A stretch of DNA of 63,183 bases, counting the filler, from Vezdaea acicularis (lineage: Eukaryota): assembly GCA_026025075.1 (NCBI GenBank). It is 5 parts of 5 records of this genome, joined end to end, with 100 filler letters (N's around TTAATTAATTAA, not from the genome) between each part and the next. Parts side by side here need not be neighbours in the genome. Positions count along the whole stretch, not along the records: positions 1 to 14,304 come from JAPEUI010000230.1; 4 more parts are not named here. One strand, given 5' to 3'. How positions within the stretch are numbered: position 1 is the stretch's first letter; every line of letters begins with the position of its first letter. The position numbers and the translations under genes are program-made. This document shows, piece after piece, positions 1 through 63,183 of the stretch. Below the pieces are notes generated by a model. The model did not search any database. It worked only from the letters and a program-made list of their open reading frames with translations, and was not told the DNA's origin.

Positions 1-226
1 GGCGATAGTTGTGACAGTAGCGACGATCGTAAATCTTCAATATTGCCTGTTTTGGAAGCTCTGTGAAGGCATCCGAGGTTTCATTGACGACAATAAGTAA
101 AACAACAGCCACAGTCACCGGCCAGACTCTCTTGATTGTGACATTTGCATACCAACATCCAATTGATTCATGTTGAAGGCGAATTGTCTGGCCCACGCAA
201 TATGGGTCCTCAGGTGTAGAGTCCAT
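1..226 (-). CDS. Fungal protein-kinase-like family protein, N-terminal part (runs off the window edge)
   Basis: Not in the ORF track. Manual translation from ATG at 226 gives MDSTPEDPYCVGQTIRLQ...NVTIKRVWPVTVAVVLLIVV...LPKQAILKIYDRRYCHNYR with no stop. The PY.G..L / LP..A.LK.YDRR pattern resembles the N-lobe of a filamentous-fungal kinase-like family. Confidence 0.5.
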   Translation of the reverse strand, partial: MDSTPEDPYCVGQTIRLQHESIGCWYANVTIKRVWPVTVAVVLLIVVNETSDAFTELPKQAILKIYDRRYCHNYR

Positions 227-1539
227 CTCAATGAAGAAAATATCGCGAGATCGGGAACAAAGCAGACGTGGAAAGCATCCAGATGGCTTATATAGCAGCG
301 TGTTGATCACGGTCTAAAGCACCACATTCACTCTTAATAAGTATGTTGAGACTCAGTATTACAAGGTGAAGGTTGTTAAGGTAGGCAGAACCAGAGACGG
401 TAGTTGTGGAGGTGAAGTATGCAGTGAGCTCAATACTCGCTTCTTCTCATTTTCTTCTAGTGCTACTGTGTCATCCAACCACGTAAACAGGAGAGGGTCG
501 GCATAATGCAAGCTCGCATGATATTCGACTCTTACACACCTTGGGTAATTTGAAGGGATTCGCTTTGAACGCGTTGTCAAAAAATTCTAGTATATTGCAA
601 CCCCGTACGCGTAAGGATGCTGCTCCAATCACAGGAGCGTACAATAATCACGAGACTGGCGCCGTTGAATATTTCAACTACCTAACAACATATGCTGTAT
701 GGAAAGACATCATCCTTAAAGGCGTCTCTTTGAATCGCCATATCTTCCAGTTCTTTAAAGGCTGCAGATGGTGAGTTTTGTAGTCAGTCCTTCGTTCCTC
801 TATCTTGATTAAGAAACAACCGTTGTACACCACTTGATATTCATCCGCAAGGATGATACTCTTCAAATCTTCGCACATCATTTTCTTTAACATATGTTCT
901 CTACATTTAATACTACAATCAAATGGTTTACTTCATTGTAGATTCTATTCCAGGCCAAGCGTATTTTTTTCGAGCTGATTTGAAAATGCTTACTCCTCAT
1001 ACTTAAATCTCGCTCATGCAGGTGGAACGATACCTGCACAACACACAAGACAAGAAGCTCATTCGATCATACAGGAGGCTAAAATTTGAGCTAATCAGCT
1101 TTCCAGTATCGGAGGACCGCCCACGTAAAGCTAAAACACAAATCGCAGCGCAGTCATGCAATCCTCTCATTTCTCCTTCATGTCAGCCTTCGGACACAAG
1201 ATATACTCAATTTGAGTGGCCGCCATTCTCGACCTTTGGGACCACCTCTCTTCAGAATGTGGCTGTCATGTTGCTATAACAAGTTTGAAAATCTAGACGT
1301 ACGGCCCAAGGCTTCCCTAGCTGCATCGATGGCAAAACCTACAGCCCTAAAAATTGAGCGATTGGTCATGTTGCTATGGATTGGCGATATATGAGACCCA
1401 CAGCACATTGAACCATACGCTCCGATGAACGGACAAGGAGAGAGAAGAAGAAGCGCTCCTAGGATATCCCTACATTACAGCATCCGCATAGTCTACCCGA
1501 AAATCTCTGCCTCAATCAACAGTCTAATGGAAGGTCAAA

Positions 1540-2453
1540 TCAAATATTCTGGAAGCGTATATCACCCTTTCTGATTCCAGATATCATGGCTTTCACCTTC
1601 GCAATACCGATTTTCCCTTGGCGCTCTTCCAAATCAGATCTAGTGATATTAGGAGTCTCAATTACGAGATTCAAACCTCTTCTTTCCATCCATTGCGCCC
1701 AATTTTTTGTTTGGGGAAGCCGCTGAAGCTTGTCCTGATGCCCTACCGCTTTGTTGAACATCAAGAGCAAACTTGTGTTCAATTGGGAGCGACTCTCGTC
1801 TCGGGAGAGAGTGGCTAGGTCCTCTTTATTGAGCCTCGAAAGAAGTCCATCCTCAAATTCTTCTAGGCTTCTCTCGCCGTGATGACTGAGAAAGAGCTCC
1901 TCACCCTTACAGAAACGTTTAAAGTCGATAAAACCCACGCGATGCTTCTCCATCCATTGGGTGAACCTCACCGCCTGAGGTGACCCGATGGCGCTCGAAT
2001 GCCCGCCACCCTCACTTCTTTTTTTGTTGTCACACACAAAAAGCAGAATATCGGCGCCGAGGTTTGAGATCTCTTCTACCTGAACAGATCAGTTAGTACG
2101 ATTATACTAATGAGCCCCAGGGATATTACTTCTTTCCGCAGATGGCTAATTGCATGTCGTAGCTGCGCTTTGGATTTCATCTGAGGCCTTCGACCACGTC
2201 GGTATTGCAGCTTCTTATCTGCTGATAATTGACTCCAGAGTGTTGAGAGATAGCGGGTATTAAGCCCAAATTCTTTGCTCTCACTGGGTAGCTTTTGTTG
2301 CATATCCTTAACAAAATTGTTCCAGCTATTTGGTCCTCTAGCAGGCCGTGAGGATTTACGGAATGATGATTGCTTCGCAATAGCTTCAAGCTGCTCACAG
2401 GGAAGTTCACCCCCCCTTGTGATCCCTTCAATTCTTAAAGCGTCGAGCTCCAT
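1540..2453 (-). CDS. Divergent HMG-box protein (2 exons, ~287 aa), KDZ-transposon-associated type
   Basis: ORFs 2076-2453 and 1540-2037 join in frame across a 50-nt intron 2129-2080 (GTAATA..CTAAC..CAG). HMG-like segment: RPARGPNSWNNFVKDMQQKL...YLSTLWSQLSADKKLQYR. Confidence 0.65.
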
Positions 2454-3231
2454 TATACATTAAGAAAGAAGTGCTGATGATGCATGACAGATGCCTGGTG
2501 AAAACACGAAGACCTTTTCCAACGCGGCAAGAGGACCGGTTTCCTCTTACACTGGTTGCCAATATGTGATTGCTCACGGGAGAAGAGCCACTAGCGTCGT
2601 ATGCCAGGAGTAGCTCGCACGCATCGGGCTACTTACAAGCCTACGCGAGACCTCTGACCAGGGTCCCCCCCTGGTATTGCCTCTTGTGATTGGCGGTAGG
2701 AAGGCGGGAAGGCCGTGCTGCTTTGTTGAGTTACCCGAGGGACCAAGCTAGTCTATCTCCAAATGGTCAACAGCTGGTGGATTTCTCCACTTCATAGCTG
2801 TCGTCCACTCATCAATTCTCTTTGGCCCCAACCCTTGAACGACTAATTTCCTGCTGGTCTCTGGGCGAAGATCCTAGCTGGATAGGAAGTTAGGAATTAG
2901 AAGAGCAAGATCGGCTTGACTGCTGCCACTCCTTGCGGAATCGTCACAACAGAGCGAACCTCCTTTTCAAACACAGGAGCCAAGCGTTTGAGGATCCTCT
3001 GCCGCTGACGCTAGAAACCAAGCAAAAAGAGGTCCTTCGTCTCGACGGGCTTGTCTGGAACAACGCACAGAGCATCGCGTGCTTTATCATATGCAAGCCA
3101 AGCCGCAGACGGAAGCTACACGGTAGATCGACATCTAACGGAGGCAAATGGTCGTTACAAGCCTGCGATATTCACACAGGACAGTGCTTCATGGTGACTA
3201 CAAACCCTCCAACTCTACGAACTAAACCATA

Positions 3232-3474
3232 ATGCCTGATAACAACCCAAATTTACCTGAACCCGCCGACGTCGACCAAGATGTCTTGGTCGAGCTCCTG
3301 GACGCGAATGAAGAACGCGTGCCGGGCCTAATGGCCAGGATAAACGACCTCCTCCTAAGCACGAGGCTACAGGGGGCGAGTTACCAGAAGATAGACCGAA
3401 GCAGAAAACAAAAACGGAGACGTCGCCCAAACCGCGGCAAACCTCCAAGAAATGCCAGAAATCACGCGCCTTAA
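3232..3474 (+). CDS. Small hypothetical protein (80 aa), acidic helical N-terminus and basic NLS-like C-terminus
   Basis: ATG-initiated ORF MPDNNPNLPEPADVDQDVLVELLDANEE...RSRKQKRRRRPNRGK; protein-like composition; no family recognised. Confidence 0.35.
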   Translation: MPDNNPNLPEPADVDQDVLVELLDANEERVPGLMARINDLLLSTRLQGASYQKIDRSRKQKRRRRPNRGKPPRNARNHAP

Positions 3475-3914
3475 ACGCATCCTAGGGGCAATGGAGTGAC
3501 TCAGGATGACTAGGCCATCATCTCGCAGCCATCATCATAGCTCATCCACCCGACAGAAGGAAAACCAACACCAATCTAGGCATCGTCCCTGCCGCAATAG
3601 GAGCTTCTCCTCCTCCAATACTCGTCCGCTCGTCAACGCTTCCCAAGGCCTGAGTTTGAAAGCAGTAAAGATTCAGATCCATCAGATGACTTTCCTCCAT
3701 CCCAAAACGCAACCAAGGAAGGCGCAGACACATTCTCGCAGCCACTTGAAAGACACACTGCGTCTCGGATGGCTCCTGGTGCGCCGCCGAATGGCGTGCA
3801 AACGGGCTTGTCCCATTCAACTCGTGAGATGGGACGGCCGGCGGCCGCCGCCATGGACGCATAGGCCGGAATCAATATACTAGAGATCGAGATATTCGGA
3901 TTGGTCGTGGCGAG

Positions 3915-4460
3915 AGGGGTGTGTCCCCGTCTCGGCGCCAGTCCGCCGCGGTGTTTCCGGAGGTCGCGCGGTTTACCTTCGCGTTTACGTCTTGGTCCTG
4001 AAAAATCCAATCTTCATAGGAAGAAGATAAGGGGGGCAAGACTGGCAATAAAGCTGCATACTTCGACAAGCTAATAGCTCTGCTCGAAGAGTTCAAGATC
4101 ATCTTCATCGTCACAGTAGACAATGTAAGCTCTGAGCAGATGCATGAGATTCGTGCAAGAGGGCTGCGCCCCCGTTTCGGCGCCTGTCCGCCGCAGGATT
4201 TCCGGCGCCCGTCCGCCGCAGGGTTTCCGGCGCCCGTCCGCCGCGGGGTTTCCGAGGGTCGCGCGGTATTCTTTCGCGTTCACGTCTTAGTCCTGAAAAA
4301 TCCGATCTTCACAGCAAGAAGATATAGGGGGCAAGACCGGCAACAAAGCCGCTTACTTCGACAAGCTCAAAGCTCTGCTCGAAGAGTTTAAGAGCATTTT
4401 CATTGTCACGGTAGACAATGTAAGCTCCCAGCAAATGCACGAGATACGTGCAAGTCTCCG
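3915..4460 (+). repeat. Imperfect tandem duplication (GC-rich block + P0 5' leader + P0 exon 1), two copies
   Basis: GGTCGCGCGGT..TTCGCGTTYACGTCTTRGTCCTGAAAAATCCRATCTTCAYAG.AAGAAGATA followed by P0 exon-1 codons occurs at ~3962-4160 and ~4257-4455. Confidence 0.85.
4029..4160 (+). pseudogene. RPP0: 60S ribosomal protein P0 (uL10) exon-1 fragment, copy 1
   Basis: Translates (K)GGKTGNKAAYFDKLIALLEEFKIIFIVTVDNVSSEQMHEIRA. The start ATG is replaced by AAG, and the fragment breaks into the GC-rich block at ~4161. Confidence 0.85.
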
Positions 4461-5041
4461 CGGAGATGGGGTCGTTCTAATGGGCAAGAATACGATGGTG
4501 AGTAGGCTTTACGCTCCGTTCAAGATTCTTTTCTTGGCTGATCGATTTCGTTATTTAGGTCGCGCCGGGGGGTTCCTAGGGCCCGCCCGCCGCGGGGTTT
4601 CCGGGGCCAGTCCGCTGCGGGGTTCCCGGGGGTCGCGCGGTTCCCGGGGCCCGCCCGCCGCGGCTCGTTCTTTAGGTCCGCCGTGCGACCAAGGGCTTCA
4701 TTGGTGACAATCCCGAGTATGAGCGCCTCTTACCTCATGTCAAAGGTACTGTCAGTTTTTCACTGAACTCAGTGAATTCTTGCTTAACGTCAGGCAACGT
4801 CGGATTCGTCTTCACGAACGCTGATCTCAAGGATACCCGAGAGAAGATTCTTTCCAATAAAGTTGCCGCGCCAGCGAGAGCTGGAGCCGTAAATCCTCTT
4901 GACGTTAGTATCAATGAGACTATACTCAGATAACTATCTAATGATAAGCAGGTCTATGTCCCAGCTGGCAACACTGGTATAGAGCCTGGAAAAACCTCAT
5001 TCTTCCAAGCCCTTGGGGTTCCAACAAAAATTGCTTGTTGA
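4324..5041 (+). pseudogene. RPP0: 60S ribosomal protein P0 (uL10), 3'-truncated copy with 3 introns, start codon ATA
   Basis: Exons 4324-4497, 4676-4745, 4794-4903 and 4952-5041 splice to (I)[91 protein letters not shown]...[40 protein letters not shown] (147 codons). Confidence 0.9.
4562..4664. repeat. GC-rich minisatellite-like insertion flanked by a 14-bp near-direct repeat
   Basis: Units resembling CCGCCGCGGGGTTTCCGGGGCCCG lie between TCGTTATTTAGGTC (4548-4561) and TCGTTCTTTAGGTC (4665-4678). Related blocks at ~3925-3972 and ~4161-4266. Confidence 0.8.
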
Positions 5042-5372
5042 ATCCTCTGTTGGTGCCTCCAAAACTAGGCTACCCAGACTAACTTCCCTGTTGTACCCTC
5101 GACTGTGCAACTCTACGTTTGTGGGTACATCGCGGAAACGCTCATCCACGGCGGAGACGCTCTCGCCAGCCAGCCCGACGGCGCCGCCCTTTCCGATATC
5201 CATCCTCTGCCGGCGTGCAGCACTACCCTTATAGCCTTCCTCCTCGACGGCGGAACGCCAAGTCCGATCTACCTGTGCTTGCGGGAGCCATAGAATAGCC
5301 CGAAGAGGATGAAGCCAAATACGGCAAGCCCGACCGGCAAGCCGCGATGACGTCGCTGGAGGTATGCTTCAA

Positions 5373-5440
5373 GAAGATGGCGTAGGCAAACGCGATACCT
5401 TGAAATTCGTGGTGGCCGGCGTCTTGGCCATTGGCTTTGT
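5373..5440 (-). pseudogene. Isolated J-domain (DnaJ, DNAJC9-like) exon fragment
   Basis: After a pyrimidine tract and CAG acceptor the frame reads (D)KANGQDAGHHEFQGIAFAYAIF, like the post-HPD helix III of fungal J proteins (FQEIAFAYAILSD). Nothing matching continues beyond it. Confidence 0.5.
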
Positions 5441-7312
5441 CTGCGGAAAGCAAAGAGGGGGAAGAAGCAGAAAGGTGTGGGCGGGTACAACGAGACAGGG
5501 GAAGTCAGCATGGGAGAATAGAACTTGATATTGTCTGGATCTAATAAACTCTAATTATCTCCCACAAGTGCCTTATCCATTGCTCCCGCGCCTTTGTGTC
5601 TCGTCTGGATGCCTGTGAACGGGACTTGTCAGCGTAAGCCATGCCAAACCCCCGTGATACGCATACCCTGATTCCTATCCCTCAAGCACCTCTTCTTCTT
5701 CCTCCAGAAGAGTTTGATTGTAGGATGCGAGGACTGCTCTTGCGATCTCTCGGAGCGTTGGTTGACTGTCAAACTGGAAACTTGCAACCGACCTCGTTTG
5801 TGACCGTGCTCCTCACCTTGATGAGGACCAGAGGGGACTCCGTCGAGCAGAGAATTGCCTCGAAGTACCAGCCTGGCATCGAGGACTTTGGAGACGTATT
5901 GAGCTTCTTAGGCGAAGCAACCTCCGTGAGGGCCAGTGGTCTGATATTATCGAGTCTGTCATTGAGTTCGAGGTAACGAATCCACTGGACGACCCCAGCT
6001 TTTTTAGAGGCCGCCCGAAAAATCGTGTCTTCGCCCTTTCTATAATTGTATTTCCGTTTTGTCAGCTGCGTCTTGTCAAGGATAGGGGTCTATTTACCTT
6101 CCCCATATTGATTGTTAATCTTGCTATGGCTAAACCTGCGAACGTTGAAGAATTTTGGTCGTGAGTCGCACAAATTCTTGATGAATGTTGAGTAGCTTGC
6201 GAGGTGAATGTTGAGTAGATCGCGAGGTGAATGTGCGGCACGTCCGCGTGACTGCTTTAGTGACAGTGGACACGCCACTCAAGCGCTTGAAGCGAGACAA
6301 GCCTCTCGTCTGTATGGTCCAGCCCCTGAGGTAACATGTGAGCCCCCTCCCAAGACTGGAACAATCTTCAAGATATGATACAATAAATAGTCTGATGACA
6401 ACAGGGAGGACAAGTACTTGTCCAAGGATGCTGCAGCTGAACGCTGTAACATAGCCAAAGACTCAGGATATACTCACGCCGACAAGGTATCGGGCTCTTA
6501 TTTTCTGTCTATTCCTTGCGCGGAGACTGTGCCCAAAGGGTCATAAATACGAGTATCTACACAAGTTGCCAACTCTACACGACCTTTTCAACTCAAATAT
6601 CGATTGCTTTGGGCGGGATAAGCACAGCGACTATCGGGATGACATGGGCGGCGTCAGAAGCTTTAGAGACAGAATAGAACTCTCTAGGTTGGTCATATAC
6701 ATGTCCGGGATGGCATGGAAGAGGTCGTAGCCCGTCATTTCGCAGAGTGGGGTCAAATCGACAACAGTGAGCCGTTCTTAGGAGATCCTTAAGCTGCGTC
6801 AGAATTGTAAGCTAACTTGATCTCTCAGTCCGCGTTCTACATTCTCGGGGAGAAGCCTTTATAACATATACCAATGAAGCCGACTCACAGTTTACTAAAG
6901 AAGCTATGGCGCGTCAGTCGCTCGATGAGTCGGAGATCCTGAACGTGCGCGGGGCTACCATGGGCTCCAATCCGATGGCATCAAGCTTGCAGCATGGAGC
7001 AGGCTGCCGAAGCAGTTCGGAGGCTTTACCCGATGAATTTGTGGCTGAAATAGCAGGCCGGGATCCGGGTGACTTTAGCATGCGACGCAGCTCACTTCAC
7101 TCATCTCCTCGGCGGTTGGACTTGCTTTGCGGTCGCTCGTGCTTGATTCGGATGTTTCTTAGGGAACTCTAATCCTCTTCATCAACGAAATATGCTAACG
7201 TGTTAAAATAGGGGTGAGCGGGCTGCCGGAAGCTAGATAGCACCCACGCGCGACGCCGACTTGACCTGCCGACTTGACCTGCCTGACGATTCTCATTAGT
7301 TATGACATTGCC

Positions 7313-10250
7313 ATGACACGTCGAAAAGGGAATCGCTTTTACGTCACTGGTCTTCAGAAGCCATTGAAATGGACTTTGCAAACACGAAACGCAATCTGGG
7401 AAGATCTTCGGCCTGTCATTCGAAGGCAACGTCAAGATCGAGGCTTGACAAAAATAGCAGACAGCATCTGGGATGATGCGGGGGACAATTTGGACAGAGG
7501 ATGGGTAGACGAGGACCTTTTCGAAGACTTCAATGCCTCAGCCATCAATTCAGGGGCTGAGGCAATCAGAGCTTCGGACACATCTGACGGTCCGCCGATA
7601 CCCCTATTCCCCGTGAGGCTCTCACGGCGCAACGAAGAGAACCGAAAGCGACGGGACGACAACTGGGCACGGGTGCGAGAACCTTTTCTAGAGGCTATCA
7701 TGAACGGCCAGAAAGCCCGTTGTCGGACTCCGAACTGCGAGACGACTTCGCACATCATTTGGCTCGTAAGCCTTACTGGTGAGAATAGTTCCAAATGGTA
7801 ATATATCTTAAAACTAACATATCAAAGAAACGCACCAAACGAGCCTACAATGGTGCAGCTGTGATGCTGCAGCTACTACGTTGATAGTAGCTGGCTACTT
7901 CCCATCGAGTATCCGTCCAAATCGAAGAGAACGAAACGCTAAGCACTAACGATTCACAGCACCCTTGAAGCCTAAACTGGCCTTCTCCCTGGATTTGATT
8001 CGGTTTTTCCATCAAGTTATCATGATCGGTAACGTTTCGAAGTATGCCTGGGCTCACGGCCTTCATCGATTTCTACAGAAGACCATGCGACAGCGCCTTC
8101 CAGAATTCAAGAAGCCATGGGAATATGCGTATTTCAATTGGCTTGAATTGGATCGCATATGCCAGTCATCTTGCATGAAGGATTTAGAGAGATTGAGCGG
8201 AAGTACGTTCAAGCAGAACGCGCTTGCTAGCCTCTGTCCGGCCTGCTTTCATCGACCAGACGAAGATGACTCGCCTTACATATTTTCTATAGATGGCAAT
8301 TTTCAACACTCACGGCGAAAATGGATCAGCGCCGGCCGCGAATCATCATCCTATACTCGAGAACTGTTCATTCCAGACGACAGTGACCAGGTGAATCCCG
8401 ACGGCCAAAACCTTGAGAAGACGGGAGGGTGCAACCACACGTTTGTTGCAGCTTCCATGGAGAGCAAACCAAAGTCAATGACAAGTCTCGATGAGACCGG
8501 TATTATGGGCGCAGTCTGCCGACATGATATCCCATTACGATATCTAAATCTTTTCACTGGCGAAAGGAGTTCATCATCGATATCCCTTATCAAGTCTGTC
8601 GTGGACCAATGTCCGGCCAACACATCGATTCATGTACAGTACGACATTGCTTGCAAATTTCAGCGATCTCTCCAGCTCGCTGATCCTATACTAGACCAAC
8701 GCGTTCAGCTCAGCCTAAACGCATTCCACAATTACGCCCACGAGCTTCGTTGTCAGCTTCGGTGGGGTCCATTGAGAACCGAAGGGCTTGGTAGATCGGA
8801 CGGGGAAGGGTGTGAACGTAATTGGGCATCCATGGCCCATCTTGTCTCAGTTGGTCGGCAGTCCAGTGCCAAGTCGAGGATGATGTTACTGGACCAGCAT
8901 GGTCTTCATCAAGCTGGCCGTCTTCGAACTAACCTTGTATCTACTCTGCAAAGGCGCATTGAGAAATGCGAGCAAGATTTACGAATCAGTTCACAGGCGC
9001 TTGATGATCTAGTGTTACGAAGTGAAGAGCAAGGCGAAACGGTGACTCGCACTTTTGTCGAAAGGGAGTTAAGAAGAGAGGCAGAAGCTCAGCGAAGCTG
9101 GTTTATGGCTAACAGCGAGGCTTACGACAGATATATTAGCTGTTATCAATTTAAAGAAGCCTTTCAGTACGTTAAACGGGAAAAAGAGCTTGAGGCAGAG
9201 CTATACGAAACGTTGAATCGATCAACACTTGTACGACCTGAATCTGCAGAGCGTTGGAAACGTGTTATTGCAATCTTAGAAAATCAATGCGCGCAAGCTG
9301 TGTGTGCGACCGATGAAGTTTTACGGAGATTTAGCCAGTCTAGAGCAGACTGGATTACTGATGGGCATCTTTGGACAACATATAGCTCTCTCGAAACCTG
9401 GCTCCGCCTTGAAAAGTTAAAGCTAGACATTCATCGCCAGATATCATCTCGTGTTATTGAGTTAAAATCGATCCGAAGTCGAATTAGAGGCCATAACGGC
9501 GCACAGAAGCTTGTACAGTCTCTGAAGAAACGTTTACCAAAGATAGGGGGCAAAGTGGATGAGTATAATAAGCTTTGTGCCACTTTACCTGAGCATTGTC
9601 GTCCACCAAACATAGACAAGGACACCTTTGACGTGGAGACTCTGGAGCGAAATGGCAATCTACCCCTATGGGAATTTGAAAGCTGTCGTGCAAGTCTCTT
9701 GGGAAATAACAGAACTTGGAAGTACTCAACATGCATGATACAGGGCGTGGAAGCTCTCTATCGGCAATCCCGAGCCAAGGAAGAGCTCTACTATCTCAGA
9801 AAAGAGCTAGGGCGGACACTGGATTGGTCAGAATCCCAGCTCTCATCACTTTTATCAGCCTTCCCATATCTCAACAGTTCTGATTTTCGATCAAGGGGCC
9901 TGGAAATGGTTATGGACCTTCTTGAAACGTGTAAAGAAGCAATCGCCAGTAATGGGGATGTGTTTCATGGGAGATCTTTGGCGACGTTGCGAAGTACTGT
10001 CACTTTACACATACCTTATACGGAATAGCTTATGGTTATAGAACTTGCTACCCATGCGTTGCAATTACTGCCTCGACCCGCTCAAACTGACGAATTGGAT
10101 CTAAATTACGAGGAGGAAGATCCATATGAAGGTCACCAGCCAGAATTTATCGACGACAACGATAGCCAATTTGAGAATGTGCTAACTGCCGCGGAAGAGC
10201 TGCAATCGTTAAGAGTCACCATGGAAAATGAGTTCGCGTTCAGCGTATGA
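7313..10250 (+). CDS. CxC1-KDZ (Kyakuja-Dileera-Zisupton) DNA transposase, apparently intact
   Basis: Exons 7313-7778, 7828-7908, 7960-9993 and 10042-10250 (possible extra exon to 10360) splice in frame. CxC1-like WCSC...LIVAGYFPSTPLKPKLAFSLDLI; CPAC; FSIDGNF, AVCRHDIPL, GE, QYDIAC, AFHNYAHELRCQ and GRSDGEGCERNWA KDZ motifs. Confidence 0.9.
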
Positions 10251-11539
10251 AAGAACAGTTCAAGACCTTCATTACGCTCCAAATATGTGAACCACAGGAG
10301 ATTGGTGATTCGCAGGATAAATTTGCTGTCGAAATTCAGCTATCAAAGCTTACTATTTAACAAGGGGCACAGGCCGACAGAACACAAGAACAGTGCCGCT
10401 GAGTTGCCACTGGAAATTGCTGTGGGAATCCATCTAGAACCACATCAAAGGCATGTACTACCCTCAACTAGCAGCAGCGCAATAGGAGCAGAGCATTACT
10501 GTCGTTGTAAGACCGTAAATGGCAACGCATGGATCGCTTGAAGCATATCAAACCGGTAGACTCAAGTATCCTCTCATAATTGAAATTGAAATGATATTCA
10601 ATTCACGTTTTCTTATATCATCAATCATGAGGTTTATGTGGCGCTAAATGCCACATTGAACAAACTCATACCCTCAATGATGGCTTCATTGACCCTTCGT
10701 AACCTAGAAGATTAGACTTTCTGAAGGCTTGCCTCAATGGAATGAGTGCACATCGATAACAAACCTAAACTTCCTTGCTACTGAGTCTCTTCAACAGCTA
10801 TTTAGGTAAGGATGTCTCAGAACGGCCAAGATACGATCCAGCGACTTGCTGTAACTCTACGTTCACTCATAACCTGGACTAACCCTTGCATCGGAGCCTT
10901 CGTGAGATGTAATACACTTTTCGTGACGTGATCATGTAGGGCATAGGATATCTAGGATGATTGATTTATTCAACTTACGTTAAATTTGCATAGCTTGAGT
11001 CTACAGTGTCTCTAAGATCAATGATGGCTGGATCTTCAACCTTTTCTTCCGATCTTGATATTCTTCAACCCGAACTTGTCTAGAGCTATCCTGCTAGCCA
11101 CTCCACGTTCACTTCTTTCTATTATCGTTTACCCGCCCTTGATCAATTTCCGAGGCCCCCCTTCCTCTTGATGTCAACGTCTAAACTCAAACCAAAGGAT
11201 GACTTTTTGCTAAATCTCCCAGTATACCCTTTACCTTGATCAAGTTCATTGCGACAAGCGGGCACTGACAATTTGTCAAACCTTTGCGTTAAGCTCAAAT
11301 CAGAATTGCACTCGAGGTTGACCTTCAACCCCAATCGTTCATGCGGAACTCAAGCTCAGCTTCGATACTTGGTTACGTTAGGTCAGGACCATATGACCAG
11401 CTTGGTAATTATCCACCGAACCTATACATGAATCAATTCACTGATATTTTAGTACTAACTTACTGGATCCGAGCTTGTGCAAAGACGCCATCCCAGTGAG
11501 AGTTTAGCCCAGCTCACTGGAGCCTCAATTCACGCGAAG

Positions 11540-13133
11540 ATGCATATTCACGATACAACTACTAACATCTCCATCAAAGTTGAGGCATTAGCAAACAACA
11601 AGCTGCTCGCTGAGTATTTTCCAAGCCAAGAGGGCCATACAGTCACTTGCACTATACCTGTTAACAGCAAAGACCAGATTACTTTGAAGTGCTCGTATAT
11701 AGCAGAAAAAAAGGCGACACTTGATTGGGACTACTACATTGATGGGATCTGTAGATTTTCCATGTTCTCTCAAAGCGATGCTAAGGCTTGGAAAGCTTTG
11801 AATAAAGAGCTTCAATACTGTTACGACGCCAAGCCTGGAGACAAGTATGTCACAGATTGTAAAATGATCGTTGAACCCCTTTCCAGTAGGACCCCCCCCC
11901 CCAAAACCTTCAAGCATCATGCTAATAAGCCTTAAGTTGGTCTAGAAGCGGATAAAGATGGAGACCTAGTCCCTAGCATCGGTGAAATTCGTGTCCTGGT
12001 TTACAGGCGTGGACCATGGGATGTTCCGCACACTCGTCCCTCTATAACTGATACAGAATGCTGGAAGCCAACTCTTCCATCGGAGAAAAACACACATCTC
12101 GCACCCACTCACTTCATCAGGTAGATCACCCTGTTCCAAGATTATAGCACGGCTCTAACTAAAGAAATAGTCTTGTGGCTAAGCCGGAGAACGTTAAGAA
12201 CTACGCGGTAAATACCATACGAAGACATCTGGAATACAGAGATCCTGATGGGCCATTGATTCAACTCATCTTTTATTATAGAGACTCAAGTACAACATCC
12301 TTCAACACGTGCACTCACTCATTAACATACTCTTAGGGAAAGTAACAGACTTCGCAAATCTTATTCCAGGGTCAAACCCAACTGAGATTGACTTTGCTTT
12401 TGCGAGCACCCCTAAACCGTACTTAATAAAGCAAGAACGCGCTTCAACGGATGGGCTTGATGAGACAAATGTTGATTTGTCAATAATCAGTGATGTTAGT
12501 CAACCTCTGACAATTATAGACGATGAGACTGCTGGCCACGCAAATCTCCAGAGTTCTGTCGAGTCACAAGCTCGCAAGCGCAACATGGGAGAGATATCTC
12601 CGTTAGCAGCCGCCTTAGATATCAATGCAAAAAGATTTCGAGCAGATGGTGCGATCATCGGTACAGCACGTCAGAGATATGAAGATAGGATGCGTGCGGA
12701 AGCAAGGAGGAAAGAAGAGCGAGACAACGATCTTCAGATGTTAATGGATGACGTTAATGAGAGTGAAAAGAAGGAGCAAGACCTTCTAGAAAAGCTCGAG
12801 GACTACTATAAACAGCTGGATACAAAATTTCAGGTTATTTTAGCCCCCTTTTCTGCCAAAGATCTTCACAAGGATTCAAGCTAACAAAGTTTAGGCCGAG
12901 GTTACGGCAAAAGAGGCTGAGTATATACTTGCGGCTACGCGTCTGAAAGAGCAATCTAAATACGTAAAAGAGAACTTGGCAAACCTTGAGAAGGAAATGT
13001 CAAGCCTAGAAAAACGGCTCACGGTAAGCTCCCCGCCACCAAAAGTCTCAAAGCATTACAACCCTTTTCATTTGATTACTGATCGTCTATAACTAAGTAG
13101 GATCCAAGTCTCCCTAATTCAAATACCCCTTAA
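11540..13133 (+). CDS. Hypothetical fungal protein (6 exons): beta-rich N-terminal domain of the EY..YIDG..GEI.V..R..FYYR type plus C-terminal coiled coil
   Basis: Five canonical short introns (starting 11886, 12121, 12290, ~12834, ~13024) join the ORFs in frame: LLAEYFP...YYIDG...SIGEIRVLVYRR...PLIQLIFYYRDS...KENLANLEKEMSSLEKRL. Resembles a fungal DUF family (DUF7918-like, unverified). Confidence 0.65.
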
Positions 13134-13539
13134 ATGCTCTGAACATTCATTCAGTGCATCTTTGAATCATTGCGTGGAGACTTATGGAATATCATCAGAG
13201 TTGATGCTTTACAGTGGGGGTCAATTTGATCAGAATTTAAGTTCTTTGGTCTACTTTAACTGGGTTCTTCTATAGACATAATGGATCAAACAAAAGCGAT
13301 AAGATCGAGAAGATGCTCTTGCAATATTGCTTCATATAGTGATCAAATAGTGTACGCTCAATAGTCCGCAAATATGATCGAATCCGCCTACCAACTCGTA
13401 TAACCTGGTATGCAGGGTGGAAATGAATTGAGAATCTTGATACCCCTAAGTCGTGCACTGCCTACTCAAACCAGAGCTAGGCCCTTGTCTTGACTTGTAA
13501 CAACTGCAAGCATCATCTGCAGAACATAGGTGATACAGG

Positions 13540-14304
13540 AAAGCCGGACTTAATGCACTCTAAGCGTTCGGGGCCTCGTCTTGCAAGCAGGGCAACGGCT
13601 CGAAAAAATTGGTTCAAAGCGCTCAGAGCACTTGTGGCCTCGCATTATGGGCAAGACAAGATTGCTGGCACAATGCGCTTACAGCCCTTAAAGCGCTCAC
13701 AGGGCCCGCCGAGCTGGCAGGATGGGATCGCCGGCATGATACGCTTGGAGCGTTTAAAGCGTTCGAAAGCCTCTCTCGTTGCATAAAATGAGCGCCCCGG
13801 TGGATTCACTTGAAGCGCTTAGAGCGCTCGAAAGCCTTGCCGGGCGATCACGATGGAATTGCGGGCATAGTGCGCTCGGAGCACTCGAAGTGTTTGAAGC
13901 GCTTGATTACCTTGCCGGGCGGGCTGGACGCGATTATTCATTTGATATGCTCGGAGCGCTTGAAGCGCTCACAAGCCTAGCCGAGGGCGCAAAACGTGAT
14001 CGCTGGCATAATACGCTGAAGCGCTTAAAGCGCTCGAAAACCTTGCCGGGCGAGCACGAAGGAATTGCGGGCTTAATGCGCTCTCAGTACTCAAAGCGCT
14101 TGAAGCACTTGATGGCTCGGTCGGGCGGGCAGCTCGCAATCGTCGGCATGATACGCACAGTGCGCTTGAAGCGCTTCTAAGCCTTGCCGGACGAGTACGA
14201 CGGAATCGCAGGCGTAGTGCGCTCAAAGCACTCGGAGCGCTCGGAGCGCTTGAAGTGCATGATGGCTTCGCTGGGCGGGCAGCTCACGCTCGGCGGCATG
14301 ATAC
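13540..14304. repeat. Degenerate tandem array of ~66/75/84-bp units with nested 9-bp GCGCTYRRA sub-repeats, running to the contig end
   Basis: Unit starts (ATCGCCGGCATGATACGC-like) at about 13661, 13727, 13791, 13858, 13933, 13999, 14064, 14139, 14205 and 14289. Confidence 0.85.
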
Positions 14305-14404
14305 NNNNNNNNNNNNNNNNNNNNNNNNNNNNNNNNNNNNNNNNNNNNTTAATTAATTAANNNNNNNNNNNNNNNNNNNNNNNNNNNNNNNNNNNNNNNN
14401 NNNN
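14305..14404. other. Artificial contig spacer
   Basis: 44 N + TTAATTAATTAA (stops in all frames) + 44 N. Confidence 0.98.
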
Positions 14405-15118
14405 TCACCTTCCTCAGGCACTTCAAGCCTTGCATCCTTGATTCTCCCGAAGATAAAACATGATAGCCCGCAGAAGCTCACGTATACGCACAACCAAAAC
14501 TTCGTACATTACATCGCCGACGCCCCCTCCGACCACCCAGGCGCCGACCCATCCGCCGGCGGCTTGACGTACATGGTCGTCGCCCGTAGCGACCTCGGCC
14601 GTCGTGTCCCCTTTGGATACCTTTTCGAAATCAAGAAGCGCTTCTTGCAAGCGCACGACCCAGCCACTACAGACTTCGCTGATCTGCCCGCCTACGGAGC
14701 GGCGGACTTCAATGGCACGTTGAAGAAGCTGATGGTAGAGTATGGGACGACGCAGGGCGGGAAGCAGGATGCGATTGGGAATGTGCAGAACGAAATTGAG
14801 AATGTGAGGGGTATTATGACGGAGAATATTGAGAGGGTCCTAGAGAGGGGTGAGAGGATCGATCTCCTGGTAGACAAGACGGACAGACTAGGGGGGAATG
14901 CGCATGATTTTAGGGTCAGGAGTAGGGGGCTCAGGAGGAAGATGTGGTGGAAGAATGTGAAGTTAATGGCACTGCTCATTCTTGTCGTCATCTTCCTCAT
15001 TTATCTTTTCGTTGGCTTTGGTTGTGGACTACCAGGTATTTTATAAACTCATTGGACTTGTTACAGGAATGCTAACTTCGATACAGGTTGGTCGAAATGT
15101 GTTGGCTCAGGAAAATAG
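14405..15118 (+). CDS. VAMP7/Nyv1-like longin R-SNARE (5'-partial)
   Basis: Longin domain (LILPKI..KLTYTH..RRVPFGYLFEIKKRF), R-SNARE motif MTENIERVLERGERIDLLVDKTD, RRKMWWKNVK plus TM. Last exon 15087-15118. Confidence 0.92.
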
Positions 15119-15348
15119 TGCAAACGAGCAGGGCGTTGGAGGTGTTATTGTTTCACTCTTTTTGGGTCTATATTTTATACAATACGCCGGTATGCTTTTC
15201 GAGCAATCCATTCTTTGTAGTATTCGTAAAGGCATATTAGGAGCTCTTCAGTTAGTCAAAATTTATAACTCCAATGCACATAATCCAGCTTATCCCATCT
15301 CCACTCTTGCAATCAGTACTTTCAGTGACAAACGAAGCCGTAGCCTCT

Positions 15349-15765
15349 TCACAGCTTTGAATTTCTATCTTGAGCAGTGCTCTTGGTTAAAACCCGATCC
15401 CAAACATATCCATGTGTGACAGGATTCGATCTGTCCGAAATTGCAGAAGAGGTGAACGGGGACTTCCGAAAGCCGGAGGTAAAGAAGACTGGGTGAAGTG
15501 TTGCCGGATCATACATGGTTTTTGGATCTACAAGATCTCTGTCGGCACTTGGAGAAGAATTTGGGGGCATGGCTTCGATCTGAGACCGTGGCTTTGACAG
15601 AGGACTATTCTCTGCTCGTGGCGATCCGAGGCAGTGATCTTGCCTTCTCTGTTGTTGATACACCAGATTTGGAGGTCCGGATACCTGCGAGAAAATCAAT
15701 TAAGCAAAGTAAGCCGGTAAGCCAGGAGTTACCTTTGGACGCGAAGGTTGAAATAAGGGGAACAT
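15349..15765 (-). CDS. Hypothetical 2-exon protein
   Basis: MFPLFQPSRPK (15765-15733) joins ORF 15349-15699 in frame across a GTAACT..CAG intron; no family recognised. Confidence 0.35.
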
Positions 15766-15983
15766 AGCTGTCCAGCTACCCTCTCGATTGAAGCTCTAGG
15801 CTCATGTTGAGCCGCCGAAGACGAGTTCATTTTTATACCTCGGCTACAGTAGGGCACCGGACGTCATGCCGCGCTCGCCTAAGTCGCGACCATTGAAATT
15901 TTCGGGGTGCGATGATATTGAGTTCTCTCCTGCGAGTTTGATGTAGGACATGAATCTCGAATCTTTCATCGATTGCGTCGGCA

Positions 15984-18308
15984 ATGAGAAGATCCGCAAC
16001 GCGAGCATTCCATTCATCGCGGATCAGACATAACCAGGAGATTCGTCCTGAACGTACCAACTTCTCCAAGTACAAGGAGCCTCCAATCGTGTGCATTCAA
16101 GCTGCGACATTCTATCGACACCACCCGACTGCTGGTCAGCTGGTGGATAATCCGAATGACGCACCGAAGCCAAACCCGCCGCTATTCCGTGATTTGAACC
16201 TGGAAATCCCTTCATTCTCGAGAACAAAAGCATATTGGTCCATTGTTGGGCCTTCATCATCAGGAAAGACTACTCTACTACAGATTCTCCAAGGGGAGCA
16301 TTTGTGCTTTCCCCCAACAGCTAGATCTTACCCCTACTTGTCTACGGACAGAATAAGGCGGAAAGATCCTCGGCTATCATCTCCGGGTCGTGCAATCCAG
16401 TATGTGGACTTTAGTGGAGAAAGAGGTGGCTCCGGAGGATCGAAGACACGGGGCGCGTACCTGAGTGCCAGGTATGAAAGTCGTCGCGAAGAGGCAGACT
16501 TCTCTTTGATGAATTACCTCAAGGGAAATACTGAGCTCAACCCTCTGAAACGGGTAGACAGCGATGAGTCAAACTCTACGATGCTGAATAAGGTCATTGC
16601 AGATCTCAGATTGGGAAATTTAGTCGATATGCCTGTGAGGAATCTCAGTAATGGGCAGATGAGACGAGCAAAGATTGCGAAAGCTTTACTAGGGCGACCA
16701 GAGTTACTTTTGTTGGACGAGCCTTTCAGTATGTACTACACACCACCTTGGAGGGCATTTGGCTTACTCTTATTTTGTTTCTTAGTGGGCCTTGACCCTC
16801 CGACATGCTTGCAGCTCTCTCCTTTATTGGGAGAACTAGCAGCATCACAATCTCCTCGCATAGTGATGTCTCTTAGGCCACAGGACCCCATACCAAGTTG
16901 GATTACGCATCTCGTACGCTTAGGGGACGACCGTACAATCACCCACCAAGGACCTAAGAAGGAGGTTTTGAAAGCCGTGAGATTGGACTTGAGAAAGGAG
17001 GTCTGGGGTAGCTCCACACCGATGTATGAGTTGGGCCGAACCCTGTCAAGCCGCGGAGTCGCTGAAGTGGCTAATAAGGAGAGACGAGTGCTCCCTACTC
17101 AATTCCAAAAAAGTCACGATATTGACCGCGAGTCTCTTGTCGAGATGAATGGAGTCAAGGTTGCTTACGGCGAGCGAAAGGTAATTGGGGACTGGGAACA
17201 ACAAGTCAATGGAGAAGCTAAGCAAGGTCTTTGGTGGAATGTGCGAAGAGGTGATCGATGGGGCATTTTTGGTCCTAATGGTATTTACCTATGACTTGAA
17301 GTACCACTTGCACTTTTCGATTTTCTAACTAGCTGCATTGCAGGGTCCGGCAAGACTACTCTAATATCCCTGATATGCTCAGATCATCCGCAAACATATT
17401 CTCTACCCATTCGGCTTTTCGGAAATGCTCGGCTTCCAACGCTGGGAAGCCCTGGTATTTCTATCTTCGACATCCAAGCGCGTATTGGCCATTCTTCTCC
17501 AGAGATTCACGTCTTTTTCCCACGCACACTCACAATTCGCCAAACTGTAGAGAATGCTTGGGCAGATACATTCTTGGGAAAGGCGCGTCTCGATCATCAA
17601 AGAGATCGAGATGTAGATGCATGTCTTCATTGGTTCCGAGATGAACTGAACCCTAGCGACCTACGGAAACCAGTTTCAGACAGGATTCCAGAGAGAGAGT
17701 CCTGGGCGAGAATGGTGAAGAAGCCAAAGCGAAATGATAAGGCTGCTGCTTTAGCAGATGTGGAGAGCCTAGCATCTCCATCTTTAGACTGGGCCGATCA
17801 AATCAAGTTCGGCGAAATTACATTCTCGGCGCAACGAGTGGCCTTATTTCTTCGTGCTATTATCAAGAAGCCAGATCTACTAATACTGGACGAGGCATTC
17901 TCAGGAATGGATGGCAGAGTGCGCGATCGGTGTCTGGACTTCATGACGTTCGGTACTGATTTTACGGCGGCTTTGGCGCACAGCAGTATATTTCAACTAC
18001 CACCAGAAGATACCATTCATGAATATCGCGCAAGGGGCCTAAGATTCTCAGGACTTGAAGAAAGACAAGCGCTGATTTGTGTGAGCCATGTCCGGGAGGA
18101 GGTTCCCAACGTCATCCAAGATTGGATGTGCTTGCCTGAGCCTGGAACTAGGAACCCACCGAGGTTCGGTGTACTGGATGTCTTTATGAGGCGTGACCTG
18201 AAACAGTGGAACGATATGTGGAACCTTCAAAATGATCTTCGATTGGGGTCAAGAGAGCCTCATGAGAAGACGTCATCAGCCGCTGGATCAAGAAAACATA
18301 AGTCATAG
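15984..18308 (+). CDS. ModF/YDR061W-like soluble ABC ATPase with two NBDs
   Basis: Walker A GPSSSGKT, LSNGQMRR, LLLLDEPF; second NBD GPNG/SGKTT and LLILDEAF; introns near 16729 and 17282; mitochondrial-presequence-like N-terminus. Confidence 0.88.
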
Positions 18309-18979
18309 TGATATTGGGAAGGATAGAAGCCGAATGTATAATACTTGAATAAGTGTTAACAGGTTGGAGGCGCTGGATCTCGTCCTAACCCGAAGGAGGG
18401 TTGATAGTACGGTGGAGGGTTGTATGAACATAAAGACCCGAGATCTGTAAATAAGGTGAGAAACCGACAAGGAAGCATTGGCTTGTAGACGAGTGAGGAG
18501 AACGCGAAGAACTGTACATACAAGTCTGAAATGGGCGATTGCTACATAAAGGGGTGTTTATTAACGATCCCTAATCGGTCAGACTAGCGTATGATGCGCA
18601 AAGAACCAATTGATTGGTAGATGTACAATACGTAGATCCTAATAATTGACAGTAAATATGGTGTTTAAAATTGATGCTCTGTAGGTCATTGGTTGTATGC
18701 ATTGAGCATGGTCATCGCTGTTTGAAAGGGGACGCTGATGCAGCTTCCCAGACCGGACTATCACTGTTTGCCGAGAAAGCGTATGACATCGATATTCTCG
18801 CAATCTTACCTCAATCACACTGTCTCACGCATCAAAGGCCGAGCAGTGACGAAGTGATAGAGTCCGGCACAACTCCCCGTTGGTGCAGTATGCCGACAAT
18901 CGGTTACCAGAGATGAGTGACGCATCCCCTGCTTCAAAGCTGTAACTGGAAAGCGACCTCCGCCAAGTTGCCAGCGATT

Positions 18980-21900
18980 ATGGCAGAGCATTTCATCCCG
19001 TCCGCGGACCCAACAACGCTCGACCCCGCCTTTCTATCAACAGCAATCGACAATTTAAAAGAGACAGCTTCAAATGCTAGCGTGTATTTCAGTCCATATC
19101 CGAAGGACCTTCTCTTCGCTATACCGCGATTGGCTTCAAGGGTCGGCTCTTTCTGGCTTGTCGACATTCCCGAACATGTCGACCACATCTTTGGGGCAGC
19201 TCTGAGGGGCAGCATCATCGCCGAAGCCACGGCGGGTGGCCCTTTGACAAATGAAGCTGTTGCAGCGGCGTCGGCCTCATTGCAGAATGCCGGCGTGCCG
19301 GCCGCGCCATTGGCGGGCGGAAATGTGGAAAACGTATTCGTTTCGAGCTGGGGCTTTCAGAACATCAGAGGCATTGGAGGAATGTTCAGCTATCTAACAA
19401 GCAAATGGGCGCTTTGGTGCTTCATGATGGTATGTCGATGTACCCCTCTCTCCGAATGGAGCCCTACTCTCTCATCCAGAGCGGTTGGCTGAGACCTACG
19501 ATATCAGGCAATCATACTCAACCGGACTCAAGTATATGCCTCGGCTCGGCGTCATCTTGTACTGAAATGGCACACACGGCTTGCTTTACGGATAATCCCT
19601 CTCTTGCTCTTCGTATACCACATTAAGTCTCTTCTGGAATCCATGCGCTGCCAGACTTCTCCAGACTACGCATTGTATCGTTACGGTGACATTACGAAGC
19701 ACTCTGAAACAGACTTTGCAACCAGTGGTGGACTTTTCCATACAATCAGCTCGGCCTTGCTTTTCTGGCAGGACGATCGACAAAGCTGCCTGGCAGCAGA
19801 TATGATACCGATTCAACTAGGCACTGCGAAGGACCCGAAGTTCTCCTTGGTCGTAGGATCGCTTTCTCGGCTTTGGCCTTTATTCCAGTCATTTTGCCTC
19901 AGCCAGTTTGTTGAGACCCTGTCGTGTGCCGTACAAGGCCGACAGGTCCAAGCTGAGACTGGGATGACTGTCTTTGAACATTCATTAGCCTTTGCGGAAG
20001 CGGAGGCTATGATCAGCATGCAACTTGGGATTGGTCCATTCGGAGCGCTCAAGGCCAGCGCATACCGGGAGTCTATGTCGGTCTCGTATGCCTCGTCAGC
20101 ATCCGCCGCTGCCAAAGCTCTGCAACAGCAAGCCAACCTCGACTTGGTCAACACACCCTCTGAAGTACTTCTGATTGGACTCATATCCAGCATGAGCCAT
20201 CTTTCTAGTCACTTGCTTGCTATCTTTGGCCTGCAGTCTAAGCTGAGGCTTCCCAACACAGGTTTCTGGGGTCTTTGTTTCATGAGCGCTTTCATTTGGA
20301 GCTTCTACACCTTTTCTCCCGGCGCTGGAGGCGATGTGGGCATCCTACGATTTCCTACGGTTTGCATTGTGGGATTCATTCCACATCTTTTAATTCTCAT
20401 TGGCATTTGTATTTGTATGACTATTTATGCCCTTGCTCTGACGCTATCGGCGTTTTCGCTTCCCCCTGGTGTCCCAACACCATCCAATCTGAAGGATCGA
20501 TTTCTGATGGCACACGAAAATCTTCAAGCCAATGTCCAGCTATCGAGCATCCGCATTAGCATGCACGAGGACTTTTATACAACATTACTAAAGATTGGGT
20601 TCATGGCGTTGACGGCTGCAAGCGAGGCTGTATACTTGAACGAAGGGAGAGCCGTGGGCGTGAAGCAGTGGACATGGCTCGAAGAGAATCGGATGAACGA
20701 GGTCTTTCAGAGGAAGAATAATACTTTCAAGATACCCCGCGAGTTGAATAGCGGGCCGGGCTCTGTCGTGGCAGACGGCGTTGGCTTGGTAGAAGAGAAC
20801 GAAAAGGGGTCAGAGCAGAAGCCAAACGTTTGGCAAAGCGGGTACGCGCGAGAGCGAAGTACCCAAAAGTTGAAGGGTGGTAAGACCGCTGGCCAGTCGC
20901 GCATGCGAGTCGATGGTGTTGGTGCTACTGTGCGCGGCGGTCGATGGCTTCTAGCTTTCGACTTCTTCAAAGGAATCTTCTGGTTAATGACAGGCTGGCT
21001 CGCCCTTGCCCTCTCAAAGGCTCTTGCAAAGGTTGGTGTCAGCCGAAGGCCTAGGTGGCTGAGTTATTTCCTCCGAAAGGAGAAGATCAGAGGCGCCTCC
21101 GCTCCAGCTGCCTCACCAAATCCACCCCGAGACTCCTTAGAATTCTGGCTTCTTTCCGATGAAGGCATCCTCAGCCTCCCACAGGATGAGGACGTAGATG
21201 TTGAGCATGAGATGCGTCGCCGCCTCCAAACAACTAGCAATCCTTGGACAGCCACCGACGAAGCGCAGCTCGAGTCCCAAATGTACAATTGGTTCGTCAA
21301 CAACGGCTGGTGGGGCAGTGCTGACAGCAGCGGCTCCTATCGTCCCCCTTCGCCCGACATCGATACCACCAGTATCATGTCCCTCTCCACCAACGCCGCC
21401 ACAGATGACGAATGGGAAAGTGAGTCATCCTCCGGCCGCCGCACTCCCACACAGTCCTCCCCTTTCCCAAGCCGGGAGCAAACCCCCCTTCTCGACTCCA
21501 CCCTCGACACCACACAACTCGCTCGCCTCCTCGACCCGAAAGGCCCCGAGCAACGCTGCGAAGCGCGTCTGCTTGCCAGCCATCTAGCCAGCGACCGGAC
21601 CTTGACTCGTAGTCGCTACCGGCAGTCTCAAGACCGCGAGCGCGCGAGAATTCTAACGACCAATCGCGCGTTCAATATCGCGCCTGGCCGTCTGGGCGCT
21701 GAAGATGAGGCAGAAATGCTGGAGCAGCTCATCTTGTCGCGACGGTCGCATTCAGGGCGATATGGCGTTACTTTGGCGGAAGAGGATGGCAGCGAGTCCT
21801 GGGCGAATGGCGCGGCAGGCCTTGGGGCCGGCGGGCCCCAATGCGTCGTCTGTCAGAGCAGCCCACGTACGATCCTAGTGTGGCCTTGTCGATGCCTCAG

Positions 21901-22003
21901 TCTCTGCGAGGACTGCAGGGTTAGTCTCGCGATGAACAATTTTGGGAATTGCGTTTGTTGCCGGAGGGACGTGGTGGGCTTCTCGCGAATCTGGGTCCCG
22001 TAG
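18980..22003 (+). CDS. Asi1/Asi3-like membrane RING E3 ubiquitin ligase
   Basis: Multiple TM segments, ETGMTVFEHSLAFAEAE motif, C-terminal CVVCQSSPRTILVWPCRCLSLCEDCR...CVCCR RING; one intron 19430-~19508. Confidence 0.9.
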
Positions 22004-22276
22004 CGGGTGTCAGGGGTTTGCATTGGGAAGGTCGGAGGAAGGCGTTTGGCTCTTCAGTAGGCATGTATACTGTACGGGACCATGACATAGCATATTTTTA
22101 TTAAATCCCTAGGAATGTTACATGTCTTTTCTTATGCAAGAAACTGAGAGATGTCAATATCCGCCGTCGCTCCAAATGCTGCGAATCGTACATCCATTGC
22201 ATGCAACGCTTAAATCTAGACATAATCCTACGCCTGAATGTTCTTCCTTACCGTCCGTTCTCTTCATAATGTAGCT

Positions 22277-24186
22277 TTAGATCTTGAACACCTCGGACTT
22301 GCTTGCAATGCCATCCCACAAAAACACGTTATCTGCTGGTATGAACTGGTTCGTGATCAGCTTTACCGCCTCCTGGCTTACCACCCCACCTATGTATGCC
22401 GAAGTGACATGCAGCTCACCACCATCAGCCCGTACAAGCTCTTGGATATGCTGGTAGATGCGGTCTGTCGACTCCTTGCGGACCCAAGAATGGTCGGCTT
22501 CTTCGGGTGTATTGAGAAGGTGGAGTGTCCGGAGCGCGTATATATATATGTCTTGTGCTTGTGTCAGCGCGTTGTCGACGTCGCTACCGCCATAATAACG
22601 GTGCTTAAGCCAATCATCGTATGCAATGAAGGCGATGTAGAGGTGGATCATTGATTCGGGGTCTTGAACCTTGGTACCTAGGGGGAGAGAGGATTAGCAA
22701 TGTAGGGGCAGTGATATTGATAGCACTCACGAAATCGCGCGATTGCTTTCTCATCGCCCCATAAGTTCGTGGCATTGTCGTCAATACGGGTGTTCATTCG
22801 ACTGCCGTGAATAACTTTGGCAGTAGCCAGGTGCTTACAGAATCGCGCAACTTTGTATTCGGTTGGAAGAAAGCTGATCACAATGTCCGGAGATGAGACT
22901 CGAGCTCTATCAAGATCTACGCGCTGACTAGCAAGTTCGCTCATTTGTTCCCAATCTCGCCTTGCTTTTACTTTGTAGGCATTCTGCAGCTCAATATAAT
23001 CTTTTGACTGTGCTTTCATGTCCGGAAGAGAGCCTGCTAAAGGGAGAACTCCGTGCAGGTCGTAGAACAACCTAGCGGCTACAGCAAAATACCAGAAGTT
23101 TTGTTCGGACAGAAAAGATATTGCAAGTGCTCTGTTTGTTTCGAGATCTAGATGTGTTCCAGCTAGTTGAGCCTGGACCTCACGCGCTTCAAACACTTCT
23201 CGCACGCCTGATTTGAGCTCGTATGGCTCAAGAGCCGTCATAACGGCATTTATGGCTTCTTCAAAGTTTTCTTCTCCGCCAGCAACATACGGTCTAGCTC
23301 CAGATTGAACTAATTTGCGGAATTCCTGCTTTTGAGCATACCCCTTTGGGACCTCGCCATGATGGGTCTTCTTCCACTCCTCGATGTAGTATAGAAGCAA
23401 CAGCACATATGGCACGTGCCCATGATCATGGTCGTTCATCTGTGTCAACCCTTCTGTCTTTCTCTCCATGAGTTCAAGTAGCTCTGGCCATGGGTTGAGA
23501 AGCCGCAGGTCTGTGGTTGTCTCCTTATCTGGATGAGTGTCGAGGACCGGATAAGCGTCTGGTATCGATGTAGAAAAGTGGCCATAGAACCCAATGGAAT
23601 GGATATAAAGTAGTGGAATCCAGTTGCGTCGCGTGTATAACCCTATGCCGTCTAGTATGTCAGGGTCTATAGGCCCTGCCACTATGATGAGTGTGAAAGG
23701 TTCCAAAGCGTTCTTATTCTCGAGGAAGGTTTCGATGGACTACATAAATTAGTCATCAAGCTTGTTAACTCCAGGAATTTCTCTTCACCTCGTGGATATA
23801 TGCACCCGTCACATCTGGGTTCATATCCCCAAGTAAGTCGCGATTGACCTTGCCCCGCGGTTGGCCCAAGTGTTCCGGAGATACATAGAAGTTGATCTCT
23901 AGATCACGTTCCGTAACTACAGCATCGTCCAGAATTGTGAATTTGCCAATGCCTAGCACAGATTAGTGTCGGAGTTTATCACAAGCAAGCAGAAGATGGT
24001 GAGTCTACCGGGTAGGACAAGATTCTTAAGTACTTCAACTCCGACCCCGCCATGGCCAGAGTTGATCAGCAGAACATGAGCCTCTTCGAGCCGCCGCTGG
24101 CCCAGAGGACCCCAGATGCGAAGCTGTCGATCATATTTCCTTTCCTTGGCTGTCGGAGCCTTGCGACGAACAGTCGTATCCTCCAT
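22277..24186 (-). CDS. ULA1: NEDD8-activating enzyme E1 regulatory subunit
   Basis: [78 protein letters not shown] across 4 exons. Confidence 0.93.
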
Positions 24187-24364
24187 ACTAGGGAAGATGC
24201 TTGATATGGGTCAGGATATAATCTTGAGGGACCGCGGTCTGATGCTCGAGAAGGGACAAAAGTATTTCCACTCCGAGGGAACCGGAGAAACACGACGCGA
24301 CGGGCCTTGACTGCCGATGTTCTTACAAACATCCTAGCTTTGGGGTGGACAAATAAGGAGCGCT

Positions 24365-25307
24365 ATGCCCAGAACTTTGTCTTTCATGCGCCGAAGCATT
24401 TCTTCGATAGCGTCGAGCCTGGATCAGGGGCTCGCGGACCGGAAGTGTCTCATAACTGGCGCAAGTCGAGGCATCGGTCTCGCTATCGCTCAACGCTTTG
24501 CAGCGGAGGGGGCAAGTTGCATTATTGTAGGACGGAACAAGGACACGCTTAGTGCAGCTTTCGAAGGTCTCGAAGCTACTGGATCTACTCGGCATGGAGT
24601 ACGCGTCGGGGATGTGAGGCAACGGAGCTTCTGGGAAAAGCTGGCGAAAAAGGAGGTTAGTGTCTTAGCTCCAATAAAATTTATTTAACCTGGAATGCCC
24701 GCAGAGTGATATCAGTCTGCTCGTGAATGCTGCTGGCATCAGCCACTCGTCTCTACTTTTGGCCACGAAGCCTCAGCTAATAGAGGATGTGGTCTCTACA
24801 AATTTGATGGCCACTATTTGGGCGTGTCAACTTCTCGTGAAGGGCATGATTAGGCGTCGAGATGGTATAAACAAATCGAAAATTTTCTCGAGATGATCAT
24901 ACTGAAGAGCTATAGGATGTATCATCAACATTTCTTCACTTCTGGGAGTCAAGGGAGGTAGAGGATCTACCGCATACGCAGCCTCGAAAGCCGGAATGAT
25001 AGGTCTTACGAGATCACTATCCGCAGAGGTTGGCACCAGCGGCATTAGGATCAACGCTATTCTTCCTGGCTATATCGAGACACAAATGACCGAGAGTAAG
25101 CAGCCAATTAATGATAGTGGGAGACATACAATTACTGACACTGTATAAGATATGTCCCCGGAGGCTCGCTCCCAGGCACTCCAAGCTATACCACTCAACC
25201 GGTTCGGCCGTGCCGAAGAAGTAGCAGATGCGGCTGCTTTCCTTGCCAAGAACGCCTACGCGTCGAACTGCGTCTTGAACCTCGATGGTGGGCTAAGCTC
25301 GACATGA
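24365..25307 (+). CDS. Short-chain dehydrogenase, 3-oxoacyl-ACP reductase type
   Basis: TGASRGIG, LVNAAGI, YAASKAG, NAILPGYIETQMT, LNLDGG across 4 exons. Confidence 0.9.
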
Positions 25308-25674
25308 GCTAAAAGCACTCAACTCCGAGGGGGCAACCCGGATCACATTATGCGGCATCAAACCATGTCCAATGAATGGCCGGACCGAACTCGACGACTC
25401 CAAACTCATATAATCCTCGCCATCAATTCAAATTAGGGGTGAAGGCCCAAATGACCAGCAGTCGTATGACGACTAGGAGCGAGCTGTAGGGCACAGAAGA
25501 GGGTTTCATTATCCTTCGCATCAAAGGAATGGTTATCTGAGCCTTCACCTTAAAGATGCAGAGTCAGAAGCACAAACTGGTAGAGGAATTGCGTTTATAG
25601 TGGGAAGCCTGTAACCAGGCATGCTACGGTGCCCATAGGCTTCTCAAAACCCCACAACTATGAAGAACAGCTAG

Positions 25675-26050
25675 CAGTCAGCTGACCCTTTCAATTTTGC
25701 GTTGCGCTTTGAAATCAAAAAAGACGTGTCGGGGAGACGCGCCGTGCGCGGCAAGTTCGTGATGCCGAGGTAAAGATATCCCACATGAGCCCCCAGAAGC
25801 TTCCCGAAAACTTCCCAATTGAGTAGTAGAGGAAGCCGGTGACAGTCAGCTGACCCTTCCAGTTTTCCGTTGCGTTTTGAAATCAGAAAAGACGTGTTGG
25901 GGAGACGTGCCTTGCGCGCAAACTTCGTGATGCTGAGGTAAAGATATCCTGAATTAGCCCCCCAAGAAGCTTCTCGAAAACTTCCAAATTCAGTACTGAA
26001 GGGAGCAGGTGGAAGTCAGCTGACCCTTCCATTTCTGCGTTGCGTTTTGG
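25675..26050. repeat. Intergenic tandem repeat, ~168-170 bp unit, ~2.2 copies
   Basis: AGTCAGCTGACCCTT..TT..CGTTGCG.TTTG starts at ~25675, 25843 and 26013; units 1 and 2 align over their whole length. Confidence 0.9.
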
Positions 26051-26471
26051 AAGTGCAAAGAGGGGCCTAGGGCTAGGCCGAGCTGTGAGAAAGGGGAGAT
26101 GGTACTCCTTCAGGGCCGCGGGGAGAAAGGGGAGATGCCATTCCTGTAGGCTAGAGGGCGGCCAGAAAACTGATGGAGATAGGAAGATTGGTGGGCGAAG
26201 AGCAGAACCATAAAGTCATATACACCTTGCAAATGAATTCATTCCTCACGCAAAGAAGGGGAAATTTGAAAGAATGTGTTATTGTCCTTGGACAGCAAGC
26301 GATGATTCCTGAATCTACCTAGAAGTTCCCTTTACTATTGGAATCAGTCACCTTACCTAAATTGCCTTTCCATGATGCATGCTGAAGCCCCGCCAACTCC
26401 GCAAAAATGCACAATCGTAACCCCACCAGTCAGTCAGTCGCGCAACGTTAAGATGGAGGGCGAAAGCAGCC

Positions 26472-28565
26472 CTAGTCATCAATGACAATAGCACCGTTAT
26501 TCGCATCGTCATCCAGTATCTCAAGGACATCGTCCCTGGCCTTCGCCTCCTGTAATGCCTTAGTGCGCTTCTCATCCGTACGATCGGGCAGTCCCGCCTC
26601 ATTAGCAGTTCGCTTCTTAGGCAGAGCAGCGCCGTTTAAAGCATGACCGTTCGCAGAACTGGATGGCAGCTTCCGGGCGACCTCAAACTTCTCAATGGCC
26701 ACGACTGGCTTCGACTCCTCCGGCAACGTCTTCTCGGAGATGGAGAGAATGAGGTTCACGCGGGGGTTCTCTTCGTCTTCGTCGATGATGGTGAGGAAAG
26801 AATCTTGTTTGATGCCAAGGTCTTTCAGCATAGTAGGAAGGTTGTCATCGAGTTCAGGGTCGTAGAGAGTGCCGATTTCGTTGTTGACGCTGAACTCTTC
26901 TCCGTACCCTATCTCCGTTCGTAGGAAGCCGTTGACAAGGTCTTCGAGAGTCGCTTGGGCAGTATCGATGTGAACGCGGGCTTGAGTGACGCTGCAGACA
27001 CCGCAGTCAGGATTAGGTGGTCGAAGCTTGTCTGCTAACAAGAATCTGTCGGTGGACTTGGTTAAGAATACCATACGAGCATTCTGTAAAGTGTCCCTCA
27101 TGACTTTGAAAGCTTGCAACACACAGAGGCCAGCGACTATGGCGTTGGTCGTTGCAATTGCTGGGATAATGTTGCCGGCCATTTGCTTAATGTCGAATTT
27201 TGATTTAGGTTCAATACCGAAAACAATAGACCTTATATTTGCAGCGGCTGTAACAAAGTCGAGTGTGTCATTATCATCCTTGTCGAAGACCAGGACAGCA
27301 GAGCTATCGCTTTGCTGGTTTTTCTGATGCCTCTCCTTCAGCCTCCCTAAACTGTCCTTAAATAGTATGAAGCTTCCTATCAAGGTCAGCGGCGCTTGGT
27401 TGCCTCGGCCCGGTAAGGTTTCTTTAGATTCGTCCATTTGCCGCATCAGGTCTTCATAACTGAGTACAGATGGGGGCTTGCGCGTTTTCCACATGTCCTC
27501 CATGCTTCTAAGGCGCGTGATATCATCTCGGTAGACTTTATCAAAAACCATGCGTTCGAAGTCGACAGATCCTATAGAGTTTCGAATTGCCTTGAGAGCT
27601 TGCGACTCTTGTTTCAAGTTCTCGATTTCCTTTGCTAAGAAAAGTTAAATTGGATATATTTAGGTATAAGGAGGGCAGCCACCATTTTCGGAGTCTTCAG
27701 AATGGTCAAGTTCTGGTGTATCCTCTTCGCTGACCCCGAAGATCTCCCTGTAAAGTGTTAGGAACGACCCTAAACATTTCCTAAGATATACTCACGTGAA
27801 TAGGTAGCTCTTAGCCCATACAATGCAATGTATTGGTTGACTCGGGGTGCTTCGAATTGTGCAGACGGGAAAAGTTTTGGGTGTTTCCTTTGGGTTACAA
27901 TCATAGCACTCCGTACGACCCTAGTGATGAGATGAGCATGATTTCCTGTAAAGTATTGCACATCTCCAACCTTTCTTATAACCTGCACTTGACCGTTGAA
28001 GCCCGTAGTGCCACTCTCAATGAGAGGGACATCAGCCGCTAAACACATCTTATTGACATGACGTCGTGCATCCAGATTATCAAGTGCGTTGAAGACGATG
28101 TTGAAGCTTTTGAACCAGTCAATATTGAATTCTGAGTCTTTGATGTTCGCATGGTATGCCTCAAGCTTGATGGCCGGGTTGAATTTTGCCGCCGTTTGTT
28201 TCGCTACCTGAAAATTGAACGTTCAGCTCAACATCTTGTCCGCAAGGAGTCAGGCCCATCATACTATTGCTTTTGACTTCTTGATGTGCTCGTGTCGAAA
28301 AAGAAACTGTCTATTGAGGTTGCTAAGGTCTATCGTGTCAAGGTCGACAACGTGGACTTCTCCAAATCCTGTTAGGACGAGGTTCTTCAAGAGTTCGCAG
28401 CCGATACCGCCAGCTCCAACCATTAGAACCCGAGCCTGGAGGATCGCGTGTCAGCATCATAGTTTGATCGCCGCAAAGCAAAATTTGATATGAAATGAGA
28501 CGTACATCCTTGATGCGGGGATACAGGCTACCTAATGAACGTCTTGGATACTTGTCCCGGCCCAT
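26472..28565 (-). CDS. UBA2: SUMO-activating enzyme E1 subunit 2
   Basis: [74 protein letters not shown]; multi-exon. Confidence 0.95.
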
Positions 28566-28643
28566 GTTCGCGATCGGAGGTGCTCACCACGAGCAGTCAA
28601 ACATTAGGCAAAGGGTGGGGCAGGAAGGTGCGGATTATCTTGG

Positions 28644-28743
28644 NNNNNNNNNNNNNNNNNNNNNNNNNNNNNNNNNNNNNNNNNNNNTTAATTAATTAAN
28701 NNNNNNNNNNNNNNNNNNNNNNNNNNNNNNNNNNNNNNNNNNN
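28644..28743. other. Artificial contig spacer
   Basis: 44 N + TTAATTAATTAA + 44 N. Confidence 0.98.
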
Positions 28744-29408
28744 ACCTCCCCCTCTTCCCCCCTTCCCTCCCCCTGTCCACCACCTCAACCTACACCACCC
28801 TCGAATCCCTCTGCGCCCACTCCCTCTCCGGAAACGCAGGCTGCCGCTGCCTGTACCATCCTTTCTCCCCCCCTCACACACTCGACCCCTGGACGCGTAT
28901 CGATACGGTGCGGTGTTACCCCAATAACGGGCGCGGCTGGAATAGGGAGCTGTTCGAGGCGTTTTGGAGTTGGTGCGAACTCCTCTGCAGGTGTGTGGGC
29001 GAAGAGGAGTATGAAGGGCAGAAACGCGCGAGGGTGGCGACGGTACAGGGCAGGAGGGAGAGGAGGGAGTGGGAGATGGAGGGGGTGAGGGCTGTGAGGA
29101 GTGATTCTGAGAGTGAGAGTGGGAGTGGGGAAGAAGGGAAGGGGGTGGAGGTGCAGAGTCCCCCACGCTGGACGATGGCGGGGAGGTGTGGAGGACAGGA
29201 GCGGTGTAGTGCTCGCGGAGAGTGTTCGGCGCGGGGACGTGGTGGGGGTGGGATGGACTCGGGGAGGTGGTGGGGTGCGTGTGTGGAACGGAGAGCGGGT
29301 GTGAGCGGCGGAGGGAGGAGGAGGAGCGGGGTGGGGCTTGGGAAGAGGACGGGGGAGGAGGTGGGGATTGATTCAGGGGAAGTTCTGCTTAGCAGATCAT
29401 CAGGGTGA
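28744..29408 (+). CDS. Cysteine-rich hypothetical protein (5'-partial), possibly secreted
   Basis: The frame of ORF 28908 stays open upstream: YTTLESLCAHSLSGNAGCRC...VRCYP...WCELLCRC...RCGGQERCSARGEC...GAC. Confidence 0.5.
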
Positions 29409-29966
29409 ACGGAAGGGGGCATGATGCACCACGATGGACAGAAAGCGGCAAGGAACATCGTGGAGGAGTTATATCAATTTGCCTCTCCATCTCGAGAGCT
29501 TCCTTCAAGCATCACCCCGCCTTCTACTCTCTTCTCTCTCTTGCTCTCCTCTGCGATAATCCGCCAGTGCTGCGCCCGCTGCCCCCACCAGCTAGGTTCT
29601 TTCCAAATGCCTGCCTGCCTGCCTACCTGAGCGTTGCTCGCTCCTAGTATTACACGATAACATCCCATTGTCCAATGCGCGTCCCTACCTGCCTAGTTGT
29701 AGCGAAAGTCTAACGAGAGAGCTGGGATAAGTCAAGAAAAAGGGGGGCGGCCGAAAGAAATGAAAAAGTGGGATATTAGTGTATGTGAAAAGGGAAAAGA
29801 TGCAGGCGATGAAAGCTGGGGGAAAGATGAGTCGCGGTTACCCTAGATCCGATATGCAAGCGAAACCCTCAAGACGGGCAGAACGCGATTTATGAAAACA
29901 AAGGAAAAACGAAAAGGGAAAAGGATAGTAAGGGACGTCCAAGGTCCGATTGATCCAAAGCTGACC

Positions 29967-32516
29967 CTACTCTTCGGCCCATCCCTGCAAGCCTCCGTCA
30001 CCCTGAATCGCGAGGCCATAGGCACCGATGCCTCCACCGCCGAACCCGCCAAAACCGGAGTTCATGCCCATGAAGCCGCTCTGGGAGTGCTGTTGGCCGT
30101 GGTGAGGTACTTGCTGTTGGAACCCATTGCTCTGCGGCGCTCCAGAGAACACAGGCAAGCTAACAGCACGAGCATGCTGGCTCCTTTGAACAGCAGACAG
30201 CGCGCTAGTCGGTGCGAGTAAGCCGCCCATCGTAGAAGCTGCGACGCTGGTGTTCACACCATTCAACCCATTGTGGTTTGCCTGCACAGCGTTGTCAAGC
30301 GCATCGCCACCGTACAGAGCAGCCTGTTGTGCGGCGAGGACTTGCTGCTGTTGCTGCTGGAGGGCAGCGACGGAGTAAGGGTCATGCTGGTGGGCTAGCG
30401 AGTTTGGGAGGGGGTTCTGCTGGGAGACTTGATTGAGGTACATGGTCAGCGGGTTGTTGCTGCCAGCGTTCAAGATCGTGGATGGCGTTGGAGCGAGCTG
30501 CTGCTGCTGTTGGTGCTGTTGGTGCTGCTGGTGTTGCTGTTGGGAAGCGTAGCTACCATTGGACCCGTTTTGCGAGCCAGGAGCTGGGGACAGCGCGGAG
30601 GTAGTAGGGCTATTTGCAGATCCCTGCTGACTCAGACTGGGCTGAAGGTTGCCATTGACTGGCTGAGGGGAGGTTACCCCCTCGCTCACATGCCCACCAT
30701 TTTGCTGTTGCTGCTGACTCCCATTCGCAACTTGACGAGGAGGGTTTCCGCATCGATCCTTGCCGAAGTTGATCTTGAACCGTCGATATTCTTCCCGGCT
30801 GCGAACGGCTTCAATCGCCTTGATCGCATTCGCAATGTTTGTAAAATTCACAAAGGCACAGCTCTTCTCGCGAAGGGCGTTGACGAGCTCGATCTCGCCA
30901 TACTCTGAGAAATCCTGACGCAATCGCTCTTCACCCCAAGACTCGTCAAGATTACCGATATAGACGTTTCGGGAGGCGCCGCCGCTGACCGCAAGAGCAA
31001 TCGCAGGGGGTAATGCTCCGGAATGTTTGCCCCATCCAATCTTGAGGCGCCGATTGTGAATCATCAGACCCTGTAGATTGCTCAACGCGTAGAACGATGC
31101 AGCTGAGGTCGGGTCGATGAACGTGACAAAGCAGATATGCTTATCGGGAATGTATCGAATATGATGGAGCAAACCACCACGAACGACATTGCAGATTTCT
31201 TCAATAGTTGTTTCCGGATGAATATTACCCAGGTATACCGTCCGATTTCCAAGATTGTTGATGCCGCCTGCTGAAGTAGCAACCGCTGCCGCAGCAACTG
31301 ACTGTTGAGCAAGAGCATTAGAGATCAAGTCACGATCTGCGCCATTGAGGACGTGTGCGTAACCAGGAGCGATGCCGAGATACTGTGCGGCATTCTGCTG
31401 CTGGGTCTTGGAGACATATGCGCAACGATCTTTGCCGTAATATACCCGGCGAGGGGACTGCCACTTGTGTTCTTGAGGTAATTGAGACACGGCTTTGATG
31501 GCGTTGCCAATCGACAAGAAATGAACAAAGCCAATTGCTTTCTCTCGTACAATCTTGACGGTATCTATCGGACCAAACTTTCCAAGGTCCTCCCGTAATT
31601 CCTCCTCGCCAACATCCTCGGGAAGATTGCCAAGGTAAACGTTCCTCGAAGCGCCCGATTGTTGGACTGCCAAGGCCACCGAAGTTGGAACCTGCGATGG
31701 CTTGCCCCAGCCCACTTTGATATCCTGGCCTCGGATTGCCAACTTTTTCAAGATGGCATCTGAGTGGAAGTGTGTGGCAGAGCTTCCATCCAGGAACGAG
31801 ATGAACGCACAGTTCTTATCCGGTAAAAGTCGGACTGACTCGATCTGACCACTTCGAACATGTCCCAGAATCTCTTCCGCGGATGTTTCCGGTGGAATGT
31901 TACCCAAATACACCGTTCTGCTTGTTCCCGATACCATACCCGGCGCTACCTGGACGGGAGCACCTGCAGGACCCATGTTCTGGTTCATGTTTGTGAAAGC
32001 ACCAGTCGGAGATTGTGAGCCATAATAAGTAGCTCCACCATAGTTCGTTGGCGAAATCATACTCTGGTACAATTGGGGAGACATGCCCTGTTGCTGCACA
32101 GGGCTGTTGATATGGTTCTGTTGGTTTTGATGTTGCGAATTGAGCTGATTTTGAAATCCATTAAAGTTCGAAAACTGAGGAGATGCAAACGCCGAAGGTG
32201 TCCCAGGTTGAAAGGGGCTGCCAAGCAGCAATTGAGAAGGTAATAGTGGGGTAAACTGCATATCAAATGCAGTGCCCGGACTAGTCATGTCGTTTGAAGT
32301 CGGATGACCAGTATTGATCGACGATACGTTCGCACGCCGAGGATGTCGGTCTCCATAGCCACCAATAGAATGCTGGTTAGAAGCAAAGGCCCCATGAGAA
32401 AACCCAGTATGGTCGACATTCCCATTAGGTTGCTTCTGCACCTGTTGATGAAGGCGAGGTCCCGTCGGAACACCGTTCATGCTAGGCATTCCAGCGGACC
32501 CTTCCTGCTGATTCAT
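29967..32516 (-). CDS. Four-RRM RNA-binding protein, S. pombe Nrd1 / S. cerevisiae Mrn1 family
   Basis: Four RRMs starting [30 protein letters not shown] and [10 protein letters not shown], with GWGK/YGKDRC ends; Q-rich flanks. First in-frame ATG at 32516. Confidence 0.92.
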
Positions 32517-33705
32517 GCCGAGTAAGTGCGGCGGTAGGACAAGTCCGTCGCGAGTCTGAGATGACAAGACCTCCGTGGTAACGCAGTAGACACGGCCAGA
32601 CGTTGACTCGTCGGCCGATATATCTTGAGCCTTAAAGTTGATTACAGGAAACCCAGATTCAAGAGAGATCTCGACTTGTTCAAATTTGACGAGAGAGAAT
32701 CAAATGAATGAAAGATGGTCTACAAAGGAAGGTTATTCGTTAGTTATGATCTCAAATTAGGAGTAGCAAATGGTCGAACACTTAAGGGCAGCAAATGAAC
32801 TTGGGGAATGAGCACTGACAGAATTGGGAGGTTTTTTTTCCGTCCGACCTGAGCCTCGATTGATAACGCTCCGCTCCCGATGAATTTCGAGTTAAAGGTG
32901 TAAGGAATGGAGGAGCATAGGGTATATGAAAATTGAAGGCAAGAAAGAAAAAAGGCAGTGAAGGCGGTCCTTACTCGGACAAAGAATGACGATTGAAGGG
33001 AGAGAAATGGAGCACGCAGAAGGCGCCTCGATGAATATACAGATCGAATTAAAGGCCGCGAAAAGAAGAGTAAACAGGCAGGGCGTGAGGAGCGAACGGC
33101 GACATGTAATGGGGGCTCTTGGTCAATATGTATGACGGGTAAGTGGATGCAGGAGTCGAGGTGTGCAGCTGCAGGCAGGGCGAGAGGGCACGGTAGTGTG
33201 TGGCAGGGCGTCTGCGCCTAAAAAGAAGGGGAAGATTAACCCAAGGAGAGATGCAGGGCGAGCAGCAGAGAGAGGATCCGCGAGGAGAAAGAAAGAGAGA
33301 CGCGTCCAATGATCGATGGCGGTCGGGACAAGGGAGCTACAAGACCGCAAGACGGCAATGAGCAAAGGACAAGCAAAGGCAGAGGCATGGCTGGGGAAAT
33401 TTCGTGAACAGGCGCAAGATGAAGAGATGAATGGCCAGACGCCATCGCGCTGGATCGGGAATAGGGGCGGACAGGGGGGAGGGGAGGGCAGGGTCGCCAG
33501 GAGCCAGGGAGGGGCGCGAAGCGAGATTGGGCGACGGTTTTGGGCGGCCGTTCGTTAGATCGAGGCAACGCCGCCGTCCGACGTCTCGGGTCCGCGTCTA
33601 GCGTCTACTGTAGCGCACCCGTCGTGAGAGAAGAGTCACAGATCTGCCCCACCAAACGAATGCCTTCGTCCACTCTCCGTCATATAAACACAACGAGACG
33701 GCACA

Positions 33706-35449
33706 ATGGCCTCAATCTACGTCGACGAGGCAAAGGGCCATGACGCCGCGCCTGCCACCGGCACAGAGGACGCCCCTTTCAAGACCCTACTCTACGCCTA
33801 CATCCAGCATGCCCCAGATCCTCAATCGAAAAAATACCTGGTGCGGACGGGGGACGAATGGAAGCCCGCGAGCAAGTCCGCCACGAAAAAGGCGGGGAAC
33901 CTGTACGAGCAGCACAAGAAGAAGGAGGCGAAGCAGGTCGAACTAGCAGAGAGGCAGAAAGACCAGGACAGACAGCGGCAGCACGCTTTGGAGGAAGCGA
34001 AGAAGGTGACCATCAAGGAAGACCCGACCTTGCCCAAGGCCCTCAAGATCAAGATTGCCGACAAGAATCCGATGACGGTCAAAGTTAGAAGCGCCACGGA
34101 TGGGAAGGGCTCGGGCACAAGGGTCAGGGTATCGGGCTGGGTTCACCGACTCCGCGCCCAGAAGGAAGTCATGTTCGTTACGTTGAAGGATGGTTATGGC
34201 CTCTTGCAATGCGTCCTTCAGGGCGACCTCGTCAAGACCTACGACGCCCAGACCCTAACGCTCGAGTCGACCATAACGATATACGGGGAGATGTGTGAGG
34301 TGCCGCTCAAGCAGCATGCTCCCGACAACCGGGAGCTGCACGCGGACTACTTCGAAGTATACGGCAAAGCGCCAGGGGATAAGGAGTCTATCGGCACAAT
34401 CGTTGCGCCTGATGCGGACCCTCAGACGAAAATGGACCATCGGCATTTGGTTATTCGTGGCGACACTGCTTCCTCCATCCTCAAAGTCCGTGCTACACTC
34501 CTGGAAGCATTCGCTCAGACCTTCAAAGAGCTGCGCCTTCGTCAAGTCACACCGCCTTGCATGGTGCAGACCCAGGTAGAGGGTGGAGCCACACTGTTCT
34601 CCTTCGATTACTATGGCCAAAAGGCGTACCTGACTCAGTCCTCCCAGCTATATCTCGAAACATGTCTTCCCGCACTGGGTGATGTCTACTGCATTGCCGA
34701 GTCATACCGCGCAGAGAAGTCTCTCACCCGTCGCCACCTCTCGGAGTACACGCACATTGAGGGTGAACTTGCTTTTATAACCTTTGACGATCTCCTGGAG
34801 CATCTCGAGACTCTGATGACTCGAGTTGTTGACATTGCCCTCGCTGATCCTGAGACTGCCGGATATATCAAAGAGCTCAACCCAGACTTCAAGAGACCAA
34901 CGGTGCCATTTCTGCGCATGAAATACGCCGATGCTCTTGTCTGGCTCAACGAACATGACATCTTGAACGAGGAGGGTAAGCCGCATGCTTTTGGTGATGA
35001 TATCGCTGAGGCAGCTGAGAGGAAAATGACGGATATCATCAACCGGCCCATCTTCCTCACACATTTCCCGGTCGAGATCAAGTCTTTCTACATGAAGAAA
35101 GACCCCGAAGACTTGAGAGTGACCGAGAGCGTGGATTGTCTCATGCCTGGAGTTGGGGAGATCGTTGGTGGAAGCATGAGGATGGAGGGATACGAAGAGC
35201 TTTTGGAAGGGTACGCTCGTGAGGGTATCGATCCGAAGCCATACTACTGGTATACAGACCAGAGAAAGTAAGCAGCCTCTTACCTCTCTTTTTTTTTATC
35301 ATCTTTAACCAGTATTTATCAGGTATGGTACATGCCCACATGGAGGCTACGGTTTAGGTCTCGAGAGATTCTTGGCCTGGCTCTGCGGTCGATACACTGT
35401 TCGAGACTGCTGTCTTTACCCACGATTCACAGGCAGATGCACCCCCTAG
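33706..35449 (+). CDS. DED81: Cytosolic asparaginyl-tRNA synthetase
   Basis: GWVHRLR OB-fold, [39 protein letters not shown], last exon [16 protein letters not shown]. Confidence 0.96.
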
Positions 35450-36135
35450 TCTTCGGGTCATTGTGCTTTCAATACCATCAATGTAGCGCGGCTTTCCTTC
35501 CACTTACTGGAGTTCGGCCATAGACTTGCTTTAGCGTTTCCCGCATTTGGGCCATGAAATTATGGAGGCATGTACGGTTTGACGACGCTCGACATATATC
35601 GTAAGGATAGACCAGTGAAGCGGAGTTAGTTCACGTTTAGACGCATAAATTTCATGAATGCACAACTCTGAATTGACCGGGGAACAATCTTCATGATAAC
35701 ATATACACAACCCATTCTCACGCTTCTCGTAGGCTACAAGAGCAATTGACAGTACACAGTACAGGGCTGTGGGCTTTTAACGCAGCAAGTAATCGAATGC
35801 AGCCTAGCGTCTGCCTTCGGCTAGAGACGCGATCCAACGCGTTCGTGACGGCCCATCCCAATCATCATGCCACTTTCGGAATTTCCCCCCGCAACCACAG
35901 AACAGTGACTTCTCAATCTCCGGCCGCAATTGTGGCTCTCCGTCAACCATCGCGTCTTTCAAAGCGCGTGCTCATACTAAGCAGGTTGAGTGATGCAAGC
36001 GGGACCCAAGATCTAAAGATCAGATCGTCACTGCGTACGGACTCAACTCGCAGTGACTTCAGCCTGCGAGGTACGGTATCAAATACTCCGCTCAAGGCCG
36101 CCATAATTGTCCCTTTTAGGCCGCAAAACACAAAC

Positions 36136-39100
36136 ATGCCACCGAAGCAGGCGACACTGGGGTACGTAAAGACGGGTCAGACGACCCTAGGGTGCGGCTG
36201 TTCTATATCTTTCCCTACCCACCTTTGTAGAGAAACGCAACGGCTTATAATTGTATATTTATTTAGGAAATTCTTCAATAACCCTAATGGACGCACAGAA
36301 CCACCGAGACAAGCCAAGCTTGCATTCTCGACAAAGGTCCGGCAAGAGAGGCAGCCAGACGAGTCCGAAGATGGCGCTGAACGGCCAGCTCTGGACGCAC
36401 ATAATGATGCCACTGATGAGAAGATGACGGATGCTGAAGTCGGATCATCTTCCGAACGAAGCTCTACAGAAATCCCGACCAGCTCAGGTATATTTTCATT
36501 CTCCTCGCGCACGCCTCGGTAATCATTTGAACATAGTCCTCACTAATATCGAATTTGGCTTAGGTCAAGCTCGAATGAAAAGATCCCATTCTCCTCCACC
36601 TCCTTCCAGTGCCTCAGTGGTGTCTATAAAGGGTGAAGCTGAGTCTGAAGAAGACGATGAACCAGTCACTAAGCGTCAAAGAAGAAATCCGCCTGCGAAA
36701 TCTTCGAAGCCGAGGCCTAAGACACAGAGCAGCAAGAAAATGGACGGCGAGCACAAGCCTAATGGCTTATCAGGCCACTTGAATTCAACCTCATCCGCAT
36801 TAAATGGTTCAAAGGGAGCTGCTATTAAAGTCAAAAAGGATGCCGAATCCATCGATAAACACAGTACTTCAGATCTAGAGCCGGCTGTGAAAGAAGAGGA
36901 CGACGCCGAAGAACTTGAGGAAGAAGATGAGGACGAAAAGCCGGAACTAGCAAAAAAAGCTCGTGAGAAAATCCAGTCGACTCTGAAGGGAAGCGGAAAA
37001 GATCCGCATCCCGATTGGACTCCTGGAGCCCCTGTCCCTTATGCCGCGTTGTGTACAACATTCTCCAAGATAGAGATGACTACCAAACGACTCGAAATTC
37101 TTGCACATTGCTCCCTGTTTCTTCGACAAGTCTTGCGCCTGACGCCTAACGACTTGCTTCCTACAATCCAACTCATGATCAATAAGCTTGCAGCCGACTA
37201 CGCCGGCATTGAGCTAGGGATTGGCGAGTCTTTGATCATGAAAGCTATTGGGGAGTCTACCGGTCGAAGCTTGCAGGTCATAAAAGCTGACCAGAATGAG
37301 ATCGGTGACCTCGGACTTGTGGCCGCAAAGAGCAGATCAAACCAGCCAACAATGTTCAAGCCGAAGGCATTAAGTGTACGTGGAGTGCATCAGGGGTTAA
37401 TGGCTATCGCCACTGTTCAAGGAGATGGCGCACAATCTAGAAAGATAGCAGGTATCAAGAAACTTCTGTCCTCCGCCGATGCTCATTTGGCTGGCAAGGG
37501 AAAATCGATCGACATCACGAAAGACAAAGGGGGACCAAGTGAGGCCAAGTTCATCATTCGGTTCTTGGAAGGCAAGCTCCGACTTGGTTTGGCAGAGAAG
37601 ACGGTTCTCCCTGCTCTGGCACAAGCCATGGTATTCCACGAGACACAAAAGAAATCCCAAAAAGCACCGAGTACTGAGCAATCTGCTAAAGGCGAAGCCA
37701 TCTTGAAGACCGTGTACAGGTAAGCACTATCCCCACACATACCACGATCTGTTCTGACAGTCTTTAGCGAGCTGCCGAGCTACGAAGTCATCATCCCTGC
37801 CATGCTTGAACACGGCATACTCAACCTACATGAGAACTGCAAACTCCAGCCTGGTGTGCCCTTGAAACCTATGCTGGCAAAGCCGACAAAGTCAATCACA
37901 GAAGTCCTTGACAGGTTCGAAAACAAAACTTTCACGTGCGAATACAAGTATGATGGAGAGCGTGCTCAAATACATTATGTTTCCCAAGACTCTCCGCACC
38001 AGTACAAGAGCAGCCTACCATCTGCGAAAGACCAAAAAGGTCTCTCCGCCATATTCTCCAGGAATTCTGAAGATCTCTCGAAGAAATATCCGGACGTTCT
38101 TGCAAAGCTGGATACCTGGGTCAAGAAAGGTACTAAGAGCTTCGTCCTGGACTGTGAGACTGTTGCTTGGGATCTTGTGGAAAAGAAGGTCCTACCATTT
38201 CAGCAGCTGCAGACTAGAAAAAGAAAAGATGTGAAGGCCGAGGACGTGAAGGTCAAGGTTTGCGTTTTCGCGTTCGACCTCCTATTTTTGAATGGAGAAG
38301 TACTTTAAAGTCCGGTCCATCACTGAAGCTCCAGCACTGACCGAAGTAGGCTATCGTTCAGAAATCGTTCAGAGAACGGCGTGAGCTAATGAAGGATGCT
38401 TTCGAAGAAGTCGAGGGCGAATTCGCTTTCGCCAAGTTCATGAACAGCAGCGAGCTCGAAGAAATTCAAACCTTCCTAGACGAGAGTATGAAAGCATCTT
38501 GCGAGGGGCTCATGGTCAAAATGCTGGACGGCGAAGAAAGCGGCTACGAGCCCAGTAAGAGAAGCCGAAACTGGCTTAAGGTAAGACTGACCATTTGAAT
38601 TCCGACTGATATACTAATGGCTGTCCCAGGTCAAAAAAGACTACCTCAGCGGCATCGGCGATACGCTCGACCTGGTCGTACTAGGTGCCTATTACGGCAA
38701 AGGTAAACGCACTTCCGTCTATGGTGCCTTCCAACTTGCCTGCTACAACTCTGCCAAAGAGACCTACGAGACCGTCTGCAACATCGGTACCGGGTTCTCC
38801 GAGGCCATTCTCGAGGAGCTCTATAGCCTCCTCAAGCCACATGCCATCGACCGGCCCAAGCCATATTACTCACACTCCACAGTCCCTAAGGATCAGCCGG
38901 ACGTCTGGTTCGAGGCTAAATTCGTCTGGGAAGTCAAGACTGCGGACTTGACGCTGAGTCCAAGGTACAAGGCTGCGGCCGATGAAAGTGGGGATGGGAA
39001 TGGTAGCAAGGGGGTGAGTCTGAGGTTTCCACGCTTCTTGAAGCAAAGAGAGGATAAGAAGCCGGAGCAGGCAACGGAGAGTAAGATGGTTTGGGAGATG

Positions 39101-39166
39101 TATAAAAAGCAGGAGAGTATCACGAAGAACAAGGGGCCTGCTGTTGATGATGATTTTGAGTACTAA
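36136..39166 (+). CDS. CDC9: DNA ligase I
   Basis: PMLAKP, EYKYDGERAQ, CEGLMVK, RSRNWLK/KKDY, SLRFPRF; N-terminal PIP box QxTLG/KFF; frame also open upstream to ATG 35797. Confidence 0.96.
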
Positions 39167-39389
39167 GAAACTTGGTGTTGCGACACGGTGTTGGTATTTA
39201 GTATCGTTGTTCTCGTGGGTTTAGAGGTAACTGGAAACGCATCACTGCCATTGGCCGGTGATAAAGAGGTTTGTCTGCAGGTGCTTATAGGAAAGATTAA
39301 GCTACGCAGTCTCTACCTATATTGTACGAGTACACAATATGGCAGAGCAATATTGGTTTAGGTGCTTAGCGCTCACTGCTTCCCAGGTA

Positions 39390-40777
39390 TCAAAGTTCCT
39401 CCTTTAACTCCGATGTGTCCTCGGAGTTTGTCTTTCCATGCATTCGGTTATGCAAGCGCCTCTTCACCATGCTAGTCAAGATCTCATAGCCCACCTGCGC
39501 CGCAGCAAGGCTTGTCTGCTCTCCGGGCCCATCGTACGCGGGGGATACCTCCACAATATCGGCCCCTATGAGATTCAGACCGTCGATACCTCTCAGAATC
39601 TGGATCACCTCACGAGTCGTCCATCCACCGGGTTCAGGAGCTATGGCGCGTCAGCAAAGAGCGCCAAGAGAACAAAAAATGGGTACCAAGCGGACTCACT
39701 CCCCGTCGCCGGCGCCAACCCCGGGTCAATCACGTCGATATCCAGGCTCAGATAAACCTTCCTCTCCGTGCCGAGCACGTTCATGATTTTACTGACTACG
39801 CCCTTCACGCCGCCCTCGTCGATGTCATCAGTCGCTATCCGCAACCAGCCCTGCCGATCATCATCATCGTCGTCCTCCCACCCATCCCCCGTCAACCGCG
39901 TCCGCAACCCCGCATGCACCGACCTATTCACCGCGATCAACCCCTCGTTCCCCGCCATCCAGAACATGCTCCCATGATTGAACTGCGACTGCTCCATCTC
40001 CGGATCCCAGTACCCCGACGGATACGCATCCGGAGCCCACGTGTCCAGATGCGCGTCGAAATGCAGCACCGAGATGGGCTCGCCGTGGACTTTATGCAGG
40101 GCGCGCAGAGCGGGTAGGGCGATGCTGTGGTCGCCTCCGAGCGTGAGGAGCTGCACCGACTGGCCTGAGGCGGACCGTCGTGTGTAGAGCTCGGTGAAGG
40201 CGGCGGTCATCTGTGTCAGGGCGAGCTGCGATGAGAACGGCGTTATGGGGATGTCGCCGCAGTCGAGGATGGAGACGAGGCCCGAGTATGGGTTTAGCCC
40301 TGCGCGCGGGTTGAAGCCCCTGGTGGGGCCTTGGCGGGAGGAGGCGGCGCGGATGGCTTTGGGGCCGAAGCGGGCGCCTGGGGAGAGATTAGGAAGGGGG
40401 GTTTGAGAGTGGTTGTATGAGAGATTGGAGGGGGGGGGGGGCGGGAGAGGGCTGGCTCGAACCTGGTCTATATGTCACGGCGGTGTCGAAGGGCGCCCCG
40501 ATAATTCCAATCTCGAAGTCCTCCTCGCGATGGGTGAGGCAGCGGACGTGTTTCAAGTGCGCAAATGTCGATATCCCAGTGAACGCCCACTATATCATGT
40601 TGTGAGCCCACAAGCACCTGTAGTCACAAGGGTACAGTGATTGATGAGGGAAGGACGTACATCAGCGCCCCATTTCTCCTCAAGACCATCATTGGCAGCC
40701 GCCTCTACCTTCTCATGACCCAGGACCGGTACGGCAAGTACCAAAAGAAAGACAATAAACCGCATCTTGGAGAGCAT
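39390..40777 (-). CDS. Agmatinase / arginase-family ureohydrolase with N-terminal signal peptide
   Basis: [46 protein letters not shown]; multi-exon. Confidence 0.92.
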
Positions 40778-41353
40778 TGTAATCCCACTGATTACAAGAG
40801 GATGGCATTCTAGAAGTACTCTGGAGGTGATACTCCGCCATATTCATAGTGTGGGGTACCTGTCCTTATCGATAGCGGCTCGCCGGCATTCGAAAACTCG
40901 GCGACGTAACCAAAAAAAAAAGAAAATAAAGAGAAACAGTGCAATCCGATTGGCCAACTCTTGCCCGCAAAAAACAACCTTCCCATTGTCGTACCGGGGA
41001 TAATTCAACTCGTGCCAGCTTTCTCAACGATGGCTATACGGGGAATTGGACAAGAATCCTTATCGACGGCTAGAGACCGCCGTGCAAAGCATGTGTAAGC
41101 AAAAGAAATTGCCATCATCGCCATCGCGGGTTGACCAAGGCTCCACTCCGAGAGAAAAACTCGTCGTCGTCATTGCTGCACGACCTCGGCCGATCGGTAT
41201 GAGCTCCAAACGGCGCCGCGACCCAAAGCAGCAATACCGCCGCCATCGCGCCCTACGTCCCTCAATCCTGAAAAAAAGATAAAAACTCGCCGGGGCCTGG
41301 AATCACGCTTTTTGAGAACACTCTGAAGCTCTTCTGAACTGTGTTTTTGAGCA

Positions 41354-42470
41354 ATGGCGCCTTTGTCGAGACAATATGACATCGTCGTCTTCGGCGCGAC
41401 GGGGTACACGGGCAAGCTGTGCGCGGAGTACATTGCGGAGAGTTTGCCAACCGATGTCAAGTGGGCGGTGGCCGGCCGCTCGCAGAGCAAACTGGACGCC
41501 GTGGTTGAGGAGGTGAGGCGATTGAACCCGGACAGAGCTGCTCCTGGTATGTTCGTTGTTCGTTGTTCGCGCATAACGTGCTGAGATGCAATGCTGACGG
41601 TTATTTAGCTGTTGAACTCGCCCAGCTGGAGAAGGAGGATCTTCATGCCCTTGCGAGGAAAACAAGGCTTATCGTCACGACGGTGGGCCCGTATGCGCTC
41701 TATGGAGAGGTGGTAGTCGAGGCTTGCGCGAGTAATGGCACCCATTATGTGGATGTGTAGGTCACTCCACGGGCACTTCTCTGGGATGACAGGCTCACGC
41801 GATCGCAGGACGGGGGAGACGCCCTGGACCTTAGATATGATTCGGAAGTATCACGACAAGGCGAAGGCGACTGGCGCAATCATCATTCACAATCTGGGCA
41901 TCGAGAGCGTTCCGGCGGATCTGGCGGTTTGGTCGCTGGTGAATCTTATACGGGAGAAGTATTCTGTTGGCACGAGGGAAGTTATCGCGTCAATGGCTCT
42001 CTTGTAAGTAGCAGCCTCATGATACTGCTAATTGAGGTATGTGTGGCGGCTAATCATCGGAGTCATTCCAGCTCAGCACCAAGTGGCGGAACGCTCGCGA
42101 CTATCTTCAGTATTCTCGAGGTGTACAACGTAAAGCAGCTAGCCGAAGCCTTTAAACCCTGGGTACTATCTCCGATTCCTAGAAGAGCCAAGTCTCCCTC
42201 TCCTTTCGGTGTCCTCGGCGTGGGCTCTCACCCTGATCTCGGCATCATGACGAAAAGCATTGCTGCAAACTGTGACCGAGCGATCGTTCAGCGGAGCTGG
42301 GGTCTCATCGAAGAAGGGAAATTATATGGGGAAAACTTCGACTTCAGCGAGCATATGCATGTCAAAAGCTGGGCCCTTGGATACGCGATTTCCGTGGCGC
42401 TTGCCTTTGGCATGGTGGCTTTAGCAATCTCGCCTTTCCGATGGCTCGCCAAGAAATTTGTTTATGGGCC
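41354..42470 (+). CDS. Saccharopine-dehydrogenase-like oxidoreductase (3'-partial)
   Basis: YDIVVFGATGYTG, WAVAGRS, TTVGPY, ACASNGTHYVD/TGE, SVPAD, PSGGT. Confidence 0.9.
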
Positions 42471-42570
42471 NNNNNNNNNNNNNNNNNNNNNNNNNNNNNN
42501 NNNNNNNNNNNNNNTTAATTAATTAANNNNNNNNNNNNNNNNNNNNNNNNNNNNNNNNNNNNNNNNNNNN
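42471..42570. other. Artificial contig spacer
   Basis: 44 N + TTAATTAATTAA + 44 N. Confidence 0.98.
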
Positions 42571-45500
42571 CCTCTTTTCAGACTCTCCCAGGGAAACATT
42601 TGCGTTCCTCGCGCGACATAACATCGGGGAAAGCCTTGCATTGTTCTACGAAGAATTTGCTGCTTGGCTTGAGGGGGCTGGACGCTGGGTACAGGCCCAA
42701 GAGGTATACACACTTGGAATCGACCGCGAGGCCAGGCCTCAGGAACGACTGCTCCGCAAATACACCGAGTTCCAGGTCCGCTTTGAGCAACGTCAGCAAG
42801 ATGGAGACGAACCTTCATCTCCGGCTTTGCCTACGATACGACCAGCGCTCGCGGCCAAAGTAGATCCCTTCGCGTCTTCGTCACCTTCGATAGACCCGCA
42901 AACGGGACGTCCGAGACCTGGACTTGGCGGAAATGCGGCTTCTCGGGCAGGGCGACAGAAGCTGGCCATTTTCTCTGATGCGGAAGCTCCGGACTCTGCG
43001 ACTGGTCCTGCAGCCGGTGCATCTACAAGTGGATGGGAAAGTATAGGATCACTAGACCATCGGCGGAAAGAAAATGTAATTGAGGCGCGGCCCTGGGTAG
43101 GAGAAACTCTCAGTACGGGCAAAAGGATTGGGACGGTACAGAAAATGGCGGTATTCAAGGATGATGTAAGTGATTCCTGATGTGTGCTGCACTCTCGTTC
43201 CCATATTTACGATCATAGGACTAATTTTGGGCTGTCATGGCATTATTTGTAATTCAGTCACTAGCAAAATCAAATCTTGCGGCACAAGAAAGTGGCCTCT
43301 ATCCGCAAAATACTGTAAATGCTCGTACCGGTAGACTTGAGCGTGTCTTTGTGAATCTCCAGGCTCTTTATCCTGACCCAAGCGATCCCAGCACAGAAAT
43401 GAGCCTAGAAGAACTAAGAGCTAAAAGTAGGGGTTGGTTATCGAAAGATTGGTCCAAGAAAGAAAACCCCTTGCTTAAAAGCTCTCCGTTGGATGTTCCT
43501 GCAGAGGTCCCTTGCGGAGATATAGAGGAAGATTCGGTCGATGTATTGGATGCTTCATCATTCCCAGAGACGGTTGCAACTAAGGAACAAGAAAACTTAG
43601 ACAGCATCCCAAAGGCAAAGGAGACGAACCGAGAAGAAAGACAAGGGAGGTCCCGCAAGCTCAAGGTAATGGAAATCAAAGGCGAAACACAAACAGGTAG
43701 GTCTGAAGAAGATTGCTGAAGCAACACGCCTTTTTAACATCTGGTAGTTCAAACAAAACTCGAGTCCCCCCATGGCCCAAAGATCAAGCGAAAGGCTTCT
43801 GCTGAGCCGACAATGACGTTTCACACCCGTGCAGCCACAGACGAGATATATGACATCTTTAACCAGCCATTGCAAACGCCTGGAGCGTTTGGCGAAGAAG
43901 AAGAAAGTGGAGAAAGTGATGACGAAGACGATTACACAAGCGCTGGTGAAAGTACCGGGACTGGAAGAATAAGTAGTACTGGTGAAATTGGTGGGGATGA
44001 GACATCAGAAGTAAAGAGTGTCAGCGAATGGTCGGAATTTTCTGCAAGAAAACATGTTCCGAACCTTGAAGATGATACTGGAACTACAGGAGCGGAATCA
44101 ATCCAGCCTCTTGATACGTCAAATATTGAGAACAGTGCACAGATAGCACATGGCGAGCAACAGCTATCGGAAGATTTGGTGACTCCCGTGTCGCCTGGGC
44201 CAGAGCAGGTCAGGACGAAGTTTATCCCAATTGCGCCAGAGGACTATGAGCCGCCTTCTAGGCCATTCCGAGATTCTTCCAAGTCGTCTCAAAACCGACT
44301 GCCATTCATGACACCCATTGCAGAGAAGACCGAGTCGTCCCTTGCCCCCTCGACTGTCTACGAAGACAAAGACTACTTCAACCACAAGACGCCATCTAGA
44401 GAAACGGTCAAGACACCTGTTTTGCCAGATGTCGGAGGTGATGAGCTCTGGAGCAGTCCGTTTCAAGAGGTTGTCAACGAGGCTCTCCCTAGGCACAAAA
44501 TAGCGCAGCCCGCTCTTGTCAGAGAGGAATGTCCTGCGTTAGCTGTGCAGACGAAGGCGCCCCCGAAGAGTAGAGGAACCACCGTCGTAAGGGATACCAC
44601 ACTCAAAGGGCCTATAATCAAAGACTTGCAATGTAACCCGGTTGACGACTACATACGAGACCTGGTATTTGAAGGGCTTCAGCCTCCCCTTTCAACTTAT
44701 GAAGGGTTCTTCGACCACCGAGACCGTTCTTACGGGAAAGGTACGGAAATCCGCAAATTCACCAAGGCAGTAGCAAAGCTCGGCAAGACTGGCAGCGACA
44801 AAACCACCACCAACATCACCATGCCTCCCATCCTTCAATTTGAGGGCGTAGACCGCCAATACCGAATCAAACGCGAACTAGGCAAGGGCGCATTTGCCCC
44901 GGTCTACCTTGTCGAAAACGCCGCCAACGATAGTACAGATGACGAGGAAGAGGCAGCACAAGTCGTGATGGGCAAAGGCAAGTTCAGCGTGGGGCGCCAG
45001 AGCCTTGAGGCTATCAAGATGGAGGACCCACCCACCTTTTGGGAATTCTACATCATGCGCCAAGCCGCCCGCCGTCTAGGTGTATCACGAGCTGCAGCAA
45101 GCATCATCCGCGCCCATGAGCTCCACCTATTCGCTGACGAGTGCTACCTTGTGATCGACTACTGTCCACAAGGCACCCTGCTCGATCTCGTGAACTACGC
45201 GCGCGCGGACGCTGTGGCAGCAGGCACAGCGAACGCTTCGCAGGGTATGGATGAGTCCGTCGTGATGTTCTTCTCCATCGAGCTCTTCCGCGTAGTCGAG
45301 GCCCTGCACAGCAAGTCTCTCCTCCACGGCGACCTCAAAGCCGATAACTGCCTCGTGCGCTTCGAGCCCATCCCAGACGCAGAGTGGTCCGCGCGATACC
45401 GCCGCGATGGCAGCGGTGGCTGGGAGTACAAAGGTCTTTCACTCATCGACTTTGGGCGTGGCATCGATCTGAAGAATTTCAACGACAAGGTCCAGTTTGT

Positions 45501-45909
45501 CGCGGACTGGAAGACGGGACCGCAGGACTGTGCCGAGATGCGCGAGTTGAGGCCTTGGACCTTCCACGTTGATTACTTTGGCCTCGCGGGGGTCATTCAT
45601 AGTATGTTATTCGGAAAGTACATCGAGACCGTCGCGGACCGCGCGTCGAGCCTGGGAAGCGGCGCCACGAATAGCTATCGGCTACGAGAGGGGTTTAAAC
45701 GGTACTGGCAGACGGATCTTTGGACCCAAGCCTTTGAGCTTCTGTTGAATCCGGGAGTCGGGGCCGGTGGGAGCGAGAAGGTGCTGTTGGAGAGGATGAA
45801 AGCGGTTAGAGAAGCTATGGAGGAGTGGCTAGAGGGGAATTGCGAGCGGGGCGTTGGGTTGAAGATGGCTCTGAGGAGACTGGAGGAGAGGGTCAAGGCG
45901 AGGAGATGA
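42571..45909 (+). CDS. BUB1: Spindle checkpoint kinase Bub1 (5'-partial)
   Basis: TPR end (ALFYEEFAAWLE..ARPQERL), KEN motif, GLEBS-like EMSLEELRA, kinase LGKGAFAPVY, HGDLKADN, LIDFGRGID. Confidence 0.95.
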
Positions 45910-46425
45910 GTCACGGTGCTGTTTGATTGCACATCTTCTGGGGCGTCTTGGGTCCGTATGGGTGTATTGGGTATGGGTAGGCGTTGTTGGACGGTTGCAT
46001 AGCGTGGGTTGCGTATATGACTAGTCTAATGAACCTCATTCCTGCCCGTTACCAATCATGCTATCATAGGAGTCGCGCAGGCTTCTGCTTGCGCTATGGA
46101 TGGATTTGAAGTGATACTGCTGGGTAGTGACGGCTCATATTAACTTTGGCACGATCGGGTAGATCCCTACTACTGACGAGAAGGTAGGAGCTCCAAAGGG
46201 ATAGTTCATGCGATACGGTTACTATCATGAGCAATGGAGTTTTAACGGTGTAGCCGAACGCAACGCGATATCCTATTATAGAACAAAGTACAGCGAGCTC
46301 TCATGTATCTGCTCAAAGCGAACACTCACAAGCCACCAGCCCTCAGATCTACTCGAGACTTCATTTCCATTCGATATCCCCGCAAGTAAGGTGAAGCTAA
46401 CCTTCGCCCATCTCGTCGCCCTGCT

Positions 46426-47244
46426 CTACGAGCTTAGCCACTGGCAGAGAAAGCGGATCGCAAGGCCGAAGAACTTAATGTGCACATGAAGGCCAACAAG
46501 CACCAACCAAGCGAAACCTAGGAATAGGAGAGTGCTACGGATATTCTCGAATATGTCCGTGTCATTGAAGGAAATTCGAAGTACGTCCTTTACATCGGCG
46601 GGGCGGTAGGGAGTAATCGTGTCGTTGACATATTCGAGCCCGCCCTCCTCGTCGAGGAAGTGTTGAGGTTTGTCCGTGTCATTGATGACATTTCGACAAT
46701 CGCCACTGTTATTATTGGCAGGGTGGTAGGGTATGTCGTGTGACATACGATCAACGAGTTGGGGATCGTTGGGGTTGGGGATGGGGAGCTTTTCGTTGGA
46801 GTAAATCCTGGTAGAGTAAAACCTGGGCAGGTCCTCAGCCTCGACTTGAGGCGTCTCCGTATAAAAAGCATCCACCAAGGGGGGTCTAAATGTTTCTGGG
46901 AAGACAACTTTTTCGTCAGATAGTGATGTTAAGGAACCAACGGGCATGAGTTGAGGCTTGGGCACCCCGGCCTCGGTGTTGACCTCCTCCTGTGCCTTCT
47001 CCTTCCAAGCCTTGTCTTCGGCTTCCCATTGTGCGTGCTGAGCAGTGTGAGTAGAGACCTTGGCCTCGAGCTTGCTCATGCGCCGGTAAGTCTTGTTGAT
47101 AAAGGTTCTGAAGTCGATGGCGGAGGCAAAACGTTTGCTGTCGTCGATGGCTTCGACGAGCTCGTATTCTTCAATCTCTTTGCCCATTGCAGCACTCGTC
47201 TGCTCTGCGGCGTCCTTACAAGCTCGCTTCATCGTTGTGGACAT
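46426..47244 (-). CDS. Hypothetical protein with C-terminal transmembrane segment
   Basis: Long uninterrupted ORF (ATG 47244), helical N-terminus, hydrophobic tail LLFLGFAWLVLVGLHVHIKFFGLAIRFL; no family recognised. Confidence 0.6.
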   Translation of the reverse strand: MSTTMKRACKDAAEQTSAAMGKEIEEYELVEAIDDSKRFASAIDFRTFINKTYRRMSKLEAKVSTHTAQHAQWEAEDKAWKEKAQEEVNTEAGVPKPQLMPVGSLTSLSDEKVVFPETFRPPLVDAFYTETPQVEAEDLPRFYSTRIYSNEKLPIPNPNDPQLVDRMSHDIPYHPANNNSGDCRNVINDTDKPQHFLDEEGGLEYVNDTITPYRPADVKDVLRISFNDTDIFENIRSTLLFLGFAWLVLVGLHVHIKFFGLAIRFLCQWLSS

Positions 47245-47771
47245 GTCAATTTCTGTAGACCCGAGGGCGACAATGGCAATAATCACCGTAAAGTAGGAAG
47301 GGAGGTTGGAAATTAGAGGCGGCGATAGGTGGATGGCGCAAAGCTCACATAGAGAAATTACTTCTTCGACGCCACAGGATCTTTTGTTGGATATGTGAGA
47401 GTGAGGGTGGGGTGGCTGAAGCTGACCTTGCACACGTCAAAGAATGCAAGAGCCGTTTGTTGGCTTGCAGTCAGACAGGTAGATGCAATTTATTGAGTGA
47501 GAGACAACGGTTGGGCGCTGGTAGACTTTTTATAGCCTGAGAAGCATGGGAAGTTTTGAATGGGACCGGCTCCATATAATGAATCATATTCATGGCCTAG
47601 ACTCCGAACCACTAGCGCTCCAGAAGAACACGTGTTAAACACCTAAACAACTTCTTAGCCATTCTCAATGTCCAAGCAGTAGGTTTGGAGTGTCTACCCA
47701 TGATCCCACGTGCAAGACCCACTCCCTATTACTTTTTCATATTGGACCCACAATTCCACAGCCCCATTCCT

Positions 47772-49475
47772 TCAGCTCTTAGCCTTTTTGTATGGCGGGC
47801 CGGTATCCTCTTCATCTTCGTCATCATCTTCGACTATGATCCTCCTCTTGCTGTGGCGCACTGCGAGGGTTGCAGAGCCATTCTGCACTCCATTCTCATC
47901 TCCGTCTTTCTCATCTGTGACATCGTCCTCACTGCCCAACTCTTCCTGTTCCTGCTTCTCCACTGTGCTAGGACCAGCTTTCATTTGCAGAAGCAAGCGC
48001 ACGTAGTCTGCTTCTACACCACCCAGGGTCTCATTTAGCTTATCGATCCGGTCTAACCGGTCAAGTTGCGCGAGTTGATCTCTATTATGTATATAGAGAC
48101 GATGCTTCGCTAACAGCTTCCAGTATCTGTATTCCTTGTCCGCTGTTTGAGGATTATGCTTTGCTCGCAGAGCATTGAGGGAAGACATGCTGTAAAAGCT
48201 GTTGCGACTATCCGACGGGATCAGGGAAAGAAGCTGCATTTCCAGAAGACGGGAGAACTGTCGAGGAATGAGTTTTTGAGAGACCCGTAAAGCCTCAAGC
48301 GGACCTGGGGGCAGTATTTGAGCGGTAGGGAGACTGCCCTTTTTCGGGATCGAGACGGTTGTATTCATGCGAATAGAGGTGAATTCGGGGATCTGACGGA
48401 GGCGGGTAAGGTCACAGTAGTCGCGAAGGTCATCGAAGGATGCATTTGGATCTTCGACCGTGACCTCTATGACCGTAGGGTCTGCAAGGAAGGAGGCATA
48501 CATGCTGTTGTAGAGCTTCGTGCCATGACCATGGCCTTGGTATGGTGGTAGGATAATGAATTGTGAGATGCGTTCTCTGCATGGAAGCTTCTCGGGATCA
48601 CTACTCATAGAAAAAGGATCCGCATCTTTTTTCGATGGAGCTGATTCGAGGAACGAAGCAATGACAAAATTACGATATGTGGTGCAGTAGCCAACCAGAG
48701 AATAGGATGATGCAGTTGGGGTGGGTGGTTGCGCGAGCTTCTCATAGCTGATGAGAAGCAATAAGCAAAATCTCGAATGTCAAAGTAGCGATTGCAGAAC
48801 TTACAGAAAAAATATCCGCCACCTAGCAAGTGACCAATCCGGTTCGTTTAGATTAACATAAGTTCCTCCGTCGATGAAAAAGGGTACAAAGATCTGCATC
48901 CGCTTCAGGATTTGCTGCACGGCAAGATCGGTCATTTTGCCTCGCCATATTTCAAATGTCCGATCCTTGATCGTGTATGTGTTGATCATTTGCCCGGGCG
49001 GCCTGAAGTTCTTTGCCGAAGGGTCATTTTGAATTGCATTGTTGAATTGCTCGGGGCTCTCAAAAGCCGCTAGAAATCTGCTCAGTGCATGAGTCTGACA
49101 GGAGCATTCGCGCAAGTACTTACTAGGCGGGAGCCAGGTCTCGAGCGTTTCTTTTATATCCAAAGCCTTGGTTTCGCCCACATCTTTGAACTTTCTGTCA
49201 AATGCTATATCAAGATTTGGCCTAAGATCATGTGAAGCAAGCCGGAGGTCAATATTGAGCCCCTGATAGCCAAATATGACCTCCTCGTCGCCGAAGATGG
49301 AGTACGTAAAATTCGGGTGAAACTCGTGGATGATTGTAACTTCCTTTGGCCCTGGTTGGACAAGAGCGATCTTGACGGCGTCGTTCGAGCTAGTCGACCC
49401 TAATAAAGCGGTTAAAGACTGGAAGGAGCATCACACCAGCAAAGACCCAAACTCACATTCTTCAGGCTCTGTCAT
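47772..49475 (-). CDS. HAT1: Histone acetyltransferase type B catalytic subunit
   Basis: FHPNFTYSIFGDEEVIFGYQGL, FFIDGG, RISQFIILPPYQGHGHG, EVTVEDPNASFDDLRD; 4 exons. Confidence 0.95.
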
Positions 49476-50067
49476 CCTGATAGTCCTGTAAGCTTCCCTT
49501 AGAATTCTTGAAAGCGAACGTGATCGGTCACAGTGGCGTAGAAGGTTTGGTGGAAGTTCGTGTCGGATTGAGCTAGGACGCGCGAAATCGCGTTCGCTTC
49601 CTTTGGCGCGGAGATCGTCCCGGGGCACTATGGAACCAGCTATCAACTCGTCGAGCTGGGCCCGGGGTATCCAAGGTATTTGAATTGAAGTGAGGGATTA
49701 ATTACCAGAGTCTATCTATACAAACAAAAAGGGTATCGGAGCCTGGGGCAATTAGCAAGGTCATTGCTCAGTGCCAAAGCTCCCATGTCCAAAGCGGGTA
49801 AGGCTGCAAATACCCCTTTCTGATTCGCTCCTCGAAAGCTCCAACCATCGGTACCGGAGCGAGGCTGACCCCGAAGTGCTAGCTTTTGTGACCACGAAGA
49901 CCCACGAGATCCATATGCCCACTTAACGAAGACGAACCCTTAAGTATTGCATGTCAAAGCTTCGGCGAGCATTATGGTTTGCGCTCCGGTCAGGAGCGAC
50001 TTTGTAAACCCGTAAAAGATACTACTTTTTCCGCTTCTGCGCTGGCATCGCAATAAAGGAGGTCATC

Positions 50068-51461
50068 ATGTTCGACGGACTCTTCATGCTGCTCACTTTG
50101 AGCGCGGTAATGGCAACAGCGTGAGCTTCAAATATTACTCTCTTGAGACTTCTGTATCTAGAGATGCTAACAAGGCGCCTGTAGGTCATTCCTCGCCGGC
50201 GCGCTCCCATTGTCCTTCTCCTTATCACCATCACGACTGCGACTTATATCTATAATCGGCATGGGCGTACTTGTCGGCACATCCTTAATAGTCATCATCC
50301 CCGAAGGCATCGAGACTCTCTATAGCGCAAGCACACCTTCCCAAGCTCACGCCCACACAAAGCGAACTACCTACAGTCAAGACTCCGACGTGCGGTGGCC
50401 ATCAATAGAGGCGCGATCAGCATATCCAAAGAGTTTCGTACCTGATCTTCATAATGGGAACATCAAATCTATACTCAGAAGGGAAGCAGCTGTCATCGGC
50501 GCCTTCCCTCACCCCTCCGAGCACGATCCTCAAGATCTTGTGGACAGCCGCCCAACTCACAAAGGCGACAACCCCCCTCCAGATGTACATACTCAAAAAG
50601 AAGTCTCTGACAGCCTCGAGAGCCACGAGGTCGAAGCCGAATCTACTTCTCCCCACGCCTGGGTAGGCCTCTCCCTCATTCTCGGCTTCATACTCATGTT
50701 CCTAATCGACGAGCTCCCGCGCCACGCATCCTCCTCTCAAAGCCCTCCCGAACCATACCACATATCCCTCGACAACCTCAGCCAGGGACTCCACCGCACC
50801 TCATCCCCAGCCCACGACCCCGAAGCCGAGGGTTTCCTCCAACCGCGCTCTTCCAGCGGCCCCTCGTCGCGCAGTACCGCAACAACAACAGGTCTCGTCA
50901 TCCACGCGGCCGCGGACGGGATTGCGCTCGGCGCGTCGAGCTCGACGGACAACACGAGTCTGGGCTTCATTATTTTCATTGCCATAATGGTGCACAAGGC
51001 ACCTGCAGCATTCGGACTCACATCCGTGCTACTAAAGCAGGGCCTGACGAAGAGGGAGGCAAGAGCTCACTTGATCATCTTCAGTCTCGCCGCTCCAGTG
51101 GGAGCACTAGTGACGTGGTTCTTAGCGCATCTGCTCGGAGGAGGCGGGAGCGGGAGCGGAGAGAGGACTCAGTGGTGGACAGGCGTTTTGCTGCTTTTTT
51201 CTGCGGGGACCTTTTTGTAAGTTGCGCGCTTGCCTCCTAGCAGAGAGATCCAGAGGGGCAAAGCTAACTCTTGGTGCTAGGTACGTGGCCATGCATGCGA
51301 TGCAAGAAAGCAGCCCCTCGTATAAGACTGAGGCGCTGAATGGATATGCGGAGGGAGGCCCACGGCAGCAGGAGGAGCCTAGGAGGATGAGAGACACCCT
51401 GGCGGCGGTCGCCGGGATGCTGCTGCCGCTTTTGACGCAAGTGGGACATCACCACCATTAG
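50068..51461 (+). CDS. ZIP9/Atx2-like zinc/manganese transporter
   Basis: GVLVGTSLIVIIPEG, GLVIHAAADGIALG, HKAPAAFG, LFSAGTFL/YVAMH; 3 exons. Confidence 0.92.
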
Positions 51462-51711
51462 AAGTAGCACTTTCCATGTTGGTCAATTGAGAATGAATCC
51501 AAGCAAAACTAAACCACAGTCTACTGCGCCAGTGTAGATATGCGAGAGAACACCCACCACCCGCCCGAAAAGCTTCCCCCCAACCACCCCATCCATGCTC
51601 ACGCAACAGACCACGAATTCGAATCCCACAACAACCAAAACCTGCATCCTACCCCACACATCTTAAGACCTTAACCCCCCCCCCCCCCCCCCCAAAAAAA
51701 AAAAACAAAAA

Positions 51712-51898
51712 AAAATTGTCCGATATGGGGGGGCGCCATCTTAACCGTGAGGGGTTTGAAGTAAAGTCTCGCCGTATCTATCTCAACAAATGGCTTGCGA
51801 CGAGTCTCGTGATGGGGGAATTGAGCCAAAGCCCCATCTCGACCCGTCAATTAAGTGAGGCGCCTTATCGCTACACCATTCTGCCCCCAGTGATCGGC
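51712..51898 (-). ncRNA. Putative Pol III-type structured non-coding RNA, class unassigned
   Basis: TATACATA 30 nt upstream, box A-like TGGTGTAGCG, box B-like GGCTCAATTCC, T9 run at the 3' end. Nested helices: CCGAT/ATCGG, TGGGGG/CCCCCA, GGCGCC/GGCGCC, CTTAATTG/CGGTTAAG, GATGGGG/CCCCATC, CTCGTCG/CGGCGAG. Confidence 0.6.
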
Positions 51899-52348
51899 GA
51901 GGTTTGATGCTTGGTTGTTGTATGTATAGAGCAACTGCCTTTCTTCCGCACTTCTGGAAGCTACCAGGATTTGTTAGGGGTTGGGTGTATGCGGTGGTTG
52001 GTGCTTGTGTGCGGTTTTCGGTGCAGAGGGATAGGAAGTAAGGATGGTGCAAGGAAAGGGCAAGCTGCAAGTACAGCTTGTTGTGTCGAACGCCGACCGG
52101 GGCGTGTGCAATAGTGGGATGGAGGAAGTTGCGCGATAAACAGTAGGGATTGGGCGACGGCCTCTACAATCACATACAATCAATGATATCCACGAGCCTT
52201 GGGACTGCAATTGCATTCTATTCATTGTCGTGCGGATGGTACTATGCATAATATGTACAGTCGTCATACATATAAGCACGAACGACTTTCTTGGGTTACC
52301 AGACGCCAAGCCCAACCCTTTCGAAACCCCTCATATTATGGTTCATAC

Positions 52349-54100
52349 TCAATTTGTGAAGCGCGTCCCCTGCCTCGGTGATCCGACCCACGATGGACTC
52401 GCCATCTCCAGTCTTCTCCGAACTGCCATCCCTTCGTATACCGGATCCCCAGGCCTGATCAGCCTTCCGTCATTGACAAGTACCTCCCCGTACTGCACTG
52501 GACGCCCCCCTATCTCACTGAGTAACGTCTTTGAATCTGCATTCGGATCACTACTGTTAAGTCCTGGTGCACTAAATGCCTTAGCTGTTTCGATCGGGCT
52601 CATGGAGACGTTGCGACCAAGCATAGAGAAGCCCCTGAAGACCGGAAGCACAGCGACTACGCCGAGGAAAGTAACGAGCAGCCCGAGACCTAAGAAGAGA
52701 AAGTTTGATCTGTAGATCGTACGAGTACTACTCTCCATAGCTTGGATCGATTGCGTTGCAGAAGCATTCCCAGCGGCGGCTTGCACGGCAGTGCGGAACA
52801 TGATCTCGCGCATGGCAACGAGGATGTCGTCTGTGGGGTTGGTCCATGTCATGTTACAATCGATGCTCGGCGTTGTGTTGTTGACAGACGCGACATATTG
52901 GTTTGGGAGAGAGCCTGTGGTGCTTAGGATCCAGGACACGGCGCCACCGAAGCTTAGGTGGGCCTTCGAGCCGAAGAGATTGTTCAACGCAAGGACCATC
53001 CCGCCTAACGTCTGGGGCCCAAAGGCGTTGGCGCCATTTGAGGCCTGTGGGTCGTATTTGTACTTTGATATCAACTGGTCATCTGCGATTGACGTGTTTG
53101 GATCGAGGGAAATGGTGTCGTTCTTGAGTACTACTGGATAGGAGACAAGAGCACTCTGGAGGTAACAGGACACAACTGTGAATTCTCCAGAGCAGGCAGG
53201 TGTGTCTTTCAAAAGAGTGGTGATGTTGATAGAATTTATTGGATCGGTATAGCTTGTTTGTTCAGAGAGGGTGAAGTTCGTGGTGAAAACGTCAGAACCA
53301 TTGAAGCTCGATGTGTCCACAGAGCCGTTGTCGAAATTTCTCGGATATATGTCATACGACTGTTGAGTATATACACAAGATGGTATCCACCCGGCCCCAT
53401 GGACTCTACCGGTACATGTTCCTGCGCAGCCAGTATCATGCAAATGGATATCTTCACGCTTCGAGTACGCGTTCATAATCTGCGTAAAATTCGTGGTCAA
53501 TAGCGAAGCCAACCCGTAGGTCCTTCCAGTGACAACACCAGTGTAGTCGGCTGGTATCTCAGGGGCGATTCGAATCTTTATTGGTTTCAGGTTCTGAAGG
53601 TCTTCGGTTGTGACCGTTGAAGCTCGCTGTAGCAGAGGACCATTGATCGGTGAACACGCAGCGATGAGACAGGCGAGAGCCATGAGATTGAAGTGTCTCC
53701 CAGCAGTCAGCGATGCCCAGAGGCCATTGGCATAGGCCCACTCGCGGTGAAGGTCATTGATAGTCCCACCTTGCACAGCTTTCCGCCAGAAAGAAATGGT
53801 AGCACCTTCAGATAACGCAAAATGGAGCAGGATGTTGGCTAAGGCCGTCGTGATGGCGAGCCAGACAGTAGGCTGAACCGACCAGTCAATGAGAGGGTTG
53901 CCGTTTGAAAGAATTAGTATAATAGCACCTGCTGAAGCACAGATCAGGGTTCCAAGCAATGCTGCGAAGCCAACCCAGGGCATTCGGGCCAGGACGCCTG
54001 CGCGCCATGGATTTCGATTATTGACGTCAACGAAAGTATGGTCTGTGGCCGCCGTCATGAAAGTAGACGTATGCTTGGAGTCCATAGTGAAGACGGCCAC
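52349..54100 (-). CDS. Fungal membrane glycoprotein, DUF3176-like
   Basis: N-terminal TMs, WSVQPTVWLAI, EGATISFW, PLLQRAS, C-terminal TM plus LGRNVSMSPIETAKAF; an upstream exon may exist (acceptor ~54141). Confidence 0.8.
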   Translation of the reverse strand: MAVFTMDSKHTSTFMTAATDHTFVDVNNRNPWRAGVLARMPWVGFAALLGTLICASAGAIILILSNGNPLIDWSVQPTVWLAITTALANILLHFALSEGATISFWRKAVQGGTINDLHREWAYANGLWASLTAGRHFNLMALACLIAACSPINGPLLQRASTVTTEDLQNLKPIKIRIAPEIPADYTGVVTGRTYGLASLLTTNFTQIMNAYSKREDIHLHDTGCAGTCTGRVHGAGWIPSCVYTQQSYDIYPRNFDNGSVDTSSFNGSDVFTTNFTLSEQTSYTDPINSINITTLLKDTPACSGEFTVVSCYLQSALVSYPVVLKNDTISLDPNTSIADDQLISKYKYDPQASNGANAFGPQTLGGMVLALNNLFGSKAHLSFGGAVSWILSTTGSLPNQYVASVNNTTPSIDCNMTWTNPTDDILVAMREIMFRTAVQAAAGNASATQSIQAMESSTRTIYRSNFLFLGLGLLVTFLGVVAVLPVFRGFSMLGRNVSMSPIETAKAFSAPGLNSSDPNADSKTLLSEIGGRPVQYGEVLVNDGRLIRPGDPVYEGMAVRRRLEMASPSWVGSPRQGTRFTN

Positions 54101-54819
54101 GTTCTTGTAAAGCTCAATGTCGGACTCGGAATTGGAATACCTGCTTAGAGACTACATCAATGTGGGCCCGAGCTACCTCTAGAGCATGCTAGGGAAGGAT
54201 TTTCAATTTCGAATAGCTTCTCAGACTAACCAAGGAGAAAACATCGTTGGAAAACGATGTAAAGAGTCAAGGAAAGACAGGAGATGCTCAGCATCTGTTG
54301 CAAGGATTACACCAAGGCTCTAGTTTCTGGTTGGTGGGAATGAAAGAACACTACGAGGCGCGCTGAAGGGGGGGCGTCGAAGAGCCTCAGAGGCAAGGCC
54401 GCAAACGTCAAGGAAATTGGGGGAAAGTCTCGTCCAGCAAGGCCATGTCATCCCGCCAAGGTATGGGCTGAATGTGAGGGGACATGATTGGTCCAAATTC
54501 AGCCCCGCCGTTTCGCGGTCACTGGGCATTCCCAAAAAAGAGGCTATCGATAGTTCTCGCGACGCGACAAGGCGAAACGCCAAGCCGAGAGATGACGGTC
54601 TAGAAGTCGGCCGGGACTTGCCGCGCCCCGCCTGCATATGCCAAGATCAACTTGCGTCTCTCTCTGCGTCACGCATGGCAGTCATGCGACTTTGTTTATC
54701 ACACAGCAAGATACTATCACAACGTTAATCAACTCTTACGGTCAAGACCTAAGGTCTTTCCAATCCTCGATACAGTGTCACTGCCGCAGTCTTAGAGCGG
54801 CCCTCTTTCAACTCTAAAC

Positions 54820-55212
54820 ATGACAGATCTGCCTCTGAATGAGTGTAATGCAGTTTATACGTTTGGCGTTTTCATCCCAAATCCTCCAAAGGTCAGTTTA
54901 TCTTGAGCCAAACCGAGCCCCTTCGCGTCTCCTCTCAAGAGACCAACCAGTCGCTGGCAGATCTTACCCTCCACGGGCACCGACCTCGCACGTAATACCA
55001 CCGCCGCGGCCGAAACTAAGAGCGCGGAATTGACAACGCAAACACAATCGACGGAAGCGGGTACAAGAAACCCGGACGAAGCCTCGGGGGCCACGTTCGC
55101 TGCAGGTGAAAATAGTCAGAACTACTCTGCTAGCGATTCGGATCTGAGGCGCGCCAGACAACAGGACCAGGAGCGGACGCCAGAGGAGCAGGTGGATACC
55201 TCGAAAGGATAA
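54820..55212 (+). CDS. Possible small 2-exon hydrophilic protein
   Basis: Exon 54820-54891 joins 54961-55212 in frame across GTCAGT..CAG; branch point weak; no family recognised. Confidence 0.3.
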
Positions 55213-55451
55213 GAAGACATGACGCAGTCTAGCATATTTTCAACGAAGACAGAGGAATACTCGAACGCGATTGAAGAGGATAGAGAAGCAGAAGGACTGA
55301 TTTAACTCATAGTTACTGTACTCACAAAGTATGGAGATTCCAAGCAATAATAACAGAACAGAAAGAATAAGGCAAAAAGCCGCAGCACCGAATATACATA
55401 TAACAAGACCCAAGCAAAGCCTTGTCTATTCATACAAACATCAACCTCTGC

Positions 55452-56211
55452 CTACGCTATACAAGCAAGCATGAGTCTCTGATAGTCACCAGACGTCTCG
55501 CCTTTGATCCTTCCGGCAAGGTCTCTCTTGTATCGAAATTGATATGCCCTCTTCACCTGGTCAAGGTGCTGTCGATCCCAGTGGACCCGGACTACGCGTT
55601 CGACAAGAAGGTAGTCTTTCGTGCCAAAGCCTTTCATCGTATCTTCAAGCTCTTCGGCGTCCAGCATAATTTTGTCATTTGCAATCTTCAGGATCCGAAC
55701 GAGGGCGTCCTCCATATGGCCCGAAAAGTCCTTGACAATGACTTTCTCCAGTGGCACTCTATACTTATGCTCGAATGCTTGAGTAATCGCCCGTAATTGG
55801 CCGTTGCTGTGACTTGTCAAGATCTGACAAACGGTGATCTGATCCGTGCCGGTCCTTCCCTCCGTCGCCTTGTGGAGCTCGGTCACCGCTCGATCAATTT
55901 CTTGGGGTATGCATGGCGCTGACTCCTCCGCGCGAGTCGCCGCAAGTACCATATCGAACAGCCTCTCTGTTCTGGCCGAGAGATCTCCTTTGATATCGGC
56001 TTTCAAGCTCCGCTTCGGGCCAAATATGCGGGAGTACTCCTGCTCGATGGCTCTGATGTCTGCATTGGACCTGCCCAGCAGTACATCGTTGAGAACCTTT
56101 TCTTTCGTGCCTGCGCCCTGTACAGCGTTTCTCAGGTCGAGAGCGTCATTCTTGAGAGGTCCGCGAGCAAGAGCGAGCAGCCCTTGCTTGAAATAGCCCG
56201 ATGTCTCCTTA
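55452..56211 (-). CDS. Annexin (5'-partial)
   Basis: Annexin repeats QGAGTKE..VLLGRSN, KGDLS, MKGFGTKD, GETSGDYQRLM. Confidence 0.93.
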
Positions 56212-56311
56212 NNNNNNNNNNNNNNNNNNNNNNNNNNNNNNNNNNNNNNNNNNNNTTAATTAATTAANNNNNNNNNNNNNNNNNNNNNNNNNNNNNNNNN
56301 NNNNNNNNNNN
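56212..56311. other. Artificial contig spacer
   Basis: 44 N + TTAATTAATTAA + 44 N. Confidence 0.98.
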
Positions 56312-57044
56312 GCTGTTCGACCAATTTTCCATGTGATCTTCAAATGCAAGCTAATCTCTCGCACCAAACTCTGGCGTCGCTACCAGCAATAAACATTCAA
56401 AGTAGTATGATTGGACTGGAGAACCGTCTCTATTTGAGTATACAACCCTCATAGTTTTGTCATGAATGCGCTCGTGGCAAGGGCTGCGCTGACACTACGC
56501 CAAGCCGGCATCACATGATTTTCCGAGGGCAAGATCGCGGAGGTGCGCTGGGGCATAGATACAATACTCAATCCGTATATAGACACCTGCAAAACACTAC
56601 AGCATATTCACTGTCTTCTGGTACATACTATTTATACCACGTGATGACTGCGGCTACTCCGCATCGAGCTTAGTCTGTTATTTGCCTATATACGTAACTT
56701 TGTAGTGAAATAGTATTCCCACAAAACACCTCAGCGTGTGCTCACTCCAAATCCCAAGAACTAGCCTAACATAATCTCCTAGAAAATACTATTCGCGGAT
56801 GCGTAGAACAATCGTCTTCGGAGCATAGCAGCCGTTGCGCTCAGATTGAATGATTTTGTGCGCACCCGAAGGTATGGGTGGAAGACCAATGTGCATAGCG
56901 GGAAACGGGAAAGAGGGAAATCCCACTCGCTTAGCCATCCCGCTCCTCTCCAGCTTTCCGCTCCGCTCACTACAATTCCGTCAATAACGTCGGTGCTGAA
57001 GCCGCTTCTCACACAGAATCGTGAGATATCAATCCCTCCCAAAA

Positions 57045-57762
57045 ATGCCGCCAAAGCCAAAGGGGGAATATATTGAGACCGTAAGTTGCTCATATTTTAC
57101 CTTTTGCGCTGTCCTGCCTTGTTCCTAGTCCTAGTCACCACAATTGAACTAACTGTCGGTCACACCAGGATACTGGCAATAAGGTATCCCGACGTTCTCA
57201 GATTCACGGCACCCAAAACATCATCCTTGGTGGGAAGAGCATTATACAAGCTTCTGTCATCATCCGCGGGGACCTGAAACGAACTCTTCGCCCCTCAACC
57301 TCCTCGAATAGCAGCACCTCCTCCACCCTCCAACCATCCTCTGCCGAAGCACAGAGGGCTCAGCAGCAACAGCAGCAGCAGCAAACATCTACTGTCACCG
57401 TCTCCATTGGCCGGTATTGCTTTCTATCTACATCTTGCGTCCTCCGTCCACCCGCAAAGTCCTACCGCGGCCAATACTCCTACCATCCACTCAAGATGGG
57501 CGATCATGTTTACGTGGGCCCGTCCGCGATAGTCGAAGCCGCGGTGATAGGGAGTTACGTGAATATAGGGGAAGGAGCCATCGTCGGATCTCTCGCTATT
57601 GTGAAGGATTATGTACGGATCCTTCCTGGAACAGTGGTGCCCCCCGGCATGGTTATCCCGGGATTTAGTGTCGTTGGGGGCTGTCCGGGAAGGGTGGTAG
57701 CGGATATTGCTGAAGGGGAAGTGGAGGAAATGGATTTGAGGGAATTATACAAGAGCATATAA
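57045..57762 (+). CDS. DCTN5: Dynactin subunit 5 (p25)
   Basis: MPPKPKGEYIET/DTGNKVSRRSQIHGTQNIILGGKS..IRGDL...YHPLKMGDHVYVG..IVEAAVIGSYV..IVKDYVRIL hexapeptide repeats; intron at 57081. Confidence 0.9.
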
Positions 57763-58204
57763 GGGCAACGGAGGGCGTCCAAGAAGTGCTATCAGGGGAT
57801 CCGCTACTGCACTTGCATCACAGCACAAGAAACCTCAATAACTTCTCAAAGTGCATCTCAGGGTCAGTATCTCCTGGCCCCCAATGCAATTCAAGCAAGA
57901 CCATCTTGGCCGTCCCCTTCAGCCCCCTTTCGGTCCCCTCGCTAAACGCTCAAACGCCCAAACAGCAAAACCAGCGAAGTTTCTCCACAGCGTGAGCCAA
58001 GCGAATAGATCGTTGGCCGCAAAGATAAACTTAAAATCTCAGGGCGTGGTAAAGGCTCACAATGCAAGGGTAATGCCCTGCCAGCTTCACTAACTTTCCT
58101 CGTCCGGTTTGCTGATCGCCTGCAAAGTCTAACCCACAGTCGAAGCGATGCCCTAAATATGCTCTTTTGGTATCTTAAGGAGTTGTTTGGCTACAAAAGC
58201 CATC

Positions 58205-59031
<827 letters not shown>

Positions 59032-59718
59032 GATCGCCTGATGAATCTGCTGTGCGGAGATGACTCTAGGGCTTAATTAGTTGGTCGTGTAGTATGTGTC
59101 TTTGCCGTCGCTGCCTGAATTGGATCCCTATTGCTGCTGGCTAAAACTTGTCGGTATCGCAGCGTACGGGGAGCCGGTTGACCAAGCAAGAACTCGGCGG
59201 GGCTCTACGAAGCTTGAACCCCTGATGCTAAAAGAGTGGCAGTGATCTCTTGGAGAAGAGTGGAAGTGCGCGCGATTCGTGATCGTCGAACAATAAAACG
59301 CCAGATGACAAGTAATAATACGTTTATTGAGATCTAGAAAGTAAGTTGCAATTGTGAGTAGGCTGTCACTACCGCGGACTTTTGTAATTTGCTCGACCCC
59401 TGTCAAACTCTAAGAGCGATATCAGGGGCGCGCTGGTGATCACTCGCTAAAGCGCGGCTGCATCTTGCCTCTTCAAGTGACAAGAACAGGGTACACGTGT
59501 ACTTGTTGGCGGAGACTGTGAAAAAGGAATGATTGGAGGGCCTTTTGGTGATTAATTTTCTTTGAGTAGCTTTTTTTATAGTGTACGTATATGAGGGGCC
59601 CGGACGCTCCATGGTGCCTAAGCAGACCTCTGCCAGACCTTACTCTACTCTACACCGCGGATCTAACATGTCTTCGCATTCCGTGGGTGAAAACGCCAAA
59701 TCAATGCATATACATCTA

Positions 59719-60831
59719 TCATGATCTGCCTGTCATGTCTAACACAAGGCGCCTTTTGACCTCTTGCTCCTTCCCAACTTCATCTTCTCCTTCAAACCTC
59801 AGTCGACAGAAGCCACCCTTCATGCCTACCACTTCCGCTTGGTAGAATGTGGTAGTGTCCGGGTACAGTGCAAGCACGAGCCTACCTTTGGGGTAATCTT
59901 TCAACACGGTGCCCTCAGCTGGTATGGGGATGAGAGCACTGGCGTTCGTGGTATAAACTTGGCCGGGTGCGCCGTGCTCATCTGGCTCTGGATCTTGCAC
60001 TTTGTATCTGTATGAGTTAAATCGGGGGAATCAGAAGGACCATTGTAGAAGCGTGACTCCAGACGTACTTGCGTTTAGGCCCCTCTCCGCCAATGACTTC
60101 CATAATAACGCATTTGATCCAGTCTCCCTCGCTGGTCTTGTTCTTGTTCGGTTTATACGCAACTTCTTGACCTTTGTGAAGCTGGGGGAATCGGTCAGTC
60201 AGCGGCGTCTTTCCTCCCTCGGTGTTTCCACTGCCCAAGGATTCTTCGATCTTAACGGGAGGCTCTTTAGCCTCTTTTGGGGCAGAAGGTACAGAACCAC
60301 TCCTACTTAGTTCCTTGCGGACGCGCACGTATGCAGCTGGCGCCGTAACGCTAGGTGAAGCTGGAGCGTCAACATTACTCTCACTTGGCATCCGAGATTT
60401 AGGCCCTTTATCTCGTGGACCCAATTTGATCGCTCTTGATGCTTCGTTGGCGGCACGCATCGCGGAAAGTAACCCTAAATTCTCCAAGACACCTTGCGGC
60501 TGCGCTCCAAGAATTTCTTGCTCTTCTTCAGCAACTTTGACTCCTTCCCTGTACAGGGCTTGGAGAGCATCAATCTGTGCAACGGAAGGTGCTATTTGTT
60601 GCGTGAGCGCAGATATTAAGTTGATCACCGTCATTATGGTAACTCACTGGCATCCTCGCCTATATCCTGTTCTACCTCTACAATTTGTCGACTAATTTCT
60701 TGCGCCTTCGTGTTGATTTCTTTAAGCCTTCGTAAATCCTTGGTGATTCTACTCCACATATTTCGTTCCTCTTCCGCGTCGGCCGGATCATCTCGAACGG
60801 GGGGTCCGCGCGGTCGAGCACGACTCGTCAT
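59719..60831 (-). CDS. SGF29: SAGA subunit Sgf29
   Basis: N-terminal coiled coil plus tandem Tudor: VAYK..WIKC, QDPEPDE, VLALYPDTTTFYQAEV, LRFEGEDE; 3 exons. Confidence 0.92.
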
Positions 60832-61135
60832 TTTCACAAAATGATGTTTTAGACCTTCACCTAGACGGATAAATGTCCACGCAGCGAGTACTTATAGTTC
60901 ATCTCAGTTTTGGCCTTAGCTTTGATTGGCGCGTTGAAAGCCGTGGTAAGGCCGACGTCCTTACCGGTCCCCCACCCCTCCCCACTCCCACTCCCACTCT
61001 TCTAGCCGAGTCCGAAAGCTCGTGTAAATCCAAAAACCAAGCTCTGTGAATCTTTTGCGAATACTACTCAAAGCAAGGGTTAGCGTACATCAAATGCATT
61101 GAATCAGGCCCAATTGAAACCCCTCTTGCCTGAAA

Positions 61136-62724
61136 ATGCCTCTTTCGGTTCCACTTATACGCCTTCAGTGCGGTACGTCCTCCATATGCTGTAAAAGAAA
61201 ATTGCATCAAGACTGACACATGCAAAGGCGTCAATAGTTATGACTGGGGTACAGTTCCAACCTAGATAATATCAATTGAGAGTTCTGGTTGAGACCCTCT
61301 TAGGCAAAGTCGGCAAGGATTCAGCAGCAGCAAAGTATGCTGAAGCAACGCCATCTGAAATCTCGATTCAGCATGACAAGCCATATGCGGAGGTAAAGAC
61401 GCATTGTCACTGTATCGGGAACCTGTTGCTCACATTCATAACCTGAAAATCTAGTTATGGATGGGCACACATCCGTCATTACCTTCCAGAGATTTGAGTA
61501 CGAAGCGGACGCTACTCGATATGGTCCAGGACAATCAAGCTTTGATGGGAAAAGAGATTACCGAACGTTACGGTCAAAAGCTGCCTTTCCTGTTCAAAGT
61601 CTTGTCAATTCGAAAGGCGCTCAGTATTCAGGCACACCCTGATAAGAAGCTCGCAGAGAAATTGCATGCGAAAGATAGCAAGAACTACCCTGGTGGGTTG
61701 AGCTATTGTGCTACATGATGCACCTACTAAATTCTCGTTAGATGACAACCATAAGCCTGAGATGACAATAGCAATCACCACCTTTGATGGCTTATGTGGT
61801 TTCAGGCCTCTTGAAGAAATCTCGCATTTCTTGTCTACGGTCCCTTCCCTGAAGAGATTGATCGGGGAATCCGCTGCACAAGAATTTCAATCAGCTGTAA
61901 AAGGCCATGAAGCAACTGAAAATGAACACGATACAATGAGAAACAAAGAAGCGCTCAAGAAGCTTTTTACAGCTTTAATGAACTCAGAAAAGGAAGCAAT
62001 TGCGACAGCATCAAAAGACTTGATTGATTCCGCTAAATCACAGGGTGATACATTTGCTGGGAACGGAGGCCCAAGCAATACGGGAAAGGAGCTCGCTGAT
62101 CTTGTTATCCGACTTGATGGGCAATTTCCAGAGGACATAGGCCTTTTTGTACTCTTCCTCCTTAATTACGTTAAAATGGAACCCGGAGAAGCTATGTTCC
62201 TCAAGGCAGATGATATTCATGCCTATCTTAGTGGAGATATCATCGAGTGCATGGCTTCTTCGGATAACGTTGTTCGAGCAGGATTCACACCGAAATTCAA
62301 GGATATCCCTACGCTGGTGTCAATGCTAACGTACTCGTATGCACCTATCTCCGAACAGAAGATGTCACCTGTCGATTATCCCTACGCCACCCTATCCGCT
62401 GCTGCATACTCCTCCAACTCTTCGGCTATACTATATGATCCTCCAATCGAGGAGTTCAGCGTCGTAAAGACCGATCTGAAGAAAAGGGGAGCGAAAGCCA
62501 CGTTTGATGGAATTGAAGGACCGAGCATTTTCATTTGTACTCAAGGTCATGGTACAATAAGTGTGGGTCCGATGACCGAGGAGGTTCAACCAGGTTTCGT
62601 CTTCTTCGCAGGGGCGACTGCTGAAGTTATTCTGGAGTGTAGCGATGATGAACGAAGTTTTGTCACTTTCAAAGCATTTTGCGAGTTCAATGGCAAAGAA
62701 TCCCATCGCAATGGCACATCGTAA
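61136..62724 (+). CDS. PMI40: Mannose-6-phosphate isomerase
   Basis: [72 protein letters not shown]; 5 exons. Confidence 0.96.
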
Positions 62725-62992
62725 GACATGAAACAGGAGAAGAAGCCAAGGTGATAGACAAAAATTAGAGTTTACGTTATAATAGAGGTATCGAGAACGT
62801 CGCAGTTGAGGAACCTATTCGTTTTTCAACTTGCCCCTTACCGTGCTCGAATAGAATTTTTGAACTGCGCGGCCACCGCGAAGCGAGCAATTTCTAAAAA
62901 CCGACTAAAAGCGGCGACAAATAGGAGAAGGCTAGATTGTATATGCGAAACATTCAGTCCGCAAACTCTGCTATTAAATTATTTAACTTAGC

Positions 62993-63020
62993 CTAAACAT
63001 ATTTGAAGAAATATGTTTAG
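62993..63020. repeat. Perfect 12-bp inverted repeat with 4-nt loop
   Basis: CTAAACATATTT-GAAG-AAATATGTTTAG. Confidence 0.9.
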
Positions 63021-63059
63021 TTTTGGGTTCATTCCGGGCCGATTTGGCTTTGTCGTAAT

Positions 63060-63183
63060 TTAGGGTTAGGGTTAGGGTTAGGGTTAGGGTTAGGGTTAGG
63101 GTTAGGGTTAGGGTTAGGGTTAGGGTTAGGGTTAGGGTTAGGGTTAGGGTTAGGGTTAGGGTTAGGGTTAGGGTTAGGGTTAG
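63060..63183 (+). repeat. Telomeric repeat (TTAGGG)n
   Basis: 20 perfect TTAGGG units plus TTAG, running to the end of the sequence in right-end orientation. Confidence 0.97.

Follow-up and report, generated by a model that had tools for sequence, protein, structure and literature searches.

Two divergent genes on contig 1

The window, i.e. the whole stretch of 63,183 nucleotides that was analysed, derives from a metagenome-assembled genome (MAG) of Vezdaea acicularis, a lichen-related ascomycete (Pezizomycotina), and consists of five contigs with linkers (N/TTAATTAATTAA) between them. The locus described here lies on contig 1 (positions 1-14304; 14,304 bases), where an HMG-like gene (1540-2453, - strand) and a CxC1-KDZ transposase gene (7313-10250, + strand) are separated by 4.85 kb and divergently oriented, just as a preliminary description of this DNA had stated. 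The other four contigs carry ordinary gene-dense housekeeping DNA. A 206-bp tandem repeat is found at the end of contig 1.

The transposase gene (M1824_002798) was recognised by its Pfam KDZ and CxC1 matches and by a collinear relative. Its exons lie at 7313-7778, 7828-7908, 7960-9993 and 10042-10247, followed by a stop codon at 10248-10250, and this four-exon model encodes 929 aa with no internal stops. The ORF 7950-10028 (+) matches Pfam KDZ (PF18758) with E 4e-42, and the corresponding database protein, P0046, matches KDZ with E 7e-42 and CxC1 with E 1.3e-12 (48.3 bits vs a cut-off of 26.9). The frame is open only with three short introns spliced out. The third, a predicted intron of 48 nt (9994-10041), contains a TAG at 10026 and has no canonical branch site; P0046 and the paralog P0049 both carry the prediction at this position. 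The earlier account of a spliced, stop-free CxC1-KDZ gene is thus confirmed as regards both domains, while "stop-free" applies only if this TAG-bearing intron is spliced. The start and the exon 2 junction are backed by P0047, P0049 and P0005, the last of which is full-length, 37% identical and collinear with the spliced model across residues 78-805. The protein retains 32/32 invariant columns of a 13-sequence alignment, and intron positions are common to this gene and a 48%-identical gene on another metagenome contig (L001), with a matching three-block tblastx pattern. These comparisons indicate that the CxC1-KDZ gene of this Pezizomycotina fungus is real and looks intact.

The partner gene (M1824_002796, 287 aa) has two exons (2453-2130 and 2079-1543, -; stop 1542-1540) separated by a 50-nt intron (2129-2080; GT..AG, CTAAC), whose splicing reproduces P0041 exactly. 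Concerning its domains, the protein matches Pfam HMG_box_2 with E 0.003-0.01, below the cut-off (18.6 bits vs 22.4), and the paralog P0043 is also below (18.4 vs 25.4), so that the HMG-box gene previously described holds as a gene, with an HMG box that falls short of the Pfam thresholds. The structure model is poor (pLDDT 54.5); searched by fold, its residues 36-98 retrieve HMG boxes in 17 of the 50 matches listed (Z 3.6-4.9), and towards the C-terminus it is similar to a GTF2I domain (Z 6.3 and 5.8). The model makes an HMG box probable in the N-terminal part, and the C-terminal part may resemble a DNA-binding domain of GTF2I type. A word-index search of 5.8 billion sequences gave 4 family matches, and 13 were obtained at E <= 1e-3 among 1.84 billion representatives; one of the 13 was rejected as an EF-hand false positive, leaving 12 credible representatives. 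As judged from these searches, the accessory gene is lineage-specific and its family tiny.

All 125 stop-to-stop ORFs of contig 1 with >=50 aa were screened against Pfam at E up to 0.05. No Tet_JBP match was found among them, in line with the earlier remark that no TET/JBP gene could be recognised.

Host-gene fragments between the two genes

The interior 4.85 kb contains dead, intron-bearing DNA copies from three or more dispersed host genes, those identified being P0, a Psg1-like gene and Cwc2. Beside the partner gene, the DNA at 2460-3043 has no Pfam match and is covered by a contig of a ~91% identical relative (2271-4007). It is followed by 3044-3194 (-), which probably stems from the 3' end of the Psg1-like parent gene or from beyond it, as we infer from a metagenome contig that joins 3194>3507 and 3646>5043, and by a 312-bp segment (3195-3506, +) missing from that related contig. 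The joint skips 312 letters and 6 letters fit both sides; the segment is bordered by the 6-bp direct repeat TGACTA (3195-3200, 3507-3512), and its 82-aa ORF (3226-3474) matched nothing in Pfam. The same joints mark 3507-3646 (-) as a second piece of the parent's downstream sequence. The Psg1-like gene tail itself (Pfam PF14610; 5030-5343, -) corresponds to residues 252-356 of M1824_005439 (P0055), its parent of 382 aa, at 84-89% identity and with one frameshift near 5236-5239.

Nested within the Psg1-like piece is a ribosomal P0 fragment with its introns retained (3647-5042, +), identified through Pfam Ribosomal_L10 (E 6.7e-5 at 4020-4388, E 1.7e-12 at 4297-4704) and the P0 chain of PDB 7olc (residues 1-66, E 1.5e-26; residues 59-121, E 8.6e-20). 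It spans residues 1 to about 148 of 312 and includes upstream DNA, exon 1 twice and exons 2-4; past 5042, other contigs continue with sequence read as the next P0 residues. The two exon 1 copies (4029-4130 and 4324-4498) reflect a 295-bp tandem duplication (3933-4159 vs 4228-4454, 87% identical), and both have lost the start codon, with AAG (4029-4031) and ATA (4324-4326) at the ATG position. A GC-rich 25-bp minisatellite (3941-4629, +) forms three clusters before, between and after these copies, with TRF arrays at 4174-4254 and 4563-4631. Its 20-nt motif has 6 matches with <=3 mismatches, all of them in 3941-4629, where 0 are expected, and the intron-1 cluster is missing from one related contig (joint 4553>4671).

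The DNA at 5344-6390 has no Pfam or PDB match, contains a 23-bp tandem repeat (6182-6234) and shows several indels among related contigs (joints 5748>6058, 6119>6203). It leads into a fragment of the pre-mRNA splicing factor Cwc2 (6391-7068, +) composed of Torus/CCCH (6391-6727; Pfam Torus E 1.4e-5 and 1e-11) and RRM (6816-7068; RRM_1 E 0.031) portions, which match PDB 9l5r at residues 118-174 (E 1e-24) and 207-298 (E 5e-22). One zinc-ligand Cys is changed to Tyr and the fragment is truncated at both gene ends; past 7068 other contigs diverge from the window, the parental Cwc2 running on. A J-domain exon had been proposed here and is rejected: the stretch 6391-7169 is Cwc2, as seen from the second Torus match and from PDB chains of cwf2/CWC2 type, and no DnaJ match appeared in the Pfam search of contig 1 ORFs. 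The earlier view of intron-bearing host pieces between the genes is hence kept, with P0 exon 1 present twice, the Psg1-like tail added and the J-domain replaced. That the host fragments are non-functional is indicated, at the sequence level, by the missing start codons, the frameshift, the replaced zinc ligand and the loss of both gene ends. The parental genes are found intact at other sites.

These fragments also bear on the origin of the contig, since the genome is a MAG and contig 1 could be mis-assembled or belong to another organism of the metagenome, e.g. a basidiomycete. KDZ elements are common in basidiomycetes, all 19 organism-named KDZ matches are non-ascomycete (18 Basidiomycota, 1 Mucor), and the nearest Atlas clusters of the partner protein are basidiomycete. 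Against such an origin, the best PDB chains for P0 and Cwc2 are 7olc and 9l5r, which we take to be Chaetomium thermophilum structures, with yeast chains scoring lower; the Psg1-like parent sits on another contig (98.9 kb) of the same MAG, which also harbours one more gene of each family, KDZ and partner (see below). In the k-mer comparison suggested beforehand, the tetranucleotide correlation of contig 1 with the other contigs (0.59-0.82) lies inside their range among themselves (0.53-0.88). Mis-assembly is further opposed by independent contigs from four other runs, which cover 30/30 depth bins of contig 1, both flanks included, and span the flank/HMG and HMG/cargo junctions. We consider a foreign or chimeric contig highly improbable.

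Linkage, copies and origin of the locus

A partner homolog is found ~3 kb from the KDZ relative on L001 (tblastn E 1.5e-23), and linkage can be inferred on one further contig, of 19,185 bases, for which both the KDZ protein P0002 (72-76% identical) and the partner P0048 (67%) are recorded. Because the HMG-like neighbour recurs in this way beside KDZ relatives, a two-gene element is plausible on sequence grounds; pairwise divergences are similar in size in the two families. On L001 KDZ and, downstream on its strand, the partner are separated by an orphan ORF of 401 aa on the opposite strand, so that two genes enclosing cargo, as initially proposed, is not a conserved layout. KDZ and partner aside, no sequence shared between contig 1 and L001 was found, and around another KDZ relative (L002) the partner is absent from the 6 kb preceding and the 2.4 kb following the gene. 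In the MAG itself, which has two KDZ and two partner genes with paralogs 62-64% identical, M1824_001878, the other KDZ gene, is on a 26.6-kb contig and M1824_005519, the other partner gene, on a contig of 97.5 kb. In the ~91% relative, to which P0001 and P0042 are attributed by their identity, the KDZ protein P0001 (91-93% identical) is on an 18,478-base contig and the partner P0042 (91%) on a 15,267-base contig.

Looking for element ends on contig 1 gave no terminal inverted repeats (among 51 inverted pairs, the best one measures 30 nt at 73%), and neither a target-site duplication nor an end is definable from this single copy. The other copies with the same cargo that had been anticipated were not seen among related metagenome contigs. 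Nor was any near-identical second copy, the added KDZ depth coming from a diverged paralog that aligns within coding sequence only (loose ends 7824, 9601). An empty site in a relative had likewise been envisaged; no insertion polymorphism is seen, because the ~91% relative fills the whole contig, including both flanks and bridged junctions.

These results leave room for a reading in which the transposon genes are real and the mosaic is not cargo, the true ends lying between the genes or the genes stemming from different rearranged copies; the host fragments would then be filler or segmental junk in an unstable, transposon-scarred intergenic stretch. The unconserved order on L001, the contig-level separation of the second KDZ and partner genes, and the undefined ends agree with it. 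The nesting and the 6-bp microhomology at one junction resemble repair products for which transposition is unnecessary, and the terminal 206-bp tandem repeat suggests a repeat-rich neighbourhood. On the other hand, ordinary fungal intergenic DNA seldom contains multi-gene fragment mosaics, the remaining four contigs being ordinary, and the mosaic occupies exactly the interval between the two genes, given that the Cwc2 piece stops only 245 bp short of the transposase start codon and that, on the left, unassigned DNA reaches the partner start. We hold this reading possible, at a clearly lower probability than the one favoured below.

Comparison with the relative raises domestication, i.e. an immobile KDZ-partner pair selected as host genes at a fixed locus beside decaying neighbours. 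The same locus occurs in a 9-10% diverged lineage, in which the KDZ core differs by ~4.5%, about half the 9-10% measured for the flanks and for 2271-4007, the HMG-to-cargo stretch; moreover, both frames are open whereas the fragments are broken, and the MAG contains few copies, with deeply diverged paralogs. Yet L001-type KDZ genes occur on at least four contigs from different data sets, one copy frameshifted and the others intact, consistent with a family of mobile elements in decay; between loci, the pair has no other neighbours in common; and every hallmark of an active KDZ transposase is retained. Domestication is, in our judgement, unlikely.

The explanation we prefer, to which we give about an even chance, is an old low-copy DNA transposon of the KDZ superfamily, or what is left of one that no longer moves, in a fungus of the Pezizomycotina; that the mosaic is cargo moving with the element is unproven. 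The lower divergence of the KDZ core than of the flanks also counts in its favour, as a sign of constraint. In such a transposon, the transposase would cut and paste the unit, and the accessory protein would bend or bind DNA, helping the transposition complex to assemble. Host pieces may have entered as DNA-level patches when breaks within the element were repaired, perhaps by template switching or filler synthesis, by analogy with the proposal for Pack-type elements. The whole arrangement would predate the split from the ~91% identical relative, with no present mobility visible.

Comparison with known mobile elements

KDZ (Kyakuja-Dileera-Zisupton) transposons, in the portions of the cited sources that bear on them, share with the Vezdaea locus an N-terminal CxC zinc cluster followed by a KDZ transposase domain, a unit of 6-11 kb and extra ORFs of unknown function. 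Known elements measure 6.4-10.9 kb and carry extra ORFs, with KDZ1-3 and KDZx1 as Cryptococcus examples, in the available text of Huang et al. (bioRxiv 10.1101/2024.08.15.608186). Inverted repeats may be missing (Kyakuja, KDZx1); since Kyakuja elements are without them in the accessible part of Kojima 2025 (PMC12730594), their lack here is not disqualifying. The Pezizomycotina host, in contrast, falls outside the groups in the host list available from Muszewska et al. 2017 (PMC5751038), which comprises only Basidiomycota, Rhizophagus, Mucoromycotina and Allomyces. The Vezdaea unit further differs in lacking a TET/JBP gene, in its recurrent HMG-like partner and in an interior that contains host genes as dead fragments and not whole, and it is a candidate element, with no defined ends or target-site duplication.

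Starship elements are also mentioned in the available text of Huang et al. (bioRxiv 10.1101/2024.08.15.608186). The Vezdaea unit resembles them as an ascomycete mobile element to which cargo is ascribed; it is far smaller, shows no tyrosine-recombinase "captain" match among contig 1 ORFs, and holds fragments instead of intact genes. Starships are giant cargo elements of the Pezizomycotina, said to carry cargo.

Pack-MULE/Pack-type transposons, Helitrons and CACTA elements of plants carry gene fragments, Pack elements being non-autonomous and defined by terminal repeats. The Vezdaea locus differs from Pack elements in having a transposase gene and in that no amplified cargo-bearing copy was seen, and from Helitrons and Mutator elements in that contig 1 ORFs gave no Rep/helicase or Mutator transposase match. 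The likeness to these elements lies in a DNA-transposon-like unit that contains several nested and differently oriented, intron-bearing fragments of unlinked host genes, and for which the annotation even predicts a chimeric transcript (P0046).

The CxC1-KDZ transposase gene

Contig 1 (positions 1-14304) hosts a real KDZ-family element, or the remnant of one, in an unusual host, Vezdaea being placed in the Pezizomycotina as leotiomyceta incertae sedis. Its central gene, M1824_002798, was identified through a Pfam match of KDZ (PF18758) to the ORF at 7950-10028 (+), with an E value of 4e-42 and 144.8 bits against a cut-off of 26.6. The deposited product, P0046, matches KDZ with E 7e-42 and also scores above the cut-offs for CxC1 (48.3 bits, cut-off 26.9) and CxC2 (33.3 bits, cut-off 27), which corroborates both the transposase and the CxC1 assignment of the preliminary description. 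The single exons yield no CxCn match because the cysteine cluster is spread over exons 1-3.

The gene model comprises four exons on the plus strand (7313-7778, 7828-7908, 7960-9993 and 10042-10247), encoding 929 aa with no internal stop. Introns 1 and 2, of 49 and 51 nt, show GT..AG ends and CTAAC branch sites, and the relatives P0047, P0049 and P0005 agree with the model at the start (MTRRKGN...) as well as at the junction of exons 2 and 3 (FPSTPLKP). In the alignment the spliced product is collinear with the last of these, an 865-aa protein, across residues 78-805. None of the 32 columns that are invariant across a 13-sequence alignment is altered in the window copy; they include D177, D228 and E282/E285 (numbered in the window sequence from 7962).

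Concerning the 3' end, a TAG at 10026 falls in a 48-nt stretch (9994-10041) that is spliced out, at the same place, in the models of P0046 and of its paralog P0049. The unspliced paralog P0003 meets a stop there, while the relatives P0001 and P0002 continue in frame. The read-through of P0001 prompted the reading of this TAG as a premature stop, which was dropped given the in-frame intron modelled both here and in P0049 and the stop in P0003; we take the stretch to be a conserved short predicted intron. Hence, the earlier characterization of the transposase as spliced and stop-free holds for the 929-aa model, but depends on this predicted intron. At the 5' end, the first 56 residues of the deposited 980-aa protein derive from a dead Cwc2 fragment (6906-7068) spliced to 7329. 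As the relatives begin at the position equivalent to 7313, the fusion is probably an artefact of gene annotation; loci of this kind add chimeric 'hypothetical proteins' to proteomes.

It should be kept in mind that the linkers (N runs around TTAATTAATTAA) at 14305-14404, 28644-28743, 42471-42570 and 56212-56311 are artificial, so that the window represents five separate contigs (~14, 14, 14, 14 and 7 kb) and features cannot be read across the linkers. The other four contigs carry ordinary housekeeping genes (SNARE, ABC-F protein, SUMO E1 subunit, AsnRS, DNA ligase I, arginase, BUB1, HAT1, annexin, PMI and others), and no transposon genes were found on them. Contig 2 displays two overlapping ~170-bp tandem duplications at 25675-26052, 84-87% alike, and the last contig terminates in TTAGGG telomere repeats (63060-63183), with the phosphomannose isomerase gene within ~1.5 kb. 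Contig 1 itself ends in a ~206-bp tandem repeat (13500-14304, copies 71-75% alike) that runs to the contig edge and is probably the cause of the assembly break.

The HMG-like partner gene and its probable association with the transposase

The partner gene, M1824_002796, has two exons on the minus strand (2453-2130 and 2079-1543), whose splicing gives its 287-aa product P0041 exactly, a protein recorded at NCBI for the Vezdaea acicularis metagenome-assembled genome (MAG). Its description as an HMG-box gene stands only in part. The two-exon structure on the minus strand was found, and HMG boxes make up 17 of the 50 fold-search matches listed (residues 36-98, Z 3.6-4.9), but the Pfam HMG_box_2 scores of 18.6 and 16.9 bits lie below the cut-off of 22.4, as does the HMG_box score of its paralog P0043 (18.4 bits, cut-off 25.4), and the homolog on L001, a metagenome contig, gives no Pfam HMG-box match. 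The profile search of PDB sequences with the partner retrieved no HMG protein; its sole match, a spectrin CH-domain at E 0.14, was discounted. The closest ESM Atlas cluster, with a score of 0.94, is a basidiomycete group of no named family that carries the label 'HMG box domain-containing protein'. The best two fold-search matches listed, at Z 6.3 and 5.8, are GTF2I domains aligned to the last 80 residues. Since the Z values are within the range common for the fold-search tool, and the underlying structure model is poor (pLDDT 54.5), neither the HMG nor the GTF2I assignment is more than a lead. Members of the family are very few, with 4 matches in a word-index search and 13 at E <=1e-3 in an exhaustive search of 1.84 billion representatives, one of which is an EF-hand false positive.

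Several observations make it likely that the KDZ and partner genes are parts of one element type. L001 carries a KDZ gene 48% identical to that of the window, with a partner homolog ~3 kb away (tblastn E 1.5e-23), and these two genes are all that contig 1 and L001 have in common. P0002 (KDZ, 72-76% identical) and P0048 (partner, 67%) are each recorded on a 19,185-base contig, from which we infer that they share one contig. Moreover, the divergences in the KDZ and partner families are similar in size. Against linkage counts the layout of L001, where the partner lies downstream of the KDZ gene on the same strand, in contrast to its upstream and divergent position in the window. Further points against are the second copies in the MAG, whose KDZ gene (M1824_001878) and partner gene (M1824_005519) reside on separate contigs of 26.6 and 97.5 kb, as well as P0001 and P0042, the KDZ and partner proteins 91-93% identical to those of the window, which are on contigs of 18,478 and 15,267 bases. 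On L002, a contig whose 35%-identical KDZ gene is preceded by 6 kb and followed by 2.4 kb of sequence, no partner was found. On balance, the partner is a probable accessory gene of the KDZ element at this locus and, as a recurrent small gene, a testable candidate for a transposition cofactor.

Two further features of L001 were recorded. Orphan ORFs of 401 and 494 aa without a Pfam family (3754-4959 and 9501-10985, both on the minus strand) lie between and beyond its KDZ and partner genes, and its KDZ gene is frameshifted, near-identical copies being intact on other contigs.

Dead host-gene copies between the two genes

The 4.85 kb separating the two genes is genuinely a mosaic, made up of dead copies of host genes. 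Its first component is an intron-bearing P0 copy (3647-5042, +), in which DNA from upstream of the gene is accompanied by two copies of exon 1 and by exons 2-4, reaching about residue 148 of 312. The intron-containing P0 sequence reported twice in the preliminary description is thus accounted for, exon 1 being doubled by a 295-bp tandem duplication (87% identical), and its two copies display AAG and ATA in place of ATG. Beyond 5042, contigs from other runs carry on, in translation, into the next P0 residues, which places the true P0 gene elsewhere and means that the copy here is cut off. A GC-rich 25-bp minisatellite forms three clusters around the doubled exon (3941-4629), with no other occurrence in the window, and may be the cause of the tandem duplication. 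The cluster within intron 1 is missing from a related contig.

The second component, a Psg1-like piece (5343-5030, -), spans residues 252-356 of a 382-aa protein with one frameshift, and the MAG carries its parent, M1824_005439, on a contig of 98.9 kb. In a related contig position 3194 is followed directly by 3507 and position 3646 by 5043, so that the P0 copy, like a segment of 312 bp, is an insertion within a Psg1-derived stretch. This segment (3195-3506), missing from a related contig, is bounded by a 6-bp direct repeat, TGACTA, and contains an 82-aa ORF (3226-3474), rich in basic residues and assigned to no family.

The third component is a Cwc2 piece (6391-7068) comprising the Torus and RRM parts of the gene, in which a zinc-ligand Cys is replaced by Tyr. 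Parental Cwc2 contigs part from the window at 6666 and 7068, and 245 bp separate the end of the fragment from the start of the transposase. A J-domain exon had been proposed earlier among the captured pieces; no DnaJ match was found with Pfam in the contig 1 ORFs of at least 50 aa, and that candidate was rejected in favour of Cwc2. Among the remaining intergenic sequence, ~1.6 kb (2460-3043 and 5344-6390) gave no gene-family match, the ORFs at 5772-6089 (-) and 6133-6462 (-) gave no PDB match, and joining 2800-3194, 3507-3646 and 5043-5760 produced no long open frame.

Whether this mosaic is cargo, i.e. lies inside the mobile unit, is in our judgement evenly balanced.

Element ends, age and comparison with known systems

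The inverted-repeat search of contig 1 yielded no terminal inverted repeats above chance level. This is no bar to KDZ membership, as Kyakuja elements, described with CA..TG ends and 7-bp duplications (PMC12730594), also have no inverted repeats, and KDZx1 is likewise reported without them in bioRxiv 10.1101/2024.08.15.608186. The MAG harbors two diverged KDZ genes, 62% identical, and the extra depth over the window gene corresponds to a diverged paralog that aligns within the coding sequence only (loose ends at 7824 and 9601).

The age of the arrangement was assessed with four moss-metagenome runs from one study, which contain short contigs at least 99% identical to the window together with a ~91% identical relative. 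The abundance ratio between the two varies across runs, hence the relative is a different genome. The identity of P0001 and P0042 to the window proteins resembles that of this relative. Its contigs cover 30 of 30 depth bins of contig 1, flanks included. They connect the left flank with the partner gene across 1-2181 and this gene with the mosaic across 2271-4007, and they also span the right flank (11047-13545); among the 32 contig pieces listed (231 further), none spans 4007-7889. No empty site, i.e. no joint skipping the element, is present among the joints listed for the relative. Such coverage and bridging, with no listed joint removing the element, suggests that the arrangement predates the split of the two genomes. 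The KDZ core differs from the relative by ~4.5% (40/878 and 32/727 letters) against 8.7-10.6% in the flanks and 2271-4007, which indicates constraint on the transposase.

Considering the host range, the KDZ hosts named in a broad survey of cut-and-paste elements of fungi are Basidiomycota, Rhizophagus, Mucoromycotina and Allomyces, with no entry for Ascomycota (PMC5751038), and a TET-focused survey reports no KDZ elements in Pezizomycotina in its main text (PMC12730594). Likewise, all 19 organism-named KDZ matches obtained here are non-ascomycetes. A clean CxC1-KDZ gene that occurs together with paralogs in a MAG of the leotiomyceta widens the KDZ host range. We consider unlikely the full picture of a new Pezizomycotina lineage of autonomous KDZ elements, present as single deeply diverged copies, with an HMG plus GTF2I-like partner, Pack-MULE-like fragment shuffling, captured exons just upstream of the transposase gene and possible chimeric transcripts.

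With the KDZ superfamily the window gene shares the KDZ domain, the CxCn cluster and the conserved core residues. Cryptococcus KDZ elements are described as mobile and 6.4-10.9 kb long, producing 8-bp duplications and carrying additional ORFs of unknown function (bioRxiv 10.1101/2024.08.15.608186), and target-site duplications of 7-8 bp are given for KDZ by Kojima 2025 (PMC12730594) and Huang 2024 (bioRxiv 10.1101/2024.08.15.608186). The former also describes Basidiomycota KDZ families with captured TET/JBP genes. Such elements carry the dioxygenase gene, whereas contig 1 has no Tet_JBP match in Pfam among its 125 ORFs of at least 50 aa at E up to 0.05, in agreement with the initial failure to recognise any TET/JBP gene. 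Starships have a tyrosine-recombinase captain (DUF3435) at one end, while Pfam finds none among the 125 ORFs of the 14.3-kb contig. None of the papers listed by the literature searches connects KDZ elements with fragments of host genes or with an HMG partner. We know of no study of the transposition mechanism of the KDZ superfamily.

There is also a likeness to Pack-type elements. In plants, Pack-MULEs shuffle host-gene fragments at the DNA level, and the mosaic similarly consists of DNA-level fragments of several unlinked host genes, with P0 introns kept and parents elsewhere. Pack-type fragments lie between terminal repeats and have a target-site duplication around them; for those of the window, what is shown is their position between the two element genes. 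The locus differs in that Pack-type elements are non-autonomous, whereas the window has an apparently intact transposase gene. If the mosaic truly lies within the mobile unit, the locus would be a fungal case of Pack-type exon shuffling, carried out by a KDZ element.

Follow-up and report, generated by a model that had tools for sequence, protein, structure and literature searches.

Organization of the locus

The stretch of Vezdaea acicularis DNA analysed here (the window, 63,183 nt) contains an 887-nt gap with two convergent genes on either side, and a candidate for a Pol III-type unit lies within this gap on the minus strand. The flanking genes encode a ZIP zinc transporter and a DUF3176 protein; the last exon of the ZIP gene and its stop at 51459-51461 were deduced from the open reading frame (Table 1). 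The DUF3176 gene is on the upstream side of the candidate, and its stop is 451 nt from the candidate's first base. The DUF3176 protein shows 42-45% identity to its nearest named relatives, which are from lichen-forming fungi, and up to 48% identity to other relatives. Such distant relationships (42-48%) indicate that the host belongs to a poorly sampled lineage of the Pezizomycotina. The two longest frames spanning the region were translated and compared with protein records; no shared words were detected, which lends no support to a coding reading of the region. The window also contains eight blocks of 44 N (352 N in total), which form four pairs about 14 kb apart (at 14305-14404, 28644-28743, 42471-42570, and 56212-56311).

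Table 1. Features of the candidate and of its flanking genes (positions in the window)
Feature	Positions	Strand	Remarks
ZIP zinc-transporter gene	50171..51461	+	Pfam PF02535, E 1e-33 (large exon)
G19 homopolymer	51675..51693	minus	directly follows the T-runs; related-strain contigs break or gap here
T12 run, second terminator-like site	51694..51705	minus	one G between T9 and T12
T9 run, Pol III terminator-like	51707..51715	minus	starts 4 nt past the terminal stem
Putative transcript, ~185-190 nt	51707..51898	minus	body 51898-51716 plus first T-run; both ends predicted
Terminal stem, 3' strand AUCGG	51720..51724	minus	followed by ACAA, then the T-run
Hairpin 1, GAUGGGG/CCCCAUC	51811..51838	minus	14-nt loop; pair probability 0.85-1.0
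B-box-like GGCTCAATTCC	51817..51827	minus	+72; 1 mismatch; T-loop-like, in the loop of hairpin 1
A-box-like site of the first-pass annotation, TGGTGTAGCGA	51868..51878	minus	3 mismatches
Alternative A-box-like site GGGCAGAATGG	51876..51886	minus	2 mismatches; overlaps the first A site
Terminal stem, 5' strand CCGAU	51893..51897	minus	pairs with 51724-51720; pair probability 0.9-1.0
TATA-like octamer TATACATA	51921..51928	minus	first T 30 nt before G51898
DUF3176 gene P0001	52349..54085	minus	PF11374; stop 52351-52349

A first-pass annotation of this DNA had described minus-strand motifs between two convergent genes, and both the motif positions and the gene orientations were borne out in the sequence. 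The TATA-like octamer TATACATA, which had been placed at -30, is read at 51928-51921. The B-box-like motif GGCTCAATTCC, reported with one core mismatch and in a hairpin loop, was likewise found at 51827-51817. With respect to the B-box consensus GGTTCRANTCC, its mismatch is a C for T at the third position, and a B box of the Pol III type-2 kind is present with this single deviation. For such a gene, the A box was expected 30-60 nt before the B box. The A-box-like motif of the annotation, TGGTGTAGCG(A), was correctly positioned (its start is at +21) and turned out to be weak: it differs at three positions from the A-box consensus TRGCNNAGTGG, and the overlapping alternative site differs at two.

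The candidate body ends in ...AUCGGACAA, followed by T9. The statement that T9 and then T12 lie just after the fold was correct (51715-51707 and 51705-51694), and an oligo-T terminator of the type-2 kind is present in T9, 4 nt past the end stem, and then T12. Homopolymer runs of at least 8 nt are rare, with eight in the 63-kb window, and three of them are within 51675-51715 (T9-G-T12-G19). A perfect 11-nt inverted repeat, ACAACAACCAA/TTGGTTGTTGT (51628-51638 with 51911-51921), encloses the candidate together with the homopolymer tail. This repeat is without a flanking direct repeat and may be of chance origin.

Comparison with known RNA families and tRNAs

The whole window was scanned with Rfam 15, as had been proposed in the first-pass annotation, and none of the 4,227 families matched at gathering scores. 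These families cover 5S, U1-U6, U3, SRP, RNase P/MRP, Y, vault, and snoRNAs, among others. In a relaxed scan of positions 51600-52000 (E<=10), tRNA (RF00005) was not detected, and the sole match was MIR394 (14.8 bits), located on T and G runs. ARAGORN found no tRNAs in the whole window, and with intron search on the candidate it found none at thresholds down to 85%. The calls obtained at 80% were on both strands, each needing a 52- to 60-nt "intron," and were rejected as implausible. We also considered whether mRNA-type introns could be splitting a tRNA. Spliced forms were generated in silico, each by removing one or two GT/GC...AG stretches (25-160 nt), and none of the 1,716 gave a tRNA in ARAGORN; this possibility was rejected as well. 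Altogether, a tRNA identity was rejected because the candidate contains no cloverleaf, D arm, or anticodon arm and because Rfam and ARAGORN were negative. The view of the annotation, that the candidate is not a tRNA and belongs to no catalogued family of RNAs, agrees with the Rfam scan, the ARAGORN search, and the spliced forms. A by-eye comparison with SRP, U5, U6, RNase P/MRP, C/D, and H/ACA motifs yielded no match, the Rfam scans being the real test. In a literature search, we found no description of such an RNA, a result that does not in itself show it to be unpublished.

These results raise the question of a functional, undescribed fungal Pol III noncoding RNA. Such an RNA would form a closed rod that carries a U-tail and a T-arm-like hairpin, would act as a protein scaffold, and would be conserved in structure and not in sequence. 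The absence of a match to any Rfam family is as expected for it, and so is the gene-like layout with paired ends, the TATA at -30, and a strong terminator. We consider a functional RNA of this kind unlikely, in view of the results on its fold, its homologues, and its divergence given below.

Frequency of the layout in real and shuffled DNA

Pairs of an A box (at most two mismatches) and a B box (at most one mismatch) were counted in 708 kb, comprising the window and 79 fungal loci. We found 19 pairs in the real DNA and 8, 11, 13, 16, and 13 pairs in five block shuffles; A and B box pairs at such stringency are at chance level. This result is in line with the possibility that the locus is ordinary spacer or 3'-end DNA, in which only chance has brought together the motifs, the paired ends, and the poly(dA:dT)/poly(dG:dC) cluster, and from which no stable small RNA is made. 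We regard such a coincidence as quite possible, though we would not call it probable.

Different results were obtained with a composite layout, in which a run of at least six T had four features upstream of it: a TATA, an A box, a B box, and an end stem with 5 or more base pairs. The TATA had to be at -36 to -22 from the stem start, and one mismatch was allowed in the B box and two in the A box. The composite was present at 2 of the 237 real T-runs and in 2 of 35,550 controls made by dinucleotide shuffling of the DNA upstream of these T-runs. As the window contains 26 T-runs, this amounts to a chance rate of approximately 0.0015 per window, an optimistic value that is lower than the true rate, since the definition was written post hoc with the candidate already known. 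Shuffled controls seldom show the full Pol III-type layout, which speaks for a Pol III-type unit, a functional RNA included, and against mere coincidence of motifs. Also difficult to reconcile with coincidence is the geometry of the unit, in which T9 closely follows a terminal stem whose 5' end sits 30 nt from the TATA.

The two composite positives were the candidate and the control locus L061, a metagenome contig of another fungus. The unit at L061:5669-5835 (plus strand) was the sole other positive in 645 kb of control DNA. It contains TATATAG, an end stem, T9, and two boxes that each have a single mismatch, the A box TAGCTCAGTTG and the B box GTTTCGATTCC. On visual inspection, this independent positive resembles a tRNA that has decayed, with remnants of the D arm and the anticodon arm. 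It had no Rfam matches at E<=1, and ARAGORN called it solely at the 70% threshold. Because this second positive resembles a tRNA-derived unit, the composite seems to pick out real Pol III-type units, another point against a chance origin of the candidate. The two units have in common the TATA, the A- and B-box-like motifs, T9, the end stem, and the lack of an Rfam match. In contrast to the candidate, the L061 unit keeps its D-arm and anticodon-arm remnants and has the better boxes, and there is no sequence similarity between the two beyond the T-run. In addition, TATATAG was found approximately 30 nt upstream of a tRNA-Thr(AGU) gene with an intron, located in a related fungus at L005:8139-8223 (minus strand) and also present in L006 and L007. 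This shows that a TATA before a true Pol III gene occurs in the related-fungus group.

Predicted fold of the candidate

Folding of the minus strand gave a minimum free energy (MFE) of -64.3 kcal/mol with a z-score of -2.42, and this energy was reached by 4 of 200 shuffles. For the plus strand, the MFE was -65.7 kcal/mol and the z-score was -2.00. The candidate fold ranks at the 2.9th percentile when compared, after correction for GC content, with 3,092 windows of 187 nt taken from the 63-kb sequence. Thus, the z-score check that had been proposed along with the fold was only partly favorable: the minus strand is modestly unusual, and the other strand is similar to it. The description of the candidate as "highly structured" did not survive this comparison, nor did it agree with the minor role of most of the proposed helices.

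The MFE structure has a frequency of 0.0045 in the ensemble. The terminal stem and hairpin 1 are common to the MFE and centroid structures, and among the inner helices, a high pair probability was obtained for hairpin 1 alone. The other helices of the first-pass fold (UGGGGG/CCCCCA, GGCGCC/GGCGCC, CUUAAUUG/CGGUUAAG, UCG/CGA, and CUCGUCG/CGGCGAG) have pair probabilities of 0.02-0.21, and for most of the inner ones the range is 0.02-0.16. Accordingly, the end pairing that had been proposed was retained in its CCGAU/AUCGG part (0.9-1.0) and has low probability in its UGGGGG/CCCCCA part. Of the two proposed hairpins, the GAUGGGG/CCCCAUC helix was recovered (0.85-1.0), and the UCG/CGA and CUCGUCG/CGGCGAG pairings are of low probability. 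The GGCGCC/GGCGCC and CUUAAUUG/CGGUUAAG helices are minor in the ensemble. The energy of the first-pass fold is -54.6 kcal/mol, or -61.7 when completed, compared to the MFE of -64.3; in the folding model it is a near-optimal alternative and not the dominant predicted structure. It contains three G-U pairs, which had been said to work on the minus strand only. This claim was overstated, as the mirrored fold on the plus strand still has -51.8 kcal/mol and the plus-strand MFE is, as given above, lower still.

A perfect 7-bp pairing, CUCGCCG/CGGCGAG, between 51901-51895 and 51774-51768 (minus strand) rivals the second hairpin of the first-pass fold. The same pairing makes up the "acceptor stem" of the low-threshold ARAGORN call.

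With respect to the two explanations introduced so far, a fold that is marginal, alike on both strands, and made up of mostly minor helices favors coincidence, and the existence of competing pairings such as the 7-bp one points in the same direction. For a functional RNA with a conserved shape, the ill-defined structure (the low MFE frequency and the weak inner helices) is an argument against.

Homologues and copies

A second copy of the candidate was not found in the 63-kb window. A metagenome scan for the pattern of an A-like motif followed, after 30-55 nt, by a B-like motif gave 0 matches. As a synteny route, we used 79 loci encoding DUF3176 relatives with 26-46% identity. A ZIP gene near the DUF3176 relative was detected in none of the 79 (tblastn, E<=1e-5), showing that synteny is not kept. 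In blastn of the candidate against these loci, the matches were T-runs and short chance words only. Finally, a covariance model, R1, was built from the candidate sequence and the first-pass fold and was run over 708,558 bases. The candidate itself scored 242 bits; the sole other match had 9.1 bits over 26 nt and came from four near-identical loci. Thus, the homologue search that had been suggested in the first-pass annotation returned no homologue from the pattern scan, from the 79 loci by blastn, or from the 708,558 bases searched with R1. The lack of homologues and second copies in the window, the 79 loci, and the metagenome scan is as expected for a chance assembly of motifs. It counts against a functional RNA, for which the pattern scan and blastn gave nothing and R1 recovered essentially the candidate alone.

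The copy searches also bear on the possibility that the candidate is what remains of a mobile element that has decayed. Such an element could have been a tRNA-related SINE like AfuSINE2, or else a small element with inverted repeats (MITE). The T-arm-like B box and the Pol III-type layout would suit such an origin. Moreover, the ends of the candidate form an imperfect inverted repeat (15 nt, 73% complementary), and the perfect 11-nt inverted repeat described above (51628-51638/51911-51921) surrounds the whole unit. Low-copy, tRNA-related SINEs are known in Aspergillus fumigatus: AfuSINE2-type elements are reported to be 140-493 bp long, to contain A and B boxes, and to have target-site duplications of 4-14 bp, and some of them to be transcribed (PMC5063351). 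Compared with these elements, the candidate is similar in its size, which is within 140-493 bp, in its A- and B-box-like motifs, in its low copy number, and in its tRNA-unrelated body. In the same comparison, it differs in that no target-site duplication, tRNA-related head, second copy, or 3' repeat tail was seen.

Specifically, the flanks 51960-51893 and 51726-51630 share no direct repeats of at least 5 nt, and no target-site duplication is therefore present at this length. In addition to the window, 645 kb of related fungal DNA contained no second copy. On the sense strand, there is no A-rich or simple-repeat tail, and the T-runs would stop Pol III. Furthermore, each of the four runs analyzed below has contigs with a diverged version of the region, which is thus not a recent insertion. 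An AfuSINE2-type SINE was rejected on the failed target-site-duplication test (direct repeats of at least 5 nt) and the lack of another copy in the window. A MITE was rejected on its short and imperfect end repeat (15 nt at 73%), the lack of a flanking direct repeat, and the lack of another copy in the window and the 79 loci. Given these results, an origin from a mobile element is very improbable.

Divergence among related strains

A search for sequencing runs containing the stretch returned four DNA runs of one moss-metagenome study (X1 to X4) and no RNA run. Contigs of the four runs were compared with the window as the reference. Across the candidate, we counted 20 differences in 345 nt plus 9 gaps in X1, 11/171 in X2, 14/242 in X3, and 10/89 and 13/152 in X4. 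On the ZIP-gene side, X1 had 58 differences in 1,207 nt. On the DUF3176 side, X3 had 0/239 differences directly beyond the candidate, and longer contigs through the DUF3176 gene had 19/2,054 (X1) and 5/897 (X2). The candidate, with approximately 6% divergence, changes at least as fast as its flanks, and it is thus no island of conservation among the strains. This suggests that the product of the candidate, if any, is not under strong sequence constraint. Such divergence would be unremarkable in spacer DNA, and the missing conservation island is a further argument against a functional RNA.

In one of the X4 contigs, the sequence ceases to match the window precisely at the B-box motif, which seems to be replaced there; this also favors a chance origin. 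Among the differences listed, the two indels are deletions: one of 3 nt at 51764, where the strand is unpaired, and one of 1 nt at 51814, in a C5 run beside the loop. Both spare the helices, as expected for a functional RNA. They are at places that the fold tolerates, but these places are short homopolymers, where indels are common anyway.

A step in divergence is located near 51950-51970: the divergence is about 5-6% on the left, in the candidate and the ZIP gene, and 0-0.9% on the right, in the DUF3176 gene and its 3' region. Contigs of three runs end or begin near these positions, and the step may be a haplotype or recombination boundary. In the ZIP gene, the loop region at 50438-50606 is highly variable, with at least 22 differences in approximately 170 nt in comparison to the X1 and X3 contigs.

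Discussion

Between two convergent genes of V. acicularis, we found a TATA-like octamer, A- and B-box-like motifs, and T-runs in Pol III-type spacing, two robust predicted helices, and a combination of these features that is rare in shuffles. Our tentative reading is that the candidate is a single, lineage-restricted, and weakly constrained Pol III-type unit, which would be either a tRNA relic or a young locus; we prefer this reading without calling it established. In its properties, the candidate comes closer to a relic derived from a tRNA, or to a young Pol III locus, than to a conserved RNA gene. Our confidence is divided among the explanations because the layout is rare and its match in control DNA looks real, whereas the boxes and the fold are weak and no constraint is seen in near relatives.

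Among the closest known systems are tRNA genes, as well as relics of tRNAs that are still transcribed; these have type-2 promoters for Pol III, and the yeast ZOD1 and ETC-type loci belong here too. Like tRNA genes and their relics, the candidate has its B box in a T-loop-like hairpin, an A-box-like motif approximately 50 nt upstream of it, and an oligo-T terminator, and its location is intergenic and single-copy. Unlike in tRNA genes, approximately 85 nt separate the T-arm-like hairpin from the 3' strand of the end stem, and there is no cloverleaf. Animal Y and vault RNAs are Pol III RNAs with paired 5' and 3' ends and a 3' U-tail that serve as protein-binding scaffolds, and their sequence evolves fast while their shape is kept. 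Y and vault RNAs are not known from the Pezizomycotina. The candidate resembles them in its paired ends and its predicted 3' U-tail; they differ from it in being about half its size, and the candidate has no Rfam match. In Neurospora crassa, pri-milRNA loci outside the classical families are reported to be transcribed by Pol III, and one of them to be tRNA-linked (PMC3547838). On that account, fungal Pol III makes RNAs beyond the classical set. In contrast to the pri-milRNAs, the candidate has no long Dicer-type hairpin, its best hairpin being 7 bp.

If the candidate is such a relic or young Pol III locus, its expression could proceed as follows. TFIIIC would bind the B-box-like motif GGCTCAATTCC in the T-arm-like hairpin, with help from the weak A box, and TFIIIB would be placed on TATACATA at -30. 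Pol III would then start near 51898 and stop within the T9 run. The predicted product would be a 185- to 190-nt RNA with ends paired by CCGAU/AUCGG and a G-run/C-run helix, and its 3' U-tail would be of the kind bound by the La protein. Transcription, the RNA ends, factor binding, the tRNA ancestry, and any function are what we infer from the motifs and their arrangement.

We also considered whether the Pezizomycotina could have a class of Pol III RNAs that is as yet undescribed, with the candidate as the first example seen. These RNAs would be approximately 190 nt long and would change fast in sequence and keep their shape. Members of such a class would consist of a rod of paired ends, a T-arm-like hairpin doubling as an internal promoter, and a La-binding U-tail. 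To this proposal we give little credence.

Should the candidate not be transcribed, it would be a useful calibration for motif coincidence: in about 1 of 1,000 windows, spacer DNA may by coincidence combine a TATA and a T-run with paired ends, a good B box, and an A box of loose match, as estimated with the post hoc test. If, as we tentatively propose, the candidate is a transcribed Pol III-type unit, it would add one more case to the poorly charted non-tRNA Pol III loci of filamentous and lichen-related fungi. Such loci show the reuse of tRNA-type promoters for new small RNAs.
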